A DNA stretch of 64,000 bases. Source: Armatimonadota bacterium. Lineage in GTDB: Bacteria; Armatimonadota; HRBIN16. Made by a program: the position numbers and the translations under genes. Where the stretch lies: assembly GCA_963677485.1 (NCBI GenBank), contig OY781964.1:5024001-5088000 (forward strand), given 5' to 3'. The stretch's first letter is position 1. Each line of letters begins with the position of its first letter. Below the pieces are notes generated by a model. It was given only the letters and a program-made list of their open reading frames with translations. It had not been told where the DNA came from and did not search any database. Positions 1-64,000 of the stretch are shown one piece after another.

Positions 1-2184
1 GGCATTTACGGACTTCAGAACCAGCCCTTGAGGCAGCCTGACATGCAGAACACACCATGGCAGCGATTCTCTCTCAGGAAAGCTGATCATACCGGTGATC
101 TGCTTTGTCGCTTGGTTATATTTCATACCGTAGGTGACATCGCCATAATGGGTAGGAGCGTTCTTTACTCCCACCTCATTGCCATCATTGAGCCACTGCC
201 TGGCGGTACCAAGTGCCAAATGCAGCCCACCGTCGTTCTCCATCACCATACAATCCCTGACAGCTCGTACCACTGCGGCTGGTGTCCACAGATGCTGGCG
301 GTCACCGGAGGTTTTGTCCGTCCCCGGTTCCTGACCACGCTCTTCGCACCAAGTATACAACGGCGTGCCGTGGTTCAGCGTCGCATAGAGTAACCGGGCG
401 GCCTCGTCCCCATTACCACGCATCAGCTCTGCTTCCGCCACGTTGTCTAGTGACATCGCCACCCACATCCCGTCTGCCATCCAACCGGTATGAAGCTGTA
501 ACCCGCCCATACTTAAGTGCTGGTTCATATATCTCAGCGTGCCGGTGATCAACTCGTCATCCGCCAGTAATACCTCGCATGGGAAGGCCGTGTTGAGTGC
601 GCCCCAGCGGCTGCCGGAAGGATTTGCTGGTGAACCAGGGATCCACTTGTAACCATCTTCCTGTATAGCACCACGCCTCAGCACCGTCACGATATCTGTA
701 TGTGCCTGATCGTAGATCGCCTGACATTCTTTGATGTCATTGGCCTTCCCCAGAATCCGGGATGCCTCCAGAGTCAGCTTGTCGCAGTATACAGCCCATA
801 CGTTGTGAGGAATGAAATAGCCATACCAGCCATCTCCGGCATCGAGTCCGCAGTCACCCTGACCACGCGGCATCATGCCGAAATACAACGGCTTCACTCC
901 GTCTACCAGTACCCTGGTCCGCTGACGCTGCTTTTCTTGCCAGCGAGAGCAGGCCAGCATCTTGGGATACACCTTCTCAAGGTAACCACGGTCACCCGTC
1001 AGCTTGAAGTGCTCCATCGCAGCCCATGCCTTGAAACCGGCCATACCCCAGGCACTGTGTGACCATCCCGTCGGATCATCCCAGTCGCCATTCTTGCCCT
1101 GGATATCCAGCGATACCTGGTATCCGAGCGCGGATTCCTTATGTAGACCTGCTTGATCGAGCCCGACAGCCGCCATACTGGCTTCCCCGGAGTTCGGGCA
1201 CCTGTAGCCCTCAGTTCCTGGTGAACAGGCGATGTAACCCTTAGCTACCGGCTCGCGCATGATGAAGATATCACCAAGACTGGCGTAGTACGCATTACGT
1301 ACGCCAACATCCGGAATTTGGTATTGCACGGAGCGGTCCATCAGCTTGCGCCAGACCTGCTTTCCTTGCTCAAACTCCTTAGCCCAATCGTACGCCCGCA
1401 ACTTCGGCACATCTTCCTCGTATGCTTTGTAGGGTCGCACGAGCCATCCAGAGCCAATCTCACCTGGCTTCAGCTCCCATTCAAGCGCTATGGTCTTGGC
1501 AGCGGTATCTTTACGCAACGGGGTGTGGGCACCAGCAGCATACACGAGCACGCGGTCAGCCCGATCGAGCCATCCCGCACGCATGAAGTCTTGAGGATCA
1601 CCGGCGTTGATGTAGCCCGGCACCTCACCAAACGCCCCATTCATGGAAAAGACTACAGTATACCGATGAGGTGTGTTTGAACTGTTAGTCACTTTGACGC
1701 AGGTAATGGCCGCAGTCTTGCCGCCGACCACCTCCATGTCGAACGAACCATCCTGGTCACCATAGTTTGTGGCTAAGACCGGCAGGATCCCTTCCGCTCG
1801 CTGGTATCCGGGCTTACCCAGCCGTCGTCCATCAATCTCCGGCCATACATTCGCTGACCAGTTACAGTTCAATGGGGAAAACGCACCCAGAGGAATGCTC
1901 TTCAGATTGCCGTAGGTCCAGCGGAACTCCATTCTATCGGCAAACACATCGACCAGCGTCTTATCACTGCTGTCCGGAAGTGCCATCGTCATGCGATGTG
2001 GCAACCCAAATGAATAGGCGAAATCAACTTTCATATCTGTCATACCGGGCTTGGCTCCTTCTTGAATCTCCGCACATTGTGCTAAGAGTGACAGTCCCAC
2101 ACACGCTGCTGCCATGACAGGTTTGAGGAGATGGCTGCGTAACTTCGAATTGTCCGATGATCGAATATCCAGCGTCTCCATCAT
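1..2184 (-). CDS. Putative six-hairpin (alpha/alpha)6 glycoside hydrolase with N-terminal signal-like extension; 3' end runs off the window
   Basis: Absent from the ORF track because no stop lies in the window. Hand translation from ATG 2184 gives MMETLDIRSS...MKVDFAYSFGLPHRMTMALPDSSDKTL and ends ...PWCVLHVRLPQGLVLKSVNA at base 1 in the same frame. Clear paralog of 2181..4349; ATGA overlap with its stop. Confidence 0.85.
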   Translation of the reverse strand, partial: MMETLDIRSSDNSKLRSHLLKPVMAAACVGLSLLAQCAEIQEGAKPGMTDMKVDFAYSFGLPHRMTMALPDSSDKTLVDVFADRMEFRWTYGNLKSIPLGAFSPLNCNWSANVWPEIDGRRLGKPGYQRAEGILPVLATNYGDQDGSFDMEVVGGKTAAITCVKVTNSSNTPHRYTVVFSMNGAFGEVPGYINAGDPQDFMRAGWLDRADRVLVYAAGAHTPLRKDTAAKTIALEWELKPGEIGSGWLVRPYKAYEEDVPKLRAYDWAKEFEQGKQVWRKLMDRSVQYQIPDVGVRNAYYASLGDIFIMREPVAKGYIACSPGTEGYRCPNSGEASMAAVGLDQAGLHKESALGYQVSLDIQGKNGDWDDPTGWSHSAWGMAGFKAWAAMEHFKLTGDRGYLEKVYPKMLACSRWQEKQRQRTRVLVDGVKPLYFGMMPRGQGDCGLDAGDGWYGYFIPHNVWAVYCDKLTLEASRILGKANDIKECQAIYDQAHTDIVTVLRRGAIQEDGYKWIPGSPANPSGSRWGALNTAFPCEVLLADDELITGTLRYMNQHLSMGGLQLHTGWMADGMWVAMSLDNVAEAELMRGNGDEAARLLYATLNHGTPLYTWCEERGQEPGTDKTSGDRQHLWTPAAVVRAVRDCMVMENDGGLHLALGTARQWLNDGNEVGVKNAPTHYGDVTYGMKYNQATKQITGMISFPERESLPWCVLHVRLPQGLVLKSVNA

Positions 2185-4349
2185 AAAGCTCCCGCTTCCA
2201 TTGACTTAGGTTGACGTGGTGAGACACCCATTAGAATATCGATTTCCCCTAGTGGGTTCTGCCACTCAAGCGCAGACCCATCGGCATGAATAATGGCTCC
2301 AGATTCGGCGTTCACGGTGGTGATACACAGCCCTTCCGGTAGTCGGACATGCAGCACACAGCAAGGCACGGTCTGCCTGGATGGGAACTGGATATGCGCA
2401 GCCACCTGTGCTGTAGCCACATCATATTTCAGACTGTAGCTCACGCAGCCCCAATGCGTCGGCGCATTTTCTATCCCGAGCTCGCATCCGCTGCCCAGCC
2501 ACTGCCTGCCTGTACCGAGGGCCAAATGCAGCCCTCCATCTTTTTCCATCACCATACAGTCGCGGACCGCTCGCACCACAGCGGCGGGAGTCCACAGATG
2601 TTGAATGTCGCCCGAGATCTGCGCTGTACCGGGCTCTTGACCGCGCTCTTCGCACCATGAGTATAGCGGCGTGCCATGATTTAGCGTGGCATATAACAAC
2701 CGAACCGCTTCATCACCATTACCGCGCATCAGCTCCACTTCCGCCACGTTGTCAAGTGACATTGCCACCCACATACCATCGACCATCCAACCGGTATGAA
2801 TCTGAAGTCCGCCTGGGCTGAGCTGCTTGTTCATATACTTCAATGTGCCCGTGATGAGCTCATGATCAGCAGGAAGCACTTCACAAGGGAACGCCGTGTT
2901 GAGAGCACCCCAGCGGCTTCCTACCGGGTTCGATGGCGACCCAGGTATCCACCGATACCCATCTTCCTGAATGGCCCCTCGCTCCATGACGGCAACCAGT
3001 TCGGTGTGGGCTTGGTTGTATATCGCCTCGCACTCTTTCACGTCGTCTGCACGGCCGAGAATAACGGCGGCTTCCAGCGTGATTTTGTCGCAATAGACCG
3101 CCCACACGTTATGCGGGATGAAATAGCCATACAAGCCGTCTCCTGCATCAAGGCCGCAGTCCCCTTGTCCACGCGGCATCATGCCATAATGCAGTGGTTT
3201 CTCGCCGTCGACCAGCACCCTTGTGCGTTGACGCTGGCTCTCCTGCCAGTGGGAGCAGGCCAGCATCCGCGGATAAACCGCCTCCAGATACGCTGTGTCA
3301 CCGGTCAGCTTGTAGTGTTCCATCGCAGCCCATGCCTTGAATCCGGCCATCCCCCAGGCACTATGCGACCAGCCAGCGGGGTCATTCCAGTCCCCGTTCT
3401 CGCCTTGCATGTCGATTGATATTTGGTATCCGATGGCCGATTCGTGGTGCAATCCGGCTTGATCCAGCCCCACGGCAGCCATACTGGCTTCACCAGAGTT
3501 TGGACATCGGTAGCACTCCGTGCCCGGCGAACAGGCTATGTAGCCATCAGCCACCGGCTCACGCATGATGAAAATGTCCGCTAATCCGGCGTAATAAGCG
3601 TTCCGCACACCCGTGTCAGGAATGGTGTATTTGACCGCCTTGCTTATCAGCTCACGCCAGGCCTGTTTCCCCTGCTCAAACTCGGGTGACCAGTCCTTGG
3701 CCCGCAGGCTCTGAGTGTCGCTCACACACGCCCGGTAAGGTCGGACCAGCCAGCCGGAGGCGGTCTCACCCGGAGCCAGGTTCCATTCGACCGCGAATGT
3801 CTTCGCGGGTGTGTCACGCCTTCGCGGATTGGCACCGCCTTCCGCCATCATCAAAACACGATCGGCACGCTCGTTCCAGCCTGCCAGCGCGTAATCCAAA
3901 TCATCGCCATCGTTGATGTATCCAGGCACTTCACCAAAGGGGCCGTTGATGGAACAAACCACCGTGTATCGGTGATCTTGGTCTGATGAGTTAGCGACTG
4001 TGATGCGCGTGAGAGCAGCACTCTCACCGCCCACGGCCTCCATGTCAATCCGACCGTCGGATCCACCGTAATGGACGGACAGAACCGGAAGATAGCCTTC
4101 TGAACGCTGATAACTCGGTGCCTTGATCTTCTCGCCGTCCACCTCAACCCACACCTTGGCCGACCAGTTGCAGTTGAGGGGCATGAAGGCACCCAGCGGG
4201 GTGCTCTTCAGATCGCTATATGTCCATCGGAATTCCAGCCGGTCGTCGAACACGTCGATCAGCGTCTTGTCGCTGCTGTCAGGAAGGGCCACTGTCATAC
4301 GATGCGGTAACCCGAAAGCATACGAAAAATCTACTACCATATCATTCAT
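2181..4349 (-). CDS. Putative six-hairpin glycosidase-like protein (722 aa, no signal peptide)
   Basis: Long ORF with a GH-like helical core (EHYKLTGDTAYL, LYSWCEER, HLWTPAAV) and a C-terminal beta-sandwich (APTHWGCVSY). Family not assignable by eye. Confidence 0.7.
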   Translation of the reverse strand: MNDMVVDFSYAFGLPHRMTVALPDSSDKTLIDVFDDRLEFRWTYSDLKSTPLGAFMPLNCNWSAKVWVEVDGEKIKAPSYQRSEGYLPVLSVHYGGSDGRIDMEAVGGESAALTRITVANSSDQDHRYTVVCSINGPFGEVPGYINDGDDLDYALAGWNERADRVLMMAEGGANPRRRDTPAKTFAVEWNLAPGETASGWLVRPYRACVSDTQSLRAKDWSPEFEQGKQAWRELISKAVKYTIPDTGVRNAYYAGLADIFIMREPVADGYIACSPGTECYRCPNSGEASMAAVGLDQAGLHHESAIGYQISIDMQGENGDWNDPAGWSHSAWGMAGFKAWAAMEHYKLTGDTAYLEAVYPRMLACSHWQESQRQRTRVLVDGEKPLHYGMMPRGQGDCGLDAGDGLYGYFIPHNVWAVYCDKITLEAAVILGRADDVKECEAIYNQAHTELVAVMERGAIQEDGYRWIPGSPSNPVGSRWGALNTAFPCEVLPADHELITGTLKYMNKQLSPGGLQIHTGWMVDGMWVAMSLDNVAEVELMRGNGDEAVRLLYATLNHGTPLYSWCEERGQEPGTAQISGDIQHLWTPAAVVRAVRDCMVMEKDGGLHLALGTGRQWLGSGCELGIENAPTHWGCVSYSLKYDVATAQVAAHIQFPSRQTVPCCVLHVRLPEGLCITTVNAESGAIIHADGSALEWQNPLGEIDILMGVSPRQPKSMEAGAL

Positions 4350-4604
4350 TATCGTGAGACTCCTTCACATCTGCGCACGGGCATTGCCTATATGCGCATT
4401 TACACTGCAATAGATTTCCCGCTCGATCTGCCAATTCCTGCATTTCTATCGATGCGGAACAAATCATACAGCAGCGGGTGATTCTGTCTCGGCTCAGCTC
4501 GCTTTTCCACAAGTCGAAACCCTGGCACTAAGTTGACATCAACTGTATAGTCATGAATACTGCAATCCATAGATGAGACATACAAACAAAACAGGCGGTG
4601 TTAC

Positions 4605-5678
4605 GTGAATAGAATGATGACAGGAATTCTTCTTCTCGCACTCGCCCTCATATCATGCCTTGGTTGTTCTGCAGATACTCTGAAGGGTGAGGAAAACAGC
4701 TCCAAAGTGTGGATGATCCCGCCGCCCTGGTCGGAGGGTGCTTGCCTGAAGGAGCTGGTGAAATACGAGGGCCAATGGAAGCAGACCCGCGCACGGGTTG
4801 ACGGCATCGGATACTACCTGTGGCTTCTGAACCACCAGTTTTCGGACGTGGAACTCAATGCACTTTTCCACAAGGTGAATGATTGGGGGCTGGAGTTCTC
4901 ACTTGAAGTGCCAGTGTTGAAAGGGGCGGACTGGGGTTTCAAGGATCCATTGGACGCCGACACAGCATTCGCCAAATACCAGCAACTCACCAAGCGGTTT
5001 GAAGCCGATGGCATGAAGTCTGTCGATGTCGTCAGCTTTGATGAGCCGGTATTCGCCTCTGCTCATCCGATCCCCGCACAGCTCGCGCAGGGTCTGCTGC
5101 CAAAGGATACAGGACTGCCCAGCCAGGCTCTGACCGTCAAGGAGAGGATGACCTACGGTATAGCTCAGACCGCGGCTTTCATCGGGATGATGCGGAAGAG
5201 TTATCCGAAAACCATGCTGGGTGACATTGAGCCCTACCCCACCCTCAGCTACGATGAGATCACATACGCCATCGATGGAATTCAGAAAGCCTGCCTCGAT
5301 AAGGGTATCAAGGGGTTGGAGTTCTTTCGGCTCGATTTCGACTGGGCCAGTATGTCCACGAGCAACCGTGGCTCCTGGAGCGAGGTGAAGAAGATTGAGG
5401 AGTTCTGCCATTCCAAGGGCATCAGGTTTGGCATGATCTACTGGGCACCCGACCACGAGTTTCTGATGCTCAAAGGCATTAACAACCCGATGGCATGGTA
5501 TGTTGGCATGATGCACCAAGGCGGTGCCTACGCGCTGGTCAATGGCAAGCCTGATGAGTATGTGCTGCAAAGCTGGATGCACATACCCGTCCACGCCGTG
5601 CCAGAGAGCGACATCACCACCTTCTCCCGTTCCGTGCTGGATTTCTGCAAGAGCTTTGTGGATAAGAAGAGCAAGTAA
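4605..5678 (+). CDS. Secreted hypothetical protein, possibly a TIM-barrel glycosidase
   Basis: 357-aa ORF with hydrophobic signal peptide and VSFDEP / GDIEP acidic motifs; TTGACA-N17-AATACT lies upstream. Confidence 0.6.
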   Translation: MNRMMTGILLLALALISCLGCSADTLKGEENSSKVWMIPPPWSEGACLKELVKYEGQWKQTRARVDGIGYYLWLLNHQFSDVELNALFHKVNDWGLEFSLEVPVLKGADWGFKDPLDADTAFAKYQQLTKRFEADGMKSVDVVSFDEPVFASAHPIPAQLAQGLLPKDTGLPSQALTVKERMTYGIAQTAAFIGMMRKSYPKTMLGDIEPYPTLSYDEITYAIDGIQKACLDKGIKGLEFFRLDFDWASMSTSNRGSWSEVKKIEEFCHSKGIRFGMIYWAPDHEFLMLKGINNPMAWYVGMMHQGGAYALVNGKPDEYVLQSWMHIPVHAVPESDITTFSRSVLDFCKSFVDKKSK

Positions 5679-5691
5679 TGAGATTTGTCAG

Positions 5692-5820
5692 AACCACGGA
5701 TCACACGGATGACACGGATTGACAGGATGGAGAGGCGAAACCACCTTTGCGTTTCTTGCCCCTTTGCGTCTTTGCGTTGGATTCCGTTCCCCTTCGCGCC
5801 TTCGCGTCTTCGCGTGAGAC
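5692..5820. repeat. Intergenic short-period repeat cluster (ACACGGAT-type and CTT(T/C)GCG(T/C)-type units)
   Basis: CCACGGATCACACGGATGACACGGATT, then CTTTGCGTCTTTGCGT and CTTCGCGCCTTCGCGTCTTCGCGTGAGA, between convergent genes. Confidence 0.7.
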
Positions 5821-5833
5821 AATCCCCTACCGC

Positions 5834-7849
5834 TCAAAACCTCAATGCCACATACGAAAAGGCCGGCACCAGGACGTCCATCTCGTATCGCCCGTATACC
5901 AACTTCGACTGATACCCCTTCGGAGCATATGGCGTGCGCACCGTCACGGATTGGGCCGAATCGGTGTTGTTATACACGATGTTGGCACTGATGGAGACTT
6001 GCTCCATATGGTCGCCCAGGAACGGCACCATCGTCCGAAGCTTGGGAGAACGCACACGGTAATCTACATGGGCGTGGTCCAGTATCCCTTTGAAAAGTGC
6101 ATAACTGAAGGCGTTATCGGGATGCTGCGCATCATAGGGTCCCCACATATCGACCTCATTCGCCGAGACATCCGCGGATCCGCTCTGCTCCGGTGGCACG
6201 CGCTTCGGATTGTAGCAGCAAGCTGCAAACAGGTCACCATGCAGAAATAGCCATCTACCGTACCCACTTAACACCGCTTCACCGCCACATGTGATGGTGC
6301 TCTTCATCCCGGCAGGTGCCCGCTCAAACCGGAAGCTTTCGTTCAGTTTCACAGACACCGACAAGCCGCGTAGGTTTGTGGTGATCTGGCTCACACCCAG
6401 CAGCGACAGCGGGCCCGCCACCCCATCCTGGTAACTCATCACCATATCGTTCCATCTGGTGGTCTGACCTGGCTCCACCAGATCACCATCCAGGGCTCTG
6501 GCAAACTGACCAGTGAATAACACCGTCGCGGTGCATTTGCGCAACTTCTCGATGGTCTCTCGCATCACATACGAAGCCGAGGGCACTATGATCAGCTTGA
6601 ACTGGTTCATTTCACGGATGCTCATCTTGTCCAGCCGCGGAGAGGCGTATCGAGCCATCTGGCAGCCGTACATCCGCAGCATCACATCCATCAGCGCGGC
6701 ATCAACAAAATGGGAGGGTGACTCACTGAGTGTGGCCGCCGCATAAGTGGGAAACACCAGCAGCACATCGCGCTTCACGGCTTCCAGCGGCTCATTATGA
6801 AGCCTCTTAATGCTGGGCGTGAAGTAGTCTTCCCACCTGTCAAACTGCATCCTCGCAGCTTGCTCTTCACTCCATCCGTAGTTCTTCGCGTAGTCATTGG
6901 TAAGCTGACAGCTCACAAACCGCTGGCCCTCACCCCGCTTGCGGGCACACAACGGGAGGTAGTAGTTGCGGTAATCGCGCCATGACTTGCACCGGTAGCG
7001 AAAACCCATCGTCTCGCCCAGCGACTTCTCCGGGTGGTGATTGGTCTGGAACGGGAAGCAGCTTTCATATAGCGCGAAATCGGCTGATGGCAGCTCCACC
7101 ATGGTCCATAGGTAACCGATGACCGGATAGAGCTCCTGCCAGCTCCCCACTGGCCGACCGTTCGCCAGTTGCTTCAACCGCTTGATGACGGCATCAAAGT
7201 GCTGTTCCATATAGAGATATCGGAATCTGATGAAGTGATTGTAGTCTGTATTCGGTCCATATTTCCGTGTGGGCAGTGCCTCAAGCGGTCGCAGCTTTCG
7301 TTCTACCCGCCACTCATTGAAGCAAGCCAGCGCATGTTCGCTGCGGCCAGCCTCAAATGAGGTGAAACCCGCCTCACCGTATATACCCCAAGTCGGCGCA
7401 AAAGCAACCACCTTGGGATCATCACGGTAGTGCTTGATCACCTCAGAGTGGTACCACTCGTACCGCTGCATCGCATCTGGCCAGAAGGGGTCAAGCTGGT
7501 TCGGTATCCGCTTCCCGCCCTCATCAACATCCCAGAACTGGCCATCACCCAGACCGACCCAGCCCAGTATCGCCATGACGATACTGAAGCCCTTCACTTT
7601 TGCTTGGGCTACCTGCCGGTCGGTCTCAGCAAAATCTATAGTTTTCCCATCAGCCGACACGCCCGGATGCACCTTCAAGAATATCGCGGTATTACCGGCG
7701 CGGAGGGCATCATCCATCTGGTCTGGCGTGACACCGGTCATGGGCATCCAAATCTGGTATTTCGCCAGCGGGTTCAAGTCCTGGCATTCGCACCGACGAT
7801 GACACAATAATAACACCCCAAAAACCATGATAATCGGCCATACCAGCAT
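5834..7849 (-). CDS. Secreted GH42-like TIM-barrel glycoside hydrolase (putative)
   Basis: The track ORF start overlaps the tRNA. ATG 7849 (MLVWPIIMVFG) has a GGTGAGG RBS and a signal peptide. IDFAETDRQVAQAK, LDPFWPD and WGIYGEAG motifs plus a C-terminal FKLIIVP trimerisation-like domain. Confidence 0.6.
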   Translation of the reverse strand: MLVWPIIMVFGVLLLCHRRCECQDLNPLAKYQIWMPMTGVTPDQMDDALRAGNTAIFLKVHPGVSADGKTIDFAETDRQVAQAKVKGFSIVMAILGWVGLGDGQFWDVDEGGKRIPNQLDPFWPDAMQRYEWYHSEVIKHYRDDPKVVAFAPTWGIYGEAGFTSFEAGRSEHALACFNEWRVERKLRPLEALPTRKYGPNTDYNHFIRFRYLYMEQHFDAVIKRLKQLANGRPVGSWQELYPVIGYLWTMVELPSADFALYESCFPFQTNHHPEKSLGETMGFRYRCKSWRDYRNYYLPLCARKRGEGQRFVSCQLTNDYAKNYGWSEEQAARMQFDRWEDYFTPSIKRLHNEPLEAVKRDVLLVFPTYAAATLSESPSHFVDAALMDVMLRMYGCQMARYASPRLDKMSIREMNQFKLIIVPSASYVMRETIEKLRKCTATVLFTGQFARALDGDLVEPGQTTRWNDMVMSYQDGVAGPLSLLGVSQITTNLRGLSVSVKLNESFRFERAPAGMKSTITCGGEAVLSGYGRWLFLHGDLFAACCYNPKRVPPEQSGSADVSANEVDMWGPYDAQHPDNAFSYALFKGILDHAHVDYRVRSPKLRTMVPFLGDHMEQVSISANIVYNNTDSAQSVTVRTPYAPKGYQSKLVYGRYEMDVLVPAFSYVALRF

Positions 7850-7897
7850 GATAAGAACCTCACCTGAACGATTGTAATAAGTCACCGCAGCGCTTCT

Positions 7898-7963
7898 ATT
7901 ATGGCCATTGGCTAGCGGTGTGTCAACCAGGTTTTGACGAACACCCCCACCAGCCGGTATAAT
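7898..7963. promoter_or_regulatory. Divergent sigma70-type promoters (tRNA on +, glycosidase on -)
   Basis: + strand TTGACG(7934)-N18-TATAAT(7958); - strand TTGACA(7926-7921)-N17-CATAAT(7903-7898). Confidence 0.6.
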
Positions 7964-7986
7964 AGCTGATGTGCGCCATACGATCT

Positions 7987-8075
7987 GGAGAGGTCGCATA
8001 GCTGGTCTAGTGCGCCCGCCTCGAAAGCGGGTATCCCTCACGGGATCGCGGGTTCGAATCCCGCCCTCTCCGCCA
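7987..8075 (+). tRNA. tRNA-Ser (anticodon CGA)
   Basis: Acceptor stem GGAGAGG/CCTCTCC plus GCCA; anticodon arm CCCGC-CTCGAAA-GCGGG; long variable arm ATCCC-TCAC-GGGAT; T-loop GGTTCGAATCC. Confidence 0.97.
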
Positions 8076-8153
8076 CCCCCACCCCGTATTATTTCTGCGT
8101 GACCTCTACGTGCCTGAAACTGTATAATGAGTTGGAAGGTCCCATAGGTTTAT

Positions 8154-9185
8154 ATGAGCAGTTCATTTACAGAACCCCTGACAAATCAAACATTTGAAGC
8201 CCTTCAGAAGTCACTTCCTGAGGGCGTTTCTGTAATTCGCGATCACCCACTGGCCCCGATGACCACATTTCACACCGGTGGAACGGCCAAGTGGTTCATC
8301 GACGCTGTAGACAGCGACACGCTTGCTTCCGCGAGTCTGTCCGCACAGAGGTTGTCAATCCCCTACGTGGTGATAGGCAGCGGAAGTAATTTGCTGATCA
8401 GCGATGAGGGCATCCCTTCACTGGTGATCCGGAACCGCTCCGCGGCCTGCCAGATGGGCGAACTCACCATAGCGGACACTGGGGTCAGCCTCTCACGCCT
8501 ATTCGCACTCAGCCGCCGCGCGGCGCTGTCCGGGCTAGAGTTCGCGGTGGGCATTCCTGGCACCCTGGGCGGCGCACTGGTCTCCAACGCGGGGGCATAC
8601 AGACAGAACATCAGTGACGTGGTCAAGCGGGTTGAGGTGGTCACCCAAGGCGAACAGGCCTGGTATGACGCCGACTGGATGCGGTTCAGCTACCGCCACA
8701 GCATACTACGTGATTCACAGGCACCTGACGCCGTGCTGATTAAAGCGGAAATCGCATTGAAACACGATGATCCCTACGCCATCGCAGCCAGGTCACTGGA
8801 ATTTCAACAGCAGCGAAAAGGCAAGCAACCGCTGGAGCGTTCCGCGGGTTCGTTCTTTAAAAATGTGATCAACCCAGAGCTGGCTGCCAGCTTCCCCGGC
8901 CTGTCTGATGCGCTGCGGCAGTCAGGCGTCATCCCGGCCGGTGCCATCGTGGAAGCCGCCGGGCTCAAGGGCATCAGACTCGGCGATGCTCAGATATCGC
9001 CAAAGCACGCCAACTTCATTGTCAACAATGCACATGCGACATCTACTCAGATACGCAGTCTTGCCAACTATGTCAAGAGACGTGTGTATGACCGCTTCGG
9101 TGTAATGCTGGAGGAAGAGGTCTTGCAGATCGGCGATTGGAGCCATTATAAACCCATCCCATGGGAGGATATATCTAACTTATGA
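8154..9185 (+). CDS. murB: UDP-N-acetylmuramate dehydrogenase
   Basis: GSGSNLL, GIPGTLGGALVSNAGAY, FSYRHS, SAGSFFKN, KHANFIVN motifs. Confidence 0.95.
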   Translation: MSSSFTEPLTNQTFEALQKSLPEGVSVIRDHPLAPMTTFHTGGTAKWFIDAVDSDTLASASLSAQRLSIPYVVIGSGSNLLISDEGIPSLVIRNRSAACQMGELTIADTGVSLSRLFALSRRAALSGLEFAVGIPGTLGGALVSNAGAYRQNISDVVKRVEVVTQGEQAWYDADWMRFSYRHSILRDSQAPDAVLIKAEIALKHDDPYAIAARSLEFQQQRKGKQPLERSAGSFFKNVINPELAASFPGLSDALRQSGVIPAGAIVEAAGLKGIRLGDAQISPKHANFIVNNAHATSTQIRSLANYVKRRVYDRFGVMLEEEVLQIGDWSHYKPIPWEDISNL

Positions 9186-10081
9186 GCTTTCAGGTAGCGA
9201 TTGGGCAAATCAGCCCGCGTAAAGCGGACGTGAAGGGTAATCTCGACCGTATCGTCGAGATGGTCACCTCTTTATGCCAAAGCGACACGCCTCCAGACCT
9301 TGTGGTTTTTCCCGAAACCGCCAACAGCGGCTACTTTCTGCAAGGAGGTGTCCGTGAGGTGGCTCTGAGCAGTGAAGATCTCTGTTCTGAGTTGACCCAG
9401 CGGTTTGTCTCCAGTGGCATCACACGCGAGGTCGATGTCGCCCTAGGGTTCTATGAGCTCTGGGAAGGGAATATCTACAACTCGGCCGCTTACCTGAATT
9501 TCAACCCTGAAGACCCAGCGTGTGGCACTCTCATTCATACCCATCGCAAGTTTTTCTTGCCCACCTATGGCGTATTTGATGAGGCCAGGTTTGTAGCACG
9601 CGGGCGCAGTATCAACAGCTTCCAAACCCGCTTTGGCAAGATGACCATTCTGGTATGTGAAGACGCCTGGCACAGCATCACCCCCACCCTGGCGGCCCTG
9701 CAGGGGGCTGAGATGCTGCTGGTTCTATCCGCATCACCTGGCCGCGGCTTCCAGACCGACCGCCCCAGCAATGTGGAGAAATGGCAGCGGCTTCTTCAAG
9801 CCATCGCTGAGGAACACGGCGTCTGGGTGATCAACTCCAGTCTGGTCGGATTTGAGGGTGGTAAAGGCTTCGTGGGTAGTTCGATGATCATCGGCCCCTT
9901 CGGTAACCTGGTGGGACAAGCCCCCCTGCTGACCGAATGTGTGCTGACCGGCACCATCGACCCGGAGGACATCCCTGTGGCACGGGCGAACTCACCCTAT
10001 CTGGCCGACCTGCGTGCGGCCATGCCCGATATACTAAACCAGATTGAAGACATTCTGGCCAACCTCAGGAGGAACAGTTGA
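9182..10081 (+). CDS. Carbon-nitrogen hydrolase (nitrilase family); likely glutaminase subunit of NAD synthetase
   Basis: VVFPE, HRKFFLPTYGVFDE and VCEDAW give the E-K-C triad; translationally coupled to nadE. Confidence 0.85.
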   Translation: MSFQVAIGQISPRKADVKGNLDRIVEMVTSLCQSDTPPDLVVFPETANSGYFLQGGVREVALSSEDLCSELTQRFVSSGITREVDVALGFYELWEGNIYNSAAYLNFNPEDPACGTLIHTHRKFFLPTYGVFDEARFVARGRSINSFQTRFGKMTILVCEDAWHSITPTLAALQGAEMLLVLSASPGRGFQTDRPSNVEKWQRLLQAIAEEHGVWVINSSLVGFEGGKGFVGSSMIIGPFGNLVGQAPLLTECVLTGTIDPEDIPVARANSPYLADLRAAMPDILNQIEDILANLRRNS

Positions 10082-10944
10082 TGAGCGCGCTTAACATCCC
10101 CATCATCCCTTCCCTCTCCAGGGACCCGCACTCGATTTTAGATATGGATATGGAGCTGGCCACCAAATGGCTGATCGCCTTTCTGCGCGATGAGCTGATC
10201 CGCCGTCGCGGCTTTTCCAAAGCCGTGATCGGATTATCGGGCGGCGTCGACTCCGCGCTTTCTACCGCGTTGTGCAGCCTGGCACTCGGACCCGAGAATG
10301 TGTATACCGTGCGTATGCCCTACAAGACAAGCAGTCAGGACAGTCTGGACCATGCGGAGGCATGTGCCAGGCACTTCGGAGTTCACATGGACACTGTGGA
10401 GATCACTGACGCCGTTGATGGCTATCTGGCTTTCGCACCTGAGGCAGATGGTCGCCGTCGGGGCAATGTGATGGCCCGTATGCGTATGATCGTGCTGTTT
10501 GACCAGAGCGAACGATACAAAGCCCTGCCCATTGGTACCGGTAACAAGACGGAGCGGCTGTTTGGATACTACACCTGGCACGCTGACGATGCACCGGCAG
10601 TGAACCCTCTGGGCGACCTGTTCAAAACGCAGGTCTGGAAGTTATCCGAGCACCTTGGTGTACCCGATGAGATCGTGGAGAAAGCCCCCAGTGCCGACCT
10701 GGTAGTTGGCCAGACCGATGAGGCCGATCTCGGCATCAGCTACGAGCTGGCGGATATGATCCTGGCGCATATCCTGGCGGGCTACGACAGATCACGGATC
10801 ATATCGCTCGGCTTCTCAGCACACGATGTCGACCTGGTGTGGAAGCGGCTGAACAGCACGCACTGGAAGCGCCATACACCCACCTCGGCCATGCTCAGTG
10901 CCACCAGCATCAACGACTACTACCTGCGCCCGGTGGATTTTTAG
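10081..10944 (+). CDS. nadE: NAD+ synthase
   Basis: GLSGGVDS, GNVMARMRM, GTGNKTE, KAPSADL, GQTDE motifs. Confidence 0.95.
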   Translation: MSALNIPIIPSLSRDPHSILDMDMELATKWLIAFLRDELIRRRGFSKAVIGLSGGVDSALSTALCSLALGPENVYTVRMPYKTSSQDSLDHAEACARHFGVHMDTVEITDAVDGYLAFAPEADGRRRGNVMARMRMIVLFDQSERYKALPIGTGNKTERLFGYYTWHADDAPAVNPLGDLFKTQVWKLSEHLGVPDEIVEKAPSADLVVGQTDEADLGISYELADMILAHILAGYDRSRIISLGFSAHDVDLVWKRLNSTHWKRHTPTSAMLSATSINDYYLRPVDF

Positions 10945-10953
10945 TCTGTTTTT

Positions 10954-11152
10954 CGTAGGGATGAGCCTGGCGGTCGTCTGATGTTGCGCATGGCTCGCAC
11001 CGATGACCCTGGCGGTTGTCTGATGTTGCGCGTGGCTCGCACCGATGACCCTGGCGGTTGTCTGATGTTGCGCATGGTTCGTACGGATGACCCTGGCGGT
11101 TGTCTGATATCGCGCATGGTTCGTCGGGACGGCCCTTGTGGCCGTCCCTACG
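10954..11152. repeat. REP-like array: four 42-bp tandem units plus an inverted palindromic REP
   Basis: Units start at 10954, 10996, 11038 and 11080 (core GATGACCCTGGCGGTTGTCTGATGTTGCGC). The last element is GGGACGGCC-CTTGT-GGCCGTCCC-TAC. GTAG at the left end, CTAC at the right end. Confidence 0.85.
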
Positions 11153-11183
11153 TGCATGGAATCATCGTACCGCGGGGCGAATA

Positions 11184-11780
11184 CTAAATCTCTCGCCGCC
11201 ACTCCAATGCCGAGACAAGCGTAGCGTGGTCGGCGTAGTCCAGCTCGGTGCCGCTGGGCATTCCCTGCGCCAGCTTGGTCACGCGTATCTCCAGGGGCTT
11301 CAACATCCTGGCGATATACAGCGAGGTTGTCTCGCCCTCCACAGTGGGTGGTAAGGCCAATATCACCTCAGTCACCGTACCGTCGGCACAGCGTTGCAGA
11401 AGCTCGCGCAGTTTGAGCTGCTCTGGCCCCACATTCTCCAGGGGCGAAATGACCCCATGCAGCACATGGTAATAACCGTGATATTCCGAGGTTCGTTCAA
11501 TCGCCATCATATCGCGAGGGTCCGCAATCGCACAGATGGTCTTCTCATCACGGTTGGGGTTCGCGCAGACCGGGCACAGGTCCTGTTCGCTGATGTTGCA
11601 GCAACGCTGACACATCTTCGTCTGCAGCGTCGCCTGCATGACGGCATCCGACAACTCCTTCACACGCTCAACCGGCATCTTCAGGATATGCAGAGCCAGT
11701 CGCTGCGCGCTCCGCGGCCCGATACCGGGCAACATACCCAACTGCCGGATCAAGTTAGCTACCGGACGTGCAAACTCCAT
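11184..11780 (-). CDS. recR: Recombination mediator RecR
   Basis: LPGIGPRSAQRLA HhH, C4 zinc finger, YHVLHGVISPL, EGETT Toprim. Confidence 0.97.
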   Translation of the reverse strand: MEFARPVANLIRQLGMLPGIGPRSAQRLALHILKMPVERVKELSDAVMQATLQTKMCQRCCNISEQDLCPVCANPNRDEKTICAIADPRDMMAIERTSEYHGYYHVLHGVISPLENVGPEQLKLRELLQRCADGTVTEVILALPPTVEGETTSLYIARMLKPLEIRVTKLAQGMPSGTELDYADHATLVSALEWRREI

Positions 11781-11786
11781 AGATCG

Positions 11787-12128
11787 CTACATAAGCCCTG
11801 GGATATTCATGCCGCCGGTAAGCCCACCCATAGCGGATGAAGCGGATTCTTTGGCTTTCGCTGCCGCGTCATTCACAGCGGTGATGATCAGGTCCTGAAG
11901 CATCTCGACATCGGATGGGTCCACGGCGATAGGGTCGATCTGCAGGTCTTTCAACTCGCCATGACCGTCCACGATCGCTTTGACCACTCCGCCGCCGACG
12001 GAAGATTCGAACCGCAGGTCCTTCATCTCTTCCTGCATCTTGTTCATGGACTGCATCGCTTCATCCATCATTCGTTGAATGTTGGCAGGATTCATGCCGC
12101 CACCACCAAACGGGCTTTTCATTTTCAT
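11787..12128 (-). CDS. ybaB: YbaB/EbfC nucleoid-associated protein
   Basis: GGGVVKA and DVEMLQDLIITAVNDA; located between dnaX and recR. Confidence 0.93.
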   Translation of the reverse strand: MKMKSPFGGGGMNPANIQRMMDEAMQSMNKMQEEMKDLRFESSVGGGVVKAIVDGHGELKDLQIDPIAVDPSDVEMLQDLIITAVNDAAAKAKESASSAMGGLTGGMNIPGLM

Positions 12129-12147
12129 TGTAGGGTTCTCCTTGTTA

Positions 12148-13788
12148 TTAGTCTTCTATTGTGCCGTCAAGTTCACGGGCGACTTCAGCGACGAAATCCA
12201 CCTCGTTGCTACCGCCCATGACGCAATCTAACTTGATCGAATCAGCTCCACACACACTGGCTATGATCTGCTGCACGAACAGCTTACGTTTTTCGGCTTG
12301 CAACAGGTTCATGGACGAGGGGTCACTGAACTCCAACCGTAATACGCCACTCTCCGAGCAACTTACTGGCCGCGCCTTCTGAAGCACTTTGGCTCCCCCG
12401 ATGCTCTGCTGGGAAACAGCACGAATGACTTCCTGCCACCTGCGCATGATCACATCAAACAACTGGCTTCCGCCTCCAGCTGCTTTGGGTGTTGCCGCCT
12501 TCGGCCTGACTGCCGACGGTGATGGAGTTGCTGCTGGGGCTGGCACTGGGGCCGAAGGAGGCTCCGCTTTAGGAGCAGACCTTCGAGGTTCTGCTGGCTC
12601 AGGTCGTGGTGTCGGTGACATGGACGGGTTGGTCCGTGCTGGGGGTGCGGCTTGTGCATGAAATCCTTCAGACGCCATTGGTGCGGCAGCGGGTGCAGCT
12701 GCGGGCTCAACACCCGTGGCTAGCCTGATTGTCAGCAGATCAAGAAGAACCCGATGGTCTCGGACGATCTTCATGCGTGCCTGCTGCTGCACTGTCGCTT
12801 CCAGCATTCCCGCAAGCTTGCCAGGCGTGAACTGGTTGGCCATAAACTTCAAAGCGGTCTGATCAGCCACGCTGGCGTTTTCGCCAAAAACACCGGCTGA
12901 GGCATATGTGATGTCACGTATTTTGCGGCATAAAGAATCAAACACAGACTGGACCATCGCCCCGTTCACGATCATCTGGTTCACAGCCTGGACAGCTTTC
13001 GCCATGTCTTGCTTTGCGATGGCCCCGATGAGCACGCCGATCTCCACATCATCCACCACCCCAAGAACCCGCCGGGCGATCTCTGCAGAGATGGGGCCGT
13101 CGCTGAACGCAATCACTTGCTCCAACAGACTGAGTGAATCGCGGAAGCTGCCATCAGCCGCCTGAGCTACCAGGCTGACCGCCTCAGCATCGGCCTTAAT
13201 GCCTTCAGCGTCAAGCACCGACTGTATGCGCTTGTGAAGATCGTCAAGCGTCGCACGGCGGAAGTCAAATCGCATACACCGCGAGCGAATGGTGATAGGC
13301 ACTTTATGGAACTCCGTGGTGGCCAGCACGAATACGACGTGTGCCGGTGGTTCCTCTAGCGTTTTGAGCAGCGCATCAAAGGCCTTTGGGCTAAGGTCAT
13401 GGACTTCGTCAACAATGTAGACCTTATAGCGGCTCTCCTGAGGCATATACTGTGCATTTTCGATGATCGTCTCACGCACATCGTCAATACCGGTCTCAGA
13501 GGCCGCGTCCATCTCCACGACGTCCACAGCGTGTCCTTCGCGAATGGCCACGCAGCTTCGGCACTCGTCGCACGGTTCCTCAGTGATCCCCCGCTCGCAA
13601 TTCAATGCCTTGGCCAGCAAGCGCGCAGTGGTAGTCTTACCCGTACCGCGTGGTCCGCAAAACAAATAGGCATGTGTGATCTTGCCAGAGCGCAAAGCGT
13701 TCTGTATGGTCTTGGTGACATGCTCCTGCCCCATCACATCACTGAAGGTTTGCGAGCGGTATTTCCGATATAAAGCTACATGTGCCAT
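12148..13788 (-). CDS. dnaX: DNA polymerase III subunit gamma/tau
   Basis: Start reset to ATG 13788 (MAHVALYRKYR). GPRGTGKTT, EMDAAS, DEVH, LLKTLEEPP, SRC motifs and a Pro/Ala-rich linker. Confidence 0.96.
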   Translation of the reverse strand: MAHVALYRKYRSQTFSDVMGQEHVTKTIQNALRSGKITHAYLFCGPRGTGKTTTARLLAKALNCERGITEEPCDECRSCVAIREGHAVDVVEMDAASETGIDDVRETIIENAQYMPQESRYKVYIVDEVHDLSPKAFDALLKTLEEPPAHVVFVLATTEFHKVPITIRSRCMRFDFRRATLDDLHKRIQSVLDAEGIKADAEAVSLVAQAADGSFRDSLSLLEQVIAFSDGPISAEIARRVLGVVDDVEIGVLIGAIAKQDMAKAVQAVNQMIVNGAMVQSVFDSLCRKIRDITYASAGVFGENASVADQTALKFMANQFTPGKLAGMLEATVQQQARMKIVRDHRVLLDLLTIRLATGVEPAAAPAAAPMASEGFHAQAAPPARTNPSMSPTPRPEPAEPRRSAPKAEPPSAPVPAPAATPSPSAVRPKAATPKAAGGGSQLFDVIMRRWQEVIRAVSQQSIGGAKVLQKARPVSCSESGVLRLEFSDPSSMNLLQAEKRKLFVQQIIASVCGADSIKLDCVMGGSNEVDFVAEVARELDGTIED

Positions 13789-13792
13789 TAGT

Positions 13793-14833
13793 CTATTTGA
13801 GACCTTTGATCCAGGAAGAGATGAGTCGTGCGAGCTCTTTACTATATTGAGGTGCCTGCGATACAGAAGAGGCCAGCTCCATTGTGGTGCTCTTGCTGCC
13901 GCCCGCGTTCGCCGTTTTCGCAAGGGTATCGGCTTCGGCCATCGTATATATGGTTTGGCGTGACACCGCAAACAACGACGGCACTTTAAGTCCCTGAGCA
14001 TAGGCTAACGGATCTATCTTGAAAAGTTGTTGCTGATAGTTTTGGTTTTGGTGGAATAGAGCTTCACCCACCTCAGGATGCAGTGCCGGAACTTGGTTAT
14101 TGTTGATAATCGCGTACACGCCTTGCACAAACTCCTCATGGAAGCCGTTAATCTTGGCGTCTGTCAAACCTTGTTTCCGAAAAGCTGTTTCCATTTGACG
14201 CCATAACCATAACCATGGCGTTGAGCTGGGAATATCTATACATATGATCCCGCTGACGAGTTTCGGGGCTTGCCATGCCACGCTGAGAGCAAGCAAACCA
14301 CCCTCTGAACGCCCGCAGGCATAGACGGGTAGACCTGCGAAGGGCTTTTGCCCTCTGGCCCATATCAACGCTGAAGTGGCGTCCTGCGCGAACCGGCGAA
14401 GATCGCTTCTGCCTAAATCGCCAGGATGTCGAAGGCTCTTTCCGACACCAAATTTGTCATATCGCACTACCGCTATTCCAATAGCAGCCAGTTCCTGTGC
14501 CGTTTTCGCTGTTGGCTGAGACGGCTTGCCATCAAGCAAACCATTCTTATCCTCATCACCGGCGCCAGGAATAATCACGACAACTGCCGTTGGTTTACCC
14601 GACGACGGCATGTCCACCGTAGCCGACAGGTTCCAGTTTTCGTTGACTAATCTGTCATCTGTCGTTTTGACTTGTATTACAGTTTTGATCAACGCGGGGT
14701 ATTGGCTTGTGGTTGGGTTAGCACTTGGCGTAACGGGCGATACCGCCTCCTGTGAGTAGCTGACACCAGCCATCGTAATGATGGCTCCGATAGCAAGGCA
14801 GCTTGCCAACGGATAGAAAAATCGACATGTCAT
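13793..14833 (-). CDS. Secreted alpha/beta-hydrolase-fold protein
   Basis: ATG 14833 follows AGGAG; signal peptide; VVIIPGAG, VRYDKFGVGKS and the GRSEGG nucleophile elbow. Confidence 0.75.
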   Translation of the reverse strand: MTCRFFYPLASCLAIGAIITMAGVSYSQEAVSPVTPSANPTTSQYPALIKTVIQVKTTDDRLVNENWNLSATVDMPSSGKPTAVVVIIPGAGDEDKNGLLDGKPSQPTAKTAQELAAIGIAVVRYDKFGVGKSLRHPGDLGRSDLRRFAQDATSALIWARGQKPFAGLPVYACGRSEGGLLALSVAWQAPKLVSGIICIDIPSSTPWLWLWRQMETAFRKQGLTDAKINGFHEEFVQGVYAIINNNQVPALHPEVGEALFHQNQNYQQQLFKIDPLAYAQGLKVPSLFAVSRQTIYTMAEADTLAKTANAGGSKSTTMELASSVSQAPQYSKELARLISSWIKGLK

Positions 14834-14891
14834 ATATGGTCTCCTACAGGCACTGATGCGATTTGGTTTCACAGGCCAAATATAAGCCAAA

Positions 14892-15008
14892 ACCCCTGAA
14901 CAGGCCGGGGATAAAACGCACGCGGCAATTACGCGGACCGCTGCTTTCTTCCGAACCTGACGGGGTTAACGCATACACCGCTGCGTTCCCCCCGGCCTAT
15001 TCAGGGGT
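14892..15008 (-). ncRNA. ffs: Signal recognition particle RNA
   Basis: Minus strand has the helix-8 signature CCCCGTCAGGTTCGGAAGAAAGCAGCGG enclosed by a long stem ACCCCTGAATAGGCCGGGG/CCCCGGCCTGTTCAGGGGT; upstream of dnaX, as in Bacillus. Confidence 0.92.
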
Positions 15009-15038
15009 CTATAACAGCGAAGTGCTGTTAATCGTAAA

Positions 15039-15064
15039 GGATGGCCGAGATTGGTCGGCCATCC
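15039..15064 (-). terminator. Perfect 10-bp hairpin; terminator of the ABC operon or 5' element of the SRP RNA
   Basis: Minus strand GGATGGCCGA-CCAATC-TCGGCCATCC-TTT. Confidence 0.55.
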
Positions 15065-15099
15065 ATACACATTACATTGTAACCAAAACAGGCACCAGG

Positions 15100-16452
15100 T
15101 TACAGTGGCCGAGCTTCGCCCTGACCTGATAGCAACTGTTCTCGTGTGAGTTCAAACCGCTTGATCACTCTGCGAACTGGAGCAGTATAGATTTTACCTG
15201 ACCTGTCTTTGACTTTTACCGTCTCCGTAATCAGGTTCTTATCTGTCATGCCTTCACCACGCCAGCCGATACGGTCTTGAGTGGATGCGGGTGAATAGAG
15301 CGGACAGAACCTTAGGGTGACGATATACTTTTTCGCCTTGAAATTGTACATCATGGGATCCTGGCTCATGTCCATTTTGCGTTTAAACTTGCCATCCATA
15401 ATGCCAGCCATGTCTTGCATCACCAGCACATCAGGCAGGTCCAGGGTAAACGGCACTTGCTTCCATTCTTTTTCCGCTTGACTGTCACTATCGGGTAATA
15501 GCATGTTGTGGTAGTCATCCTGACGCATCACAATGTGCATGCGCCCACCCCGTTTAGTGATGCGGTCGTATTGAGGATCCAGGTATGTTCCTAGATCAAA
15601 GGTTCCGCTGACTTGAATCTTCTTAACACCAATCACTTTAACTTGGGCGGTGAATTTGGTGTCTTGCATTGGTTTGGTGTCAGGATTCGGTTTTTCGTAG
15701 CGATTATATTGCCGAGACTCCGTCAGCGACAGGTTACGGATGCTGGTATCATTCATGCTTCGCATTGTGAAGTCTTTGGGGTTATAAACAGGCGAGGTCT
15801 CATGCTGCTTGATCACTTCACCCCAGGCAATAGCACACATATCGGATTGTCCAGATCGTTCCCAAGAATGCGGCAGCATGTGCCGTCTTGCTGGCGGGAT
15901 CCCAGGTAAGTTTTCGTCGAGGCGGTCCGGGAAGCGGTTTGCTTCCTGGAACCAATGCACCCCATTTTCGGCCATCTTCACCTTGTCGAACCACATCCAG
16001 CCGGCTTCGAAATACATATCGTAGACGTCACGGTTGTTGTCAACACCCTCTTCCAGCAGATGAATAGCTGTTCCAAGGTATCGACGGTCACTGCGCTGTT
16101 CTGTATCGGTAAAGTTGTAGCCAATGTGCCACGCACCGGTACTGTAGGCATCAAGGTTATGGGTGTCAAGCCATGTTACCAGCCGTATGATAGGCAGGAT
16201 CGCATCGTAGTTGCCCGAATGAAAGAACTCATCAGCCCGTACCCATAATGCACCGGCAACGACTTCTCGGAAACCCAGCAGGGTACCGAATATGTATTCG
16301 GTGGGAAGGCCAGTGACTTTACCGACAAGTCCCTTTGTTTTAGGTTCAAACTGAGGCCGGTATGTATCAGCGACTTTGTTCTGTAGAACGACGGTCGTCA
16401 GGAATGCCAAGCCAGTGAGAGCCCATAATATACCGCGTTTATTACGAGGCAT
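15100..16452 (-). CDS. Membrane-anchored TPR-like helical protein associated with an ABC transporter
   Basis: N-terminal TM helix; VAGALWVRADEFFH and YFEAGWMWF helical-repeat-like segments; follows the ABC permease. Confidence 0.6.
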   Translation of the reverse strand: MPRNKRGILWALTGLAFLTTVVLQNKVADTYRPQFEPKTKGLVGKVTGLPTEYIFGTLLGFREVVAGALWVRADEFFHSGNYDAILPIIRLVTWLDTHNLDAYSTGAWHIGYNFTDTEQRSDRRYLGTAIHLLEEGVDNNRDVYDMYFEAGWMWFDKVKMAENGVHWFQEANRFPDRLDENLPGIPPARRHMLPHSWERSGQSDMCAIAWGEVIKQHETSPVYNPKDFTMRSMNDTSIRNLSLTESRQYNRYEKPNPDTKPMQDTKFTAQVKVIGVKKIQVSGTFDLGTYLDPQYDRITKRGGRMHIVMRQDDYHNMLLPDSDSQAEKEWKQVPFTLDLPDVLVMQDMAGIMDGKFKRKMDMSQDPMMYNFKAKKYIVTLRFCPLYSPASTQDRIGWRGEGMTDKNLITETVKVKDRSGKIYTAPVRRVIKRFELTREQLLSGQGEARPL

Positions 16453-16456
16453 GCAA

Positions 16457-17236
16457 CTACACCTCACGCCTATCGAAAATCACATGCGCTATGCTCAATA
16501 AAACGGCAATCCAGATCACTGCATAGAAGATGTTGTTCAGATAGACTATGGCTTCGTTGACGATGGCGGTTTCGGGATGGATGACCTTGCTCTGGATGTT
16601 GAAATTACCAAATTGCGGAATGCAGTAATGCATCACCCATGCGATAGTCCGAGTCGCCATAGACTTATTCGGGTCCATCATCCCGCCCGTGGTCGTGGAC
16701 GCCAGTCCGATGATGTACATGGCCAGTGTCAGGAAGAAGTTCACAAACGGGGTGGAAAACACGCTGAAGAAGATCGCCACACATGCCAGCACACTCATCT
16801 GAAGGAATATCATCAATAATCCCTTCCACACGTTAGCCACGGCAGGCATGCCGCCTTTCATCATCAACACGGCGTAGAATAGCGCACCCATGACCACTAC
16901 ATTGAGCAGTACAGTCAGAACGCCGCCAAGGAACTTCCCGAAGATAAATTGATAACGCTGCACAGGCTTACTAAGCACAGTGTAGATGGTTCGTCTTTCA
17001 ATTTCGTTCGGTATCAGCGAAATACCCATGAAGATGCAGATCAACATAGAGGCAACCTGGATGATGCCCAGCCCCAGGCTCTTGATCATCGTCATCTCTT
17101 CACGTGCCTGCAGGAACGAAAACAGCGGAGCCATGACGAGTAAGATAGCGGCACCTAATATCAAAAGAAGGATAAGCCGTCTGCTCATCGCCTCCTTTAC
17201 TGTATTAGATGCAATGACCATGCTAGGTCCCATCAT
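16457..17236 (-). CDS. ABC-2 type transporter permease
   Basis: About six TM segments; EIERRTIYTVLSKPVQR and terminal FDRREV motifs. Confidence 0.88.
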   Translation of the reverse strand: MMGPSMVIASNTVKEAMSRRLILLLILGAAILLVMAPLFSFLQAREEMTMIKSLGLGIIQVASMLICIFMGISLIPNEIERRTIYTVLSKPVQRYQFIFGKFLGGVLTVLLNVVVMGALFYAVLMMKGGMPAVANVWKGLLMIFLQMSVLACVAIFFSVFSTPFVNFFLTLAMYIIGLASTTTGGMMDPNKSMATRTIAWVMHYCIPQFGNFNIQSKVIHPETAIVNEAIVYLNNIFYAVIWIAVLLSIAHVIFDRREV

Positions 17237-18159
17237 TTGGATTCTCCCTCAATGGTGTCGACAAACAACTGTTCAAGACTGCGTCGTTGTTGAGTCACAC
17301 TCTTAATCGATCCACCTTGCTTACGAATGACATCTATGGCCTTATCAACAGTCACATCCAGTGGAACACTGGCTATAAGCAGTCCATCGTGATCAGTCTC
17401 CAGCTCTGCGCCCAGTGCTCTTAACTCTGGCTCTACGGACTTCGCGACTGAGGTCACAATCTGCATTTTGCCGCTGGGTAACAGCTCTTCCAGTTTGCCC
17501 TGTCTCAGCAGCTTACCTTTGTTGAGAATGGAGATACGGTCACATGTCACCTCCACTTCGAGAAGCTGATGTGAACTGAGGAATACCGTCTTGCCCATGG
17601 CTTTCAAACTCATGATCGTATCACGAATTTCCAACCGAGCGAGCGGGTCTAAACCAGATGTTGGTTCGTCAAGGAATAATACTTGAGGATCATTGATCAG
17701 CGCTTGAGCGATGCCTATGCGCTGTTGCATACCCTTCGAGTAGCTCCTGAGCAGCTTGTCGCCATCGCGGGCTAAGCCCACTTGCTCCAACAGCTTGTCC
17801 ACCAGTGAACGTAGTTCTTTGCCTCGAATTCCAAACAGTTTCCCGTAGAATTCCAGTACCTGGCGACCTGTGAGATAGTCGTAAAAATACGGACTCTCAG
17901 GAAGATAGGCAACCTGTTTGCGAACCGCAGACTCACCGATTGGCTTACCTAATATAAATGCATCGCCTTTGTCTGGGAATATAAGTCCTAATAGCATCTT
18001 GATGGTCGTAGTTTTACCAGCACCATTCGGTCCAAGGAACCCGAATATCTCGCCGGCAAAGACTTCAAGATGGAGATCGTCTACAGCAGCGACTTTGGCG
18101 CCGGTCGTTTTGTTGAGATATGACTTTGTTAAGCCCTCAATCCGAATGGCTGAATCCAT
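17233..18159 (-). CDS. ABC transporter ATP-binding protein
   Basis: GPNGAGKTT, YSKGMQQR, FLDEPTSGLDP, SSH. Confidence 0.95.
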   Translation of the reverse strand: MDSAIRIEGLTKSYLNKTTGAKVAAVDDLHLEVFAGEIFGFLGPNGAGKTTTIKMLLGLIFPDKGDAFILGKPIGESAVRKQVAYLPESPYFYDYLTGRQVLEFYGKLFGIRGKELRSLVDKLLEQVGLARDGDKLLRSYSKGMQQRIGIAQALINDPQVLFLDEPTSGLDPLARLEIRDTIMSLKAMGKTVFLSSHQLLEVEVTCDRISILNKGKLLRQGKLEELLPSGKMQIVTSVAKSVEPELRALGAELETDHDGLLIASVPLDVTVDKAIDVIRKQGGSIKSVTQQRRSLEQLFVDTIEGESK

Positions 18160-18221
18160 TCAGTCCGTCTCCTTACAATACCTAAAATGGAACGGTTTAC
18201 CGGCAGTGCCGGCCCGATGGT

Positions 18222-18261
18222 AGTATATCTGTTGACGATGAACAGTGTCAACAGTTATAAA
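18222..18261. promoter_or_regulatory. Interleaved bidirectional promoter / palindromic site
   Basis: CTGTTGAC-N10-GTCAACAG palindrome; + strand TTGACG-N18-TATAAA; - strand TTGACA-N18-TATACT. Confidence 0.55.
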
Positions 18262-18409
18262 TACTGGCTGTTCTGGCGTCGCCGTTCCCAGATACAATGT
18301 GCAAGATGAATTCCGTGTCATTGTGTATGATAGTATATGAGGTATGCTTGTTGAATCGGCCTTTTGGGGCGCGTAACATGGACAAGCATAACTGTCAGGA
18401 GAATGCATC

Positions 18410-18874
18410 ATGAATGTAGTAATCTTAGGTTGCGGGAGAACGGGTTCCGCTTTAGCCTACATGCTTTCTGCTGCTAATCACAAGGTCAGTATAATAGAGT
18501 GGAAACCTGGTTCTTTGCGACGGCTGGATCCAAGATTTCATGGTCAAACCATCATAGGAAGCGGTTTGGATCAAGATATCCTGGAGCGAGCCGGAATCAA
18601 GGATGCAGACCTTTTTGCAGCACTAACAGAAGGCGACAACCGCAACTTAATGGCCGCACAGATAGCCAAACACAAGTATGGTGTTAAGAATATCGTGGCG
18701 AAAGTCAACGACCCCTTCAGGGCCGAGCGATATCGCAGTGAGGACATCTACACCATCTGTTACGGAGTGATCGGCGCATCAATGATTAAATCTGTGTTAA
18801 GTGGAGAAGATCCAGGTAATGTTCAGGAACTGAACTTACTGACTAGTATCTTCAACATTAGCGAAGATGAATAG
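18410..18874 (+). CDS. TrkA-N (RCK_N only) potassium-uptake regulatory protein
   Basis: ILGCGRTG Rossmann motif, AGIKDADLFAALTEGDNRN, AKVNDP. Confidence 0.88.
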   Translation: MNVVILGCGRTGSALAYMLSAANHKVSIIEWKPGSLRRLDPRFHGQTIIGSGLDQDILERAGIKDADLFAALTEGDNRNLMAAQIAKHKYGVKNIVAKVNDPFRAERYRSEDIYTICYGVIGASMIKSVLSGEDPGNVQELNLLTSIFNISEDE

Positions 18875-18889
18875 AGGAGTACCTCAAAG

Positions 18890-19558
18890 ATGTATGTGAT
18901 AGTAGTAGGCGGCGGTAATGTTGGGTTTTACCTGGCAAAAGCACTGATGGCCGCCAGGCACGAAGTCATGACCATTGAGTGTGACTCTACAAGATACAAT
19001 TTTCTCAAAGCAGAGCTCGGTGACCAGGTCATCCACGGCCGCGGCGATGAATACCGCGTGCTTGAGGAAGCTGGAGCAACACGCTGCGAGGTCGTTGTGG
19101 CATGCACAGGTGACGATGAAGACAACCTGATCATCTGCCAGATGGCCAAGAACTTCTTCGGTGTGATCCGCTCGCTTGCTAGAGTCAATGACCCAAGAAA
19201 CGAAGAAATCTTCCAGCAACTCGGGATTGACGCCGCTGTCAGTAGTACCCGGATCATTTACCAGCTCATTGAGCAGGAGATTTCCGTCGATGATATCATC
19301 CCTCTGGCGGCTCTGAAACGTGGTGATCTTGAGATCGTAGATATTGAGATCAGCGAGCAGTCACCGGTACTGGGTAAATCATTGTCTGACCTTAACCTTC
19401 CGGGCGAAGCACTGATCATCAGTGTGATTCGGAATGATGCTGCCATGCTGGCTCATGGAACAACACTGCTGCAACTGGGTGATAGCGTGATCGCTTTAGT
19501 CCGGCACAGCGTGGAGCAAGCCATCAGGGAGTTCTTTGCACCTGTATACATCGGGTAG
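18890..19558 (+). CDS. trkA: TrkA family protein (RCK_N plus RCK_C)
   Basis: VVGGGNVG, CTGDDEDN, ARVNDPRN; C-terminal SPVLGKSLSDL...GDSV. Confidence 0.88.
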   Translation: MYVIVVGGGNVGFYLAKALMAARHEVMTIECDSTRYNFLKAELGDQVIHGRGDEYRVLEEAGATRCEVVVACTGDDEDNLIICQMAKNFFGVIRSLARVNDPRNEEIFQQLGIDAAVSSTRIIYQLIEQEISVDDIIPLAALKRGDLEIVDIEISEQSPVLGKSLSDLNLPGEALIISVIRNDAAMLAHGTTLLQLGDSVIALVRHSVEQAIREFFAPVYIG

Positions 19559-19629
19559 GCTATTGATTCGTGTCATCGCATTCTGTCATACTTGGAATGC
19601 ATCAACGAAATAACCTGGGAGTGTGTAAT

Positions 19630-20130
19630 ATGGAGCCTCTGCTAATCATCCTTAGCATCGCTGCAATAGCGGCATTGGTGTACCTGATCAAAACATTGAT
19701 ATCAATAAGGCAGCTCGCATTAACTGCCGAGTTGAGAATCAGGCATACGACAGAACGACTCGAAAATTCACTTGATGGTGTTGATGTTCTGACTGCCAAT
19801 GCGACTGCCCTTGTCATGGAGCTGAACGACAAGCTGCCTGATGTATTACGTCGTACCGATGAGATGCTGGATCGGACCCAGAACGAGTTGATACCGGCAC
19901 TGCGCCACGCTAATGAAGCCACCGAAGCGCTCAGCGAAATGACCCATACCATCAGTGTGAGGGTCTCTTCGCTAGACAAGGTATTTTCCTGGCTGCAGGT
20001 AGCGAATTTGTTCAAAGCCAGTAGTAATCCTAAGACGAAACTGGGTATACTTGGTTCAGTAGTTCAAACGGCGGTTCAAATTGGGTTACCATGGTTTAAG
20101 GCGAAACAAAAAAACGCCAATGCCGAGTAA
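19630..20130 (+). CDS. Membrane-anchored coiled-coil protein (DUF948/YtxG-like)
   Basis: N-terminal TM helix then amphipathic helices; directly upstream of the YtxH-domain gene. Confidence 0.6.
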   Translation: MEPLLIILSIAAIAALVYLIKTLISIRQLALTAELRIRHTTERLENSLDGVDVLTANATALVMELNDKLPDVLRRTDEMLDRTQNELIPALRHANEATEALSEMTHTISVRVSSLDKVFSWLQVANLFKASSNPKTKLGILGSVVQTAVQIGLPWFKAKQKNANAE

Positions 20131-20170
20131 TATATACGAACCCTTCCAAACTAACCGGAGGTAATTGATC

Positions 20171-20479
20171 ATGAGTTCCCACGAAGACGATCGCAGCGTA
20201 TTAGTGAATATCCTGACCGGCATCGGAATCGGTGCTGTAGTAGGAGCGGTGGCCGGTATTCTACTCGCCCCAAAATCGGGATCCGAAACACGGGATTCCA
20301 TCTCGAAGTCCCTGGATTCGCTCAAAGAGTCTGTGGGTGAGTACGTCGCCAAAGCCGGTGAAGTGATTCCTCAGAAGATCAACGAGGTCGTCAAGGGTGT
20401 CAAAAAAGCCGGAGACGAACTCAAAGAAGAAACGAAGGAAGTTGTCGAAGCTGCCAACGAGCAGTTGGCCGAAGCTTAG
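20171..20479 (+). CDS. YtxH domain protein
   Basis: GAVVGAVAGILLAPKSGSETR signature; GGAGG RBS. Confidence 0.9.
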   Translation: MSSHEDDRSVLVNILTGIGIGAVVGAVAGILLAPKSGSETRDSISKSLDSLKESVGEYVAKAGEVIPQKINEVVKGVKKAGDELKEETKEVVEAANEQLAEA

Positions 20480-20483
20480 GACT

Positions 20484-20528
20484 GAAACCTGTATGGGGCT
20501 GGCTGGTGTTGAGCCCCATACAGGTTTC
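20484..20528 (+). terminator. Intrinsic terminator-like hairpin
   Basis: 17-bp inverted repeat GAAACCTGTATGGGGCT / AGCCCCATACAGGTTTC. Confidence 0.75.
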
Positions 20529-20538
20529 TTAATATTTG

Positions 20539-21726
20539 ATGAGACTAGTCCATCCTACGCGTCCTTTAAAAAAGAATAACTGGCGTTCCTCGCTGCTTAA
20601 AGTCATTTGCCTTCTATTTGGTGCCTACATCATCTGGAGAACCAGTCAGGCACTCTTGCCTATCTGCATTTGTTTCATCGTTGCCATGATGCTGGACGGC
20701 TTATTGACAAAATGGCAGAGATACGGCATCACACGCCTCATCGGCTCCACAATCATCGCCTCTTTATTGATACTCTTTGTCGTATTCTTGGTACTGGGAC
20801 TTGCTCCAACGCTCGTAGCCCAACTGTCTGGATTTATAGATAGCATACCTCGTTACAGTAATGAGATCAATTCGGTCATGATCCCATATGCTGAACGGTT
20901 CATGGATAGGCACCATGAATTGTTATCACGCATGCATCTACCTACCGATTTCCAAGTTATCATCGATCAAGCCTCTACATACACCAGCAATACCTTAAAG
21001 AACATCGCAGGCAATATATTCGTTTATCTATCGCAGGCAGCCAGTTTTTCACTTTGGCTGATCATCGGCCCCATCATTACCCTTTTCGCGTTAGGCGACA
21101 TGCCCTACATCCGCAGACGCATCCACCAAATGCTGCCATCACGACACTCTTCGACCATTATTCATATGATCGGTGCTATTGGTAAAGTATGGACCGGATA
21201 TATGAAGGGGATGTTCACTGTGTCGCTCATCTATGGCATCATCATCGCATGCATCGCTGCACTATTAGGTGTGTCCTACCCACTCGTCATCGGCTGTATG
21301 ACGGCCATACTGTATCTAGTTCCTTATATCGGGTTTATTACGGCGGCCATCATTGCGGGATCCCTGGCGTATTTGACTCCTGCCCACGAAGTGCTCTGGG
21401 CCTTTCATGTGGCTGACAGGAGCCTGCCGTTTACGGTGACTATGGTGGCCACTCTGTTCTTGATGAACTTTACATTTGATCAGGCCATCACCCCAAGGAT
21501 TGCTGGAGAGAGTGCCGGTTTACGCCCCTTCGCCAGCGTCGTGGCCATGATACTGGGGGCCAGCCTGCTGGGAGTATGGGGGATGATCATCGCCATTCCT
21601 GTGGCAGCCAGCGGATGGATACTGCTCACTACGCTGTTCCCAAACCTGGCGGCCCCCGCTACTGAGCGGAAATCGCCAAAGAATCAAACCCAACGGAAGT
21701 CAAAGACTACACCAGTGCTTCGCTAG
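20539..21726 (+). CDS. AI-2E family transporter
   Basis: Multi-TM protein; LYLVPYIG, ITPRIAGESAGL, LGVWGMIIAIP. Confidence 0.88.
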   Translation: MRLVHPTRPLKKNNWRSSLLKVICLLFGAYIIWRTSQALLPICICFIVAMMLDGLLTKWQRYGITRLIGSTIIASLLILFVVFLVLGLAPTLVAQLSGFIDSIPRYSNEINSVMIPYAERFMDRHHELLSRMHLPTDFQVIIDQASTYTSNTLKNIAGNIFVYLSQAASFSLWLIIGPIITLFALGDMPYIRRRIHQMLPSRHSSTIIHMIGAIGKVWTGYMKGMFTVSLIYGIIIACIAALLGVSYPLVIGCMTAILYLVPYIGFITAAIIAGSLAYLTPAHEVLWAFHVADRSLPFTVTMVATLFLMNFTFDQAITPRIAGESAGLRPFASVVAMILGASLLGVWGMIIAIPVAASGWILLTTLFPNLAAPATERKSPKNQTQRKSKTTPVLR

Positions 21727-22696
21727 CAATCGCATCGAAGCTTAAATCATCTGCGCCTTTATCCAAGTACTGCCTGTATCCGGCAACAGCGATCATAGCC
21801 GCATTGTCAGTACACATGATCGGGCGAGGAACCACAACATGGATACCACGTTGATGCCCCTCCTCGATCAACCGCTCTTTCAGCCGACTGTTAGCGGCCA
21901 CGCCCCCACACACACCAAACCTCTTGCAGCCCGTGCGGAAGCAAGCCTCCATGCTCTTGGATACTAGAACATCCACCACCGCTTCACGGAAACTGGCCGC
22001 ATAGTCAGCCTGGGAGATTTCGGTTCCTGACTTTTGGAGCTCCCGAAGCAGGGCCGTCTTCAACCCGCTAAAGCTGAAATCCAGACTGTCTTCCAACTTG
22101 GCCCGCGGTAGTTTGATCCGCTTAGGATCTCCGGTCGCGGCACATCGGTCGATGACCGGTCCACCCGGATATCCCAGGTTAAGTAAACGAGCCGCCTTGT
22201 CGAAGGCTTCACCCGCCGCATCATCGCGTGTACGCCCTAACGGAACTCGCTCGCTCCAGCTCTTCACCAGATGCAGTTCAGTGTGCCCACCAGACACCAC
22301 CAGACAGACAAAAGGGAACTCTACCGGCTCAGCGATGTCCACAGCGGCGATATGACCTGTGAGGTGGTGTACGGCGACGATTGGCTTACGTAACTGCCAG
22401 GCCAGTGTCTTGGCGGCGGTCACCCCTACCATCAAGGCACCGATGAGCCCTGGCCGGTTGGTGACAGCGATCAGATCGATGTCAGACAACCCGCATTTCG
22501 CTTCCACTAGAGCTTCAGTAAGCAGCAGTGTGAATTTCTCAGCGTGTTTACGCGCGGCGATTTCAGGCACCACGCCCCCCGTGAGGGCATGGATATCGAT
22601 TTGGGAGGAGATGAGGTTGGCCTCTATCTGACGGCCGTCATTCACGATGGCGATGGAGGTGTCGTCGCAGCTACTTTCAATTCCTAAAACGCGCAT
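21707..22696 (-). CDS. tsaD: tRNA threonylcarbamoyltransferase subunit TsaD
   Basis: LGIESSCDDT, GGVVPEIAARKH, VSGGHT, DDAAGEAFDK, FSFSGLKT, CTDNAAMIA. Confidence 0.97.
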   Translation of the reverse strand: MRVLGIESSCDDTSIAIVNDGRQIEANLISSQIDIHALTGGVVPEIAARKHAEKFTLLLTEALVEAKCGLSDIDLIAVTNRPGLIGALMVGVTAAKTLAWQLRKPIVAVHHLTGHIAAVDIAEPVEFPFVCLVVSGGHTELHLVKSWSERVPLGRTRDDAAGEAFDKAARLLNLGYPGGPVIDRCAATGDPKRIKLPRAKLEDSLDFSFSGLKTALLRELQKSGTEISQADYAASFREAVVDVLVSKSMEACFRTGCKRFGVCGGVAANSRLKERLIEEGHQRGIHVVVPRPIMCTDNAAMIAVAGYRQYLDKGADDLSFDAIASEALV

Positions 22697-22720
22697 GATA
22701 TCAGCACAGTGCCCCTTATT

Positions 22721-23188
22721 TCATGTTGCAGTGAGGTTACGGTTCCACATGATCAAGGCATCTTCTCCGTTATCATCATAATACCCTTTACGTATGCCTT
22801 CTGACACAAACCCCAGCTTTTCGTAGAGTTTGACCGCTGAGTTATTAGTGGTCCTGACCTCGAGTGTTGCAGCGGTCGCGCCAAGGCGTACGGCATCATC
22901 CATCAAGTGGTTTAGCAGCAACCATCCTACACCCTGCCCGCGATGTCCAGCGCAGACGGCCAAACGGTTAACTGTCGCCTCATCGAATATCAGCCACATG
23001 CCAGCAAACCCAATGACCGTACCTTGATATTCGGCCACGTAATAATGGGCATTATTGTGTCGAAGCTCCCCTGCATACGAAGATTCTGACCATGCGGTGG
23101 TAAAGCACTCACTGTCAAGACGCGACACGACTGCTATATCAGCGGGAACCATATGACGAACGGTGATGATAGGAGGTTGTGAGTCCAC
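22721..23188 (-). CDS. rimI: Ribosomal protein S18 alanine N-acetyltransferase
   Basis: RGQGVG, TLEVRTTN, LYEKLGF, RKGYY, EDALIM; next to tsaD. Confidence 0.92.
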   Translation of the reverse strand: MDSQPPIITVRHMVPADIAVVSRLDSECFTTAWSESSYAGELRHNNAHYYVAEYQGTVIGFAGMWLIFDEATVNRLAVCAGHRGQGVGWLLLNHLMDDAVRLGATAATLEVRTTNNSAVKLYEKLGFVSEGIRKGYYDDNGEDALIMWNRNLTAT

Positions 23189-23246
23189 AGTTAGATTCTA
23201 CCGCAACAGCGGGGATGAGCCTAAACTCATCCCCATGACATTGAGG

Positions 23247-24563
23247 TTAACGCTCGATGACATTGGCCACTGTAGAGAAATGGGCCGGATTTTGAGATAT
23301 CTGCTGATACACATCGGCATACCAGCCCACGTATTTTCCGGCTGGTACAGGTATAGAGGCCTCAAACTTGCCAGATTTGCTGACAGCCTCGGCCACAACG
23401 AACTTCGCCTGACGGAAATCCCGGATCGGACTGACAGCAACCCAAACCTCAACCTTACCAGCAGGCCCAGTTGTGGTTCCAGCGATGGTCAGCTTGTTTC
23501 CAACCATTCGGCCCTTAGCTGAAATGTCTGCCAGCGCTAAACCGTCAGATACACTCTTGTAGAAGCCAGATATCGTGCGTAATACCCTCTCGCGATCATC
23601 CAGGCCATGACCCGAATTCGGTGCGTAGATAATCCGCTTAGTACCGCTCAGCTTGTTGAAGTAAAGTGAAGCACTATCGAATACCCAGTATGGATCATTA
23701 GAGCCGTTCACGATTAGCTTGGGCATCGTATACCTCTTGCGGTAGTTGAACGGATCTACAATCTCGACAAGGGTTTTGCCCTTGTCGGTAGTCAGCAGAT
23801 CAATCAGACCAAGTTTGGTATAGGCTTCAATCTGCACGCTTTCCTTGCCGTAACTAGATTTCTGTAATGCCATCTGCCGCGGAAGGTCCAGGTTGTCGTA
23901 TACCATAGGTGCGATCGCAGCCACGCGGTCGTCCACAGCTGCTGTCAGCCAAGTCGTCCAGCCGCGTTTACTGCCGCCGGTGACCAGGAACTTTTCGATC
24001 CCCATCCCCCACTGCTGTTTAGCGGCGGCCTGTGCGGCTGTCATCGCGCATACCGCCGACTTTGTCATAGGGATCAGCAGCGGCCACTCTTCGTTCTTGG
24101 TCTGGTCGTATTTCTGGAAAGTCATGGCGATCAGATCATCTTCTGTGAGTCCATCGTATAGGGGCTGGTTCGGGATACCACCCAGTGCCACCACCACTGC
24201 CTGTGAGTTGCGGGCCATCACAGCCATCATGATCCGCTCTGGATCCGAGATTTCTCCACCAGTAATATAAAGAACAGCGATCTTGGGGTTAGGCACCTCA
24301 GACGGACGGATCAGAACCACTTTATGTGTCCACGGCTTATCCATCCATACCTGCGATGTCATGTCCAGCTCCAGGAACTGGGTACCCAGGATTGTCTTTT
24401 CAGACGCCACACTCCACTTGAAATCCGGGTTTGGCTTCGAAATATAGCGGTCTAGTGCAGTTTGAGGGCTATTAGTCACCTGCTTGCTTCCAGCCTTGGC
24501 ACAGAATGCTTGCGTTGTGGAAAGCAGGATCGCGATACTGAGTGGTAAAATCCATCGGTTCAT
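23247..24563 (-). CDS. PqaA (PhoPQ-activated pathogenicity-related) family alpha/beta hydrolase
   Basis: EDDLIA, LIPMTKSAV, VTGGSKRGWTTWL, IVDPFNY, PNSGH; signal peptide. Confidence 0.88.
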   Translation of the reverse strand: MNRWILPLSIAILLSTTQAFCAKAGSKQVTNSPQTALDRYISKPNPDFKWSVASEKTILGTQFLELDMTSQVWMDKPWTHKVVLIRPSEVPNPKIAVLYITGGEISDPERIMMAVMARNSQAVVVALGGIPNQPLYDGLTEDDLIAMTFQKYDQTKNEEWPLLIPMTKSAVCAMTAAQAAAKQQWGMGIEKFLVTGGSKRGWTTWLTAAVDDRVAAIAPMVYDNLDLPRQMALQKSSYGKESVQIEAYTKLGLIDLLTTDKGKTLVEIVDPFNYRKRYTMPKLIVNGSNDPYWVFDSASLYFNKLSGTKRIIYAPNSGHGLDDRERVLRTISGFYKSVSDGLALADISAKGRMVGNKLTIAGTTTGPAGKVEVWVAVSPIRDFRQAKFVVAEAVSKSGKFEASIPVPAGKYVGWYADVYQQISQNPAHFSTVANVIER

Positions 24564-24682
24564 CTAGGGCCCCTTTCGAATGGTTCGTTTCTAATATTAT
24601 GACCGAATTTGCCGTACAAGTGTGACTAGACACACGAGCTATACCAAAAGGCCAGTTCACCAATCAGGCTCCGGAATCTGCC

Positions 24683-24711
24683 TTGACAGCCCTTATTGAT
24701 AAGCGTATAAA
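24683..24711 (+). promoter_or_regulatory. Sigma70-type promoter
   Basis: TTGACA-N17-TATAAA upstream of the beta-helix/LamG gene. Confidence 0.6.
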
Positions 24712-24780
24712 CATATCTGAGCGTAACAGGAAGCAATTGATTCTCAACTCATGATACATGAGCACAGAAAGGTGATGTCG

Positions 24781-27597
24781 ATGAAAGCAACCATCAGATT
24801 TATGACGATCTTTGCGGCACTAGCACTCACAGCGATGGCACAGATGGCCTCGGCGACGGATTACTATGTCAGCCATTCGGCAGGCAATGACCGTATCGAC
24901 GGTCTGTCAGCGAAGCCCTCAGGAGTGCATGGGCCGTGGAAGACTCTTGCCAAAGCCTCGGAGGTTACATATCATCCTGGCGATCGCCTTTTGTTGAAAT
25001 GCGGCGATGTATGGAACGAAATGCTCACACTCAAGGGCAACGGTACGGCTGCGAACCCCATCACCGTAGCCTCCTACGGCGCCGGTGACAGGCCTTACAT
25101 CAAACGCAACCTAGGTAAGGATCAGGAGTGCATTCTCATCAATTTATCCGACGGCAATGCACGTAACTACACCTTCCGCGATCTGGAAATCGGCAACGCC
25201 CTGAACGGCGTTCATGTGCAGCTCAAGGCAAATGGCCAGACTGATAGTGGGGAGTATCGCTTTGAGAACTGTTTCTTCCACGACCTCAAAAACCCCACAT
25301 TCCCAAAGAATGCGGGAGCATGGGGCTGGGCACTTTTGTGGGATGGATCAGGCGCACCACGGGTCATCAGCATCGTGCATACCATTGGGTTGCGAACCCA
25401 AGGCTTTTTATGTAACTCGATGAAGGGAAAAGTGCTGCTCGACGGCGATACGATCTCCCACGGCAGCTTGAACCAGGTCTGCCAGACATACTCCACAGGC
25501 TTTGACATCACCAACTGTACATTCGTATATAACTACCCCTGGCTATATGACAAATGGGGCACCACCCAGGTGATGGCGGGAATCCTGAAGGGTGCGCCAG
25601 GAATACGCAACCATGTAGAGAACAACGAGTTCGGCTGGCCAGGTGACTACCCTGGATCGCCTGATGGATGCGGTTACGACTTTGAAGTCGGCACCGATGA
25701 CGTCACGTTCAAGAACAACTACGTGCATGACAGCTATGGAGAAGCCGTACTGTTCATGGGAAACACGATCCATAACGGCCTCGTGTTCGATAACAATGTC
25801 TTTCGTGGCAACGTTCGCTTTAGTCCGAGGTGGAGTTGTACCATCTCGCTGCCCATGAATGTGACTGGTAGCGGGACCTTCAACAACAACGTGTTCTACC
25901 TCTGGCCTGGCAAATCGGCGTTTGGCACCAAGGATCCACTCATGAAGCCAACCAGCTTTACCTACAAAAATAACAATGAACACCCCACCAAACCATTCGT
26001 GGCCATGCCGCTGGTGACTAAAATTGGCTACAACAACGGTTCTCGTGTATATACTTTGTCCTCTGCCACGCCTGGTGCGGTCATACGATACACCACGGAC
26101 GCCAGCCTGCCATCACCCTCCAGTCCGATCTACCGTAAGCCGATTGTAATGAAGCGGTCAGGTGTTTTGAATGCCAAGGCGTTCAAAAATGACAGTTATC
26201 CCAGCTATGTCAACTCGCTCGCTGTGGAACTGCGCAACCCGAAATCGAGCGCACCATCCGCGTGGTGGAAGCTGAATGAGAGCCGCGGCAAGACGGTTAA
26301 AGATTCAACGGGTAAGAGTAATGGGGTGCTCACTAACGCCGTATGGGCACCTGGTAAAGCCAGCGATGGATTGGCGTTCAACGGCAAGAACGCTTCGGTG
26401 AAACTGACCAACAGCAACCTATCCATAATATCCAACACCTTCACGATCGCCTTTTGGGCGAAACCCACGAAGAATCGAGCGGCCACACCAACGGCTGGCA
26501 GCGGGATAGGGCTGACAGGTACTGCTTGGTGGAAGATGAACGAGGGATCCGGCGAAAGCCTGGGCGATTCGGCAGGAGGAACGTTGGGAAGCCTCAGCGG
26601 ATGCAGCTGGACGAAGGGGAAATTCGGCAATGCGCTTCTCTTTAACGCCGACAAAGCCTCCGTTTCGCTTACCAACTACGGAACCGGGTTATCTTCGTGC
26701 TCCAATACCTTCAGCATCTCCTTCTGGGTGAATCCAGATGCTCCACGCGCGGTCACCCCAGAGGCGCGCACGGGCATCTCTGGACTGACTGGACAGCGAT
26801 ATGCTCTATACCCGCAGCAATATGGCGGCACAACCAACGAAGCCGGTGTTGGCCTCTCAGTTGGCACCAACGGCATCAGCGTATTCGAGCTAGCCGACAG
26901 TCATATGCCATCGCCGCTGGTATACGACCATACCATTACCGGTTGGAACTGTATCACTCTGGTCTACCGCGACAAGAAACCAAGCCTCTATATTAACGGC
27001 CAGCTCGTGAAGGAGGGGTTGAAGAGCAGCAAGACACTGCATCCGGCTTTTAGCCTTGGCGGCAGTACCGATAACTGGTATCAGGGTAAGCTCGATGACC
27101 TGCGCGTCTACCCCTATGCTCTCGCAGATGCCCAGATTAACGAGCTTGTGAACAAAGGCGAAGCGGCGATGCTCCCATGGAGCGTTGGCACGAATGCCGG
27201 TACAAGTTGACTACCTTATGCTCTTGCTCCTGTGATGAGAGGAGGAGGAAAGAGCGTTCAAGATGCGGGTGTCGGCGTTGCGGTCGGCGTGAACGGCATC
27301 AGCGTTTGCGAATCCTCTGACGCCTACTTGCCCTCCGTGCTGGTCGATACTCTGCCGTTGAAAGGCTGGAACCATGTGGCGGTAGTCTATCAAGATGGAC
27401 AGCCAACCCTCTACCTTAACGGCGTCTTTGAGACCGTCGGTTGCCGCAGCGAGAAAGTGGTGCACCCCGTGTTCAACCTGGGGGGCGGCGGTACTCTGGG
27501 GTGGTATGGCGGTTATCTCGCCGATGTGCGAGTTTACAAAACGGCTCTCACAGATGCCGAGGTGCAGGAAGTCGCTTCAGTCAAGAATAGACACTGA
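24781..27597 (+). pseudogene. Secreted right-handed beta-helix + CHB_HEX_C/Fn3-associated + two LamG domains, interrupted by an in-frame TGA at 27208-27210 (nonsense mutation or recoding)
   Basis: TDYYVS...GPWKTL...GDRLLLKCG, DGCGYDFE, IRYTTDASLPS and LamG motifs. Track ORFs 24751..27210 and 27232..27597 are in one frame and homology continues through the stop. Confidence 0.75.
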
Positions 27598-27640
27598 AAT
27601 CCAGTAAAGCATTACCTGGGTAGATTAACTATAAAACATC

Positions 27641-27677
27641 GTCTGTTCCGAAGAAGAATCTAAGCTTCGGAACAGAC
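27641..27677 (+). terminator. Terminator-like hairpin
   Basis: GTCTGTTCCGAAG-N11-CTTCGGAACAGAC. Confidence 0.7.
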
Positions 27678-27815
27678 AATTGATTTTAGTGACGGGAAGT
27701 CCGGCCAGGACCAAGCCGGCTAAATACTTCGGTATCATAGACTTCATTAATCCGATGTTAATAGAGGCATCCTGTAGAATATACTTGAAACTGGAATACA
27801 AAGAGGTTCAATGCT

Positions 27816-29978
27816 ATGTCAAAATGCCGATCTATTCTCACCGCGTTGGTGCTTGCCTTATCTACATCCGCCGTAATGGCCGCGCCGTTCTTGGAGCCTG
27901 TGCCCACATCGCAAAAGGAGATCGCTCTCCACTGGTCCGAGATAGATGCCAAGGCATTGTCAGTGAAGCTCTTCCGCAACGACGCCTTCATCGGGGAGTT
28001 CCCAGCCACCAGCCGCACTTACCGCGACCAGTCGGTGGATCCAGGCACTCGATACACATACCGTCTGACAGCCGCTCTACCGGACGGTAAAGAGCAAAGC
28101 GTCAGTGAGACAGTGACCAGCCTTCGCGATGTGCTTCCCACCCGGAACTACCAGTTGGTGGTTATAGGGGGAACAGCCTCGGGAGTTGGTGCCGCGGTAT
28201 CGGCAGCTCGGCAAGGGGTTCATGTGGCACTGATTGAACCATCGGATCGCCTTGGCGGCATGATCACTAACGGTGTCTCCGCCACTGACATGCGGAAGCC
28301 AGCCCGCAGCAACGGCTTGTTTGATGAGATCCGCCAGCGCGTCCAGAGCTATTACGGAACTGGCAACGGCTTAAGCTACGAACCCAAGCTCACATGGAAG
28401 ATCGTCCGCAGTCTAGTAGACGAACAGCCGCTGATCGATGTGTTCTCCCGCATGAGCTACCACAGTGCTAAGCACCAGGGTCGTACGGTCACCTCCATCA
28501 CATGCAAGGACCTCAGCACGGGTAAACTCACCCGGTTCACCGCAGATCAGTTCGTAGATGCCACCATTGAAGGCGATATGCTGGATGATCTTGGGGTATC
28601 CAACCGAGTGGGACGAGAGGCACGAAGCCAAGAAGAGCCCCATGCAGGTTTCATTCACTACGACCGGTTCAAGGATGAGATCACTCCACCCAGCACAGGA
28701 AAAGCCGACAAGACGATCCAAGCTTACAGCTTCCTGCTGCCTTTGAAGGACTACGGTGCCGGTGCTGATAAAAGCATCCCAGAACCTCCGTTCTATGATA
28801 AAGCAAACTACCAGCACACGACCGCATGGAAAGAGACCTGGGCCTATATGTACGGACGGTTCCCTGGCGGTAAGTTTGAGATGAATCAACACCCTCAAGG
28901 CAACGACCTTCAGGAGATCAACTTCAGATACCCCTGGATGTCAGAGAAACAACGGGCGGGCATGACCGACCGCTTCCGATGGCATGCGCTGGGATATCTT
29001 TACTACCTGCAGACCGAACAGGGACTCAAGCAACTCGGCCTGGCCGATGATGAGTATCCTGAGAATGGCCACATCCCAAACAGCCTGTATGTCCGTGAGG
29101 CCAGGCGTATCGTGGGCGACTTCATGTTAAACGAGACTGACGTTGCGGACGCCAGAAAGCGGCTGCGCCCCGACACAATAGGTATCGGCGACTACCCCAT
29201 GGACTCCCATGCTATTCACAAGAAGACCGACTGGAGCACGACCGATCTTGGCGAGGGCGAATATTGGCTGTACCGCCAAACCCCTTGGTACCAAATTCCA
29301 TTTGGTGTGATGCTGCCCCGAGAGCTGGATAACCTGATGGTCACATCCGCCGTATCCGCCACCCATGTGGGATATGGAACCTTGCGCATGGAACCCGTCA
29401 GGATGGCCATGGGACAGGCGGCAGGCATCTCCACTGCAATGGCGATTAACGGCGGCAGGAAACCGGCTGAGGTCTCGTTAGAGCAGCTTCAGCGTAAGCT
29501 GGTCGAAGCCGGTGTGTATATGGGTTGGTTCAGCGATGTGACCGCAGAAACTCCGCGTTTCTGGGCGATTCAGGAGCTGGCCGCTAAAACCGTGTTGACG
29601 GATGAGGAGTTAAAGCCACAGCAGCCGTTAGTATATGAAGAGATGATCCGATGCTTATACAAAGCGATGGGTTTCGGGTATGAAAAACAAGCCAGAGGTT
29701 ATCTACAACCTAAGGATGACATCTTGCCTGAACAAGAGTCTCAGCTCATGTCGCTCTTCACAGGCCCCATCTTGAAGTCCGATACTTACAGCTCTGCGCA
29801 GCTTGTCCCCATCATGAGGCGGGCCGCTAAAGCGAAAGGTCTGAGCGCGAAGGCGACCGACTGGGCACTGATGCCGATAGCCACATCGGAGGGAGTCATC
29901 ACGAAAGAGCAGTTCTACGCCAGCCTCGCGCTGATTTTACGAGGAACAAACAGCGGGGCTATCTACCCTCAGAAGTGA
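27816..29978 (+). CDS. Exported FAD-dependent oxidoreductase with N-terminal Fn3-like domain
   Basis: Signal peptide; Fn3 YTYRLTA; VVIGGTASG, VDATIEGD, YVREARR, GDYPMDSH, SATHVGYGTLRMEP. Confidence 0.85.
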   Translation: MSKCRSILTALVLALSTSAVMAAPFLEPVPTSQKEIALHWSEIDAKALSVKLFRNDAFIGEFPATSRTYRDQSVDPGTRYTYRLTAALPDGKEQSVSETVTSLRDVLPTRNYQLVVIGGTASGVGAAVSAARQGVHVALIEPSDRLGGMITNGVSATDMRKPARSNGLFDEIRQRVQSYYGTGNGLSYEPKLTWKIVRSLVDEQPLIDVFSRMSYHSAKHQGRTVTSITCKDLSTGKLTRFTADQFVDATIEGDMLDDLGVSNRVGREARSQEEPHAGFIHYDRFKDEITPPSTGKADKTIQAYSFLLPLKDYGAGADKSIPEPPFYDKANYQHTTAWKETWAYMYGRFPGGKFEMNQHPQGNDLQEINFRYPWMSEKQRAGMTDRFRWHALGYLYYLQTEQGLKQLGLADDEYPENGHIPNSLYVREARRIVGDFMLNETDVADARKRLRPDTIGIGDYPMDSHAIHKKTDWSTTDLGEGEYWLYRQTPWYQIPFGVMLPRELDNLMVTSAVSATHVGYGTLRMEPVRMAMGQAAGISTAMAINGGRKPAEVSLEQLQRKLVEAGVYMGWFSDVTAETPRFWAIQELAAKTVLTDEELKPQQPLVYEEMIRCLYKAMGFGYEKQARGYLQPKDDILPEQESQLMSLFTGPILKSDTYSSAQLVPIMRRAAKAKGLSAKATDWALMPIATSEGVITKEQFYASLALILRGTNSGAIYPQK

Positions 29979-31806
29979 TGCGGTAGACTGCGTTCTTGCC
30001 GAACCGGGCCTGCTCTTGCAGCAGGCCCTCTTTTTTGGCCTGCTCCAGCAACTGCCGCCATCGCTCCGTATGGCTTTCATTCACCACCAGGCGCTCATTC
30101 TGCCACACCCACTGGTAACCGTGCTGTAGGAGCCACTGACAGAGCTCAGAGGGCTGTTTCATATCATCGTAGGGTATCAAAGTGTGGTGCCCAGGATTCG
30201 CCCAGATCAGTTTGCGGTTCAGATAGAATACACGGGTCTCATCATACACCGCCACACCGTCATGTTCTGGGGTGTTACTATCTATCCACTCGCACGCTTT
30301 GAAAGTACCTCCCCCATATTGCTGAAGGTAGCTGTCGATAGAGCTTTGGTTTGTCAGCACGAGGATTGACGCGGCCAGTTTGGGCATGATGCCCCCAATG
30401 AACACCAACATCTGAGATAGAACTATAACCGGCATCAGCCAGCGTATCAGCCCTCGCTCGGTATCATGCACCTTGACGGCAGCCAGTATCACCGCAGGGA
30501 ACAAGAACACAAGATACCGTATCTGCTGCATCTGGAAAAACCAGGCCACCCAGTTGAGGCCAATGAACAGCCAAACCGCTCTGCCCGCGGTATTCCAATG
30601 CTTCCAAAACACCAGCGTGAATAGAACCAGCAGACCAAACAACCCCGAACTGCCCACCAAAGGCATGGGATCGATAAAACGGTCATAGTCGGTCACTAGC
30701 CTGATCGGCGAAAGCACAAAGTCGAGGGCAGACCGTCCAAAGCCGAACGCCTCCTGTGCCTGCCTGTATAGGAGGGCGTTCTGAGCACTCCAGTCATGCC
30801 CGCCAAAAATGCCGTAGAAATACGGGTAGAACGGGTTGCCTGTGTAGATCAGCGTTTTGAGGTACCATCCCCCACCAATCAGCACTGAGAGCCCAACGGC
30901 TCCACCAAGCCATCGCCATCGATCTTTCCACGTAAGGCAAGTACAGCCCAGCATCAACGAGATAGCGGTGATGGGCAGAATGCTCACAGCGGTCATCTTG
31001 ATTCCCAGTGCAATGCCTGCCACGACTCCACTCAACACGGTCCAGATGAGGCGCTCGCGTGCGTCGCTCTGTAGAGCTAGATATCCTGTGATCGCAAACC
31101 AGCAGATCGCCAGGCAAAAAGCGATGTCCAGATAGGCCACACCAGCTTCCCATGCAAACAGCGGGATGGAACCTAACAGCAGTCCACTCATCATCTGTGC
31201 CACGGGGCTTAGCTTCATACGTCGCGCCACTACCCAGATCGTGTATACGCAGAGCAGCCCACAAAACCAGTGAAACAGCTTGGCTCCGATCGCACCGGCA
31301 CCGACTCCCAACGACCACAGGTACCACATCTCTACTGTGAATGGGAAGTTGCTGTGATGGTCATACGGCACGTAGTGGATGATTCCGGAACGTAGAAACT
31401 CAAGCGGTATGGCCAGATGGTAACTGAGACCATCCCAGTCATCGCCAATCGGCATCATCAACACGATGGGCAAGATAAGGAGAAGAGGCAGTAGACCCGC
31501 CAGTAATGGCCAATAGCCGCGCCAGCCGACCGAATCCGATTTGACGCCATCAGACCGGCGCAGCCACAGCACGTTCGGCACCGAGAATACGCCCACTACC
31601 AGCCACAAAGCCGCTGCGGACAACTGACCGCACAACCCCATCACTAGTACCACCAGGCTGAAAATCCCTGCGGTACACAGCCAGGCTATAGGGAGCAGTT
31701 CATAGAGGCGGGTCGTTTTGAAGTGATAAGATCGCAGGATGGCCATCCCGCTGAGTGCGAAAACCAGTATTGGTATCAGCGCAAGCAGTGGATGCCCTAT
31801 ACTCAC
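29959..31806 (-). CDS. Polytopic membrane protein, GT-C (ArnT/PMT-like) glycosyltransferase
   Basis: More than 10 TM segments; first-loop DWDGLSYHL, SNFPFTVE, TGNPFYP, RYLVF; periplasmic WIDSNTP domain. Confidence 0.75.
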   Translation of the reverse strand: MSIGHPLLALIPILVFALSGMAILRSYHFKTTRLYELLPIAWLCTAGIFSLVVLVMGLCGQLSAAALWLVVGVFSVPNVLWLRRSDGVKSDSVGWRGYWPLLAGLLPLLLILPIVLMMPIGDDWDGLSYHLAIPLEFLRSGIIHYVPYDHHSNFPFTVEMWYLWSLGVGAGAIGAKLFHWFCGLLCVYTIWVVARRMKLSPVAQMMSGLLLGSIPLFAWEAGVAYLDIAFCLAICWFAITGYLALQSDARERLIWTVLSGVVAGIALGIKMTAVSILPITAISLMLGCTCLTWKDRWRWLGGAVGLSVLIGGGWYLKTLIYTGNPFYPYFYGIFGGHDWSAQNALLYRQAQEAFGFGRSALDFVLSPIRLVTDYDRFIDPMPLVGSSGLFGLLVLFTLVFWKHWNTAGRAVWLFIGLNWVAWFFQMQQIRYLVFLFPAVILAAVKVHDTERGLIRWLMPVIVLSQMLVFIGGIMPKLAASILVLTNQSSIDSYLQQYGGGTFKACEWIDSNTPEHDGVAVYDETRVFYLNRKLIWANPGHHTLIPYDDMKQPSELCQWLLQHGYQWVWQNERLVVNESHTERWRQLLEQAKKEGLLQEQARFGKNAVYRITSEGR

Positions 31807-32564
31807 AGCTCGGTATCCTTCACCCGTCGGCAGCTCCAGCTCACGATTTCGAGACGGTCGGTATCATAATCTAGAATGCCCAGGTGCTGTCCATACTTGC
31901 CGGTGTGTAGTATATAACTGCTGCCGACCTCTATGGGCTCCGAGCTCATCGTGTGGTCGTGACCACCTAAAACTAAATCGACACCCAGTTGCGCCACAGC
32001 CCGGTCATCGGCCGTACCGATATGGGTCAGGGCAACCATTATGTCGCACTTTGGCCGGATCACGGGGATCATATCAGCCGCAGTTTCCACAGCAGGTGTC
32101 ACCATCCAGGCACTCACAGCCCTCAAAAGAGGATTACGATCCAGCATTTTTTCTGTGATCATCTCCTCCATCAGCCCCATGATACCAAACCGCACACCCA
32201 TCCGCTCAAGGACAGTGAAAGGTGCCACCACAGGGTTTGTATTACGTTTAATGGGAAGCACATTGCTGGCCAGAATTGGGAATGAGGCTCCCCTGTGCTT
32301 CGCTTGTAACCCGCTACGACTATAGTGAAACTCCCGATTACCGCAGACCATGGCATCATAACCAGCGTGGCTCATTTTGCCGAGGATCGGTTCAGGCAGC
32401 ATGTTCCATGTGATGTTACTGGCAGTGATCGCATCCCCTGCGTCAAGAAGTATGAAACCTTCGGGATTCGGGGCTGTTTCACGCGCTTTTTTGATAGCAC
32501 GCTGCAGGGCGATCGGAAAATGACCGTGCAAATCGCCGGTCAAGCAGATGCGGATGATTGGCAT
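31803..32564 (-). CDS. Stand-alone calcineurin-like metallophosphoesterase (UshA/5'-nucleotidase N-domain-like)
   Basis: GDLHG, DAGD, GNRE, LTHIG, GGHDH motifs; no signal peptide and no C-terminal substrate domain. Confidence 0.85.
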   Translation of the reverse strand: MPIIRICLTGDLHGHFPIALQRAIKKARETAPNPEGFILLDAGDAITASNITWNMLPEPILGKMSHAGYDAMVCGNREFHYSRSGLQAKHRGASFPILASNVLPIKRNTNPVVAPFTVLERMGVRFGIMGLMEEMITEKMLDRNPLLRAVSAWMVTPAVETAADMIPVIRPKCDIMVALTHIGTADDRAVAQLGVDLVLGGHDHTMSSEPIEVGSSYILHTGKYGQHLGILDYDTDRLEIVSWSCRRVKDTEL

Positions 32565-32569
32565 ATAGG

Positions 32570-33130
32570 TTATTGCACCTTAGGGAGGCTGTTTGGATCA
32601 TAGGTAAACAGGCGAATGATTTCATCCCAATAGCCGTTGGCTTTGAGAAGAACCTCGGCGATTTCGCGCATCCCGCCGTTGCCGCCTTCGGCTACGGTGA
32701 CGTAATCCGCCAAAGCCTTCACCTCAGGTGAGGCATTTGCCACAGTGAATCTGACACCAGCCTCGCGGAAGGCTGACAGATCGTTCAAATCATCGCCTAC
32801 ATAGGCTACGGCACCGGCATCTACCCCTAACTCATACATGAGTTGAAGTAATCGAGTGCCCTTATCACCTACCCCCATCAGGCATTGGTCAAAATGGAGG
32901 TCGCTGGCTCGGCGAGCGACAGATCCGTCTGAACGGCCGGTCATCACCACTAACTGGTATCCATACCGCTTCAACAGGTTCAGACCAAGCCCATCGCGTA
33001 CGTGGAACGCCTTAATGAACTGGCCGTCCGGTGAATAATAGAGCATGGAGTCAGAGAGAACGCCGTCGACATCCGTGACCAGAACCTTCACGCGCCGCAG
33101 ACGGTCCAAAAGAGCTTGAGTAATAGCCAA
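32570..33130 (-). CDS. kdsC: Kdo 8-phosphate phosphatase (HAD family)
   Basis: DVDGVLSD, KAFHVRDG, YVGDDLND, GGNGGMRE. Confidence 0.92.
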   Translation of the reverse strand: MAITQALLDRLRRVKVLVTDVDGVLSDSMLYYSPDGQFIKAFHVRDGLGLNLLKRYGYQLVVMTGRSDGSVARRASDLHFDQCLMGVGDKGTRLLQLMYELGVDAGAVAYVGDDLNDLSAFREAGVRFTVANASPEVKALADYVTVAEGGNGGMREIAEVLLKANGYWDEIIRLFTYDPNSLPKVQ

Positions 33131-34105
33131 CTACACGATACCCGTACGAAGAAGGTCTTTTAACATCAACATACCGATCGGTTTGCGCTGGTGATCCAGC
33201 ACTGGTATTTCACCGATCTTTTTCGACAAGGTCTCCATCAGGCTTAGTGCCTCGACTGCCAGAGGATCACCCTCAATCACGGAAGGGTTGACGGTCATCA
33301 CCTGCTCCGCTCTCAGGGTCAGTGTTTTATCATTAGATAGAAGGAATCGTCTGATGTCGCCATCCGTGATCAGTCCCGCCATCTTGCCATCTGTATCTAA
33401 GACACAGGCCGCTCCTGCGTTCGCTTCCGTGATGGCGAAAAGAACATCGCGAACTGGCTGTCCGCACTCCACAACGGCCACGGCATCGCCGGTACGCATC
33501 ACGTCGCTGACATGCAGCAACAGACGCCGTCCCAGACTCCCTGCCGGGTGAAACACCGCAAACTGGCTTTCTGAGAATTCGCGGGCACGCATAATGGAAA
33601 TGCTAAAGGCATCACCCATGACCAGCATCGCTGTGGTGCTGGCGGTGGGAGCGAGATTGAAAGGGCAAGCCTCGCGTGGTACGGAGATATCTAGTATCTC
33701 ATCCGCGGCCAAGGCCAGGGTGGACTCTAGTCGCCCTACCATCGCGATGATCTTGGCACCGATACGCTTAATGGTAGGTAGAATTGCCAATATTTCGTCT
33801 GTTTCACCGCTGGCTGAAAGTATAAATACCACATCATCCTTGGTGACCATACCAAGGTCGCCATGCACCCCTTCTGCAGGATGCAGGTAGAAGCTGGGCG
33901 TTCCGGTGCTGGCAAGGGTGGCGGCTAGTTTGCGAGCGATCGCTCCTGACTTACCCATACCGGTGGTCACCACGCGTGCTGTACAACCTAACGCCATCTT
34001 GACAGCGTGTTCAAACCGGTCGTCTACGCGTGGCAACAATCCATTTATACCCAGAAGCTCAGTTTCGATCACCTCTCGGCCATAGTCGGAAATCTTAGTA
34101 CTCAT
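33131..34105 (-). CDS. kdsD: Arabinose-5-phosphate isomerase (KpsF/GutQ, SIS plus CBS)
   Basis: GMGKSG, HGDLG, APTASTT, FHPAGSLG, ITDGDIRR. Confidence 0.95.
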   Translation of the reverse strand: MSTKISDYGREVIETELLGINGLLPRVDDRFEHAVKMALGCTARVVTTGMGKSGAIARKLAATLASTGTPSFYLHPAEGVHGDLGMVTKDDVVFILSASGETDEILAILPTIKRIGAKIIAMVGRLESTLALAADEILDISVPREACPFNLAPTASTTAMLVMGDAFSISIMRAREFSESQFAVFHPAGSLGRRLLLHVSDVMRTGDAVAVVECGQPVRDVLFAITEANAGAACVLDTDGKMAGLITDGDIRRFLLSNDKTLTLRAEQVMTVNPSVIEGDPLAVEALSLMETLSKKIGEIPVLDHQRKPIGMLMLKDLLRTGIV

Positions 34106-34111
34106 ATTCGG

Positions 34112-34477
34112 TTATACGTTCTCGTCTCTATCAGTGTCACGTTGAGCATCTGTGGATGCGTCAAGACGCGGCAGTGTCTCAAGTGAGTAGTGAAAATGAA
34201 GCATTTCGTCAAGAGAGATCGGCCCCATATTGGCTTTGGTCAGCATCTCTTCAGGGTCCATCTCACGGATTTCGTGGCGTAGAATCTTCTCATCCCATGC
34301 CTCTAGCCGGATGAAGCTTTCGCCCAATCTACGGCACCGACTGCACCGGAAGCGGAGATAAACATACGTGGTATCGACACGGCGGAGCTGCGTCCCTTTA
34401 TGGATGACATCTCCTTCAAATATTCGTTGACCGCAGGAACAGAATACACCAACTTTTACGTCCTGAAAATCTTCCAT
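34112..34477 (-). CDS. Small hypothetical protein with CxC and CxxC motifs
   Basis: ATG 34477 follows GGGAGGGG; FCSCG...RCSRC; ends 6 nt before kdsD. Confidence 0.65.
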   Translation of the reverse strand: MEDFQDVKVGVFCSCGQRIFEGDVIHKGTQLRRVDTTYVYLRFRCSRCRRLGESFIRLEAWDEKILRHEIREMDPEEMLTKANMGPISLDEMLHFHYSLETLPRLDASTDAQRDTDRDENV

Positions 34478-34639
34478 GGCACCCCTCCCTGCTTCGGTGG
34501 TTGATATCATCAGCGACTCACTGCACCGAATTCTGAAGCATTTCGAGACAAAATCTCCAAATGCCACCATATTGAGTATACAGAATGAGCAACATACCGG
34601 CAAACCGGCAGAGATTGTAAGCACGAAACGAGATTGTAC

Positions 34640-35164
34640 TTAAGGTTGACCTGGCCGATACGGCTTGTTTCGACCCATCTTCTCGTCGCGCGACGTAGGC
34701 ACATAGAGTTCCGGCTCTTGGATGATCCTAAAAGTATATAACTTTCTCAGCCAGTCATCCTTAGTCAAACCGCCTATTACTGTCTTCGTGTTCACATCGA
34801 CGATAAAATAGCCAGGTCGTAATTCACGATTGGTTAATGGGAATTTGTTTTGCTCATCTCGGTATTTTGGATGAGGGCTCACCTTTCCTATGATAGCATT
34901 TGAAAACACACGGTATCCCACTACATTCGGACCGACCGCGAACCTGCCAAAAGGTGGAACCGTCTTAAAATCCATGTTTTGTATCCATACTTCGTCAAAG
35001 TGTTGCATGAGCCGAAATCCGCCAGGTAAATTAAAGCCATATCGATTCATCAGATTCCACATGACCATATAACCCATGAACACCAACATCAGAGCCGAAG
35101 CTGAAGCGACAATGACTGTGAATACCGGTATGCGCCTTCGTTCCTTACTACTTTCTGCCGTCAT
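34640..35164 (-). CDS. Hypothetical single-TM protein
   Basis: 174-aa ORF with GGAGG RBS and an N-terminal TM segment. Confidence 0.6.
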   Translation of the reverse strand: MTAESSKERRRIPVFTVIVASASALMLVFMGYMVMWNLMNRYGFNLPGGFRLMQHFDEVWIQNMDFKTVPPFGRFAVGPNVVGYRVFSNAIIGKVSPHPKYRDEQNKFPLTNRELRPGYFIVDVNTKTVIGGLTKDDWLRKLYTFRIIQEPELYVPTSRDEKMGRNKPYRPGQP

Positions 35165-35181
35165 GATTTGGGTAAGCCTCC

Positions 35182-37992
35182 TTATGAATACGGCGGTACC
35201 ATCAGCTTGATATAAAGCTGCGTAGAGTCATTATCCATCGATCCGATGGAATCCAAAACAAAATCCACTGCCGATCCGACCCTAATTGCACTCAGCTCAC
35301 AGAGCAACGGATGCGGCTTGTCGTCCTTCGCTTCCAACTCCCATTTGCGAATGCCATCAACGAAGACCGATAACCGCACACCATCACCCAGCCCGTTGTT
35401 CTGCACGGTCCCCTCAACGCGCAGTCTACCCGAGACGGTGCTGACCCATCGCTTGACGGCAGCCTGTTTGTCAGAGGGGTGCACGCTCATAATCGCAGCA
35501 TGGGGATATGGGCTCTCCACACCAGCCACCCACCGACCCGGCTCATACCGACGCATAACCGTAAAGGAATCAGTCCGGTAACGGCCACTTCGGACCTCGC
35601 GGTTTCCGAGCATGCCATACCACCAGCCATTGAGTCCTTGTATGCCATCATGGCTCCACCCGGTGACGAAATCCGCCACACAGTCCCACTGATGCTTCCC
35701 GTCCACGACCACACCGCTTGCCAACGGGCCTGTCTTCACCATAGCACCGGCCTTGTGATCGGGATCATACACCAGGTTGCCTTCTATCCGTGCGTTCTTT
35801 ACGACACCAAGAAAAATCGAGGCATCCGGCAGATCACCGCAGGTCGTGGCAAACGCACTGCCAAACCCCTTCCAGTCAGCCGCATGAAACGGCCGGTCGA
35901 TGATGTTATCCTTGACGATCAGCCCATCCATATTGGTGATGTAGATCGGCACACCTCCGGGGGTTTCGATGTAGTTGCCTTTGAACAGCATGTTGCGTAT
36001 GGGTGTAGAGCGCCGCAGGTAGTTCCCTCCACTTGGCACCATCACGGACATGACGGCACCTTGCAGATAGGCATCGCTGGCAGCGGCTCCGGTAGAGCAC
36101 CCCAACATGCGGTTGTTAATGAACCTGTTGTCGTTCGCAAACTGGCCTTCCGTCATCGGCCCCCAGGTTTCATAGTGAATCTCCAGACCGTGCATCACAT
36201 TCTGAAAAGTGTTGTATTCGACCAGGCCACCAGAGGCACCATTCAGCAAGAACGGCCTGTTGAAGCAGTCATGGAACCAGCAGTTGCGCACCACGAAGCC
36301 CTCGCAGTTCAAGCTGTGGGTGTCGATCAGTGTGCCCACGGGCAGATCGAGGTCGCGGTCCATTGTCACCTCCCAGACCTCGCTGCTGTGGGCGTGTTCC
36401 ATGCGTTTAAGTTCACTCAGCACCTGCTCGCTCTGCACGCTATCTGTCACACGCCGTGTCCGAATGACAGTAGCCGCGCCGAGGTGTTCTACGCTGCGCC
36501 AGTCCCAGAAGTCCATCTTCTTTTTAGTCTTGAATGGGCCATAGGACGCCGCAAAGTAATACTGGTGGGCTGATACCCGCTGAGCGACGATACCGAAGAA
36601 GCCGTGCAGGTTGATGTGGTCATCTGCCAGGTGAGCGACTTCACAGCGGTCGATGGTCGGCCCCTTCTCGGTTGCGGTCATATGAAACCCATCGGCGCCA
36701 AAAGCATGAAGCCGGTTGGTACCGGGGCGTCGGACGCCGTGCAAACGCCGGTACACATTGCCCCCGGCACCCCCACCCTCCATGGCCATCATGCCGCCGC
36801 TGGCATAGATATTGCAGTCTTCATAGACGATGCTTTCGCATTCAATAGTGCGTAATGCGGCTCCGGTGCGGATGGGAGCCGCCAGGTAGTCGCCTACGGA
36901 AACCCCAGGTGCCGGTGTCTCAAACTCAATTCGATTATTATGGCCAATGCGATGCCAGCTCTTGCCCAACAGATAGTTGTTGATGAAGCTGCCGTCTTGA
37001 TGGAAAAAGAGGATGACCCTCTGCCCATTATCTTCAGGTATCCCATCAGCATTACGCGGTTCATGCCCTGGCATGATCTCAGCTGTGACGCGTTCATTTG
37101 GTGCATCAATATGAAGAACGCGTGCTTGGAAAAATGGCAGCGGATCGAAGTCGATGGTCAAGCCACGGAAGGTGAGGTTTTGGCATTTGCGCACCAGTAA
37201 CCCCCAGATCAGTGGAGGTTCCATCCAAAAGGTGGCGCCTGATGCCTCAATCTGCAGATCATGCACGCCTTCAATGATTGGGCAATCGGGGTCCCATCCC
37301 GCTCGATAGCGATAATCGCCAGCAGGTATGTGGAAAGTTTTGATCTTTTGGTCAGAGGCGCGCTTGATCTGCAGCAGAAGTTCTTTGCCAGCTTCACGCT
37401 GCGTTTGCTTCTGCGAATCCGTAAACTGAGGGCCGATCGGTAAGTCGGGACGCCAGGCCGTGCAGGTTTCGGACACTATCTGCAGTTTCCAATCGACTTT
37501 CACGACCGCTTCTTTCGATTCGGACACCGCCACCAGATCAATATCAGCCAATTTCGGTAGATCCACCAGCAGCACATCATAAGCATGTGGGATATAGTCA
37601 TCTTCGGCAAGCGTCCGGCTCCACGCCAGCTGCCCATCACGATAGATGCGGAAACTCACCGCACCCCGAGTGCTTACCGCTTTTGCGAGCCAGCCGACAA
37701 GCCGCACACTGCCAACCCGATCGGCTGTCCATCTGCGCACCGCAGCCAAGCAACCACCGTCTTTCCAGATCGCAGTCTGGCTATCACGTCCCAGTTGGAG
37801 CTGCCGGTATTTCGGCGTCATCCATACATCGGCACGACGGTTCTCAAATGGAGTAAATGGCTCCATCCGCCCATCGTCAGTAATATGCGCCACCCCATAA
37901 TGCCAACCCCGATGGGACTGAACGGCACTGAAGTCAAGCGTCGAATCAGCAATGGCGTCATCAAATCCAACGACACGGTCTCGAAATCGCAT
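35182..37992 (-). CDS. Right-handed beta-helix protein, GH110-like, flanked by duplicated beta-sandwich modules
   Basis: GLTIDFDPLPFFQARV, ADGFH, ADDHINLHG motifs; similar N- and C-terminal modules. Confidence 0.7.
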   Translation of the reverse strand: MRFRDRVVGFDDAIADSTLDFSAVQSHRGWHYGVAHITDDGRMEPFTPFENRRADVWMTPKYRQLQLGRDSQTAIWKDGGCLAAVRRWTADRVGSVRLVGWLAKAVSTRGAVSFRIYRDGQLAWSRTLAEDDYIPHAYDVLLVDLPKLADIDLVAVSESKEAVVKVDWKLQIVSETCTAWRPDLPIGPQFTDSQKQTQREAGKELLLQIKRASDQKIKTFHIPAGDYRYRAGWDPDCPIIEGVHDLQIEASGATFWMEPPLIWGLLVRKCQNLTFRGLTIDFDPLPFFQARVLHIDAPNERVTAEIMPGHEPRNADGIPEDNGQRVILFFHQDGSFINNYLLGKSWHRIGHNNRIEFETPAPGVSVGDYLAAPIRTGAALRTIECESIVYEDCNIYASGGMMAMEGGGAGGNVYRRLHGVRRPGTNRLHAFGADGFHMTATEKGPTIDRCEVAHLADDHINLHGFFGIVAQRVSAHQYYFAASYGPFKTKKKMDFWDWRSVEHLGAATVIRTRRVTDSVQSEQVLSELKRMEHAHSSEVWEVTMDRDLDLPVGTLIDTHSLNCEGFVVRNCWFHDCFNRPFLLNGASGGLVEYNTFQNVMHGLEIHYETWGPMTEGQFANDNRFINNRMLGCSTGAAASDAYLQGAVMSVMVPSGGNYLRRSTPIRNMLFKGNYIETPGGVPIYITNMDGLIVKDNIIDRPFHAADWKGFGSAFATTCGDLPDASIFLGVVKNARIEGNLVYDPDHKAGAMVKTGPLASGVVVDGKHQWDCVADFVTGWSHDGIQGLNGWWYGMLGNREVRSGRYRTDSFTVMRRYEPGRWVAGVESPYPHAAIMSVHPSDKQAAVKRWVSTVSGRLRVEGTVQNNGLGDGVRLSVFVDGIRKWELEAKDDKPHPLLCELSAIRVGSAVDFVLDSIGSMDNDSTQLYIKLMVPPYS

Positions 37993-38043
37993 TTATGTCA
38001 CGCTCGCATTAATTCAAGTTCCAAATCGACTCTATAACACAAA

Positions 38044-38067
38044 AGGGCCTCGATTTCTCGAGGCCCT
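38044..38067 (-). terminator. Intrinsic terminator of pfp
   Basis: AGGGCCTCGA/TCGAGGCCCT hairpin followed by a T-run on the minus strand. Confidence 0.8.
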
Positions 38068-38086
38068 ACGGTAACGGCACCAGTGA

Positions 38087-39745
38087 CTACCCGCGCTCAA
38101 GCTGCAGGGTGATCGGGGTGACATCGCACACTTCAGACGGCCCAAAGTACTGGATGGGACCGGGATACACATAGTCATCCTCAACGGCCCACTTTTCGCG
38201 GTTCTGGGCATACATCTTAAATGGCTTGCCATCAAGCTCCACGAGTGCTTTCTTGATGACCGGAACATCCTTGCCCAGTCGGCGTTCGATGTTTAACATA
38301 GAGGTCACAGGGGTTGCCATAGCCACCCACTCAGATGCTGGCTGGTTCAGGTTCTTCACGCTGACCGTGTAGCCTGTGAATCCAGCGCGAACCACCTGCG
38401 CAGCGGTATAACCAAGGCTGTAGCAGTAGTCTGCGTCGAAGTTACTGGGAGCAGCGCATCGGCCTTCGTATCCCACGAAATGGCTCAATGCGGTGAACTT
38501 CGCAGCCGTTTTGCCCTGCTTCTTGGCGGAGGCGATCCGCTGTTTGACCAAGTCAATCAACAACTTTTCTGTCTCCACCTGGCTCAGCGGTGGGTTACCG
38601 TGGCTGTCGATGTTCAGAAGAACCGCTTGTGTGTCTTCTGGCAGCGATGCGTAGGCTTTAGCACTCAGAGCACTGAACATGCTGCTTAGATATTGGGTGC
38701 GCTCTTCGTGAGTATCAAAGCTGCGCACGGTCTCCAGGGTGTCTTTGTCACCCAGCATCGTCGCGAGTTCGTCAATCATGCTCTTCAGTTCAGGGATGAA
38801 CTCCAGCAGCCCTTCAGGGATCAACACGATACCGTAGTTGCGTCCTTTGGCGGCACGAGCTATCACGGTATCCACGATACCATCAGCAACTTCAGCCAGT
38901 GTCATGCCTTTTGACCTGATCTCTTCAGAGATCAAGGTGATGTTGGCATGGGTGGATAGACCGCACTCCAGCGTGACATGGCTGGCTGCCCGGCCCATCA
39001 AACGCACAAAGTGCCAGTATTTGATAGCCGATGTGGCGTCTCGACAAATGTTGCCAATCACTTCAGAATAGGTCTTGCATGCGGTGTCGAAGCCAAAGCT
39101 CATTTCGATCTGCTCGTTGCGCATGTCGCCATCGATGGTCTTGGGCACGCCCACCACACAGCATTTGCTGTCGTTGGATTTGAGGTATTCGGCCAACATG
39201 GCAGCGTTGGTATTGCTGTCATCACCGCCCACCACGACTAGTCCGTTCAGGTCCATAGTGGCCGTATTATCGAGGCATGACTTCAGGTCCTCGGCGCTCT
39301 CGATCTTATCGCGGCCGCTCATGATCATATCGAAGCCGCCCGTGTTGCGGTAGGCATCAATTATTTCTGAGGTGATTTCGACGAAATTACCCTTTACGAT
39401 CCCAATCGGCCCCTTCAGGAAGCCGAACAGCTTGTTGTCGCTGTTAGCGGTTCGCAACGCGTCAAACAGTCCAGCGATCACGTTATGTCCGCCCGGAGCC
39501 TGCCCACCACTCAACACGACGCCCACGCGGATGGCATGGTTTGACAGGTTCGTCTCTCCAGCTTCAAAGGTCAGTATCGGCTGGCCAAAGGTGTTTGGGA
39601 AGAGAGTCTTGATCCTGTCTCGGTCTACGGGGGGTAAGATCACCTCACCCTTCTTGACCAAAAATGATCCATTTTTTAACGACAAAGGCAGCTTGGGCTG
39701 ATAAGCACTTCGCGCCTTCTGTAGCGGAGATATCGCACCAGACAT
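38087..39745 (-). CDS. pfp: Pyrophosphate-dependent phosphofructokinase (long clade)
   Basis: SGGQAPGGHNV, GGDDSNTN, PKTIDGD, RLMGRAASH, GYEGR, YPGPIQY. Confidence 0.95.
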   Translation of the reverse strand: MSGAISPLQKARSAYQPKLPLSLKNGSFLVKKGEVILPPVDRDRIKTLFPNTFGQPILTFEAGETNLSNHAIRVGVVLSGGQAPGGHNVIAGLFDALRTANSDNKLFGFLKGPIGIVKGNFVEITSEIIDAYRNTGGFDMIMSGRDKIESAEDLKSCLDNTATMDLNGLVVVGGDDSNTNAAMLAEYLKSNDSKCCVVGVPKTIDGDMRNEQIEMSFGFDTACKTYSEVIGNICRDATSAIKYWHFVRLMGRAASHVTLECGLSTHANITLISEEIRSKGMTLAEVADGIVDTVIARAAKGRNYGIVLIPEGLLEFIPELKSMIDELATMLGDKDTLETVRSFDTHEERTQYLSSMFSALSAKAYASLPEDTQAVLLNIDSHGNPPLSQVETEKLLIDLVKQRIASAKKQGKTAAKFTALSHFVGYEGRCAAPSNFDADYCYSLGYTAAQVVRAGFTGYTVSVKNLNQPASEWVAMATPVTSMLNIERRLGKDVPVIKKALVELDGKPFKMYAQNREKWAVEDDYVYPGPIQYFGPSEVCDVTPITLQLERG

Positions 39746-39862
39746 ATTTGGGTAACTCCTGAGTATTCTCTATGTATATGAGCAGCGCCAAGCCATCAAT
39801 ATGTGACAGGCTCGGTACTGATCTATGTTATTTTACTAAAATCCGGTCATAGACCGCTGAAC

Positions 39863-40435
39863 CTATTCGTCATCGGTAAACTTGACGGCCTCAAGTGCGC
39901 GCTTGAACTCGACGACACACTGAGAACCCATTGCCACAAGCCTGATATCCGTCAAGCAAGTCTCGGGATACCAAAAAAGATGATCGGATATGGCATCTAC
40001 GATGACGGATGTGCATCTTGCGACAGGAAATCCAAACAAGCCAGCACTAACCGCAGGAATGGACAGACTCGTATACTCCGCCTCTTCAGCCAGCTTCAAA
40101 GCGGCTTGGATTGCACTGCATAGCAGGTCGTCTGCATCTTCAGGGTCGTAGTGACCAAATATTGGGCCGACGGCGTGTATAACGGCTTTGAATTTTAAGT
40201 CGCCAGCCGCTGTCATTACAGCGGACCCGGTGGCGACTCTCTTAATCTTCTTGCATTCTTCGTACATAGAAGGGCCAGCGGCATCAGCGATCTGTTTGGC
40301 GACGCCTCCGCCGTGGGTCAAGTTTTCATTCGCCGCGTTGATAATGGCTTCGGTCTGCTCATCGAGAATGTTGCCTTCAACAACCGAAACCACATGGGTT
40401 TCGTCAAACTGCTTCTGGGTGATCAGCTTGTTCAT
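39863..40435 (-). CDS. Macro domain protein (YmdB-like)
   Basis: INAANENLTHGGGVA, VIHAVGP, PAVSAGLFGFP. Confidence 0.92.
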   Translation of the reverse strand: MNKLITQKQFDETHVVSVVEGNILDEQTEAIINAANENLTHGGGVAKQIADAAGPSMYEECKKIKRVATGSAVMTAAGDLKFKAVIHAVGPIFGHYDPEDADDLLCSAIQAALKLAEEAEYTSLSIPAVSAGLFGFPVARCTSVIVDAISDHLFWYPETCLTDIRLVAMGSQCVVEFKRALEAVKFTDDE

Positions 40436-40474
40436 CAGGAATCCTGGGTTACCTCACTAATAGATTGAACTGAA

Positions 40475-42001
40475 CTACGAGATTTTAGATACTGAGGCAA
40501 AATCTGCCTTAAGGCTATGATACAACTTCTTGTATATTTCGTAAGTGTTGTCATAGATCGCTCGGTTATCATTCCGACTGGGTGTTGTCGATTCAACAGC
40601 AATAGTCGCCCTGCAGGCCTGTTCTACGCTATCCCAGACTCCTGTCCCTACTCCGGCCATTAGGGCCACCCCAAGTGCCGGACCTTCATCGATATTGATT
40701 ACCGACTGCCCTATTCCGGTGATGTCCGCCAGAATCTGCCGCCATACGGTGCTGCGGGCTCCACCGCCGGATACGCGGCACTGGTTCATGGGTATTCCCA
40801 TCTCCTTCATAATTTCGAAGGAATCGCGTAATCCGTAGCACACGCCTTCCAGCACACTGCGTGCCATCTGTGGTTTGTTGCTGCGCAAGGTGAGCCCAAA
40901 GAAGACACCACGCGCATTCGCATCTTTGTGTGGAGTGCGTTCACCGGACAGATACGGCAGGAAGATCGTGCCTTCGCAGCCTGCAGGTGCCCGATCGGCT
41001 TCGGCTGTGATCAGCTCATACGGATCCTTCCCGAGCAGCTTTGCCGTCGCTACTTCCTGCTGGCAGATTTCATCGCGATACCATCGCAGGCTGCCGCCAG
41101 CGGAGAGCATCACCCCCATCGTGTGCCATTTGCCGGGCACCGCATGGCAGAATGTGTGCGTGCGCATGCCGGGATCAAGTACCGGCTCGTCTGAAAAGGC
41201 AAACACCACGCCAGAGGTGCCCATCGACACCGACACCACACCGGTCTCCACAATGCCATTTCCGACGGCTCCCGCAGCCTGATCACCGCCACCTCCCACT
41301 ACAGGAGTGCCAACCATCAACCCGGTTTCAGCAGAACCAGCCTCACTGACCTTCGTGGTCGCCTCAACCGATTCATACACGGGCACCATCCACTCTTTAG
41401 GAATTCCTGTGCCCTCCAGCATCTCCTGGCTCCAGCGGCGTTTGCGGACATCAAACAACGAGGTTCCGGAGGCATCGCTCACTTCACCGGCAAACTGTCC
41501 GGTCAACCGATAGCGGATGAAGTCTTTGGGTAGAAGCACCTTGGCGATCTTGGCATAGTTCTGCGGTTCGTTGTTCCGCAGCCAGATGATTTTACCGGCG
41601 GTAAATCCAGTCAGCACCGGGTTCAGGGTATATTCCATCACCTTGCGGGCACCGATGGTGTCAGTGATCCAGTCGCACTCAGCTTGGGTTCGCTGGTCGC
41701 ACCACAACAGTGCCGGGCGTATCACCTGTCCATTGGAGTCCAGGAAGACTGAGCCATGCATTTGTCCCGATATGCCTATCCCGCGTATGTCTGAGGATTC
41801 GACACCAGCTTGGTTGAGCACTTGCTGTATGGTGCATACGGTCGCCTTCCACCAATCCTCAGGGTTTTGCTCCGCCCACAAAGGTTTCGGTGCGTATAGC
41901 GGGTATTCGGCAACGGCACTCGCTACGGCATGACCTTCAATATCAATCAACAGGGTTTTGACCCCGCTCGTGCCTACATCAATGCCTAAAAGATACTGCA
42001 T
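40475..42001 (-). CDS. xylB: Xylulokinase
   Basis: GIDVGTSGVK, SGQMHG, GGGDQAAGAVG, PYLSGERTPH, GGGARS. Confidence 0.93.
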   Translation of the reverse strand: MQYLLGIDVGTSGVKTLLIDIEGHAVASAVAEYPLYAPKPLWAEQNPEDWWKATVCTIQQVLNQAGVESSDIRGIGISGQMHGSVFLDSNGQVIRPALLWCDQRTQAECDWITDTIGARKVMEYTLNPVLTGFTAGKIIWLRNNEPQNYAKIAKVLLPKDFIRYRLTGQFAGEVSDASGTSLFDVRKRRWSQEMLEGTGIPKEWMVPVYESVEATTKVSEAGSAETGLMVGTPVVGGGGDQAAGAVGNGIVETGVVSVSMGTSGVVFAFSDEPVLDPGMRTHTFCHAVPGKWHTMGVMLSAGGSLRWYRDEICQQEVATAKLLGKDPYELITAEADRAPAGCEGTIFLPYLSGERTPHKDANARGVFFGLTLRSNKPQMARSVLEGVCYGLRDSFEIMKEMGIPMNQCRVSGGGARSTVWRQILADITGIGQSVINIDEGPALGVALMAGVGTGVWDSVEQACRATIAVESTTPSRNDNRAIYDNTYEIYKKLYHSLKADFASVSKIS

Positions 42002-42136
42002 GAAGCAACCTCTCGGTAATAACTAGTCGTTGTGGTCTAATATATGGTATGACATTACCATCGGCTATTTCTGCAAATGCGTCGCGTATTCCTGCAACAG
42101 TGGCATTTTCTCTAAAAAGCGATAAGGAGCTAGTGG

Positions 42137-43168
42137 TTGCCAGAACGTAAATCACGACTGCATATCAACACTTGCCCCCGATGTGGTGCCATAGCCATAC
42201 CAGATCGCACTTCCTGTCATATGTGTTATGCGGTTCTGCTGCCATCGTCTGTCGAAACCCCAACGCTACCGGAAATGCAGCCTTATATACCTTCTGAGCC
42301 GGTTGCTGATCCAGTTGCCGAACCTGACACCAAGCTGTCCGATCTACCGGCTTTGGCCGTCATGCTTGAAAAACCAACAGACATTGGTGAACCTGCATTT
42401 GATAATTCAATAGATAAATCATCTGCCCAAGTCGCGGATATACTACCCACCTCACCGGTTGATATGGATCTACCCGATCCCTGCCAGCCAGACATCCCTC
42501 CAACCGATGTTGTGCAACCAATTCAGGAAGCATCAGTGCCTCTCTCGCTAAGGTTGCCACCAATTGAAGAGATTCTACCAGAGTTTTTGAAGTATAAGTC
42601 GGTCATGAAACATCGGCTGTACCGCAAAAAGTCACGAGCCAGATTGCGGGGCATTTTGCGCAGAATCACGTGCTGGCTTCTCGCGCTGTTTGTTGTAGTT
42701 CTGGCATATACAGCCTGGCTTCACAATCCTATGATCGCATCAGATCAACAGACCGCTACGAGTACCGCGGCGCGATTAGCACTGGCTATCAATGACCGCG
42801 ACTACGAGCTACTATATAACAGCACCATATGGACAGACCATTATAGGCAAGCATTCCACAGCAGTTCCGATATCGACAGATTTTGCCGAAATCAAAACAA
42901 GGCCCAATCGTTTAAGCTGCATCATCTGGCAGAATTGTGGCAAATGAAGCACACTGTTGTTGTTAGCGGAAAACTCATCGGACTAAACAGTATTGGCTAC
43001 ACATTTATTGACACATCCAGCAAACAGCAGAAATTTCAGTTCACATTGACCCGTACCCCTTCGAAACGCTGGATGTGGGACATCGCATATGACTACCGGC
43101 TTGCCCCGTCCGATATCCCGTTGTTAAACCACATCATGGTGCAAAGCAGGCTACAGGAAGCAAAATGA
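42137..43168 (+). CDS. Hypothetical protein: N-terminal zinc ribbon, Pro/Asp-rich linker, single TM
   Basis: TTG start after AAGGAG; CPRC...CHMC; 4-nt overlap with rodA. Confidence 0.6.
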   Translation: MPERKSRLHINTCPRCGAIAIPDRTSCHMCYAVLLPSSVETPTLPEMQPYIPSEPVADPVAEPDTKLSDLPALAVMLEKPTDIGEPAFDNSIDKSSAQVADILPTSPVDMDLPDPCQPDIPPTDVVQPIQEASVPLSLRLPPIEEILPEFLKYKSVMKHRLYRKKSRARLRGILRRITCWLLALFVVVLAYTAWLHNPMIASDQQTATSTAARLALAINDRDYELLYNSTIWTDHYRQAFHSSSDIDRFCRNQNKAQSFKLHHLAELWQMKHTVVVSGKLIGLNSIGYTFIDTSSKQQKFQFTLTRTPSKRWMWDIAYDYRLAPSDIPLLNHIMVQSRLQEAK

Positions 43169-44262
43169 TCAAACGACCACAGCACATTGACTGGGCTCTT
43201 CTGAGTCTCACACTGCTGCTTTGCATCATCGGTCTTGTCTGCATCTACAGTGCCGTTCATAGTGATGCTGGCTTAGGCATGGTTCGCAAACAGCTTCTTG
43301 CTATGGTGATCGGACTGATCGCTCTCACAATATTCAGCAACCTGCCTGTGCAGATATACCGAAACTGGCGTATAGCACTCTATTCAGTCAACATTATTTT
43401 GCTGCTTATCGTCGATGTCATGGGCCATTCAGCTAAAGGAGCCCAGCGTTGGATTCCGCTGGTTGGAGGTTTCAACCTTCAACCTAGCGAAGTGGCGAAG
43501 GTGCTGCTGGCAATCACGCTAGCCGACTTCGTGGCCAGATATGAAGACAACATGAGAAGTCCGGTGGTGTTTTTCCGATCGCTTCTTCACATCGGATTCC
43601 CGGCACTGCTGGTCTTTGCGCAGCCGGATCTGGGCACATCCATTGTCATCATGTCGATATGGGCTGGCATCATGCTGGTATCGAGAGCTCCGAAACGGCT
43701 GATGGTGCTTGTGGCACTCACAGGCTTATTGGGGTTTGGCACCATCTGGCAAACAGGGGTGTTGAAAGACTACCAAAAAAAGCGTATCACGGCGTTCATC
43801 AACCCCGCCAGCGATCCCAGAGCAGCTGGTTACCATGTCATACAGGCTCGCATCGCCGTGGGTAGTGGACAGATCACCGGTAAAGGGTTGTTCTCTGGCA
43901 CCCAAAACCGATTAGACTTCATTCCAGAGCAGCATACAGACTTCGTTTTCACCGTCATCGGTGAGGAGGTCGGATTTGCAGGCAGCATCGCTTTGTTGGT
44001 GATATATGCCCTCTTTTTGTGGCGGATTTTACTCATTGTGTATCAAGCCCACACAACATACTCCCGAGCACTCGCCGCCGGGATATTCACATTCTTCGCA
44101 TACCATATCATCATCAATATCGGAATGGTTATTGGTGTGTTCCCTGTCGTCGGGGTATGGCTGCCGTTTATCAGCTTTGGCGGAAGTGCGATAATATCGT
44201 GCCTCTCCGCGGTTGGACTGCTTCTAGCCATCAACCGCGCCGAATTCGCTTCACGTTTCTAG
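43165..44262 (+). CDS. rodA: Rod shape-determining SEDS protein RodA
   Basis: GAQRWI, QPSEVAK, QPDLGT, PEQHTDF, LPFISFGGS. Confidence 0.93.
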   Translation: MIKRPQHIDWALLSLTLLLCIIGLVCIYSAVHSDAGLGMVRKQLLAMVIGLIALTIFSNLPVQIYRNWRIALYSVNIILLLIVDVMGHSAKGAQRWIPLVGGFNLQPSEVAKVLLAITLADFVARYEDNMRSPVVFFRSLLHIGFPALLVFAQPDLGTSIVIMSIWAGIMLVSRAPKRLMVLVALTGLLGFGTIWQTGVLKDYQKKRITAFINPASDPRAAGYHVIQARIAVGSGQITGKGLFSGTQNRLDFIPEQHTDFVFTVIGEEVGFAGSIALLVIYALFLWRILLIVYQAHTTYSRALAAGIFTFFAYHIIINIGMVIGVFPVVGVWLPFISFGGSAIISCLSAVGLLLAINRAEFASRF

Positions 44263-44357
44263 GCAGAAATATGTCATCATAAACCTTGCGTGATACAATG
44301 ATAGTAAGCACAAACGCATCATCTACCACTCAATAAGGGGATACTTTACCTAATATC

Positions 44358-45083
44358 ATGCCTACTCTTCTGGCACGAATGAGAGAAGACATTCAAACTG
44401 TCTTCCGTAAAGACCCGGCTGCAAAAACCTTGTTAGAGGTGTTCACCTACCCCGGACTTCATGCGGTTTGGATGCACAGGTTTGCTCACTCCATTTACCG
44501 ATGTAAGCTATACACATTTGCCCGGATCATTTCTCAGGTGAACAGGTTATTCACTGGTGTGGAGATTCATCCCGCAGCCGTGATAGGACGACGTCTGTTT
44601 ATCGACCATGGCATGGGAGTGGTGATCGGCGAGACCGCTGAGATTGGTGACGATGTGTTGATGTACCACCAGGTGACACTGGGCGGAACCACACTGGAAA
44701 AGGGTAAGCGTCACCCCACAATTGGCAATAATGTGCTGATCGGAATGGGCGCCAAGATAGTGGGTGCCATTACGGTGGGCGACAACTGCCGAATCGGTGC
44801 AAACGCTGTGGTCAACAAAAATATCCCAGCAAACTGCACAGTGGTCGGTGTTCCTGGCCACATCGTCACCAGGGACGGCGTGAAAGTAGACGATTCCCCC
44901 AGGGTGATGGACAACATCGTAAACAGCATTGACCCTGAAGATGAAATTGTCCGCGACCTTCGCCAACAGATCGCCCAACTTGCTAAGCACTATGCCGCCA
45001 TGCTGCAGGTGCTCGAGAACCAACAAGATGTGATCGGTGACCTTAAGCAGCCTGACCAGCCAACAGCCAATAACGACCATTAG
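44358..45083 (+). CDS. cysE: Serine O-acetyltransferase
   Basis: DPAA, YPGLHA, EIHPAA, FIDHGMGVVIGET, KRHPT. Confidence 0.96.
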   Translation: MPTLLARMREDIQTVFRKDPAAKTLLEVFTYPGLHAVWMHRFAHSIYRCKLYTFARIISQVNRLFTGVEIHPAAVIGRRLFIDHGMGVVIGETAEIGDDVLMYHQVTLGGTTLEKGKRHPTIGNNVLIGMGAKIVGAITVGDNCRIGANAVVNKNIPANCTVVGVPGHIVTRDGVKVDDSPRVMDNIVNSIDPEDEIVRDLRQQIAQLAKHYAAMLQVLENQQDVIGDLKQPDQPTANNDH

Positions 45084-45092
45084 GAGATATCA

Positions 45093-46490
45093 ATGACATC
45101 TCTCAAGATATATAACAGCATGTCCCGCAAAGAAGAAGAGTTCAAACCGCGTGAGCCGAACAAAGTCTCGATCTACGCTTGCGGGTTGACCGCTCAAGGT
45201 CCGCCTCACATCGGGCATATCCGTGGGGCCATCGTCTTTGATATTATCCGACGCTGGTTCATAGAACTTGGCTACGATGTGGAGATGGTTCAGAACTTCA
45301 CAGATATTGATGACAAGATCATCGCTAAAGCCGACACTGAGGGGCTCTCTTCTGAGGATGTCGCCAAGAAGTATAGCACGGCCTATTTGACGGTGCTTGA
45401 CAAGCTGAATATCCTCCCCATCCATTGGTGCCGTGTCACAGAAGAGATGGACAGCATCATCGAGATGGTAGCAACCCTCATTGATAAAGGGCATGCCTAT
45501 GCCGTGGATGGCGATGTCTATTTCAAAGTCAGCAGCTTCAAGGACTACGGTAAACTCAGCGGCCGTAACATCGAAGATGTTCGTTCAGGCTATCGCATTG
45601 AAGTGGATGAGCGGAAGCAAAACGCAGAGGACTTCGCTTTGTGGAAGTCGGCTAAGCCGGGTGAGCCATCATGGGCAAGTCCATGGGGGCCTGGAAGGCC
45701 TGGCTGGCACATCGAGTGCTCCGCGATGAGTTTGAAGTATCTGGGCAAGGATTTTGATATTCACGCTGGAGGCAACGACCTCATCTTTCCGCACCATGAA
45801 AATGAGATCGCACAGTCAGAGGCCTATCTTGACAGTGAGTTCGCGAAATATTGGGTTCACTGGGGCAGCGTCACACTCGGTAAGGAGAAAATGTCCAAAT
45901 CATTGGGCAACTTCTTCACGGCCGAGGAGATACTAGCTGAGTTTGACCCTGATGTGCTGCGCATGTTCCTCATCAGCACCGACTACCGAAGCCCTGTGGA
46001 CTTCAGCAGAGAGCGTCTGGCTCAGACCAGCACCGCTGTGGCGCGCATCAAGAACGCATACACCAGGGTGAAAAGCGTGATCGGAGATGCCCAATCCGAT
46101 CCCGACACGGCCTATTGGGGCAAATTCTCAGATGCTATGAACTACGACTTCAATACCTCAGCAGCCATCGGAGTGATGTTTGAGGTAGTCAGTGAAATCA
46201 ATAAATCCATTGACGACACGAGTGCAGACAATGCGGTCACCGCATCACTCTGCGCCGCTCTAGTCAAGATGGCGGACACGTTAGGGTTCATGAACCTGTT
46301 TTCCGACACAGTGAAGATAGACAACGACCTGAGTGCTGACCTCATTCAAGCAGCCATTCGTTGGCGTCAAATAGCCCGCGAAACTAAGAACTGGGCTATC
46401 TCGGACGCTATCCGAGATGACCTGAAGGCACTAAACATCAGCTTGCAGGATGGAGCCAACGGCACCACCTGGAAGATCGAAACACAGTAG
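45093..46490 (+). CDS. cysS: Cysteine--tRNA ligase
   Basis: HIGH, DFALWK, GRPGWHIECS, FPHHENE, KMSKS. Confidence 0.98.
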   Translation: MTSLKIYNSMSRKEEEFKPREPNKVSIYACGLTAQGPPHIGHIRGAIVFDIIRRWFIELGYDVEMVQNFTDIDDKIIAKADTEGLSSEDVAKKYSTAYLTVLDKLNILPIHWCRVTEEMDSIIEMVATLIDKGHAYAVDGDVYFKVSSFKDYGKLSGRNIEDVRSGYRIEVDERKQNAEDFALWKSAKPGEPSWASPWGPGRPGWHIECSAMSLKYLGKDFDIHAGGNDLIFPHHENEIAQSEAYLDSEFAKYWVHWGSVTLGKEKMSKSLGNFFTAEEILAEFDPDVLRMFLISTDYRSPVDFSRERLAQTSTAVARIKNAYTRVKSVIGDAQSDPDTAYWGKFSDAMNYDFNTSAAIGVMFEVVSEINKSIDDTSADNAVTASLCAALVKMADTLGFMNLFSDTVKIDNDLSADLIQAAIRWRQIARETKNWAISDAIRDDLKALNISLQDGANGTTWKIETQ

Positions 46491-46514
46491 CAAAATAAAG
46501 GAGATGCGCCCCAT

Positions 46515-47933
46515 ATGGGAGCCATCAAGTCCTCAAAACCGAATACCAAGGCGAAGATATTGACAGGGATTACCATTTGCGCGATTCTGGCGATTACGGC
46601 TCCCCTCCTCAAAGGGGACGTCGGTGGTCAACCACAGATACACAATGTCACCGTAGCGGGCATCATCCTCAAGGAGCTTAGCCCAGAGCAAGCACGGCTC
46701 GAGTTGCAGAAACAAGCCGTAACCCTTCAGTCACAGCCTGTTCAAGTCGATGTCTGTGACACCACTGGCAAACGTCTTTGGGGCCGTGTCTACACACGGC
46801 AGGAACTCGGGTATAAACTGGATGTTCCGGCCACCGTGCAATCGGCCATAGAGGCCAGCAACCCTCAAGGGCTGTGGCAAAAGATTCTACTGGCATACTC
46901 CCATCGATCGGGCGTTGCCATGGAATCAAAATACATCAGCGATACCCAAATCGCGAGGGCTGTCGCAAAACGCATCGGCAAATTGGTGAACCGTCCTCCA
47001 GTGGACGCAAAAATAACAGGAATTTCTGCCGGAACCATAGTGAGCACCCCTGAGCAAACTGGATACCATGTTCCTGACACGGCAGGCCCCGAACTGCACA
47101 CAGCGGCTCTGCAAGGGCTCCCGCGAGTTGTGATTCAGTGTGAAGAAGAACCTGCCAAGATCACCCAGGCTAGTTTGCGTTTCACACCAGTTGTGCTGGC
47201 ATCGGCAACCACTAAATACAGTTCACGGAAGGTAGCCCGCACGAAAAATGTGGTGATGGCCGCTAACAATATGAACAACACGGTAGTTGTGCCAGGTGCT
47301 GAGTTTAGCTACAACAAGGCTGTCGGTCCGCGAAGTTTGGAAGAAGGCTTTGTAGAAGCCTTGATATTTGTGAAGGGCAAAGTGGTTCCAGGCGCAGGCG
47401 GAGGTGTGTGTCAGGTCTCTACCACGCTGTTCCAGGCCTTGTTGAAAACAGGCCTGGAGATCAAGGAGCGGCACCCGCATAGCCTGCCAGTGACCTATGC
47501 AAAACCGGGGCTTGATGCCACTGTATCGTATGGTGCCATAGACCTGCGCTTCCTCAATAACTATGACAAGCCAGTGATAGTGCATAGCAGGGCTAGCGGC
47601 GGTTTGATGACAGTCACATTACTTGGCGATGCATCCTGCAAGGGACAATACAAGGTAGTTCAAGAAGGCCTGAAGGTCACGAAACTGCCAGCTAAAGTGG
47701 TCTATTCCAACAAACTACCTGCAGGTAAGCGCGTTGTCGAAAACAAGTCTGTCACCGGCTACCGTGTCACCACATATCGGGTGAAGTTGGAAGGTGGCAA
47801 GGAGATCGAACGCAAACTCATCGACCATGACGTCTACCGTCCACAGTCGAAAGTTGTTGTCGAAGGCACAGCCAAAGCTCAACCATCGGCCAATCCCACA
47901 ACCGGATCAGCACCACAAGAGCCTGGAATTTAG
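46515..47933 (+). CDS. VanW family protein with PG-binding and G5 domains
   Basis: FSYNKAVGPR, GGGVCQVSTT, ERHPHS, GLDATV; C-terminal G5-like region. Confidence 0.9.
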   Translation: MGAIKSSKPNTKAKILTGITICAILAITAPLLKGDVGGQPQIHNVTVAGIILKELSPEQARLELQKQAVTLQSQPVQVDVCDTTGKRLWGRVYTRQELGYKLDVPATVQSAIEASNPQGLWQKILLAYSHRSGVAMESKYISDTQIARAVAKRIGKLVNRPPVDAKITGISAGTIVSTPEQTGYHVPDTAGPELHTAALQGLPRVVIQCEEEPAKITQASLRFTPVVLASATTKYSSRKVARTKNVVMAANNMNNTVVVPGAEFSYNKAVGPRSLEEGFVEALIFVKGKVVPGAGGGVCQVSTTLFQALLKTGLEIKERHPHSLPVTYAKPGLDATVSYGAIDLRFLNNYDKPVIVHSRASGGLMTVTLLGDASCKGQYKVVQEGLKVTKLPAKVVYSNKLPAGKRVVENKSVTGYRVTTYRVKLEGGKEIERKLIDHDVYRPQSKVVVEGTAKAQPSANPTTGSAPQEPGI

Positions 47934-47950
47934 ATGTTCGCAATTTCCAG

Positions 47951-48937
47951 ATGAAGATAGGAACAATCGAGATTGACCCACCGGTGGTGCTCGCCCCCAT
48001 GGCAGGCATCACCGATGCTCCTTTTAGGGCGATTTGCAGACAGTATGGCGCAGGGCTCGTCTGTTCGGAGCTCATCAGTTCCACAGCTCTGCAGTTCAAC
48101 AGCGTTAAAACCCATGAGATGATGCAAACCTCTCATGAGGAACGTCCGGTGAGTATTCAGATTTTCGGCAGCAACCCTCAACACATGGCTGAAGCCGCCA
48201 GGCAAGCTGAAGAGTATGGGGCCGACATTGTAGACATCAATATGGGTTGCTGGGTGCCGAAGGTCGTGAAGACCGGTTCAGGGGCTGCACTGCTGCGTGA
48301 TATCGACTTAGCGGTCACCATAACCAAAGCAGTCGTCCAATCAGTCGCTATTCCTGTCACGGTAAAAATTCGCTGTGGATGGGAACGGGCCGAGATCAAC
48401 TATGCTGATCTAGCCCCACGCCTTGAACAGATCGGTGTCTCAGCAATAGCCTTGCATGCCCGAGTGGCCACTCAAGGTTTCACTGGCGAAGCCGACTGGA
48501 GTGCGATAACTCATCTCAAGAGCATCGTGCAGATTCCGGTGATAGGAAATGGTGATATACGTGATGCACACGACGCGCTGCGTATGTTCGAAACTACTGG
48601 CTGTGATGCCGTCATGGTGGGCAGAGCCGCGGTCTCCAATCCCTGGCTGTTTCAGCAAATCAACCATCTGCTGCAAACAGGCGAAACACTACCGGCTCCT
48701 TCATTGGGTCAACGGTTGGAAGTCGCACTGACCCATGCCCAGGAACTGTGTAAACTGAGGCCCGAAGAATCTGCCATCAAACACATACGTGGGCAAATGG
48801 CGAATTACGTCAAAGGCTGCCAGGGGGCGAATTCCTTTCGAAATCACATCTGCCAGTGCAACAGTCTTGAGCAACTTCAACGTATATTTGATGAAGTCAT
48901 TGATACCAACATCTCAGAATCACAAGGTATCGTATAA
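47951..48937 (+). CDS. dusB: tRNA dihydrouridine synthase
   Basis: LAPMAGITD, DINMGC, VTVKIR, IGNGDI, VMVGRA. Confidence 0.93.
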   Translation: MKIGTIEIDPPVVLAPMAGITDAPFRAICRQYGAGLVCSELISSTALQFNSVKTHEMMQTSHEERPVSIQIFGSNPQHMAEAARQAEEYGADIVDINMGCWVPKVVKTGSGAALLRDIDLAVTITKAVVQSVAIPVTVKIRCGWERAEINYADLAPRLEQIGVSAIALHARVATQGFTGEADWSAITHLKSIVQIPVIGNGDIRDAHDALRMFETTGCDAVMVGRAAVSNPWLFQQINHLLQTGETLPAPSLGQRLEVALTHAQELCKLRPEESAIKHIRGQMANYVKGCQGANSFRNHICQCNSLEQLQRIFDEVIDTNISESQGIV

Positions 48938-48939
48938 AC

Positions 48940-49839
48940 ATGAAACACATCGTATCAGTCAGTCTAGGCAGTTCACAGCGCAACAAATCGGCATTGGTAG
49001 AAATCCTGGGAGAGCAGGTGCAGATTGAGCGACGAGGCACCGATGGAGACAAGGCACTGTTCCAAAAAACACTGGAAGAGCTTGATGGCCATGTCGATGC
49101 CATCGGCCTGGGGGGCTGCGACCGTTATGTCTGGACTCCTGGCCGTCGTTATGAATTCCGCGACATTGCCCGTCTGTCTCGAAATGTCACTAAAACGCCC
49201 ATTTTAGACGGCAGTGGCCTCAAAAACACGCTGGAACGCACGGCCGTTGATAAGCTGGGTGACCAAGAGATCATACAGTGGTCCGATGACAACGTGCTTG
49301 TCGTAGCCGGTGTAGACAGGTTTGGCATGGCCGAGGCAATTTCCTTACGGGCAAAGTCCGTGGTGTTTGGCGACGCGATGTTCGCCATCAACCTACCCTT
49401 ACCCATTCATTCGTTGCGCACTTTAAAACTGCTCGCGGATATCCTTCTGCCGATTGTCACACTGATGCCCTTTGAATGGGTCTACCCTGTGGGCAAAAAG
49501 CAGGAAGAAAGCAGTCCGAAGTTTGAGGAATGGTTCCGCTGGGCAGATGTGATCGCTGGCGACTGGCTGTTTATCAAACGTTACAGCCCCACTAACCTCA
49601 AAAGCAAGACCATACTCACCAACACAGTAAGGCAGGCCGATGTCGACATGCTGAAAGAGCGGGGAGCGAGCCGGCTGTTTACGACCACTCCAGTTTTCGG
49701 CGGCGAGACTTTCGCAACCAACGTGTTGGAGGCTTTGATTGTGGCCTTCAGCGGCAAAGGTATGGAGCCGCTAAGTGCGTTAGAATATGCTGAGTGGCTG
49801 ACTAGACTTAATTGGAAGATCGGCCACATAGAGTTATAA
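48940..49839 (+). CDS. Uncharacterised protein of the family often labelled quinate 5-dehydrogenase
   Basis: VSVSLGSS, RRGTDGD, DGSGLKNTLE, DRFGMA, TNVLEA; recognised from recall, function unproven. Confidence 0.6.
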   Translation: MKHIVSVSLGSSQRNKSALVEILGEQVQIERRGTDGDKALFQKTLEELDGHVDAIGLGGCDRYVWTPGRRYEFRDIARLSRNVTKTPILDGSGLKNTLERTAVDKLGDQEIIQWSDDNVLVVAGVDRFGMAEAISLRAKSVVFGDAMFAINLPLPIHSLRTLKLLADILLPIVTLMPFEWVYPVGKKQEESSPKFEEWFRWADVIAGDWLFIKRYSPTNLKSKTILTNTVRQADVDMLKERGASRLFTTTPVFGGETFATNVLEALIVAFSGKGMEPLSALEYAEWLTRLNWKIGHIEL

Positions 49840-49878
49840 TATCGGCGATATAGAGATATCTATCATGGAGGAAGTCAT

Positions 49879-50883
49879 ATGTATACGAAGCAGGTCCGAC
49901 CTTACGTTGGTTCTATGAACCAACTCGCAGGGGCTACCCCCTTACGTTACCAGCACGGTTCCGAAAGTGAGCAGTTTGCGGTCCGTCTATTCACAGCATC
50001 CGGATGGGACATCAACGTGATGTGCGATAGAGGCATGGATATCGGCGCAGCCTCGTATAAGGGCACACCGGTCGCCTGGTGCAGTCCAACCGGATACGCC
50101 CATCCCCATCGCTACGACCCCAACAGTTTCGAATGGCTTCGGGGTTTTGGCGGTGGATTACTGGCCACATGCGGCTTGACTCAAGTGGGAGCCGCCTGCA
50201 CAGATGAGGACGAAGAACTGGGTCTTCATGGCCGGGCTGTCGGCTTGTCAGCCAGCAACCTGAACTGGGGTGCCGACTGGGTTGGTGACAGCTACACTTG
50301 CTGGGTAGAGGGTGAAATCCGCCAGGCCAAAGTGTTCGGTGAGAATATCACCCTGCGGCGACGCATCTCCATCACGCTGGGCAGCCCCAAGATTGAGATA
50401 CATGACACCGTCTGCAACCAGGGATTTAGCGAAACACCATTCATGCTGTTGCATCACATGAATTTCGGATACCCGTTAGTGGATGAGGGCACCCAAATCG
50501 AGTGTAACTACACCGAGATTGAACCGCGGAACGAACATGCCGCCAAGGGTATCCCCACATTCAAAAACATCCACGCTCCCACTGCAGGATATGTTGAAGA
50601 GGTGTTCCATCCTAAGGTTGTAGCGGTGGATGGCCTTTGCCAGGCCTCACTTGTCAACTGCAAGCAGAAACTGGCCGTCACGGTACAGTGGAACCCTGAA
50701 GAGAGCCCCATGATGACGGTATGGAAAATGCTGGGACAAGGCGAGTATGTGATTGGCCTTGAACCAAGCAACTGCCACGTGGCTGGCCGTGCTGCGGAGC
50801 GAGCTACTGGCAGTCTGCAGTATCTGCAGCCAGGCGAAGTTGCTGAGAAGCACATACAAGTCATCGCAGAAGTCATGTCCTGA
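49879..50883 (+). CDS. Aldose 1-epimerase superfamily protein (DUF4432-like)
   Basis: DRGMDI, WLRGFGGGLLATCG, LHGR, HMNFGYP, GLEP. Confidence 0.85.
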   Translation: MYTKQVRPYVGSMNQLAGATPLRYQHGSESEQFAVRLFTASGWDINVMCDRGMDIGAASYKGTPVAWCSPTGYAHPHRYDPNSFEWLRGFGGGLLATCGLTQVGAACTDEDEELGLHGRAVGLSASNLNWGADWVGDSYTCWVEGEIRQAKVFGENITLRRRISITLGSPKIEIHDTVCNQGFSETPFMLLHHMNFGYPLVDEGTQIECNYTEIEPRNEHAAKGIPTFKNIHAPTAGYVEEVFHPKVVAVDGLCQASLVNCKQKLAVTVQWNPEESPMMTVWKMLGQGEYVIGLEPSNCHVAGRAAERATGSLQYLQPGEVAEKHIQVIAEVMS

Positions 50884-52541
50884 TGTCTTCACGCCGATCC
50901 TCTCATTTCTGGTGGCCAGTGGGGTTAACGCTTCTACTGGCCGCCCTACCCTATCTTTGGGGCTGGTTCCTGGCAGTAGATCGGCATTATGTGTGGATCA
51001 ACCACAACCTGGACGACAACATGGTATATTTGGCTTGGATGCGCCAGGCAGCCGATGGTGCGTTCTTCCTGACGAACCGCTGGACCGCCGAATCGCATCC
51101 GAGCATGTATACCAATCTGCTGTTTTGGTTCATGGGCCGCCTTAGTGGTATGACCCATATCCCGCTTATTGGCATGTTTCACTTCACACGAATTGCATTG
51201 TCTGTGGCCTTAATGGGCACCGTGTGGCTGGCCACCGCGCACTGGATGGGAGTCAAATACCAGCGTCTGACCATGTGGCTGGTGGGGTTATCTTCCGGTC
51301 TTGGATGGCTATTCACCGATGACAGACCGAAGGTCATGCTCGCCCCCATCGATGCCTGGCAGCCCGAGGCCATCACGTTTCTCAGCGTCTACCTTAACCC
51401 GCTGTTCGTCACAGGACTGCTGCTGATTTTGGCCACGAATCTACTGTTGTGGCTCAGCCTGCATCGCCAACAAGCACGCTGGGCTGTGTATGCCGGCTTG
51501 TGCGCTTTGCTGCTGGGCAACATCCATTCCTATGATGTGATTCCGCTTACCGTCACCTGGCTGTTATACGGGCTCAGCCTGCTCATTTGGCACCGCGACC
51601 AAATCAAGCGATATCTTCTTTACGGTATGATCACGGCCGTCATCGCACTACCCAGCGTCATCTGGCAATATGCGGTCTATAAATTCGACCCTGTGTTTCA
51701 CGAGCGAGCCGGTTCATATACTCCGGCGCCGGAGATATGGTGGGTGCTGCTCGGGTTTGGTTTCCTCATTCCGCTGGCACTCATAGGGCTATACAGACAG
51801 CACCGTGCTGAAAAGCTCAGCAGCTCACATATGCTGTTAGCCTGCTGGAGCTTGGCTGCGTTGGGCACTCAATATATTCCGAAATTGCTGAAATACATCG
51901 GCGTAGATGCTCCTTTGAATTTCGAACGCAAGATGGTAATGGGGGCACACATCCCACTCGCTATTTTGGCTGCCATGGGAGTGGTTTACCTAATACAAAA
52001 ACAACATTCGCTTTCACAGAAAGTGGCCATTCCGGTTTTGCTGCTGCTGCTCAGCTTGAGTAATCTGGTATGGATATATCATGACTGCAGGCTGTTATGG
52101 TATAACATAGCCAATACAGGTCTGCATCAACCCTATATAGACGCCAAACGGTGGAGCTCATTCATCGGGCTGCGTCAATATATCAAGCCTGACGATGTGG
52201 TGCTTTGCCCGGTATCCATGGGGGTTTTCCTGCCGGTAGAATTCGGAGCCCGTACCTATGCCGGGCATTGGTCAGAAACACCGTATTTCGCGGACAAGAT
52301 GCATGACATCATCAGCTTTTACGATCCCGGCACGACAGATGACAGTCGCACCGCATTCCTGAAGGGATCGAAAATCAAGTGGGTGATCAGTTTCCACGGG
52401 AAGCAATCTCTTGAGGAGATGTCGCTTCAGCACTCATTCGACAGGCTCCCTGCAGTCAATAGTAACAGCATGTCAGTAAAATACCGCGATGCGGAACTCA
52501 CTCTGTTCGAGGTCGATGATGAGGGTAAATCCTACAGGTAA
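50883..52541 (+). CDS. Polytopic membrane protein, probable GT-C glycosyltransferase
   Basis: First-loop DDNMVYLAWMRQ, many TM segments, NIHSYD, YAGHWSET. Confidence 0.65.
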   Translation: MSSRRSSHFWWPVGLTLLLAALPYLWGWFLAVDRHYVWINHNLDDNMVYLAWMRQAADGAFFLTNRWTAESHPSMYTNLLFWFMGRLSGMTHIPLIGMFHFTRIALSVALMGTVWLATAHWMGVKYQRLTMWLVGLSSGLGWLFTDDRPKVMLAPIDAWQPEAITFLSVYLNPLFVTGLLLILATNLLLWLSLHRQQARWAVYAGLCALLLGNIHSYDVIPLTVTWLLYGLSLLIWHRDQIKRYLLYGMITAVIALPSVIWQYAVYKFDPVFHERAGSYTPAPEIWWVLLGFGFLIPLALIGLYRQHRAEKLSSSHMLLACWSLAALGTQYIPKLLKYIGVDAPLNFERKMVMGAHIPLAILAAMGVVYLIQKQHSLSQKVAIPVLLLLLSLSNLVWIYHDCRLLWYNIANTGLHQPYIDAKRWSSFIGLRQYIKPDDVVLCPVSMGVFLPVEFGARTYAGHWSETPYFADKMHDIISFYDPGTTDDSRTAFLKGSKIKWVISFHGKQSLEEMSLQHSFDRLPAVNSNSMSVKYRDAELTLFEVDDEGKSYR

Positions 52542-53220
52542 GACAATTGGGCTAGGGTTAGCGGCTATTATCGGGCTGATTGGCATATTCAGACTGACAT
52601 CAATCGGATCGCAGCCTTACGCGCGGTCAAGAGACGAAGGGTTTACTGAAGTCAGCTCCCCAAAAGCAATTCCCAACCCCCAAACCACGGCAGATTCATC
52701 AGAACCTGCCCAGCCACAGCCATCGCAATCTGGAGCAAGAGAAGGCACCATCAGAATCTATGTCTGTGGCCAGGTTAAGCGGCCATCAGTCATGACCATT
52801 CCTGCCTCCTACACAGCCTATGACGCCGTCCAACGTGCTGGCGGGCTCACCGATAAGGCAGATGCAGAACGGGTCAACCTAGCGGCTTGTCTGTCCGATG
52901 GGCAGCAGTTATATATCCCCGCCAAAGGCCAAGCTGCGATTCCCATCGCACCGTCGGCATCTGCGCCTGCATCGCCAAAACCACCCACAGCAACCAACGG
53001 CACTCGCGTTGAGTCTGAAGGGGCCCAACAGATGGTGAACATCAACACCGCGGAGCTCGAGGAACTCGATCGGTTGCCGGGGATAGGACCCGTTCTGGCC
53101 CAGCGAATTATAGACTACAGAAACCAGAACGGCCCTTATGGCACTGCCGATGAGTTAATGGAAGTTAAAGGTATCGGTCAGAAGAAGCTGGAGCAGATGC
53201 GTTCTTTTATTGAGCTCTAG
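52516..53220 (+). CDS. comEA: ComEA family DNA-binding protein (SLBB plus HhH)
   Basis: YVCGQVKRP, DAVQRAGG, VNINTA, LPGIGPVLAQRIIDYR, VKGIG. Confidence 0.9.
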   Translation: MMRVNPTGKTIGLGLAAIIGLIGIFRLTSIGSQPYARSRDEGFTEVSSPKAIPNPQTTADSSEPAQPQPSQSGAREGTIRIYVCGQVKRPSVMTIPASYTAYDAVQRAGGLTDKADAERVNLAACLSDGQQLYIPAKGQAAIPIAPSASAPASPKPPTATNGTRVESEGAQQMVNINTAELEELDRLPGIGPVLAQRIIDYRNQNGPYGTADELMEVKGIGQKKLEQMRSFIEL

Positions 53221-53222
53221 CA

Positions 53223-55547
53223 TCACAACTTCATGATAGCAACTGTCGCGCCTGCTCCGCCTTCATCGGCGTCTGCGATTCGGAAGCTTTTCACCAGTGG
53301 ATGTGTGCGCAGGAACTGATGCACGGCCGAACGCAACGCGCCAGTGCCCTTCCCGTGGATGATCCGCACGGGCGACATCCCAGCCATGAAACTGTCATGC
53401 AGGTACATATCGAGCTCCATCATCGCCTCATCTATGTGTAACTGCCTGATATGAATCTCCGATTTAGCTTTCAGAGACTTAGCCAGCCCCATGTCACCAC
53501 CACTTCTGACCACACTGACAATCTTTTGCCCAACAACTTTGCTGACCTCGCTGTATTTCACAGTCATCTCCATCACACCAACCACAACTACCAGACCATC
53601 GGTCTTCAGACGGATGACCTGTCCCTGTACGCCAAGGTTGTTCAATTTAATGGTGTCCCCGATATGCAGCTCCTCTTGAGGCTGATTACTGACTGATGGC
53701 TTCCGCTTTTGCTTTGCCGTCTGAGCAAGCCCACGGATGGCCATCCGGGCATCCTGAACCTCTTTGTTTTCTCTAGGCTGCGCCTGAAGCTTCTTATATT
53801 GTTCTTCCGCCTGATCGACAAGGGTGTCGAAATCGGAGATGGCCTTCTGTACAGCCTCATCAACAGCCTTCTGCTTCTCGCTCTCCAGCTTGGCGATGGC
53901 TGTTTGCAGCTGCTGGTTCAGTTGCTTCTGTTTTGCCAACTGCTGCTCAATCTGCTGCGATTGCAGGTTGGTGTGCTGCTGCTGATGCTGCACAGCCTCC
54001 ATCAATGCCCTCATATCATCTGCGCTTTTTAGCATATGCGAACGGGCGGCTGCTAACACCGTCTCGGGTAGACCTAGCTTGTCAGCTATGGTGATCGCAT
54101 GGCTGGAACCAGCCCCAGGCAGTAGCCGGTAGGTCGGCCGCAGAGTCACCTCATCAAATTCCACGCTGATGCACATCACATCGGGATTGGCCATACCAAA
54201 CATCTTGAGCTCGCTGTAGTGCGTGGTGGTAGCGGCCAGACAGTGTTTGTCGATCAGGTCCTCCATCACAGCCGTAGCTAACGCTGCACCCTCTTGAGGG
54301 TCGGTGCCAGCTCCCAGTTCGTCAAACAACACAAGGCAATTCGCTTTGATGGCGCGTAGTATCCGCGCGATGTTCTTGATGTGCCCTGAAAAAGTGGACA
54401 ACGACTGCTCTATACTCTGCTCATCTCCGATATCCGTCAGCACATCATCAAAAACAGGGATCACAGCCACATCGGCCGGCACATGCATTCCAGACATCGC
54501 CATCAGGGTCAACAAACCCATTGTTTTGAGCGTGACCGTTTTACCGCCGGTATTTGGGCCGGTGATCAGCAACACGCGTCTCTCGGTTAAATCGAGGCTG
54601 ATCGGCACCACCGGTGGTTTGATGAGCGGATGCCGCGCCTGCTTCAACATGAACTGGCCCGTTTCATTCATAGAGGGCTTCACAGCATCCATATCCGCCG
54701 AGAGCCGCCCCATGGCCGCATGGATGTCCATCAGCGTCAGCATTTCCAGATTACTATCTATCTGCGAGTAGTATTTCGATGCTAATGCACTGAGTTCCGT
54801 CAGTATCTTCGCGATTTCCGCCAGCTCAGCCACCTGAAGCTCACGATGCTGGTTGCCCATTTCCACCACATCCTGTGGCTCTACAAACAACGTGGCCCCG
54901 CTTCCTGAGACATCATGAACTATGCCAGGAACCTGCGACCGGTTCTCGCTCTTCACGGCCAGGCAATACCGATTCCCTCGTATGGTGATGATATTGTCCT
55001 GCAGTGCTGACTGATATTTGCTGCTGGTAATATACCCCTGCATTCGGCTTGATATGCGGTTTTGTATGGTCTTGATGCCGTTTCGTATTCGCCCCAACTC
55101 AGGCGAAGCAGCGTCTGAGACAATCCCTTCGTCGGTCAGGCAGTAGCGGATGCGCTCCACCAGACCAGGACACATTTCGAGTAACTCGGCGACATCCCAC
55201 AATGAAGGCAACTGTGGTTTACGCTGCTGAGTAAATCCACGGACACGCCGAGAACACTCCACCAGGTCAGCGATGGCCAGCAGCTCTTCCACGCGCAGCA
55301 CTGCTCGAAGCTTGGTACGGGGTATGGCCTCACCTAATGGGCGGATCCCGCGTAGAGGCATCTCCTCTGCGTGGTCATATAACCATCGGTTCTCGGTGGT
55401 CAGTTTTTGCCAGCGTTCAATCCTGGCACGGTTATTGTCGGGCTGTATTTCCTGTGCCCGGCGAAGGCCTTCAGGAGTAAGTGTGCGGTCGGCCACCATT
55501 TGGCGTACGGTGTCATATTCGAGGATTCTAAGCGCGTGGGTATCCAT
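53223..55547 (-). CDS. mutS2: Endonuclease MutS2
   Basis: Start reset to MDTHALRILEY. ITGPNTGGKT, DIGDEQSIEQSLSTFS, DELGAGTDP, TTHY, Smr IIHGKGTG. Confidence 0.96.
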   Translation of the reverse strand: MDTHALRILEYDTVRQMVADRTLTPEGLRRAQEIQPDNNRARIERWQKLTTENRWLYDHAEEMPLRGIRPLGEAIPRTKLRAVLRVEELLAIADLVECSRRVRGFTQQRKPQLPSLWDVAELLEMCPGLVERIRYCLTDEGIVSDAASPELGRIRNGIKTIQNRISSRMQGYITSSKYQSALQDNIITIRGNRYCLAVKSENRSQVPGIVHDVSGSGATLFVEPQDVVEMGNQHRELQVAELAEIAKILTELSALASKYYSQIDSNLEMLTLMDIHAAMGRLSADMDAVKPSMNETGQFMLKQARHPLIKPPVVPISLDLTERRVLLITGPNTGGKTVTLKTMGLLTLMAMSGMHVPADVAVIPVFDDVLTDIGDEQSIEQSLSTFSGHIKNIARILRAIKANCLVLFDELGAGTDPQEGAALATAVMEDLIDKHCLAATTTHYSELKMFGMANPDVMCISVEFDEVTLRPTYRLLPGAGSSHAITIADKLGLPETVLAAARSHMLKSADDMRALMEAVQHQQQHTNLQSQQIEQQLAKQKQLNQQLQTAIAKLESEKQKAVDEAVQKAISDFDTLVDQAEEQYKKLQAQPRENKEVQDARMAIRGLAQTAKQKRKPSVSNQPQEELHIGDTIKLNNLGVQGQVIRLKTDGLVVVVGVMEMTVKYSEVSKVVGQKIVSVVRSGGDMGLAKSLKAKSEIHIRQLHIDEAMMELDMYLHDSFMAGMSPVRIIHGKGTGALRSAVHQFLRTHPLVKSFRIADADEGGAGATVAIMKL

Positions 55548-55693
55548 GATAAGTCGGTCATCTCTCTTTCGTATACCTTCATGGTACGGATTTTTGCCAA
55601 TTCGGTCAAGAACCAGTACAGAACGACTAAGCTGTGTGGGTAATCTTAAGATGGCGACCAACAACAACGAGCTGCCTTAAGGAGGCAACCTTG

Positions 55694-56473
55694 ATGAACG
55701 CTTATCCACTGTCACAAGAGCAGATCGAATTCTACCGTGAGAACGGATTCGTAATGCTTGAAAATATGCTAACCGACGAAGAGTTGGAATCTCTTAGATC
55801 CGCCGCCAATGATATTCTGGCAGAGACCACACCACTGCCAGCCGATGCGCCTGATGCGGTTAAGGAATATCGCAAGGTGTTCGACCAGCGGGTCAACCTG
55901 TGGCCGCACCATCAGGGGATCAAGAAACATGTCACCAACCCAAAGATAGCCGAAGTAGCCAGGCAACTGGCCGGACACACCGCCACACGGTTATGGCATG
56001 ACCATTTACTCACCAAAATGCCAGGTGATAGCAAAGCGTCAGCTTGGCATCAGGACCTCCCCTATTGGCCTTTCTTCTCTCCAGACACACTCTCATGCTG
56101 GATGGCACTTGATGATGTCACCGAGGCCAAGGGCTGCATGCAGTTCGTACCCCGAAGCCAAACATGGGGGCTGTTTGAGCCCATCAACCTGATCACACCC
56201 CAGGCGCTTTTCGACATGGTGCCGGACAAGAACCCTGAAGATTTTCGGCCGTTCGTCGCGGAGATGAAAGCCGGAAGCTGCACATTCCATAACGGCATGA
56301 CTTTCCACTATGCAGGGCCTAACCGCACCGACACCCCACGCCGAGCCATGGTGACCATCTATATCCCAGACGGTGTCATCTACGAGGGACGCTCCCACCC
56401 CGTCACAAACGGACTAGGGCTGGAGGTCGGCCAGCCAATGGCAGGAGAGATGTTCCCCCTACTCGCTCCATAG
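55694..56473 (+). CDS. Phytanoyl-CoA dioxygenase (PhyH) family Fe/2OG oxygenase
   Basis: FYRENGF, WHQD, WMALDD, FHNGMTFH, NRTDTPRRA; AAGGAGG RBS. Confidence 0.9.
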   Translation: MNAYPLSQEQIEFYRENGFVMLENMLTDEELESLRSAANDILAETTPLPADAPDAVKEYRKVFDQRVNLWPHHQGIKKHVTNPKIAEVARQLAGHTATRLWHDHLLTKMPGDSKASAWHQDLPYWPFFSPDTLSCWMALDDVTEAKGCMQFVPRSQTWGLFEPINLITPQALFDMVPDKNPEDFRPFVAEMKAGSCTFHNGMTFHYAGPNRTDTPRRAMVTIYIPDGVIYEGRSHPVTNGLGLEVGQPMAGEMFPLLAP

Positions 56474-56498
56474 AATATAAAGGCCACCCAACAACGGC

Positions 56499-56535
56499 GA
56501 AGGCACCGACCCCACGACTCGGGATCGGTGCCTTC
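56499..56535. terminator. Hairpin between convergent genes
   Basis: GAAGGCACCGA...TCGGTGCCTTC. Confidence 0.7.
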
Positions 56536-56553
56536 ATGCAGCTACAGTGAGCG

Positions 56554-57258
56554 TCAGTGCCCTGGGAAGAGTATTCTATCGCAGTTATCGCACTGTTCCA
56601 CATGGCCCTCTTCAACCGAATGAACGGCAGCGATGGCTATGGGCATACGGCACATGCCGCACTTGCCACCGGCCAGGGGACTCATACCCACACCGCGCTG
56701 TCTGCGGCGTACGCCATCGTATTGTGCCAGAAGGTTCTTGTCTACTTTTGCGACGGCCCGGCTTCGCGCTTCGCTCAACGCGGCCATTTCGGCCTCAATA
56801 CGGGCCTTGCCTTCATCTGCCAGTTTGGCAGCTTCACGGTAAGCCTTGACCTTAACGTCCTTGACTTCAGCCAGCGGTTTGACCTCAACTTGAAGCTGCT
56901 CTATCAGGTCCATCAGCTCAAGCATCTTGTCTTCTTTTTCCACCCGATGCCTGGATACCAGCTCCATCTCTTTTTGTTTGTTGTCCAGCTCCTTGGAACC
57001 AGTGATCTTTCCGCTATATAACTCCCGATGCAGACTCTTTTCCTTGGTCAACATACCTTGAACTTCTAAATCCAAATCACGGTAGTCACGCAAGGCGGCC
57101 TGCAATTTAACGTCTACCGCTTTAAATGCGTCCAGTGCCGTCATGGCCTGCGCTTTAAGTTGGTCAACCTCGGCCATCTTCTGTAAATCCATGCGGTGCT
57201 TGAGCAGTTGCACATCAATCTTGTGAACTTCATACAGGAATAGAATTCGTTCATTCAT
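56554..57258 (-). CDS. Coiled-coil C4 zinc-ribbon protein (DUF164 / CT398 / HP0958 family)
   Basis: Long coiled coil, KELDNKQKE, LLAQYD, CGMC...CDNCDRIL. Confidence 0.9.
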   Translation of the reverse strand: MNERILFLYEVHKIDVQLLKHRMDLQKMAEVDQLKAQAMTALDAFKAVDVKLQAALRDYRDLDLEVQGMLTKEKSLHRELYSGKITGSKELDNKQKEMELVSRHRVEKEDKMLELMDLIEQLQVEVKPLAEVKDVKVKAYREAAKLADEGKARIEAEMAALSEARSRAVAKVDKNLLAQYDGVRRRQRGVGMSPLAGGKCGMCRMPIAIAAVHSVEEGHVEQCDNCDRILFPGH

Positions 57259-57264
57259 ATCCAG

Positions 57265-59079
57265 TTACCCCTTCCCTTCAAGTGGAACGGTATCGTCCTT
57301 CGGGAACACCACACGGGCATGAGCACGCCCATCGATGTTTCCCATCCAAAAGCTGCCCTTCAACCCGGTTCGCGCCAGATCATCAACGATCTTCAAGCCT
57401 AGCCGAGTCGTCTTGCGGAAATCAAATTCATCCGGCAGTGGTGCTCCATCATTATAAACGGTGATTCGGTAGTCCCTGCCGATATCTTCAATCAGTACCT
57501 TGATCACACCATTATCGGTGTTCTTGAACCCGTGCTCCACCCCATTCTGAATCAACTCATTCAGGATCAACGCAAAGGACGTCGCCTTTTGGAGGGGCAG
57601 CATGAAATCGGCCCCTGATATCGACATATCCACATGCTTGTTGGGTGGTATCAGTCCGCCCTGAGTGGCAGAGAGTATCGACTCAGCCAGCCGTTGCACA
57701 GGCACCAGGTCAAGGTCTTCACGTGACAGCAGATCATGAACTGCTGCAATAGAAGATATGCGCCCGAGGCTTTCCCGGAGAGCCTCTTGAGCCTGGGCGA
57801 CATCAGTGTACCGCATCTGCAAGCGCAGAAGCGAGGCGACCTGTTGCAAGTTGTTCTTTACCCGATGATGCATTTCAGAGAGGATGGCTGACCGAAGGCT
57901 GAGGCGCGCTTGCTGGACCGCCAGAGCTATTTGATTAGCAAAAGCCGTGACGATCTTCTCTTCTTCTTCGCTGAACCTGTGGAACTTCGAAGTGTAGCAG
58001 TTCAATACACCCAGATTCCGATCTTTGGCTCTGATGGGCACGCTCATCAGGCTGAAGAAACCTTCGCGAGCAGCGATGTCACCAAAAACATAGTTGCTTT
58101 CTTTGCTGACATCATCTACTATGATCACACGGTTTTCCAGTATCGCTTTACCCGTCACGCTATGACGTAACGGCACATTCGGTTTTGAAACATATTCCTG
58201 GCTCTGGTTAGAACTGGATTTGAGGATTAACTCCTCATGTTTCTCATCAAGCAGCATGATTGTGCAGACTTTGTAGTTCATAGCCTGTGCGGCTGTATTG
58301 ACCACAAACTGCAACTGGTCTTCCAGATACAAATCACTAGTCACTTGCTTTGTGATCTCAGTGAATGTGTTGACTTGCTCGGCTTGCTGCTGAAGCATGC
58401 GGTAACTGCGGGTTTTTTGAATGGTGCCAGCAACTTGAGCTGCCAGGTTACTGAGTATACGGATTTGGTTCGGCCCATATTCACGTGGTTGTATCGTCTT
58501 GACCGCGACCACACCAAGCACTTCATTTTCATAAAGAAGCGGTACAGCAAGCATCGATTCATACTCGCCTTCCCGCAACTCAGGGAAATACTTGAAGCGC
58601 TTATCGTGGTAGGCAGCAGAGGGAACCGCTACGGCAACACGCTCACGAGCCACCCAGCCGATGATGCCTTCGCCTACTTTCAGGCGCAGTTTTCCCACCA
58701 TATGTCTGCTCTGTTCTTCGGCGGCACGAAGAACCAGCTCTGTTCGGGATTCATCAAAAAGAAGGATGTGGCACGACTCCGTGCCTATTAACCTCTGTGT
58801 TACCTCAACTAATGCGTTGAGGCTGTCTTCAACTTGGATTGCAGAACCCAATGCCTCCCCGATACTACGGAGGGCATCAATCTCCAATTCCTTCTCGGTG
58901 ATCTGCCGCTTCAGTTGGTTGGCCTGAGCCTCTTTACTTGACAGCAGCCGTTCGCTTACAGCCAGGCTTCCGCGTAATGAAACTATCTCATTCGATTCGC
59001 TTTGCAGCCTGTGACTATAACTACGTAGATACTTCGTCGAACGGTGCGGAATTAGACGATGGGTTCTATTTACTGCCAT
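57265..59079 (-). CDS. Soluble dual-GAF histidine kinase (HisKA_2, PdtaS/EutW-like)
   Basis: Two GAF domains, EMHHRVKNNLQ H-box, NELIQNGVEHG; no TM segment. Confidence 0.9.
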   Translation of the reverse strand: MAVNRTHRLIPHRSTKYLRSYSHRLQSESNEIVSLRGSLAVSERLLSSKEAQANQLKRQITEKELEIDALRSIGEALGSAIQVEDSLNALVEVTQRLIGTESCHILLFDESRTELVLRAAEEQSRHMVGKLRLKVGEGIIGWVARERVAVAVPSAAYHDKRFKYFPELREGEYESMLAVPLLYENEVLGVVAVKTIQPREYGPNQIRILSNLAAQVAGTIQKTRSYRMLQQQAEQVNTFTEITKQVTSDLYLEDQLQFVVNTAAQAMNYKVCTIMLLDEKHEELILKSSSNQSQEYVSKPNVPLRHSVTGKAILENRVIIVDDVSKESNYVFGDIAAREGFFSLMSVPIRAKDRNLGVLNCYTSKFHRFSEEEEKIVTAFANQIALAVQQARLSLRSAILSEMHHRVKNNLQQVASLLRLQMRYTDVAQAQEALRESLGRISSIAAVHDLLSREDLDLVPVQRLAESILSATQGGLIPPNKHVDMSISGADFMLPLQKATSFALILNELIQNGVEHGFKNTDNGVIKVLIEDIGRDYRITVYNDGAPLPDEFDFRKTTRLGLKIVDDLARTGLKGSFWMGNIDGRAHARVVFPKDDTVPLEGKG

Positions 59080-59660
59080 TACACGCTATGAGCAATGATG
59101 ATCGCCTCTGCGATCTCTTTCATCGTCTTGCGGGTGTTCATACTTTGAACTTGAATACGGCGGAACGCCTCTTGCTCTTTTAGCCCATATTGATCCATCA
59201 ATATGCCTTTGGCTCGCTCTATCAGCTTGCGAGTCTCAAGCCGCTCTTCAAGGCTGGTCACTTCACCTTCGAGAGCTTGCATTTCCGAGTAGCGACTGAT
59301 TGCGATTTCGATAGCAGGCATCAGGTCGGCCTCTTTGAAAGGCTTCACAATATAGCCAAACACACCAGATGCTTTTGCTCGGTCGACTAAGTCGCCATCA
59401 CCAAATGCGGTGATCAGCACGCAAGGCGCGATTCGTTCGCTTTGTATGGTCTGAGCAGCGTCTATGCCATCAACTACAGGCATTTTCACGTCGAGTAAAA
59501 CCACATCCGGTTTGTGCTCTCGAGCGGATTCTATCGCTTCGCTGCCATCACTAGCTTCAGCAATTACGTTATATCCCAAACTCTCAAGCATGTTTTTGAG
59601 GTCCATACGAATGATGGGTTCGTCATCCGCGATTACTATCTTCAGGCTGTTTGTTGCCAT
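59079..59660 (-). CDS. ANTAR-domain response regulator (PdtaR/EutV-like)
   Basis: ADDEP, LDVKMP, YIVKP receiver; RKLIERAKGILM...EQEAFRRIQVQSMN ANTAR domain. Confidence 0.95.
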   Translation of the reverse strand: MATNSLKIVIADDEPIIRMDLKNMLESLGYNVIAEASDGSEAIESAREHKPDVVLLDVKMPVVDGIDAAQTIQSERIAPCVLITAFGDGDLVDRAKASGVFGYIVKPFKEADLMPAIEIAISRYSEMQALEGEVTSLEERLETRKLIERAKGILMDQYGLKEQEAFRRIQVQSMNTRKTMKEIAEAIIIAHSV

Positions 59661-59754
59661 ATGCTGCGGTTCCTTTCTAAGAATACATCAGTGTTAGTGT
59701 GTTAATTGTACCACAGGGGAAACACTGCGTCATGCAATGTGATAGAAAACTAGA

Positions 59755-59785
59755 AGGGGCACCAGGCTATACACCCAGCACCCCT
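59755..59785 (-). terminator. Terminator after the corrinoid protein gene
   Basis: Minus strand AGGGGTGCTGGG...CCTGGTGCCCCT followed by TCTAGTTTT. Confidence 0.7.
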
Positions 59786-59810
59786 GCCTATTTATATGAT
59801 AGCGGAAATC

Positions 59811-60446
59811 TTAAGCGATTCCCACTAGCTCCTTCAGCTTGTCTACAGCACTGGCTGCATCCTCTGAATAACCGTCAGCACCGATCTGGTCTGAGTATTC
59901 CTGAGTAACAGGAGCTCCACCGATCATGACTTTGACTTCGCTGCGTACACCCTCTGCAACGAGTGCATCAATGGTGCTCTTCATGGAAGGCATGGTGGTT
60001 GTGAGCAGTGCGGACATGCAAAGCACGTTGACGCCCTTCTCTTTAACCGCTTCTACGAATTTCTCAGGGCTGACGTCAACACCCAGGTCGACAATTTCAA
60101 AGCCAGCGCCTTCGAGCATCATCATGACCAAGTTCTTGCCGATGTCATGCAGGTCGCCTGCCACGGTGCCGATACCCACCGTAACGGGTGATTTGCGCTC
60201 TGCTGCACTGAGCAGAGGCTTAACGATGTTCATGCACTGCTGCATGGCGCGAGCAGCCACGAGTACTTCAGGAACGTAGTATTCGTTAGCCTTGAAACGG
60301 CGGCCAACTTCCTGCATACCAAGAATCAAGCCATCGGTAATGATGGTTGCTGGGCCTACACCAGACTCTAGTGCGGCGCGGGTGATCTCTTCGGCCTTCT
60401 TGCGGTTACCATTGATAATCGCTTCTTGTAGGGTACTTAGGTCCAT
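59811..60446 (-). CDS. Cobalamin-binding corrinoid protein (methyltransferase cognate)
   Basis: Cap domain plus GDLHDIGKNLV, SALLTTT, IGGAP B12-binding motifs. Confidence 0.95.
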   Translation of the reverse strand: MDLSTLQEAIINGNRKKAEEITRAALESGVGPATIITDGLILGMQEVGRRFKANEYYVPEVLVAARAMQQCMNIVKPLLSAAERKSPVTVGIGTVAGDLHDIGKNLVMMMLEGAGFEIVDLGVDVSPEKFVEAVKEKGVNVLCMSALLTTTMPSMKSTIDALVAEGVRSEVKVMIGGAPVTQEYSDQIGADGYSEDAASAVDKLKELVGIA

Positions 60447-60517
60447 GATGTCCTCCCTGATTGTCGTGTATATGTTGTGATTATGTATATAGCTCAGAAA
60501 GCAGCTCTCCCTGCTGC

Positions 60518-61249
60518 TTACCTCGCCGCGATGATGCCGTCGTCATTGGTACCCGTGACGCTCTGTCCAGGTTGCACGATCAAGAAGTCTTGATCCCACT
60601 CCCCTTTGGTTAGTTTGCCGAGAAGAGATAAATTTCCCTGCAATTCGGCATAATTCCAGTTATTCGTTTGACAGATGTTTTGAACTTCTTCAGCCATAGC
60701 CGACTGATCGTACATGGGAAGTTGAATAAGAACCCCTCGTTTATAGTTACTTTTCCAACTACCCAAAACCTCTAATAAATACTTAGCGTTATCTTCACCG
60801 TACTTTTCTACCATATCCTCATAGCACTCAATCCCCTCACCAAGCATATCGGGTACAGACTGTTGCTGTAAGTATCCGGAAGTATTGGCGGTGAGAAATC
60901 CCCTTGTGAAATAGTAGCTGCCAGGGTTTTCATGGAACTCATCAAGGTATCGCTTCCTGGAACCCATAAACAGGGTCAGGCAGTCATGAGCTCTTGGAAT
61001 GACCAATGGCGTATGCCGTGAAGTCATCCCTTCGATCAGCCGGTTACAATAGGCATATCCAACTAGAATATAGTCATATCCTTCGGGGATTGAATCAAGC
61101 TCTTGCTGCAGCTTGTTCGCACTCCGTTTGGGAAAATTATGATACTCATCTCTGACCACGTAATGAAGATCGATCTGATGCTCATTGTTTTCGATCAGTA
61201 TGCTCATCTCATCCTTCATCACGTCACAGGCGAAAAGTAGTAGTTTCAT
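60518..61249 (-). CDS. DUF1638 domain protein
   Basis: ACDV, YHNFP, GYAYC, PRAHDCLTLFMGS, YYFTRG, EKYGEDNA. Confidence 0.8.
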   Translation of the reverse strand: MKLLLFACDVMKDEMSILIENNEHQIDLHYVVRDEYHNFPKRSANKLQQELDSIPEGYDYILVGYAYCNRLIEGMTSRHTPLVIPRAHDCLTLFMGSRKRYLDEFHENPGSYYFTRGFLTANTSGYLQQQSVPDMLGEGIECYEDMVEKYGEDNAKYLLEVLGSWKSNYKRGVLIQLPMYDQSAMAEEVQNICQTNNWNYAELQGNLSLLGKLTKGEWDQDFLIVQPGQSVTGTNDDGIIAAR

Positions 61250-61359
61250 ACCTGTCTCACCAACCTCACAGTAACGAACCAAGTATTCTTAGCATATCAA
61301 ACACATTGTGCCGTGAGACGGGTCTATTTTCAAGCTATTTATGGTAATATCGTATCGCT

Positions 61360-62616
61360 CTAGAGTAGGCCCAGGCTCTTTAGTCCACTGTAGGCTTCAT
61401 CCACTGACTCATCGAAACTCTTCAGCAAGGTATTCACCTGGTCTGATGTAATGATGAGTGCCGGTTCCATGCGAACCACGCTGGGATTGTTAAGCGTATA
61501 GGCCGCGATGATCCCGCGGTGGTTCAGGCCTGACATCACTAACTTCGCGACATCCTCCATCTCAAACTGAATACCGATCATAAGTCCAATCCCACGGATT
61601 TCGGTGAGAACCTCCGGGTATTTCGCCTGGATCTTTTTCAGCCCGGTGAGCAGTTGGAGGCCGCGCTCTTCCGAATTCTGGCAGAGGTTTTCATCATGGA
61701 TCGCCTTGATGGTAGCCATACCCGCTACACAGGCCAATGGATTCCCGCCGAATGTACTCGTGTGTATCAGCGGGTTATCACCAAAGACACGCTTCCAGAC
61801 ACGCTCGGAGCTGACCATGGCACCTGAGGGCACAACCCCGCCACCGAGTGCTTTAGCGATGGTCATGATGTCCGGCACAACTCCAGTGTGATTGACGGCG
61901 AACATTTTGCCGGTGCGCCCAAAACCGGTCTGAACCTCATCTACAATTAAAAGGGCTCCGGCCTTTTGGCATATCTCCTTGAGTGCCGGAAGGTAATCCG
62001 GGGAGGCCACGTTAATCCCACCTTCGCCCTGCACAACCTCCACAATCACACCGGCGGTGTCGTCACCAATGATCCCGCTTACCGCGTCGATGTCATTGAA
62101 TGGCACATGCTCGAAACCGGGCACCATCGGCAGAAAGTCAGCTTTATACTGCTCACGGCCGGTGGCACTCAAGGCTCCCATGCTTTTACCATGAAACCCA
62201 CCCACAGTGGCGATGAACTTATGCCGGCCGGTGTATTTCCGTGCGATCTTGATCGCAGCTTCCACGGCCTCAGTGCCGCTGTTGCACAGGAAGCTGTATT
62301 GCAGGTCACCTGGCATGACACTGGCGATCATCGCGCAGAACTCCCCTACCAACGCGTTAAAGAAGACCTTGCTTGACAGCGGCATCAGATCAAGTTGCGC
62401 TTTGACTGCCTGAATGACCTTGGGATGGCAGTGTCCCAAAGCAAACACGCCATATCCTCCAAGGAAGTCCATGAAGGCATTGCCCTTGTCGTCATATACA
62501 TACATGCCCTCAGCGCGGACCTCTACTCCGAATCCGGCAAACTTCATGAGTTGAGCTAAGCCCGGATTGACAAACTGTGTATAGTTATCAAAGGTATTCT
62601 GTAAGATATCATCCAT
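61360..62616 (-). CDS. Class III PLP-dependent aminotransferase (ArgD/PatA-like)
   Basis: DFLGGYG, NSGTEAVE, FHGKSMG, VQGEGG, DEVQTGFGRTG, AKALGGG, STFGGNP. Confidence 0.93.
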   Translation of the reverse strand: MDDILQNTFDNYTQFVNPGLAQLMKFAGFGVEVRAEGMYVYDDKGNAFMDFLGGYGVFALGHCHPKVIQAVKAQLDLMPLSSKVFFNALVGEFCAMIASVMPGDLQYSFLCNSGTEAVEAAIKIARKYTGRHKFIATVGGFHGKSMGALSATGREQYKADFLPMVPGFEHVPFNDIDAVSGIIGDDTAGVIVEVVQGEGGINVASPDYLPALKEICQKAGALLIVDEVQTGFGRTGKMFAVNHTGVVPDIMTIAKALGGGVVPSGAMVSSERVWKRVFGDNPLIHTSTFGGNPLACVAGMATIKAIHDENLCQNSEERGLQLLTGLKKIQAKYPEVLTEIRGIGLMIGIQFEMEDVAKLVMSGLNHRGIIAAYTLNNPSVVRMEPALIITSDQVNTLLKSFDESVDEAYSGLKSLGLL

Positions 62617-62627
62617 TTCGTTTATCT

Positions 62628-64000
62628 CTATTCTATGATTCGTCGACCATCGTACGATGGTGAGATACTCTTTTTATTCACTATCGCTTGAGCCAGACTG
62701 TCTCGGGCGTCTTTAGCGACAACCTTGCTTTGAAGCTTCAGTTGGTCGCAAATGATCCCTCCGAAATAGCTATTGGTGCTCACGTGGTATATCTTCTGGT
62801 CATCCACTGCTGTGCCATTCACGGTCAGCTCTTGCAGCACACCGGCTTTCATCCGGTAACGGGCTCCAGAAGCGGCAGGGGTGCCGGTAGCGATGACCTT
62901 GGCCAGTTGCAGGCCGGTCATATCGATGGTGACCAGTGAGTTCGTCCAAGGGATCAGACGCGCCAGGTCATAGCGTGACACCGCCCCTTTGCATAGATAC
63001 GCCCGTACGCCGCCCATGTTTTCCAGATGCACATCGGTTCCCAGCAACTCCCGTGTCAAGTCGGCCACCATATAGTATGGCTCCTCGTCATTGCCGCGGG
63101 GCACAAATGAATCGGTGGCAATGCCTATATTGTCCATATAGTAATTCCGTAGTTTACCCCATGCCTTATCCACCAGTTTGGCGATAGCCTTATCGGCGGG
63201 TACATCCTCAGTCACCGGGATGAGTTTTCCGGTCACTGCCATCAGACCCCAGCCATCATCATTTCGGCGCAGCTTCATCTCAACACAGCCCAGTTCCTGG
63301 CCCCACTGACCAGCTTGCACAATGTAGGTTCCGTTGGTCTTGCCGATAGATGTGATTTCGCCCTTACGCACTACTGTGGGTTGTGCTAAACGTGTGTGTG
63401 AGTGGCCGCCAACGATGACGTCAATACCGTCCACCTGGGCCGCTATCTGCTGATCAACATCATACCCACAGTGGCTCAGAAGTACCACCACATCGGCTTG
63501 CTTACGTAGCTCAGGCATCAACTTCTTGGCGGTTTCGATTGGGTCTAGAATGTCTACAGTGTCTTGTGCTAACTCGTAGGTTCTGGCGTCAGTCGTCAAT
63601 AACCCCAATATCGCGACCTTCACTTCACCGGCTTGTTTGATGATGTAGCTTTTCACTACCGGTTGTGTGGTGCCTTTGGCTACCACGTTGGCATCGACCA
63701 GTGGGTATTTCGTAGCCGCCACCAACTGGCTCCATATATCTTTGGGTTTCATCTCATGGTTGCCAAAGCATTCGGCGGTATAGCCAACAGCATTCATGGC
63801 AGCCACATCAACCAGGCCATTGAAGGCGATGCTGAACGCGGTACCATCGGTGTAGTCACCGGCATCCAGCAGCCATGTATCGCCGAACCGCTTTTTGACC
63901 TGCTGGAATACAGTGGAGCGTCGGGCGATGCCCCCCAAAGTGATCACACCATCTTTTACATATGATGATAGCTCAGGCATGGTTTCTGCGGGAGTGTTGA
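62628..64000 (-). CDS. Bifunctional metallophosphatase/5'-nucleotidase; 5' end outside the window
   Basis: GGIARR, LDAGD, GNHE, LSHCG, GGHSH, NMGGVR. Frame is open to the window edge and the first DxH motif is missing. Confidence 0.9.
   Translation of the reverse strand, partial: NTPAETMPELSSYVKDGVITLGGIARRSTVFQQVKKRFGDTWLLDAGDYTDGTAFSIAFNGLVDVAAMNAVGYTAECFGNHEMKPKDIWSQLVAATKYPLVDANVVAKGTTQPVVKSYIIKQAGEVKVAILGLLTTDARTYELAQDTVDILDPIETAKKLMPELRKQADVVVLLSHCGYDVDQQIAAQVDGIDVIVGGHSHTRLAQPTVVRKGEITSIGKTNGTYIVQAGQWGQELGCVEMKLRRNDDGWGLMAVTGKLIPVTEDVPADKAIAKLVDKAWGKLRNYYMDNIGIATDSFVPRGNDEEPYYMVADLTRELLGTDVHLENMGGVRAYLCKGAVSRYDLARLIPWTNSLVTIDMTGLQLAKVIATGTPAASGARYRMKAGVLQELTVNGTAVDDQKIYHVSTNSYFGGIICDQLKLQSKVVAKDARDSLAQAIVNKKSISPSYDGRRIIE

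Follow-up and report, generated by a model that had tools for sequence, protein, structure and literature searches.

A short cytoplasmic GNR-type metallophosphoesterase as a candidate step-4 enzyme of lipid A synthesis in Armatimonadota

The window, which is the whole 64,000-nucleotide stretch of Armatimonadota DNA that was analyzed, encodes a small metallophosphoesterase (MPE) that we favor, by a modest margin, as a UDP-2,3-diacylglucosamine pyrophosphatase, the enzyme of step 4 of the Raetz pathway. This is the one step of the pathway that is known to use non-orthologous enzymes. The MPE likely fills a gap at this step because its family sits in the lipid A clusters of bacteria that have no known step-4 enzyme. 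The analysis establishes the residues, the family, its gene contexts and its phyletic distribution, whereas the substrate and the chemistry are inferred, without biochemical or genetic data.

The window MPE and its neighbors

The following features are referred to below; all are on the minus strand.

31803..32564, MPE gene, a 253-residue cytoplasmic single-domain UshA-type metallophosphoesterase with the motif GNREFH; candidate UDP-2,3-diacylglucosamine pyrophosphatase (substrate inferred)
32334..32336, codon CGG of Arg77 (CCG on the plus strand), which stands where GNH(E/D) has its catalytic His
32325..32327, codon CAC of His80, which stands where the His-Asp dyad of UshA has its Asp (GNHEFD in UshA, GNREFH here)
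32570..33130, kdsC, Kdo-8-phosphate phosphatase of the YrbI family (TIGR01670, 124 bits, cut-off 107)
33131..34105, kdsD, arabinose-5-phosphate isomerase with SIS and two CBS domains (TIGR00393, 313 bits)
29959..31806, GT-C membrane glycosyltransferase of 615 residues, PMT_2 / LIC_10190 family (Pfam, NCBIfam)
62628..64000, conventional secreted 5'-nucleotidase with GNHE, which serves as an internal control and continues past the window end

The gene order on the minus strand is kdsD, kdsC, MPE and the GT-C glycosyltransferase. Both kds genes are present in a single copy in the genome and abut each other. The last base of kdsC is 5 nt ahead of the MPE start, and the GTG start of the GT-C gene overlaps the MPE stop by 4 nt. 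A promoter and terminator scan of positions 29500-35600 gave counts close to those expected from shuffling and did not define the operon boundaries in a usable way.

Only five codons separate the upstream stop from the ATG of the MPE, and LTGDLHGH (residues 8-15), the first of the metal motifs, follows almost at once after the N-terminus, leaving no space for a signal peptide. The sole Pfam domain is Metallophos (PF00149, residues 4-205, 32.5 bits, cut-off 21.5). The Pfam search did not find 5_nucleotid_C (PF02872), and the protein ends at residue 253. NCBIfam yields partial matches to the N-domains of SoxB, UshA and CpdB. The superfamily motifs that hold the two metals (DxH, GD, GN, H and GHxH) are all present. 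Arg77, which aligns with the histidine of UshA GNHEFD, is flanked by Gly75, Asn76 and Glu78, and together with His80 these residues form the GNREFH motif. The control 5'-nucleotidase (genome positions 5086628-5088139) is a 503-residue frame with a hydrophobic N-terminus.

A preliminary description, made from the sequence alone, had claimed an MPE-only protein of 253 residues with neither signal peptide nor 5'-nucleotidase C-domain, a CGG arginine codon that turns GNH(E/D) into GNRE, an intact GNHE in the 5'-nucleotidase, and a location next to kdsD-kdsC. All four claims held, on the evidence of the ORF and of the Pfam, TIGR00393 and TIGR01670 matches.

A distinct family with arginine at the GNH position

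Arg77 is present in all 30 homologues retrieved with a word index and HMMER, and in all 81 family members comprising the window and 80 loci. The latter count is partly circular, as one of the two patterns used to fetch the loci included GNREF. An unbiased phmmer search was also run against 1.84 billion representatives; among its best 150 matches, 76 of 79 short proteins (330 residues or fewer) had GNR and 64 of 71 long ones had GNH. The arginine at the GNH position is thus not a chance feature of the family, and the check proposed in the preliminary description, whether GNR is conserved in orthologs, came out positive. The His80 position is a histidine in 80 of the 81 members, and D11, H13, D44, N76, H181, H202 and H204 are each kept in all of them.

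A FastTree phylogeny separates 40 GNR proteins from 20 GNH N-domains by one branch with a support of 95. Within the GNR proteins, the Armatimonadota type (17 rows, support 97) is the sister of a type found in lpx clusters, which includes fusion proteins (23 rows, support 95). The two types are 32-37% identical and have all motif residues in common. The short, cytoplasmic GNREFH MPEs of about 230-275 residues therefore constitute a distinct monophyletic family, of which the window protein is a member. The family is derived from the catalytic N-domain of UshA/5'-nucleotidase-type MPEs; the nucleotide-binding C-domain was lost and the His...Asp pair was replaced by Arg...His.

The replacement of the catalytic histidine might suggest a catalytically dead or regulatory domain. 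This is all but excluded: every metal-ligand position is retained in the 81 members, and LpxH is fully active with the same His-to-Arg replacement (PMC5016852).

A lipid-binding lid, which had been proposed as a structural check, was not found. Aligned with UshA over residues 8-292, the family profile shows only deletions and lacks the helical lipid-binding insertion of the LpxH type, and 5'-nucleotidase N-domains cover the whole length of the Atlas model of a homologue (P0018, pTM 0.94) with a TM of 0.87. The result rests on the PDB profile search and this homologue model, not on a model of the window protein.

The step-4 gap in the genome and the phylum

The source genome carries lpxD, lpxC, fabZ, lpxA, lpxB, msbA and waaA at 4444703-4452779 and lpxK at 3101387. 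No match to LpxH (TIGR01854, cut-off 190 bits) exists anywhere in this genome at E<=0.01, LpxI (PF06230, LpxI_C) has no match in it, and none of its proteins exceeds the LpxG cut-off (NF033458, 350 bits), the two YaeI/LpxG-like proteins scoring 127 and 89 bits. The genome search proposed in the preliminary description thus returned the full Raetz set except for step 4. A DUF374-like gene is located between msbA and waaA. The DUF374 protein in this position was considered as the missing hydrolase and set aside, being acyltransferase-like.

The gap extends to the phylum. LpxC was found in 119 of 121 Armatimonadota genomes, LpxI in none of the 121, and LpxH and LpxG above their cut-offs in none either. 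The MPE family is present at E<=1e-40 in 84 of 101 Armatimonadota genomes, at least 79 of which have a match of 180 bits or more in a frame shorter than 450 residues (counted from the table). In a complete relative (G001) a single cluster reads bamA-skp-skp-lpxD-lpxC-lpxA-lpxB-msbA-DUF374-waaA-lpxK-GT4-kdsB-kdsA; of the Kdo2-lipid IVA genes, it is without step 4, kdsC and kdsD. The MPE locus of this relative has kdsD adjacent to it, but not kdsC.

Among the 81 loci of the family, kdsC is near the MPE in 44 and kdsD in 37. The refuting condition named in the preliminary description, orthologs that mostly have GNH and are unlinked to kds genes, does not apply. A GT-C homologue (alignment A2) lies downstream of the MPE in 57 loci, often with a 4-nt overlap, and a GT2 of the polyprenyl-phosphate type, annotated by eye only, follows it in 13. 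Several loci show no conserved neighbors.

The distribution also contains evidence against a general role of the MPE in step 4. In 19 of the 121 Armatimonadota genomes there is no family match even at E<=1e-5, yet LpxC is present in each of these 19 and LpxH and LpxI are missing from all of them. The absences cluster by family (0 of 8 genomes of f4 and 0 of 4 of f9 have the MPE, and four of four rows of f31 lack it, as does one f28 genome). This breakdown was drawn from the same sample as the 121-genome search and adds no new genomes. Because the MPE-less families keep LpxC without LpxH or LpxI, some other step-4 enzyme must exist in Armatimonadota. In the f4 genomes the gene immediately after kdsC encodes a long membrane protein, which we take to be the GT-C enzyme without an HMM check.

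In the source organism, step 4 might be performed by a YaeI/LpxG-like, membrane-anchored MPE, leaving the GNR protein with a different role. The better of the two proteins in the source genome is the following.

genome 3857105-3858037, strand not given, YaeI/LpxG-like MPE of 310 residues with GNHD and GHTHGGQ

In favor of this alternative, the 310-residue protein scores 127 bits on NF033458 with all motifs present, it has a hydrophobic N-terminal stretch that, read by eye, could be a membrane anchor, proteins of this kind occur in 116 of the 121 genomes, and chlamydial LpxG is a membrane-associated MPE with GNHD (PMC4807358). However, its LpxG score equals its YaeI score (127 bits), far under the LpxG cut-off of 350, which no protein of the 121 genomes exceeds. 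At such scores NF033458 also matches control proteins of Bacillus subtilis, Lactococcus and Deinococcus. These organisms are not known to have lipid A, and the model is therefore non-specific in this range. The gene in the source genome follows gatB and not an LPS gene. We consider this alternative unlikely.

A sister subfamily in lpx operons

The sister subfamily is associated with TIGR03492, a 'lipid-A-disaccharide synthase-related protein'. A short MPE of the GNR type is found in 26 of 80 TIGR03492 loci, with a distance of -7 to +45 nt between its end and the start of TIGR03492. The order is lpxB>MPE>TIGR03492 in 17 loci, 11 of which read lpxC>lpxA>lpxB>MPE>TIGR03492, and lpxD>MPE>TIGR03492 in five. 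The operon order of the subfamily is lpxC-fabZ-lpxA-lpxB-MPE-TIGR03492-msbA. One locus confirmed with HMMs (L197) reads lpxC-fabZ-lpxA-lpxB-MPE-TIGR03492-...lptC-lptB-lptF/G. Three loci of the first set (L043, L063 and L084) have lpxA>lpxB>..>MPE. In three proteins of 640-653 residues, down to 39% identical (P0068, P0181 and P0182), a GNREFH MPE is fused to the LpxB-related TIGR03492 protein, which scores 305 bits (cut-off 219).

None of the 26 genomes with an MPE in the TIGR03492 cluster has LpxI, which is present in 16 of 24 comparison genomes without an adjacent MPE. LpxH is absent from all 38 genomes searched, including all 26 MPE-cluster genomes. The complementarity with LpxI is confounded by relatedness, as the sample represents a handful of lineages and not 50 independent genomes. 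The corresponding cluster in the Bacillota genomes G516 and G514 is lpxC..lpxA-lpxI-lpxB-x-msbA-TIGR03492.

Many of the 80 TIGR03492 loci, though not the cyanobacterial ones, are lpx clusters in which the gene lies beside lpxB and/or msbA. The possibility that it is the true LpxB of MPE-bearing genomes was rejected, for G226 and G228 also carry a canonical LpxB. The source genome has no TIGR03492.

Step 4 or an accessory to a glycosyltransferase

The most serious alternative is that the MPE is a cytoplasmic phosphoesterase related to lipid A or LPS that serves the next glycosyltransferase and does not perform step 4. Its partner would be the GT-C enzyme in Armatimonadota and the LpxB-related TIGR03492 protein elsewhere, and it could remove UDP or a UDP-sugar, or act on some other intermediate that is phosphorylated or linked to a nucleotide. 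The tightest neighbor in the window's own subfamily is indeed the GT-C gene (57 of 81 loci, besides the 13 with GT2) and not an lpx gene, and in the sister subfamily TIGR03492 is the neighbor or fusion partner of the MPE. A genome of another phylum (G225) has a true LpxI beside lpxB (155 bits) in addition to a kdsC-MPE-double GT-C module. Families f4, f9 and f31 manage without the MPE. Finally, the complete chromosome G005 retains a divergent copy (GNRESH) that stands alone, and LpxC, LpxB, LpxK and KdsC were not found there.

Several points speak against this reading. The two partner glycosyltransferases are unrelated (GT-C and an LpxB-like GT-B), and what their contexts have in common is lipid A/Kdo synthesis. 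GT-C enzymes use polyprenyl-phosphate sugars at the outer face of the membrane, so it is not obvious what a soluble pyrophosphatase of the cytoplasm would do for them. TIGR03492 persists without the MPE in genomes with LpxI, and the MPE is therefore the piece that varies with LpxI; the source genome, for its part, has the MPE without TIGR03492. A function with the GT-C enzyme had at first been favored over step 4, on account of the linkage to the GT-C gene, the families without the MPE and the presence of LpxI in G225. This view was revised in favor of step 4 after the fusion proteins and the lpx-operon subfamily were found. The accessory role nevertheless remains possible.

It is very unlikely that the MPE has a housekeeping role, as a nucleotidase or nucleotide-sugar hydrolase of the cytoplasm, and that its operon position is incidental. 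The UshA-type catalytic domain, the lone divergent copy in G005 and the loci without conserved neighbors would agree with such a role. Against it, the spread is narrow and lineage-specific (1 of 251 sampled genomes of the G225 phylum has the family), the MPE recurs within kds or lpx operons and also occurs as a fusion with an LpxB relative, and the nucleotide-binding C-domain has been lost.

Proposed reaction and evolutionary reading

If the MPE is the step-4 enzyme, its two-metal centre would be held by D11, H13, D44, N76, H181, H202 and H204 and would activate a water molecule for attack on the alpha-phosphate of UDP-2,3-diacyl-GlcN. Arg77, aided by His80, may grip the beta-phosphate, which would become the 1-phosphate of lipid X, in the manner of Arg80 of LpxH (PMC5016852). 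The reaction would yield UMP and lipid X, and LpxB would then join lipid X to a second UDP-diacyl-GlcN. The GNR family would be the missing step-4 enzyme in Armatimonadota, Eremiobacterota/Vulcanimicrobiota, Xenobia, some Melainabacteria and others.

A bolder reading, which may equally well prove right or wrong, is that the family is a fourth independently recruited pyrophosphatase class, which arose from the UshA N-domain and converged with LpxH on the His-to-Arg switch. With no greater certainty, it would supply step 4 in several mostly uncultured phyla without LpxH, LpxI and LpxG; YaeI/LpxG-like proteins were not screened in Eremiobacterota. One branch of this reading, on the same balanced footing, has the MPE acting beside, or fused with, the TIGR03492 LpxB paralogue. 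That the pair runs steps 4 and 5 in the other order or as one channelled unit is very unlikely.

The proposal of a candidate step-4 enzyme convergent with LpxH, already made in the preliminary description, is supported by sequence-level evidence, in the absence of complementation or enzyme data. The lpx-operon sister subfamily, the TIGR03492 fusion and the exclusivity with LpxI go beyond that description and agree with it, whereas the lipid A-encoding relatives without the MPE and the presence of both MPE and LpxI in G225 limit it.

Significance

Whole phyla possess the rest of the pathway without a recognized step-4 enzyme (0 of 121 Armatimonadota genomes, and 0 of 26 genomes with the lpx-cluster form for LpxH and LpxI). 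Now that a candidate is named and has a clear signature in its active site, the step-4 question is directly testable by the type of complementation screen that found LpxG. If the proposal is true, the annotation of LPS synthesis in Terrabacteria-type diderms would improve, and the family would be a second independent case of a His-to-Arg switch that adapts MPEs to pyrophosphate substrates. Attention is also drawn to TIGR03492 as an unstudied LpxB paralogue. The list of step-4 enzymes is still incomplete because three Armatimonadota families and five cyanobacterial genomes show no candidate. In the cyanobacterial genomes, LpxH and LpxI are absent and no MPE adjoins TIGR03492, the rest of these genomes not having been covered for the MPE.

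Comparison with known enzymes

LpxH (TIGR01854) of beta- and gamma-proteobacteria and the window MPE are both cytoplasmic calcineurin-like MPEs with Arg for the catalytic His in GNx(D/E), a replacement called unique to LpxH by Okada et al. 2016 (PMC5016852). The reactions are alike as proposed, and the family of the window MPE is found in genomes without LpxI. The window protein is not an LpxH by sequence, however: no LpxH model is among its NCBIfam matches, and no LpxH chain is among the 39 PDB matches of the family profile. Unlike LpxH, it comes from the UshA/5'-nucleotidase branch, with His where UshA has the dyad Asp.

The N-domain of UshA/5'-nucleotidase is homologous to the window MPE (PDB UshA and CD73 at E of about 1e-33 with profile A1; NF007109 at E=3.9e-17, a partial match). 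UshA is a UDP-sugar hydrolase by the name of NF007109, and it cleaves UDP-sugars to UMP and sugar-1-phosphate. Unlike UshA, the window MPE lacks both a signal peptide and the substrate-binding domain at the C-terminus, is cytoplasmic, has GNREFH for GNHEFD, and lies in a Kdo/lipid A operon context.

TIGR03492, which adjoins or is fused to the sister-subfamily MPE in lpx clusters, is uncharacterized and is mentioned in no paper of the literature searched. It also occurs in LpxI-bearing Bacillota and in cyanobacteria without an adjacent MPE. LpxI (PF06230) occupies a similar place in lpx clusters, and it and the MPE are mutually exclusive among the 26 + 24 genomes with TIGR03492 loci, but the LpxI fold is unrelated to the MPE fold.

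Reviews up to 2025-2026 list LpxH, LpxI and LpxG as the only step-4 enzymes (PMC13018214, PMC12444477), and the three are described as targeting different phosphates (PMC13018214). No fourth enzyme of the present kind was found in the literature searched, which excluded subscription journals. LpxG (Chlamydia CT461; NF033458) is a Mn-dependent MPE of about 37 kDa with an N-terminal transmembrane helix, GNHD and a GHXH motif, and it replaces LpxH in a lineage without LpxH and LpxI (PMC4807358). The window MPE does not match NF033458 at E<=0.01, has GNRE and not GNHD, and its N-terminus goes straight into motif I. LpxG is nevertheless a precedent for the independent recruitment of an MPE to step 4.

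Gene and Locus

The metallophosphoesterase (MPE) considered here as a lipid A step-4 enzyme, that is, a UDP-2,3-diacylglucosamine pyrophosphatase, is encoded in a tightly packed run of four genes on the minus strand:

33131-34105, minus strand: kdsD, upstream in the run
32570-33130, minus strand: kdsC, between kdsD and the MPE gene
31803-32564, minus strand: MPE, 253 aa; no more than five codons separate its ATG from the preceding stop
29959-31806, minus strand: GT-C, a membrane glycosyltransferase of 615 aa (PMT_2 / LIC_10190 type), sharing 4 nt at its start with the end of the MPE gene

The first metal-binding strand (MPIIRICLTGDLHGH) stands at the very N-terminus of the protein, which thus has no signal peptide. 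Its sole Pfam domain is PF00149, the calcineurin-like phosphoesterase (residues 4-205), and no 5'-nucleotidase C-domain was found in the Pfam search of the protein. The NCBIfam matches are partial, all far under cut-off, and point to the N-domains of SoxB, UshA-like proteins, UshA and CpdB. The coding strand at 32342-32331 reads GGT AAT CGG GAG, giving Gly75-Asn76-Arg77-Glu78, and His80 is encoded by CAC at 32327-32325. When the family profile is aligned to residues 8-292 of E. coli UshA, Arg77 occupies the position of the catalytic His and His80 that of the Asp of GNHEFD. GNHE is intact in the secreted 5'-nucleotidase that is encoded at the end of the window. The preliminary description, made from sequence alone, had claimed a single-domain protein of 253 aa without signal peptide or C-domain, an Arg (CGG, 32334-32336) replacing the His of GNH, the 5'-nucleotidase as a GNHE control and adjacency to kdsD-kdsC. 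Reading of the frame and codons, the Pfam search, the UshA alignment, the 5'-nucleotidase and the gene order all agree, so that this observation was right in every detail.

The minus strand carries two further open frames immediately 5' of kdsD, at 34112-34624 (170 aa) and 34640-35164 (174 aa). Neither has a Pfam match. The 170-aa frame contains zinc-ribbon-like CxxC pairs, and a small zinc-ribbon-like frame is also found 5' of the MPE gene in 12 related loci.

Lipid A Genes of the Genome

The window belongs to a single contig of 5.22 Mb, 97% complete, from a member of Armatimonadota. One cluster carries lpxD, lpxC, fabZ, lpxA, lpxB, msbA, a 225-aa protein and waaA; the 225-aa protein was matched by position to a DUF374 protein of G001, a complete relative, and waaA was assigned from its position and similarity to G001. 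LpxK is encoded outside this cluster. The genes kdsC and kdsD are present in single copies, and kdsA and kdsB are located elsewhere. The search for lipid A genes that the preliminary description had proposed thus returned lpxA, lpxC, lpxD and lpxB, found neither LpxH nor LpxI in the whole genome, and gave LpxG matches only under cut-off. Only one of the 15 metallophosphoesterase loci of the genome has GNR, and it is the MPE.

That a YaeI/LpxG-like enzyme carries out step 4 instead is unlikely. Two such loci exist, possibly membrane-anchored as judged by eye from their hydrophobic N-termini, but their LpxG scores are only 127 and 89 bits, against a model cut-off of 350, and their YaeI scores are equal or higher. 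A YaeI/LpxG-like metallophosphoesterase at genome positions 2461549-2462424, minus strand (1270-2133, minus strand, of locus L016), reads GNTE instead of GNHD; upstream of it are an apparent methyltransferase and a GT2 glycosyltransferase of the polyprenyl-phosphate type, both annotated by eye only. A second protein consisting of only a UshA N-domain is encoded outside the window at genome positions 558042-559049, minus strand (locus L008), in a 335-aa frame with a hydrophobic N-terminus. It has GNNE and GGDSH instead of GNHE and GGHSH, and might be a secreted paralogue with a changed active site.

Conservation and Structure of the Family

GNRE.H is present in 30/30 homologues of 237-337 aa. 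Scanning one genome for each species yielded 236 relatives, and most of the 80 top-ranking ones are from Armatimonadota. Together with the window protein these 80 make up a set of 81, in which Arg77 and each of the seven metal-ligand positions are invariant (81/81) and His80 is kept in 80/81. The Arg count is partly circular because GNREF stood in one of the two search patterns. An unbiased check was made with the best 150 phmmer matches among 1.84 billion representatives. Among proteins of up to 330 aa, GNR is found in 76/79 and GNR..H in 62, whereas longer proteins have GNH in 64/71 and GNR..H in only 2. The check that the preliminary description had proposed, whether orthologues keep GNR, was passed and, since GNR marks short proteins and GNH long ones, the Arg accompanies loss of the C-domain. 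A long 5'-nucleotidase/SoxB-like protein, P0147 (536 aa), reads GNREGH, so the Arg-His pair occurs rarely in the two-domain form as well.

The Atlas model of a homologue, P0018, is confident (pTM 0.94). It superposes whole on the N-domains of two-domain 5'-nucleotidases (TM 0.87), and no extra domain was found by this superposition. In a quick FastTree analysis of 60 rows, 40 GNR proteins split from 20 GNH N-domains with a local support of 95. Within the GNR side, the Armatimonadota type (17 rows, support 97) forms the sister group of a second type, which is encoded in lpx clusters and includes the fusions (23 rows, support 95). The tree has no bootstrap, and several rows are of odd composition.

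Distribution and Gene Context in Armatimonadota

LpxC is present in 119/121 Armatimonadota genomes sampled. LpxI was found in none of the 121, and LpxH and LpxG in none above cut-off; weak matches to LpxH occur in 8 and weak YaeI-like matches to LpxG in 116. The latter are unspecific because B. subtilis, Lactococcus and Deinococcus match the LpxG model at the same level. The MPE family was detected in 84/101 genomes at E<=1e-40, at least 79 of them with a match scoring >=180 bits within a frame of <450 aa. G001 carries one cluster of bamA, two skp, lpxD, lpxC, lpxA, lpxB, msbA, DUF374, waaA, lpxK, GT4, kdsB and kdsA, from which, of the genes for Kdo2-lipid IVA, kdsC, kdsD and step 4 are missing. 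In many relatives kdsC and kdsD stand together with the MPE gene; at the MPE locus of G001 itself only kdsD is adjacent.

The linkage to kds genes, which the preliminary description had proposed to check, was examined by clustering open frames in the 81 loci, many of which are cut by contig ends. On the strand of the MPE gene, kdsC is upstream in 44 and kdsD in 37. GT-C is downstream in 57, again on that strand, which speaks for the main rival explanation, a less likely one, in which the MPE would serve LPS assembly in some other way connected with the glycosyltransferase encoded after it. Two tandem GT-C genes follow the MPE gene in many Armatimonadota loci.

Several findings argue against a step-4 role. 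No match to the MPE family is found in 19/121 Armatimonadota genomes, all 19 of which have LpxC. Whole families are concerned (f4 0/8, f9 0/4 and f31 0/4), besides a single f28 genome. The gene immediately after kdsC in two f4 genomes encodes a long membrane protein, presumed, though not confirmed by HMM, to be GT-C; kdsC stands alone in the f9 and f31 genomes. Furthermore, G225, a complete genome from another phylum, encodes a true LpxI (155 bits) adjoining lpxB as well as a kdsC-MPE-double GT-C module, which holds its sole kdsC. The MPE family occurs in only 1/251 sampled genomes of that phylum. The G225 locus (L078, 6816-10454, plus strand) encodes a 1212-aa protein, apparently two fused GT-C units. 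On this counter-evidence and that from G005, given next, before the fusions and lpx-cluster genes described below were found, the LpxH-like reading was rated as no more than an unlikely possibility.

The complete 3.1-Mb chromosome of G005 (Armatimonadota, locus L089) also counts against a step-4 role: LpxC, LpxB, LpxK and KdsC were not found in it, yet it keeps a divergent MPE copy, which reads GNRESH and has no conserved neighbours. The organism is possibly one of the Armatimonadota that has no lipid A.

A Subfamily in lpx Clusters

Among the phmmer matches are two long GNR..H proteins. In one of them, P0068 (650 aa), a GNREFH MPE is joined to a TIGR03492 protein of full length ('lipid-A-disaccharide synthase-related protein'; cut-off 219, score 305 bits). 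Two further fusions, P0181 and P0182, are 56% and 39% identical to it, each at 99% query coverage, which argues that the fusion is old and maintained. In L063 and L084, which belong to the 80 MPE loci, the TIGR03492 gene is directly 3' of the MPE gene.

Out of 572 TIGR03492 relatives found, 80 loci (L135-L214) were examined. A short GNR-type MPE gene on the same strand is present in 26/80, with an end that ranges from a 7-nt overlap with TIGR03492 to 45 nt short of its start, and GNR is visible in 25/25 of the linked loci with the region present. The order is lpxB>MPE>TIGR03492 in 17/26, extended in 11 of those 17 to lpxC>lpxA>lpxB>MPE>TIGR03492, mostly followed by msbA. It is lpxD>MPE>TIGR03492, with lpxB and lpxA divergent, in 5/26, and the pair stands alone in 4/26. 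HMMs identify lpxC, fabZ, lpxA, lpxB (190.0 bits, cut-off 190.25), MPE, TIGR03492, lptC, lptB and lptF/G in succession in L197, and L043, L063 and L084 have the order lpxA>lpxB>..>MPE. The genomes with the pair include Vulcanimicrobiota/Eremiobacterota, Xenobia, a Melainabacteria MAG and 'Bruticola'. The window protein aligns end to end with the lpx-cluster proteins at 32-37% identity, with all motif residues in common.

TIGR03492 adjoins lpxB and/or msbA in many of the 80 loci, from Bacillota, Eremiobacterota/Vulcanimicrobiota and a Melainabacteria MAG; no lpx neighbour was found in the flanks read of cyanobacterial loci. Canonical LpxB coexists with this uncharacterised paralogue where checked, and no paper on TIGR03492 was found in the literature searched. 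A second, weakly LpxB-like stretch between lpxB and MPE or lpxB and msbA in L043, L084, L215 and L216 could be a gene in its own right or merely an artefact caused by the 430-aa query.

Replacement of LpxI

In the DISPLACEMENT test, the genomes of 50/80 TIGR03492 loci were searched, comprising all 26 with the MPE and 24/54 without it. LpxI is present in 0/26 genomes with the MPE compared to 16/24 without. LpxH was found in 0/38 genomes searched, all 26 MPE-cluster genomes included. Two Bacillota genomes have the same cluster in the form lpxC..lpxA-lpxI-lpxB-x-msbA-TIGR03492. Together with the LpxI counts, this gene order argues that the MPE and LpxI swap within one conserved lipid A cluster. 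The pattern rests on few lineages, since the searched genomes are related; they are MAGs of unknown completeness, with the lipid A cluster itself on the contigs read.

Eight MPE-less genomes also lack LpxI: five cyanobacteria, G506, G520 and G529. TIGR03492 is present in the cyanobacteria G522-G526, and no LpxH, LpxI or adjacent GNR phosphoesterase was found in these five genomes as far as examined. Because of the cyanobacteria and the MPE-less lineages, at least one more step-4 solution must exist unrecognised.

The lpx-cluster subfamily, the fusions and the LpxI pattern support the inference of the preliminary description, a new step-4 UDP-diacylglucosamine enzyme, to the extent that it is now narrowly preferred. 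For the window protein, the balance tips slightly towards a UDP-2,3-diacylglucosamine pyrophosphatase, an activity that is inferred without biochemical data. The case is rather stronger for the lpx-cluster subfamily and weaker for the window's own, because function is transferred to the latter by homology and kds linkage.

Proposed Mechanism and Comparison with LpxH and UshA

LpxH has been described as alone among metallophosphoesterases in having Arg in place of His at the motif position; its Arg80 binds the lipid X phosphate, which is the β-phosphate of the substrate, through a bidentate salt bridge, and the α-phosphate is located on the metals (Okada et al. 2016). UshA-type enzymes are UDP-sugar hydrolases (NCBIfam). 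Their products are UMP and sugar-1-phosphate, and the UshA C-domain supplies Arg residues. The role of Arg80 and the UshA-type activity are the basis of the mechanism proposed here, which is inferred throughout. Water activated by the two-metal centre would attack the α-phosphate of UDP-2,3-diacyl-GlcN. The β-phosphate would be held by Arg77 and His80, substituting for the Arg residues of the lost C-domain. UMP and lipid X would be released, the latter then being used by LpxB.

LpxH has a lid, whereas no LpxH-type lid was found in the MPE family: the lid that the preliminary description had proposed to look for is missing from the P0018 model, which is fully covered by 5'-nucleotidase N-domains. 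How the acyl chains are bound is thus left open. They may be accommodated by the adjacent or fused TIGR03492 protein, by the membrane surface, or by the wide-open site of a 5'-nucleotidase without its C-domain.

No paper on the GNR MPE family was found in the literature searched, and LpxH, LpxI and LpxG are the only step-4 enzymes named in reviews from 2025 and 2026. If the proposed role is true, the MPE would be an additional enzyme for this step beyond those three.
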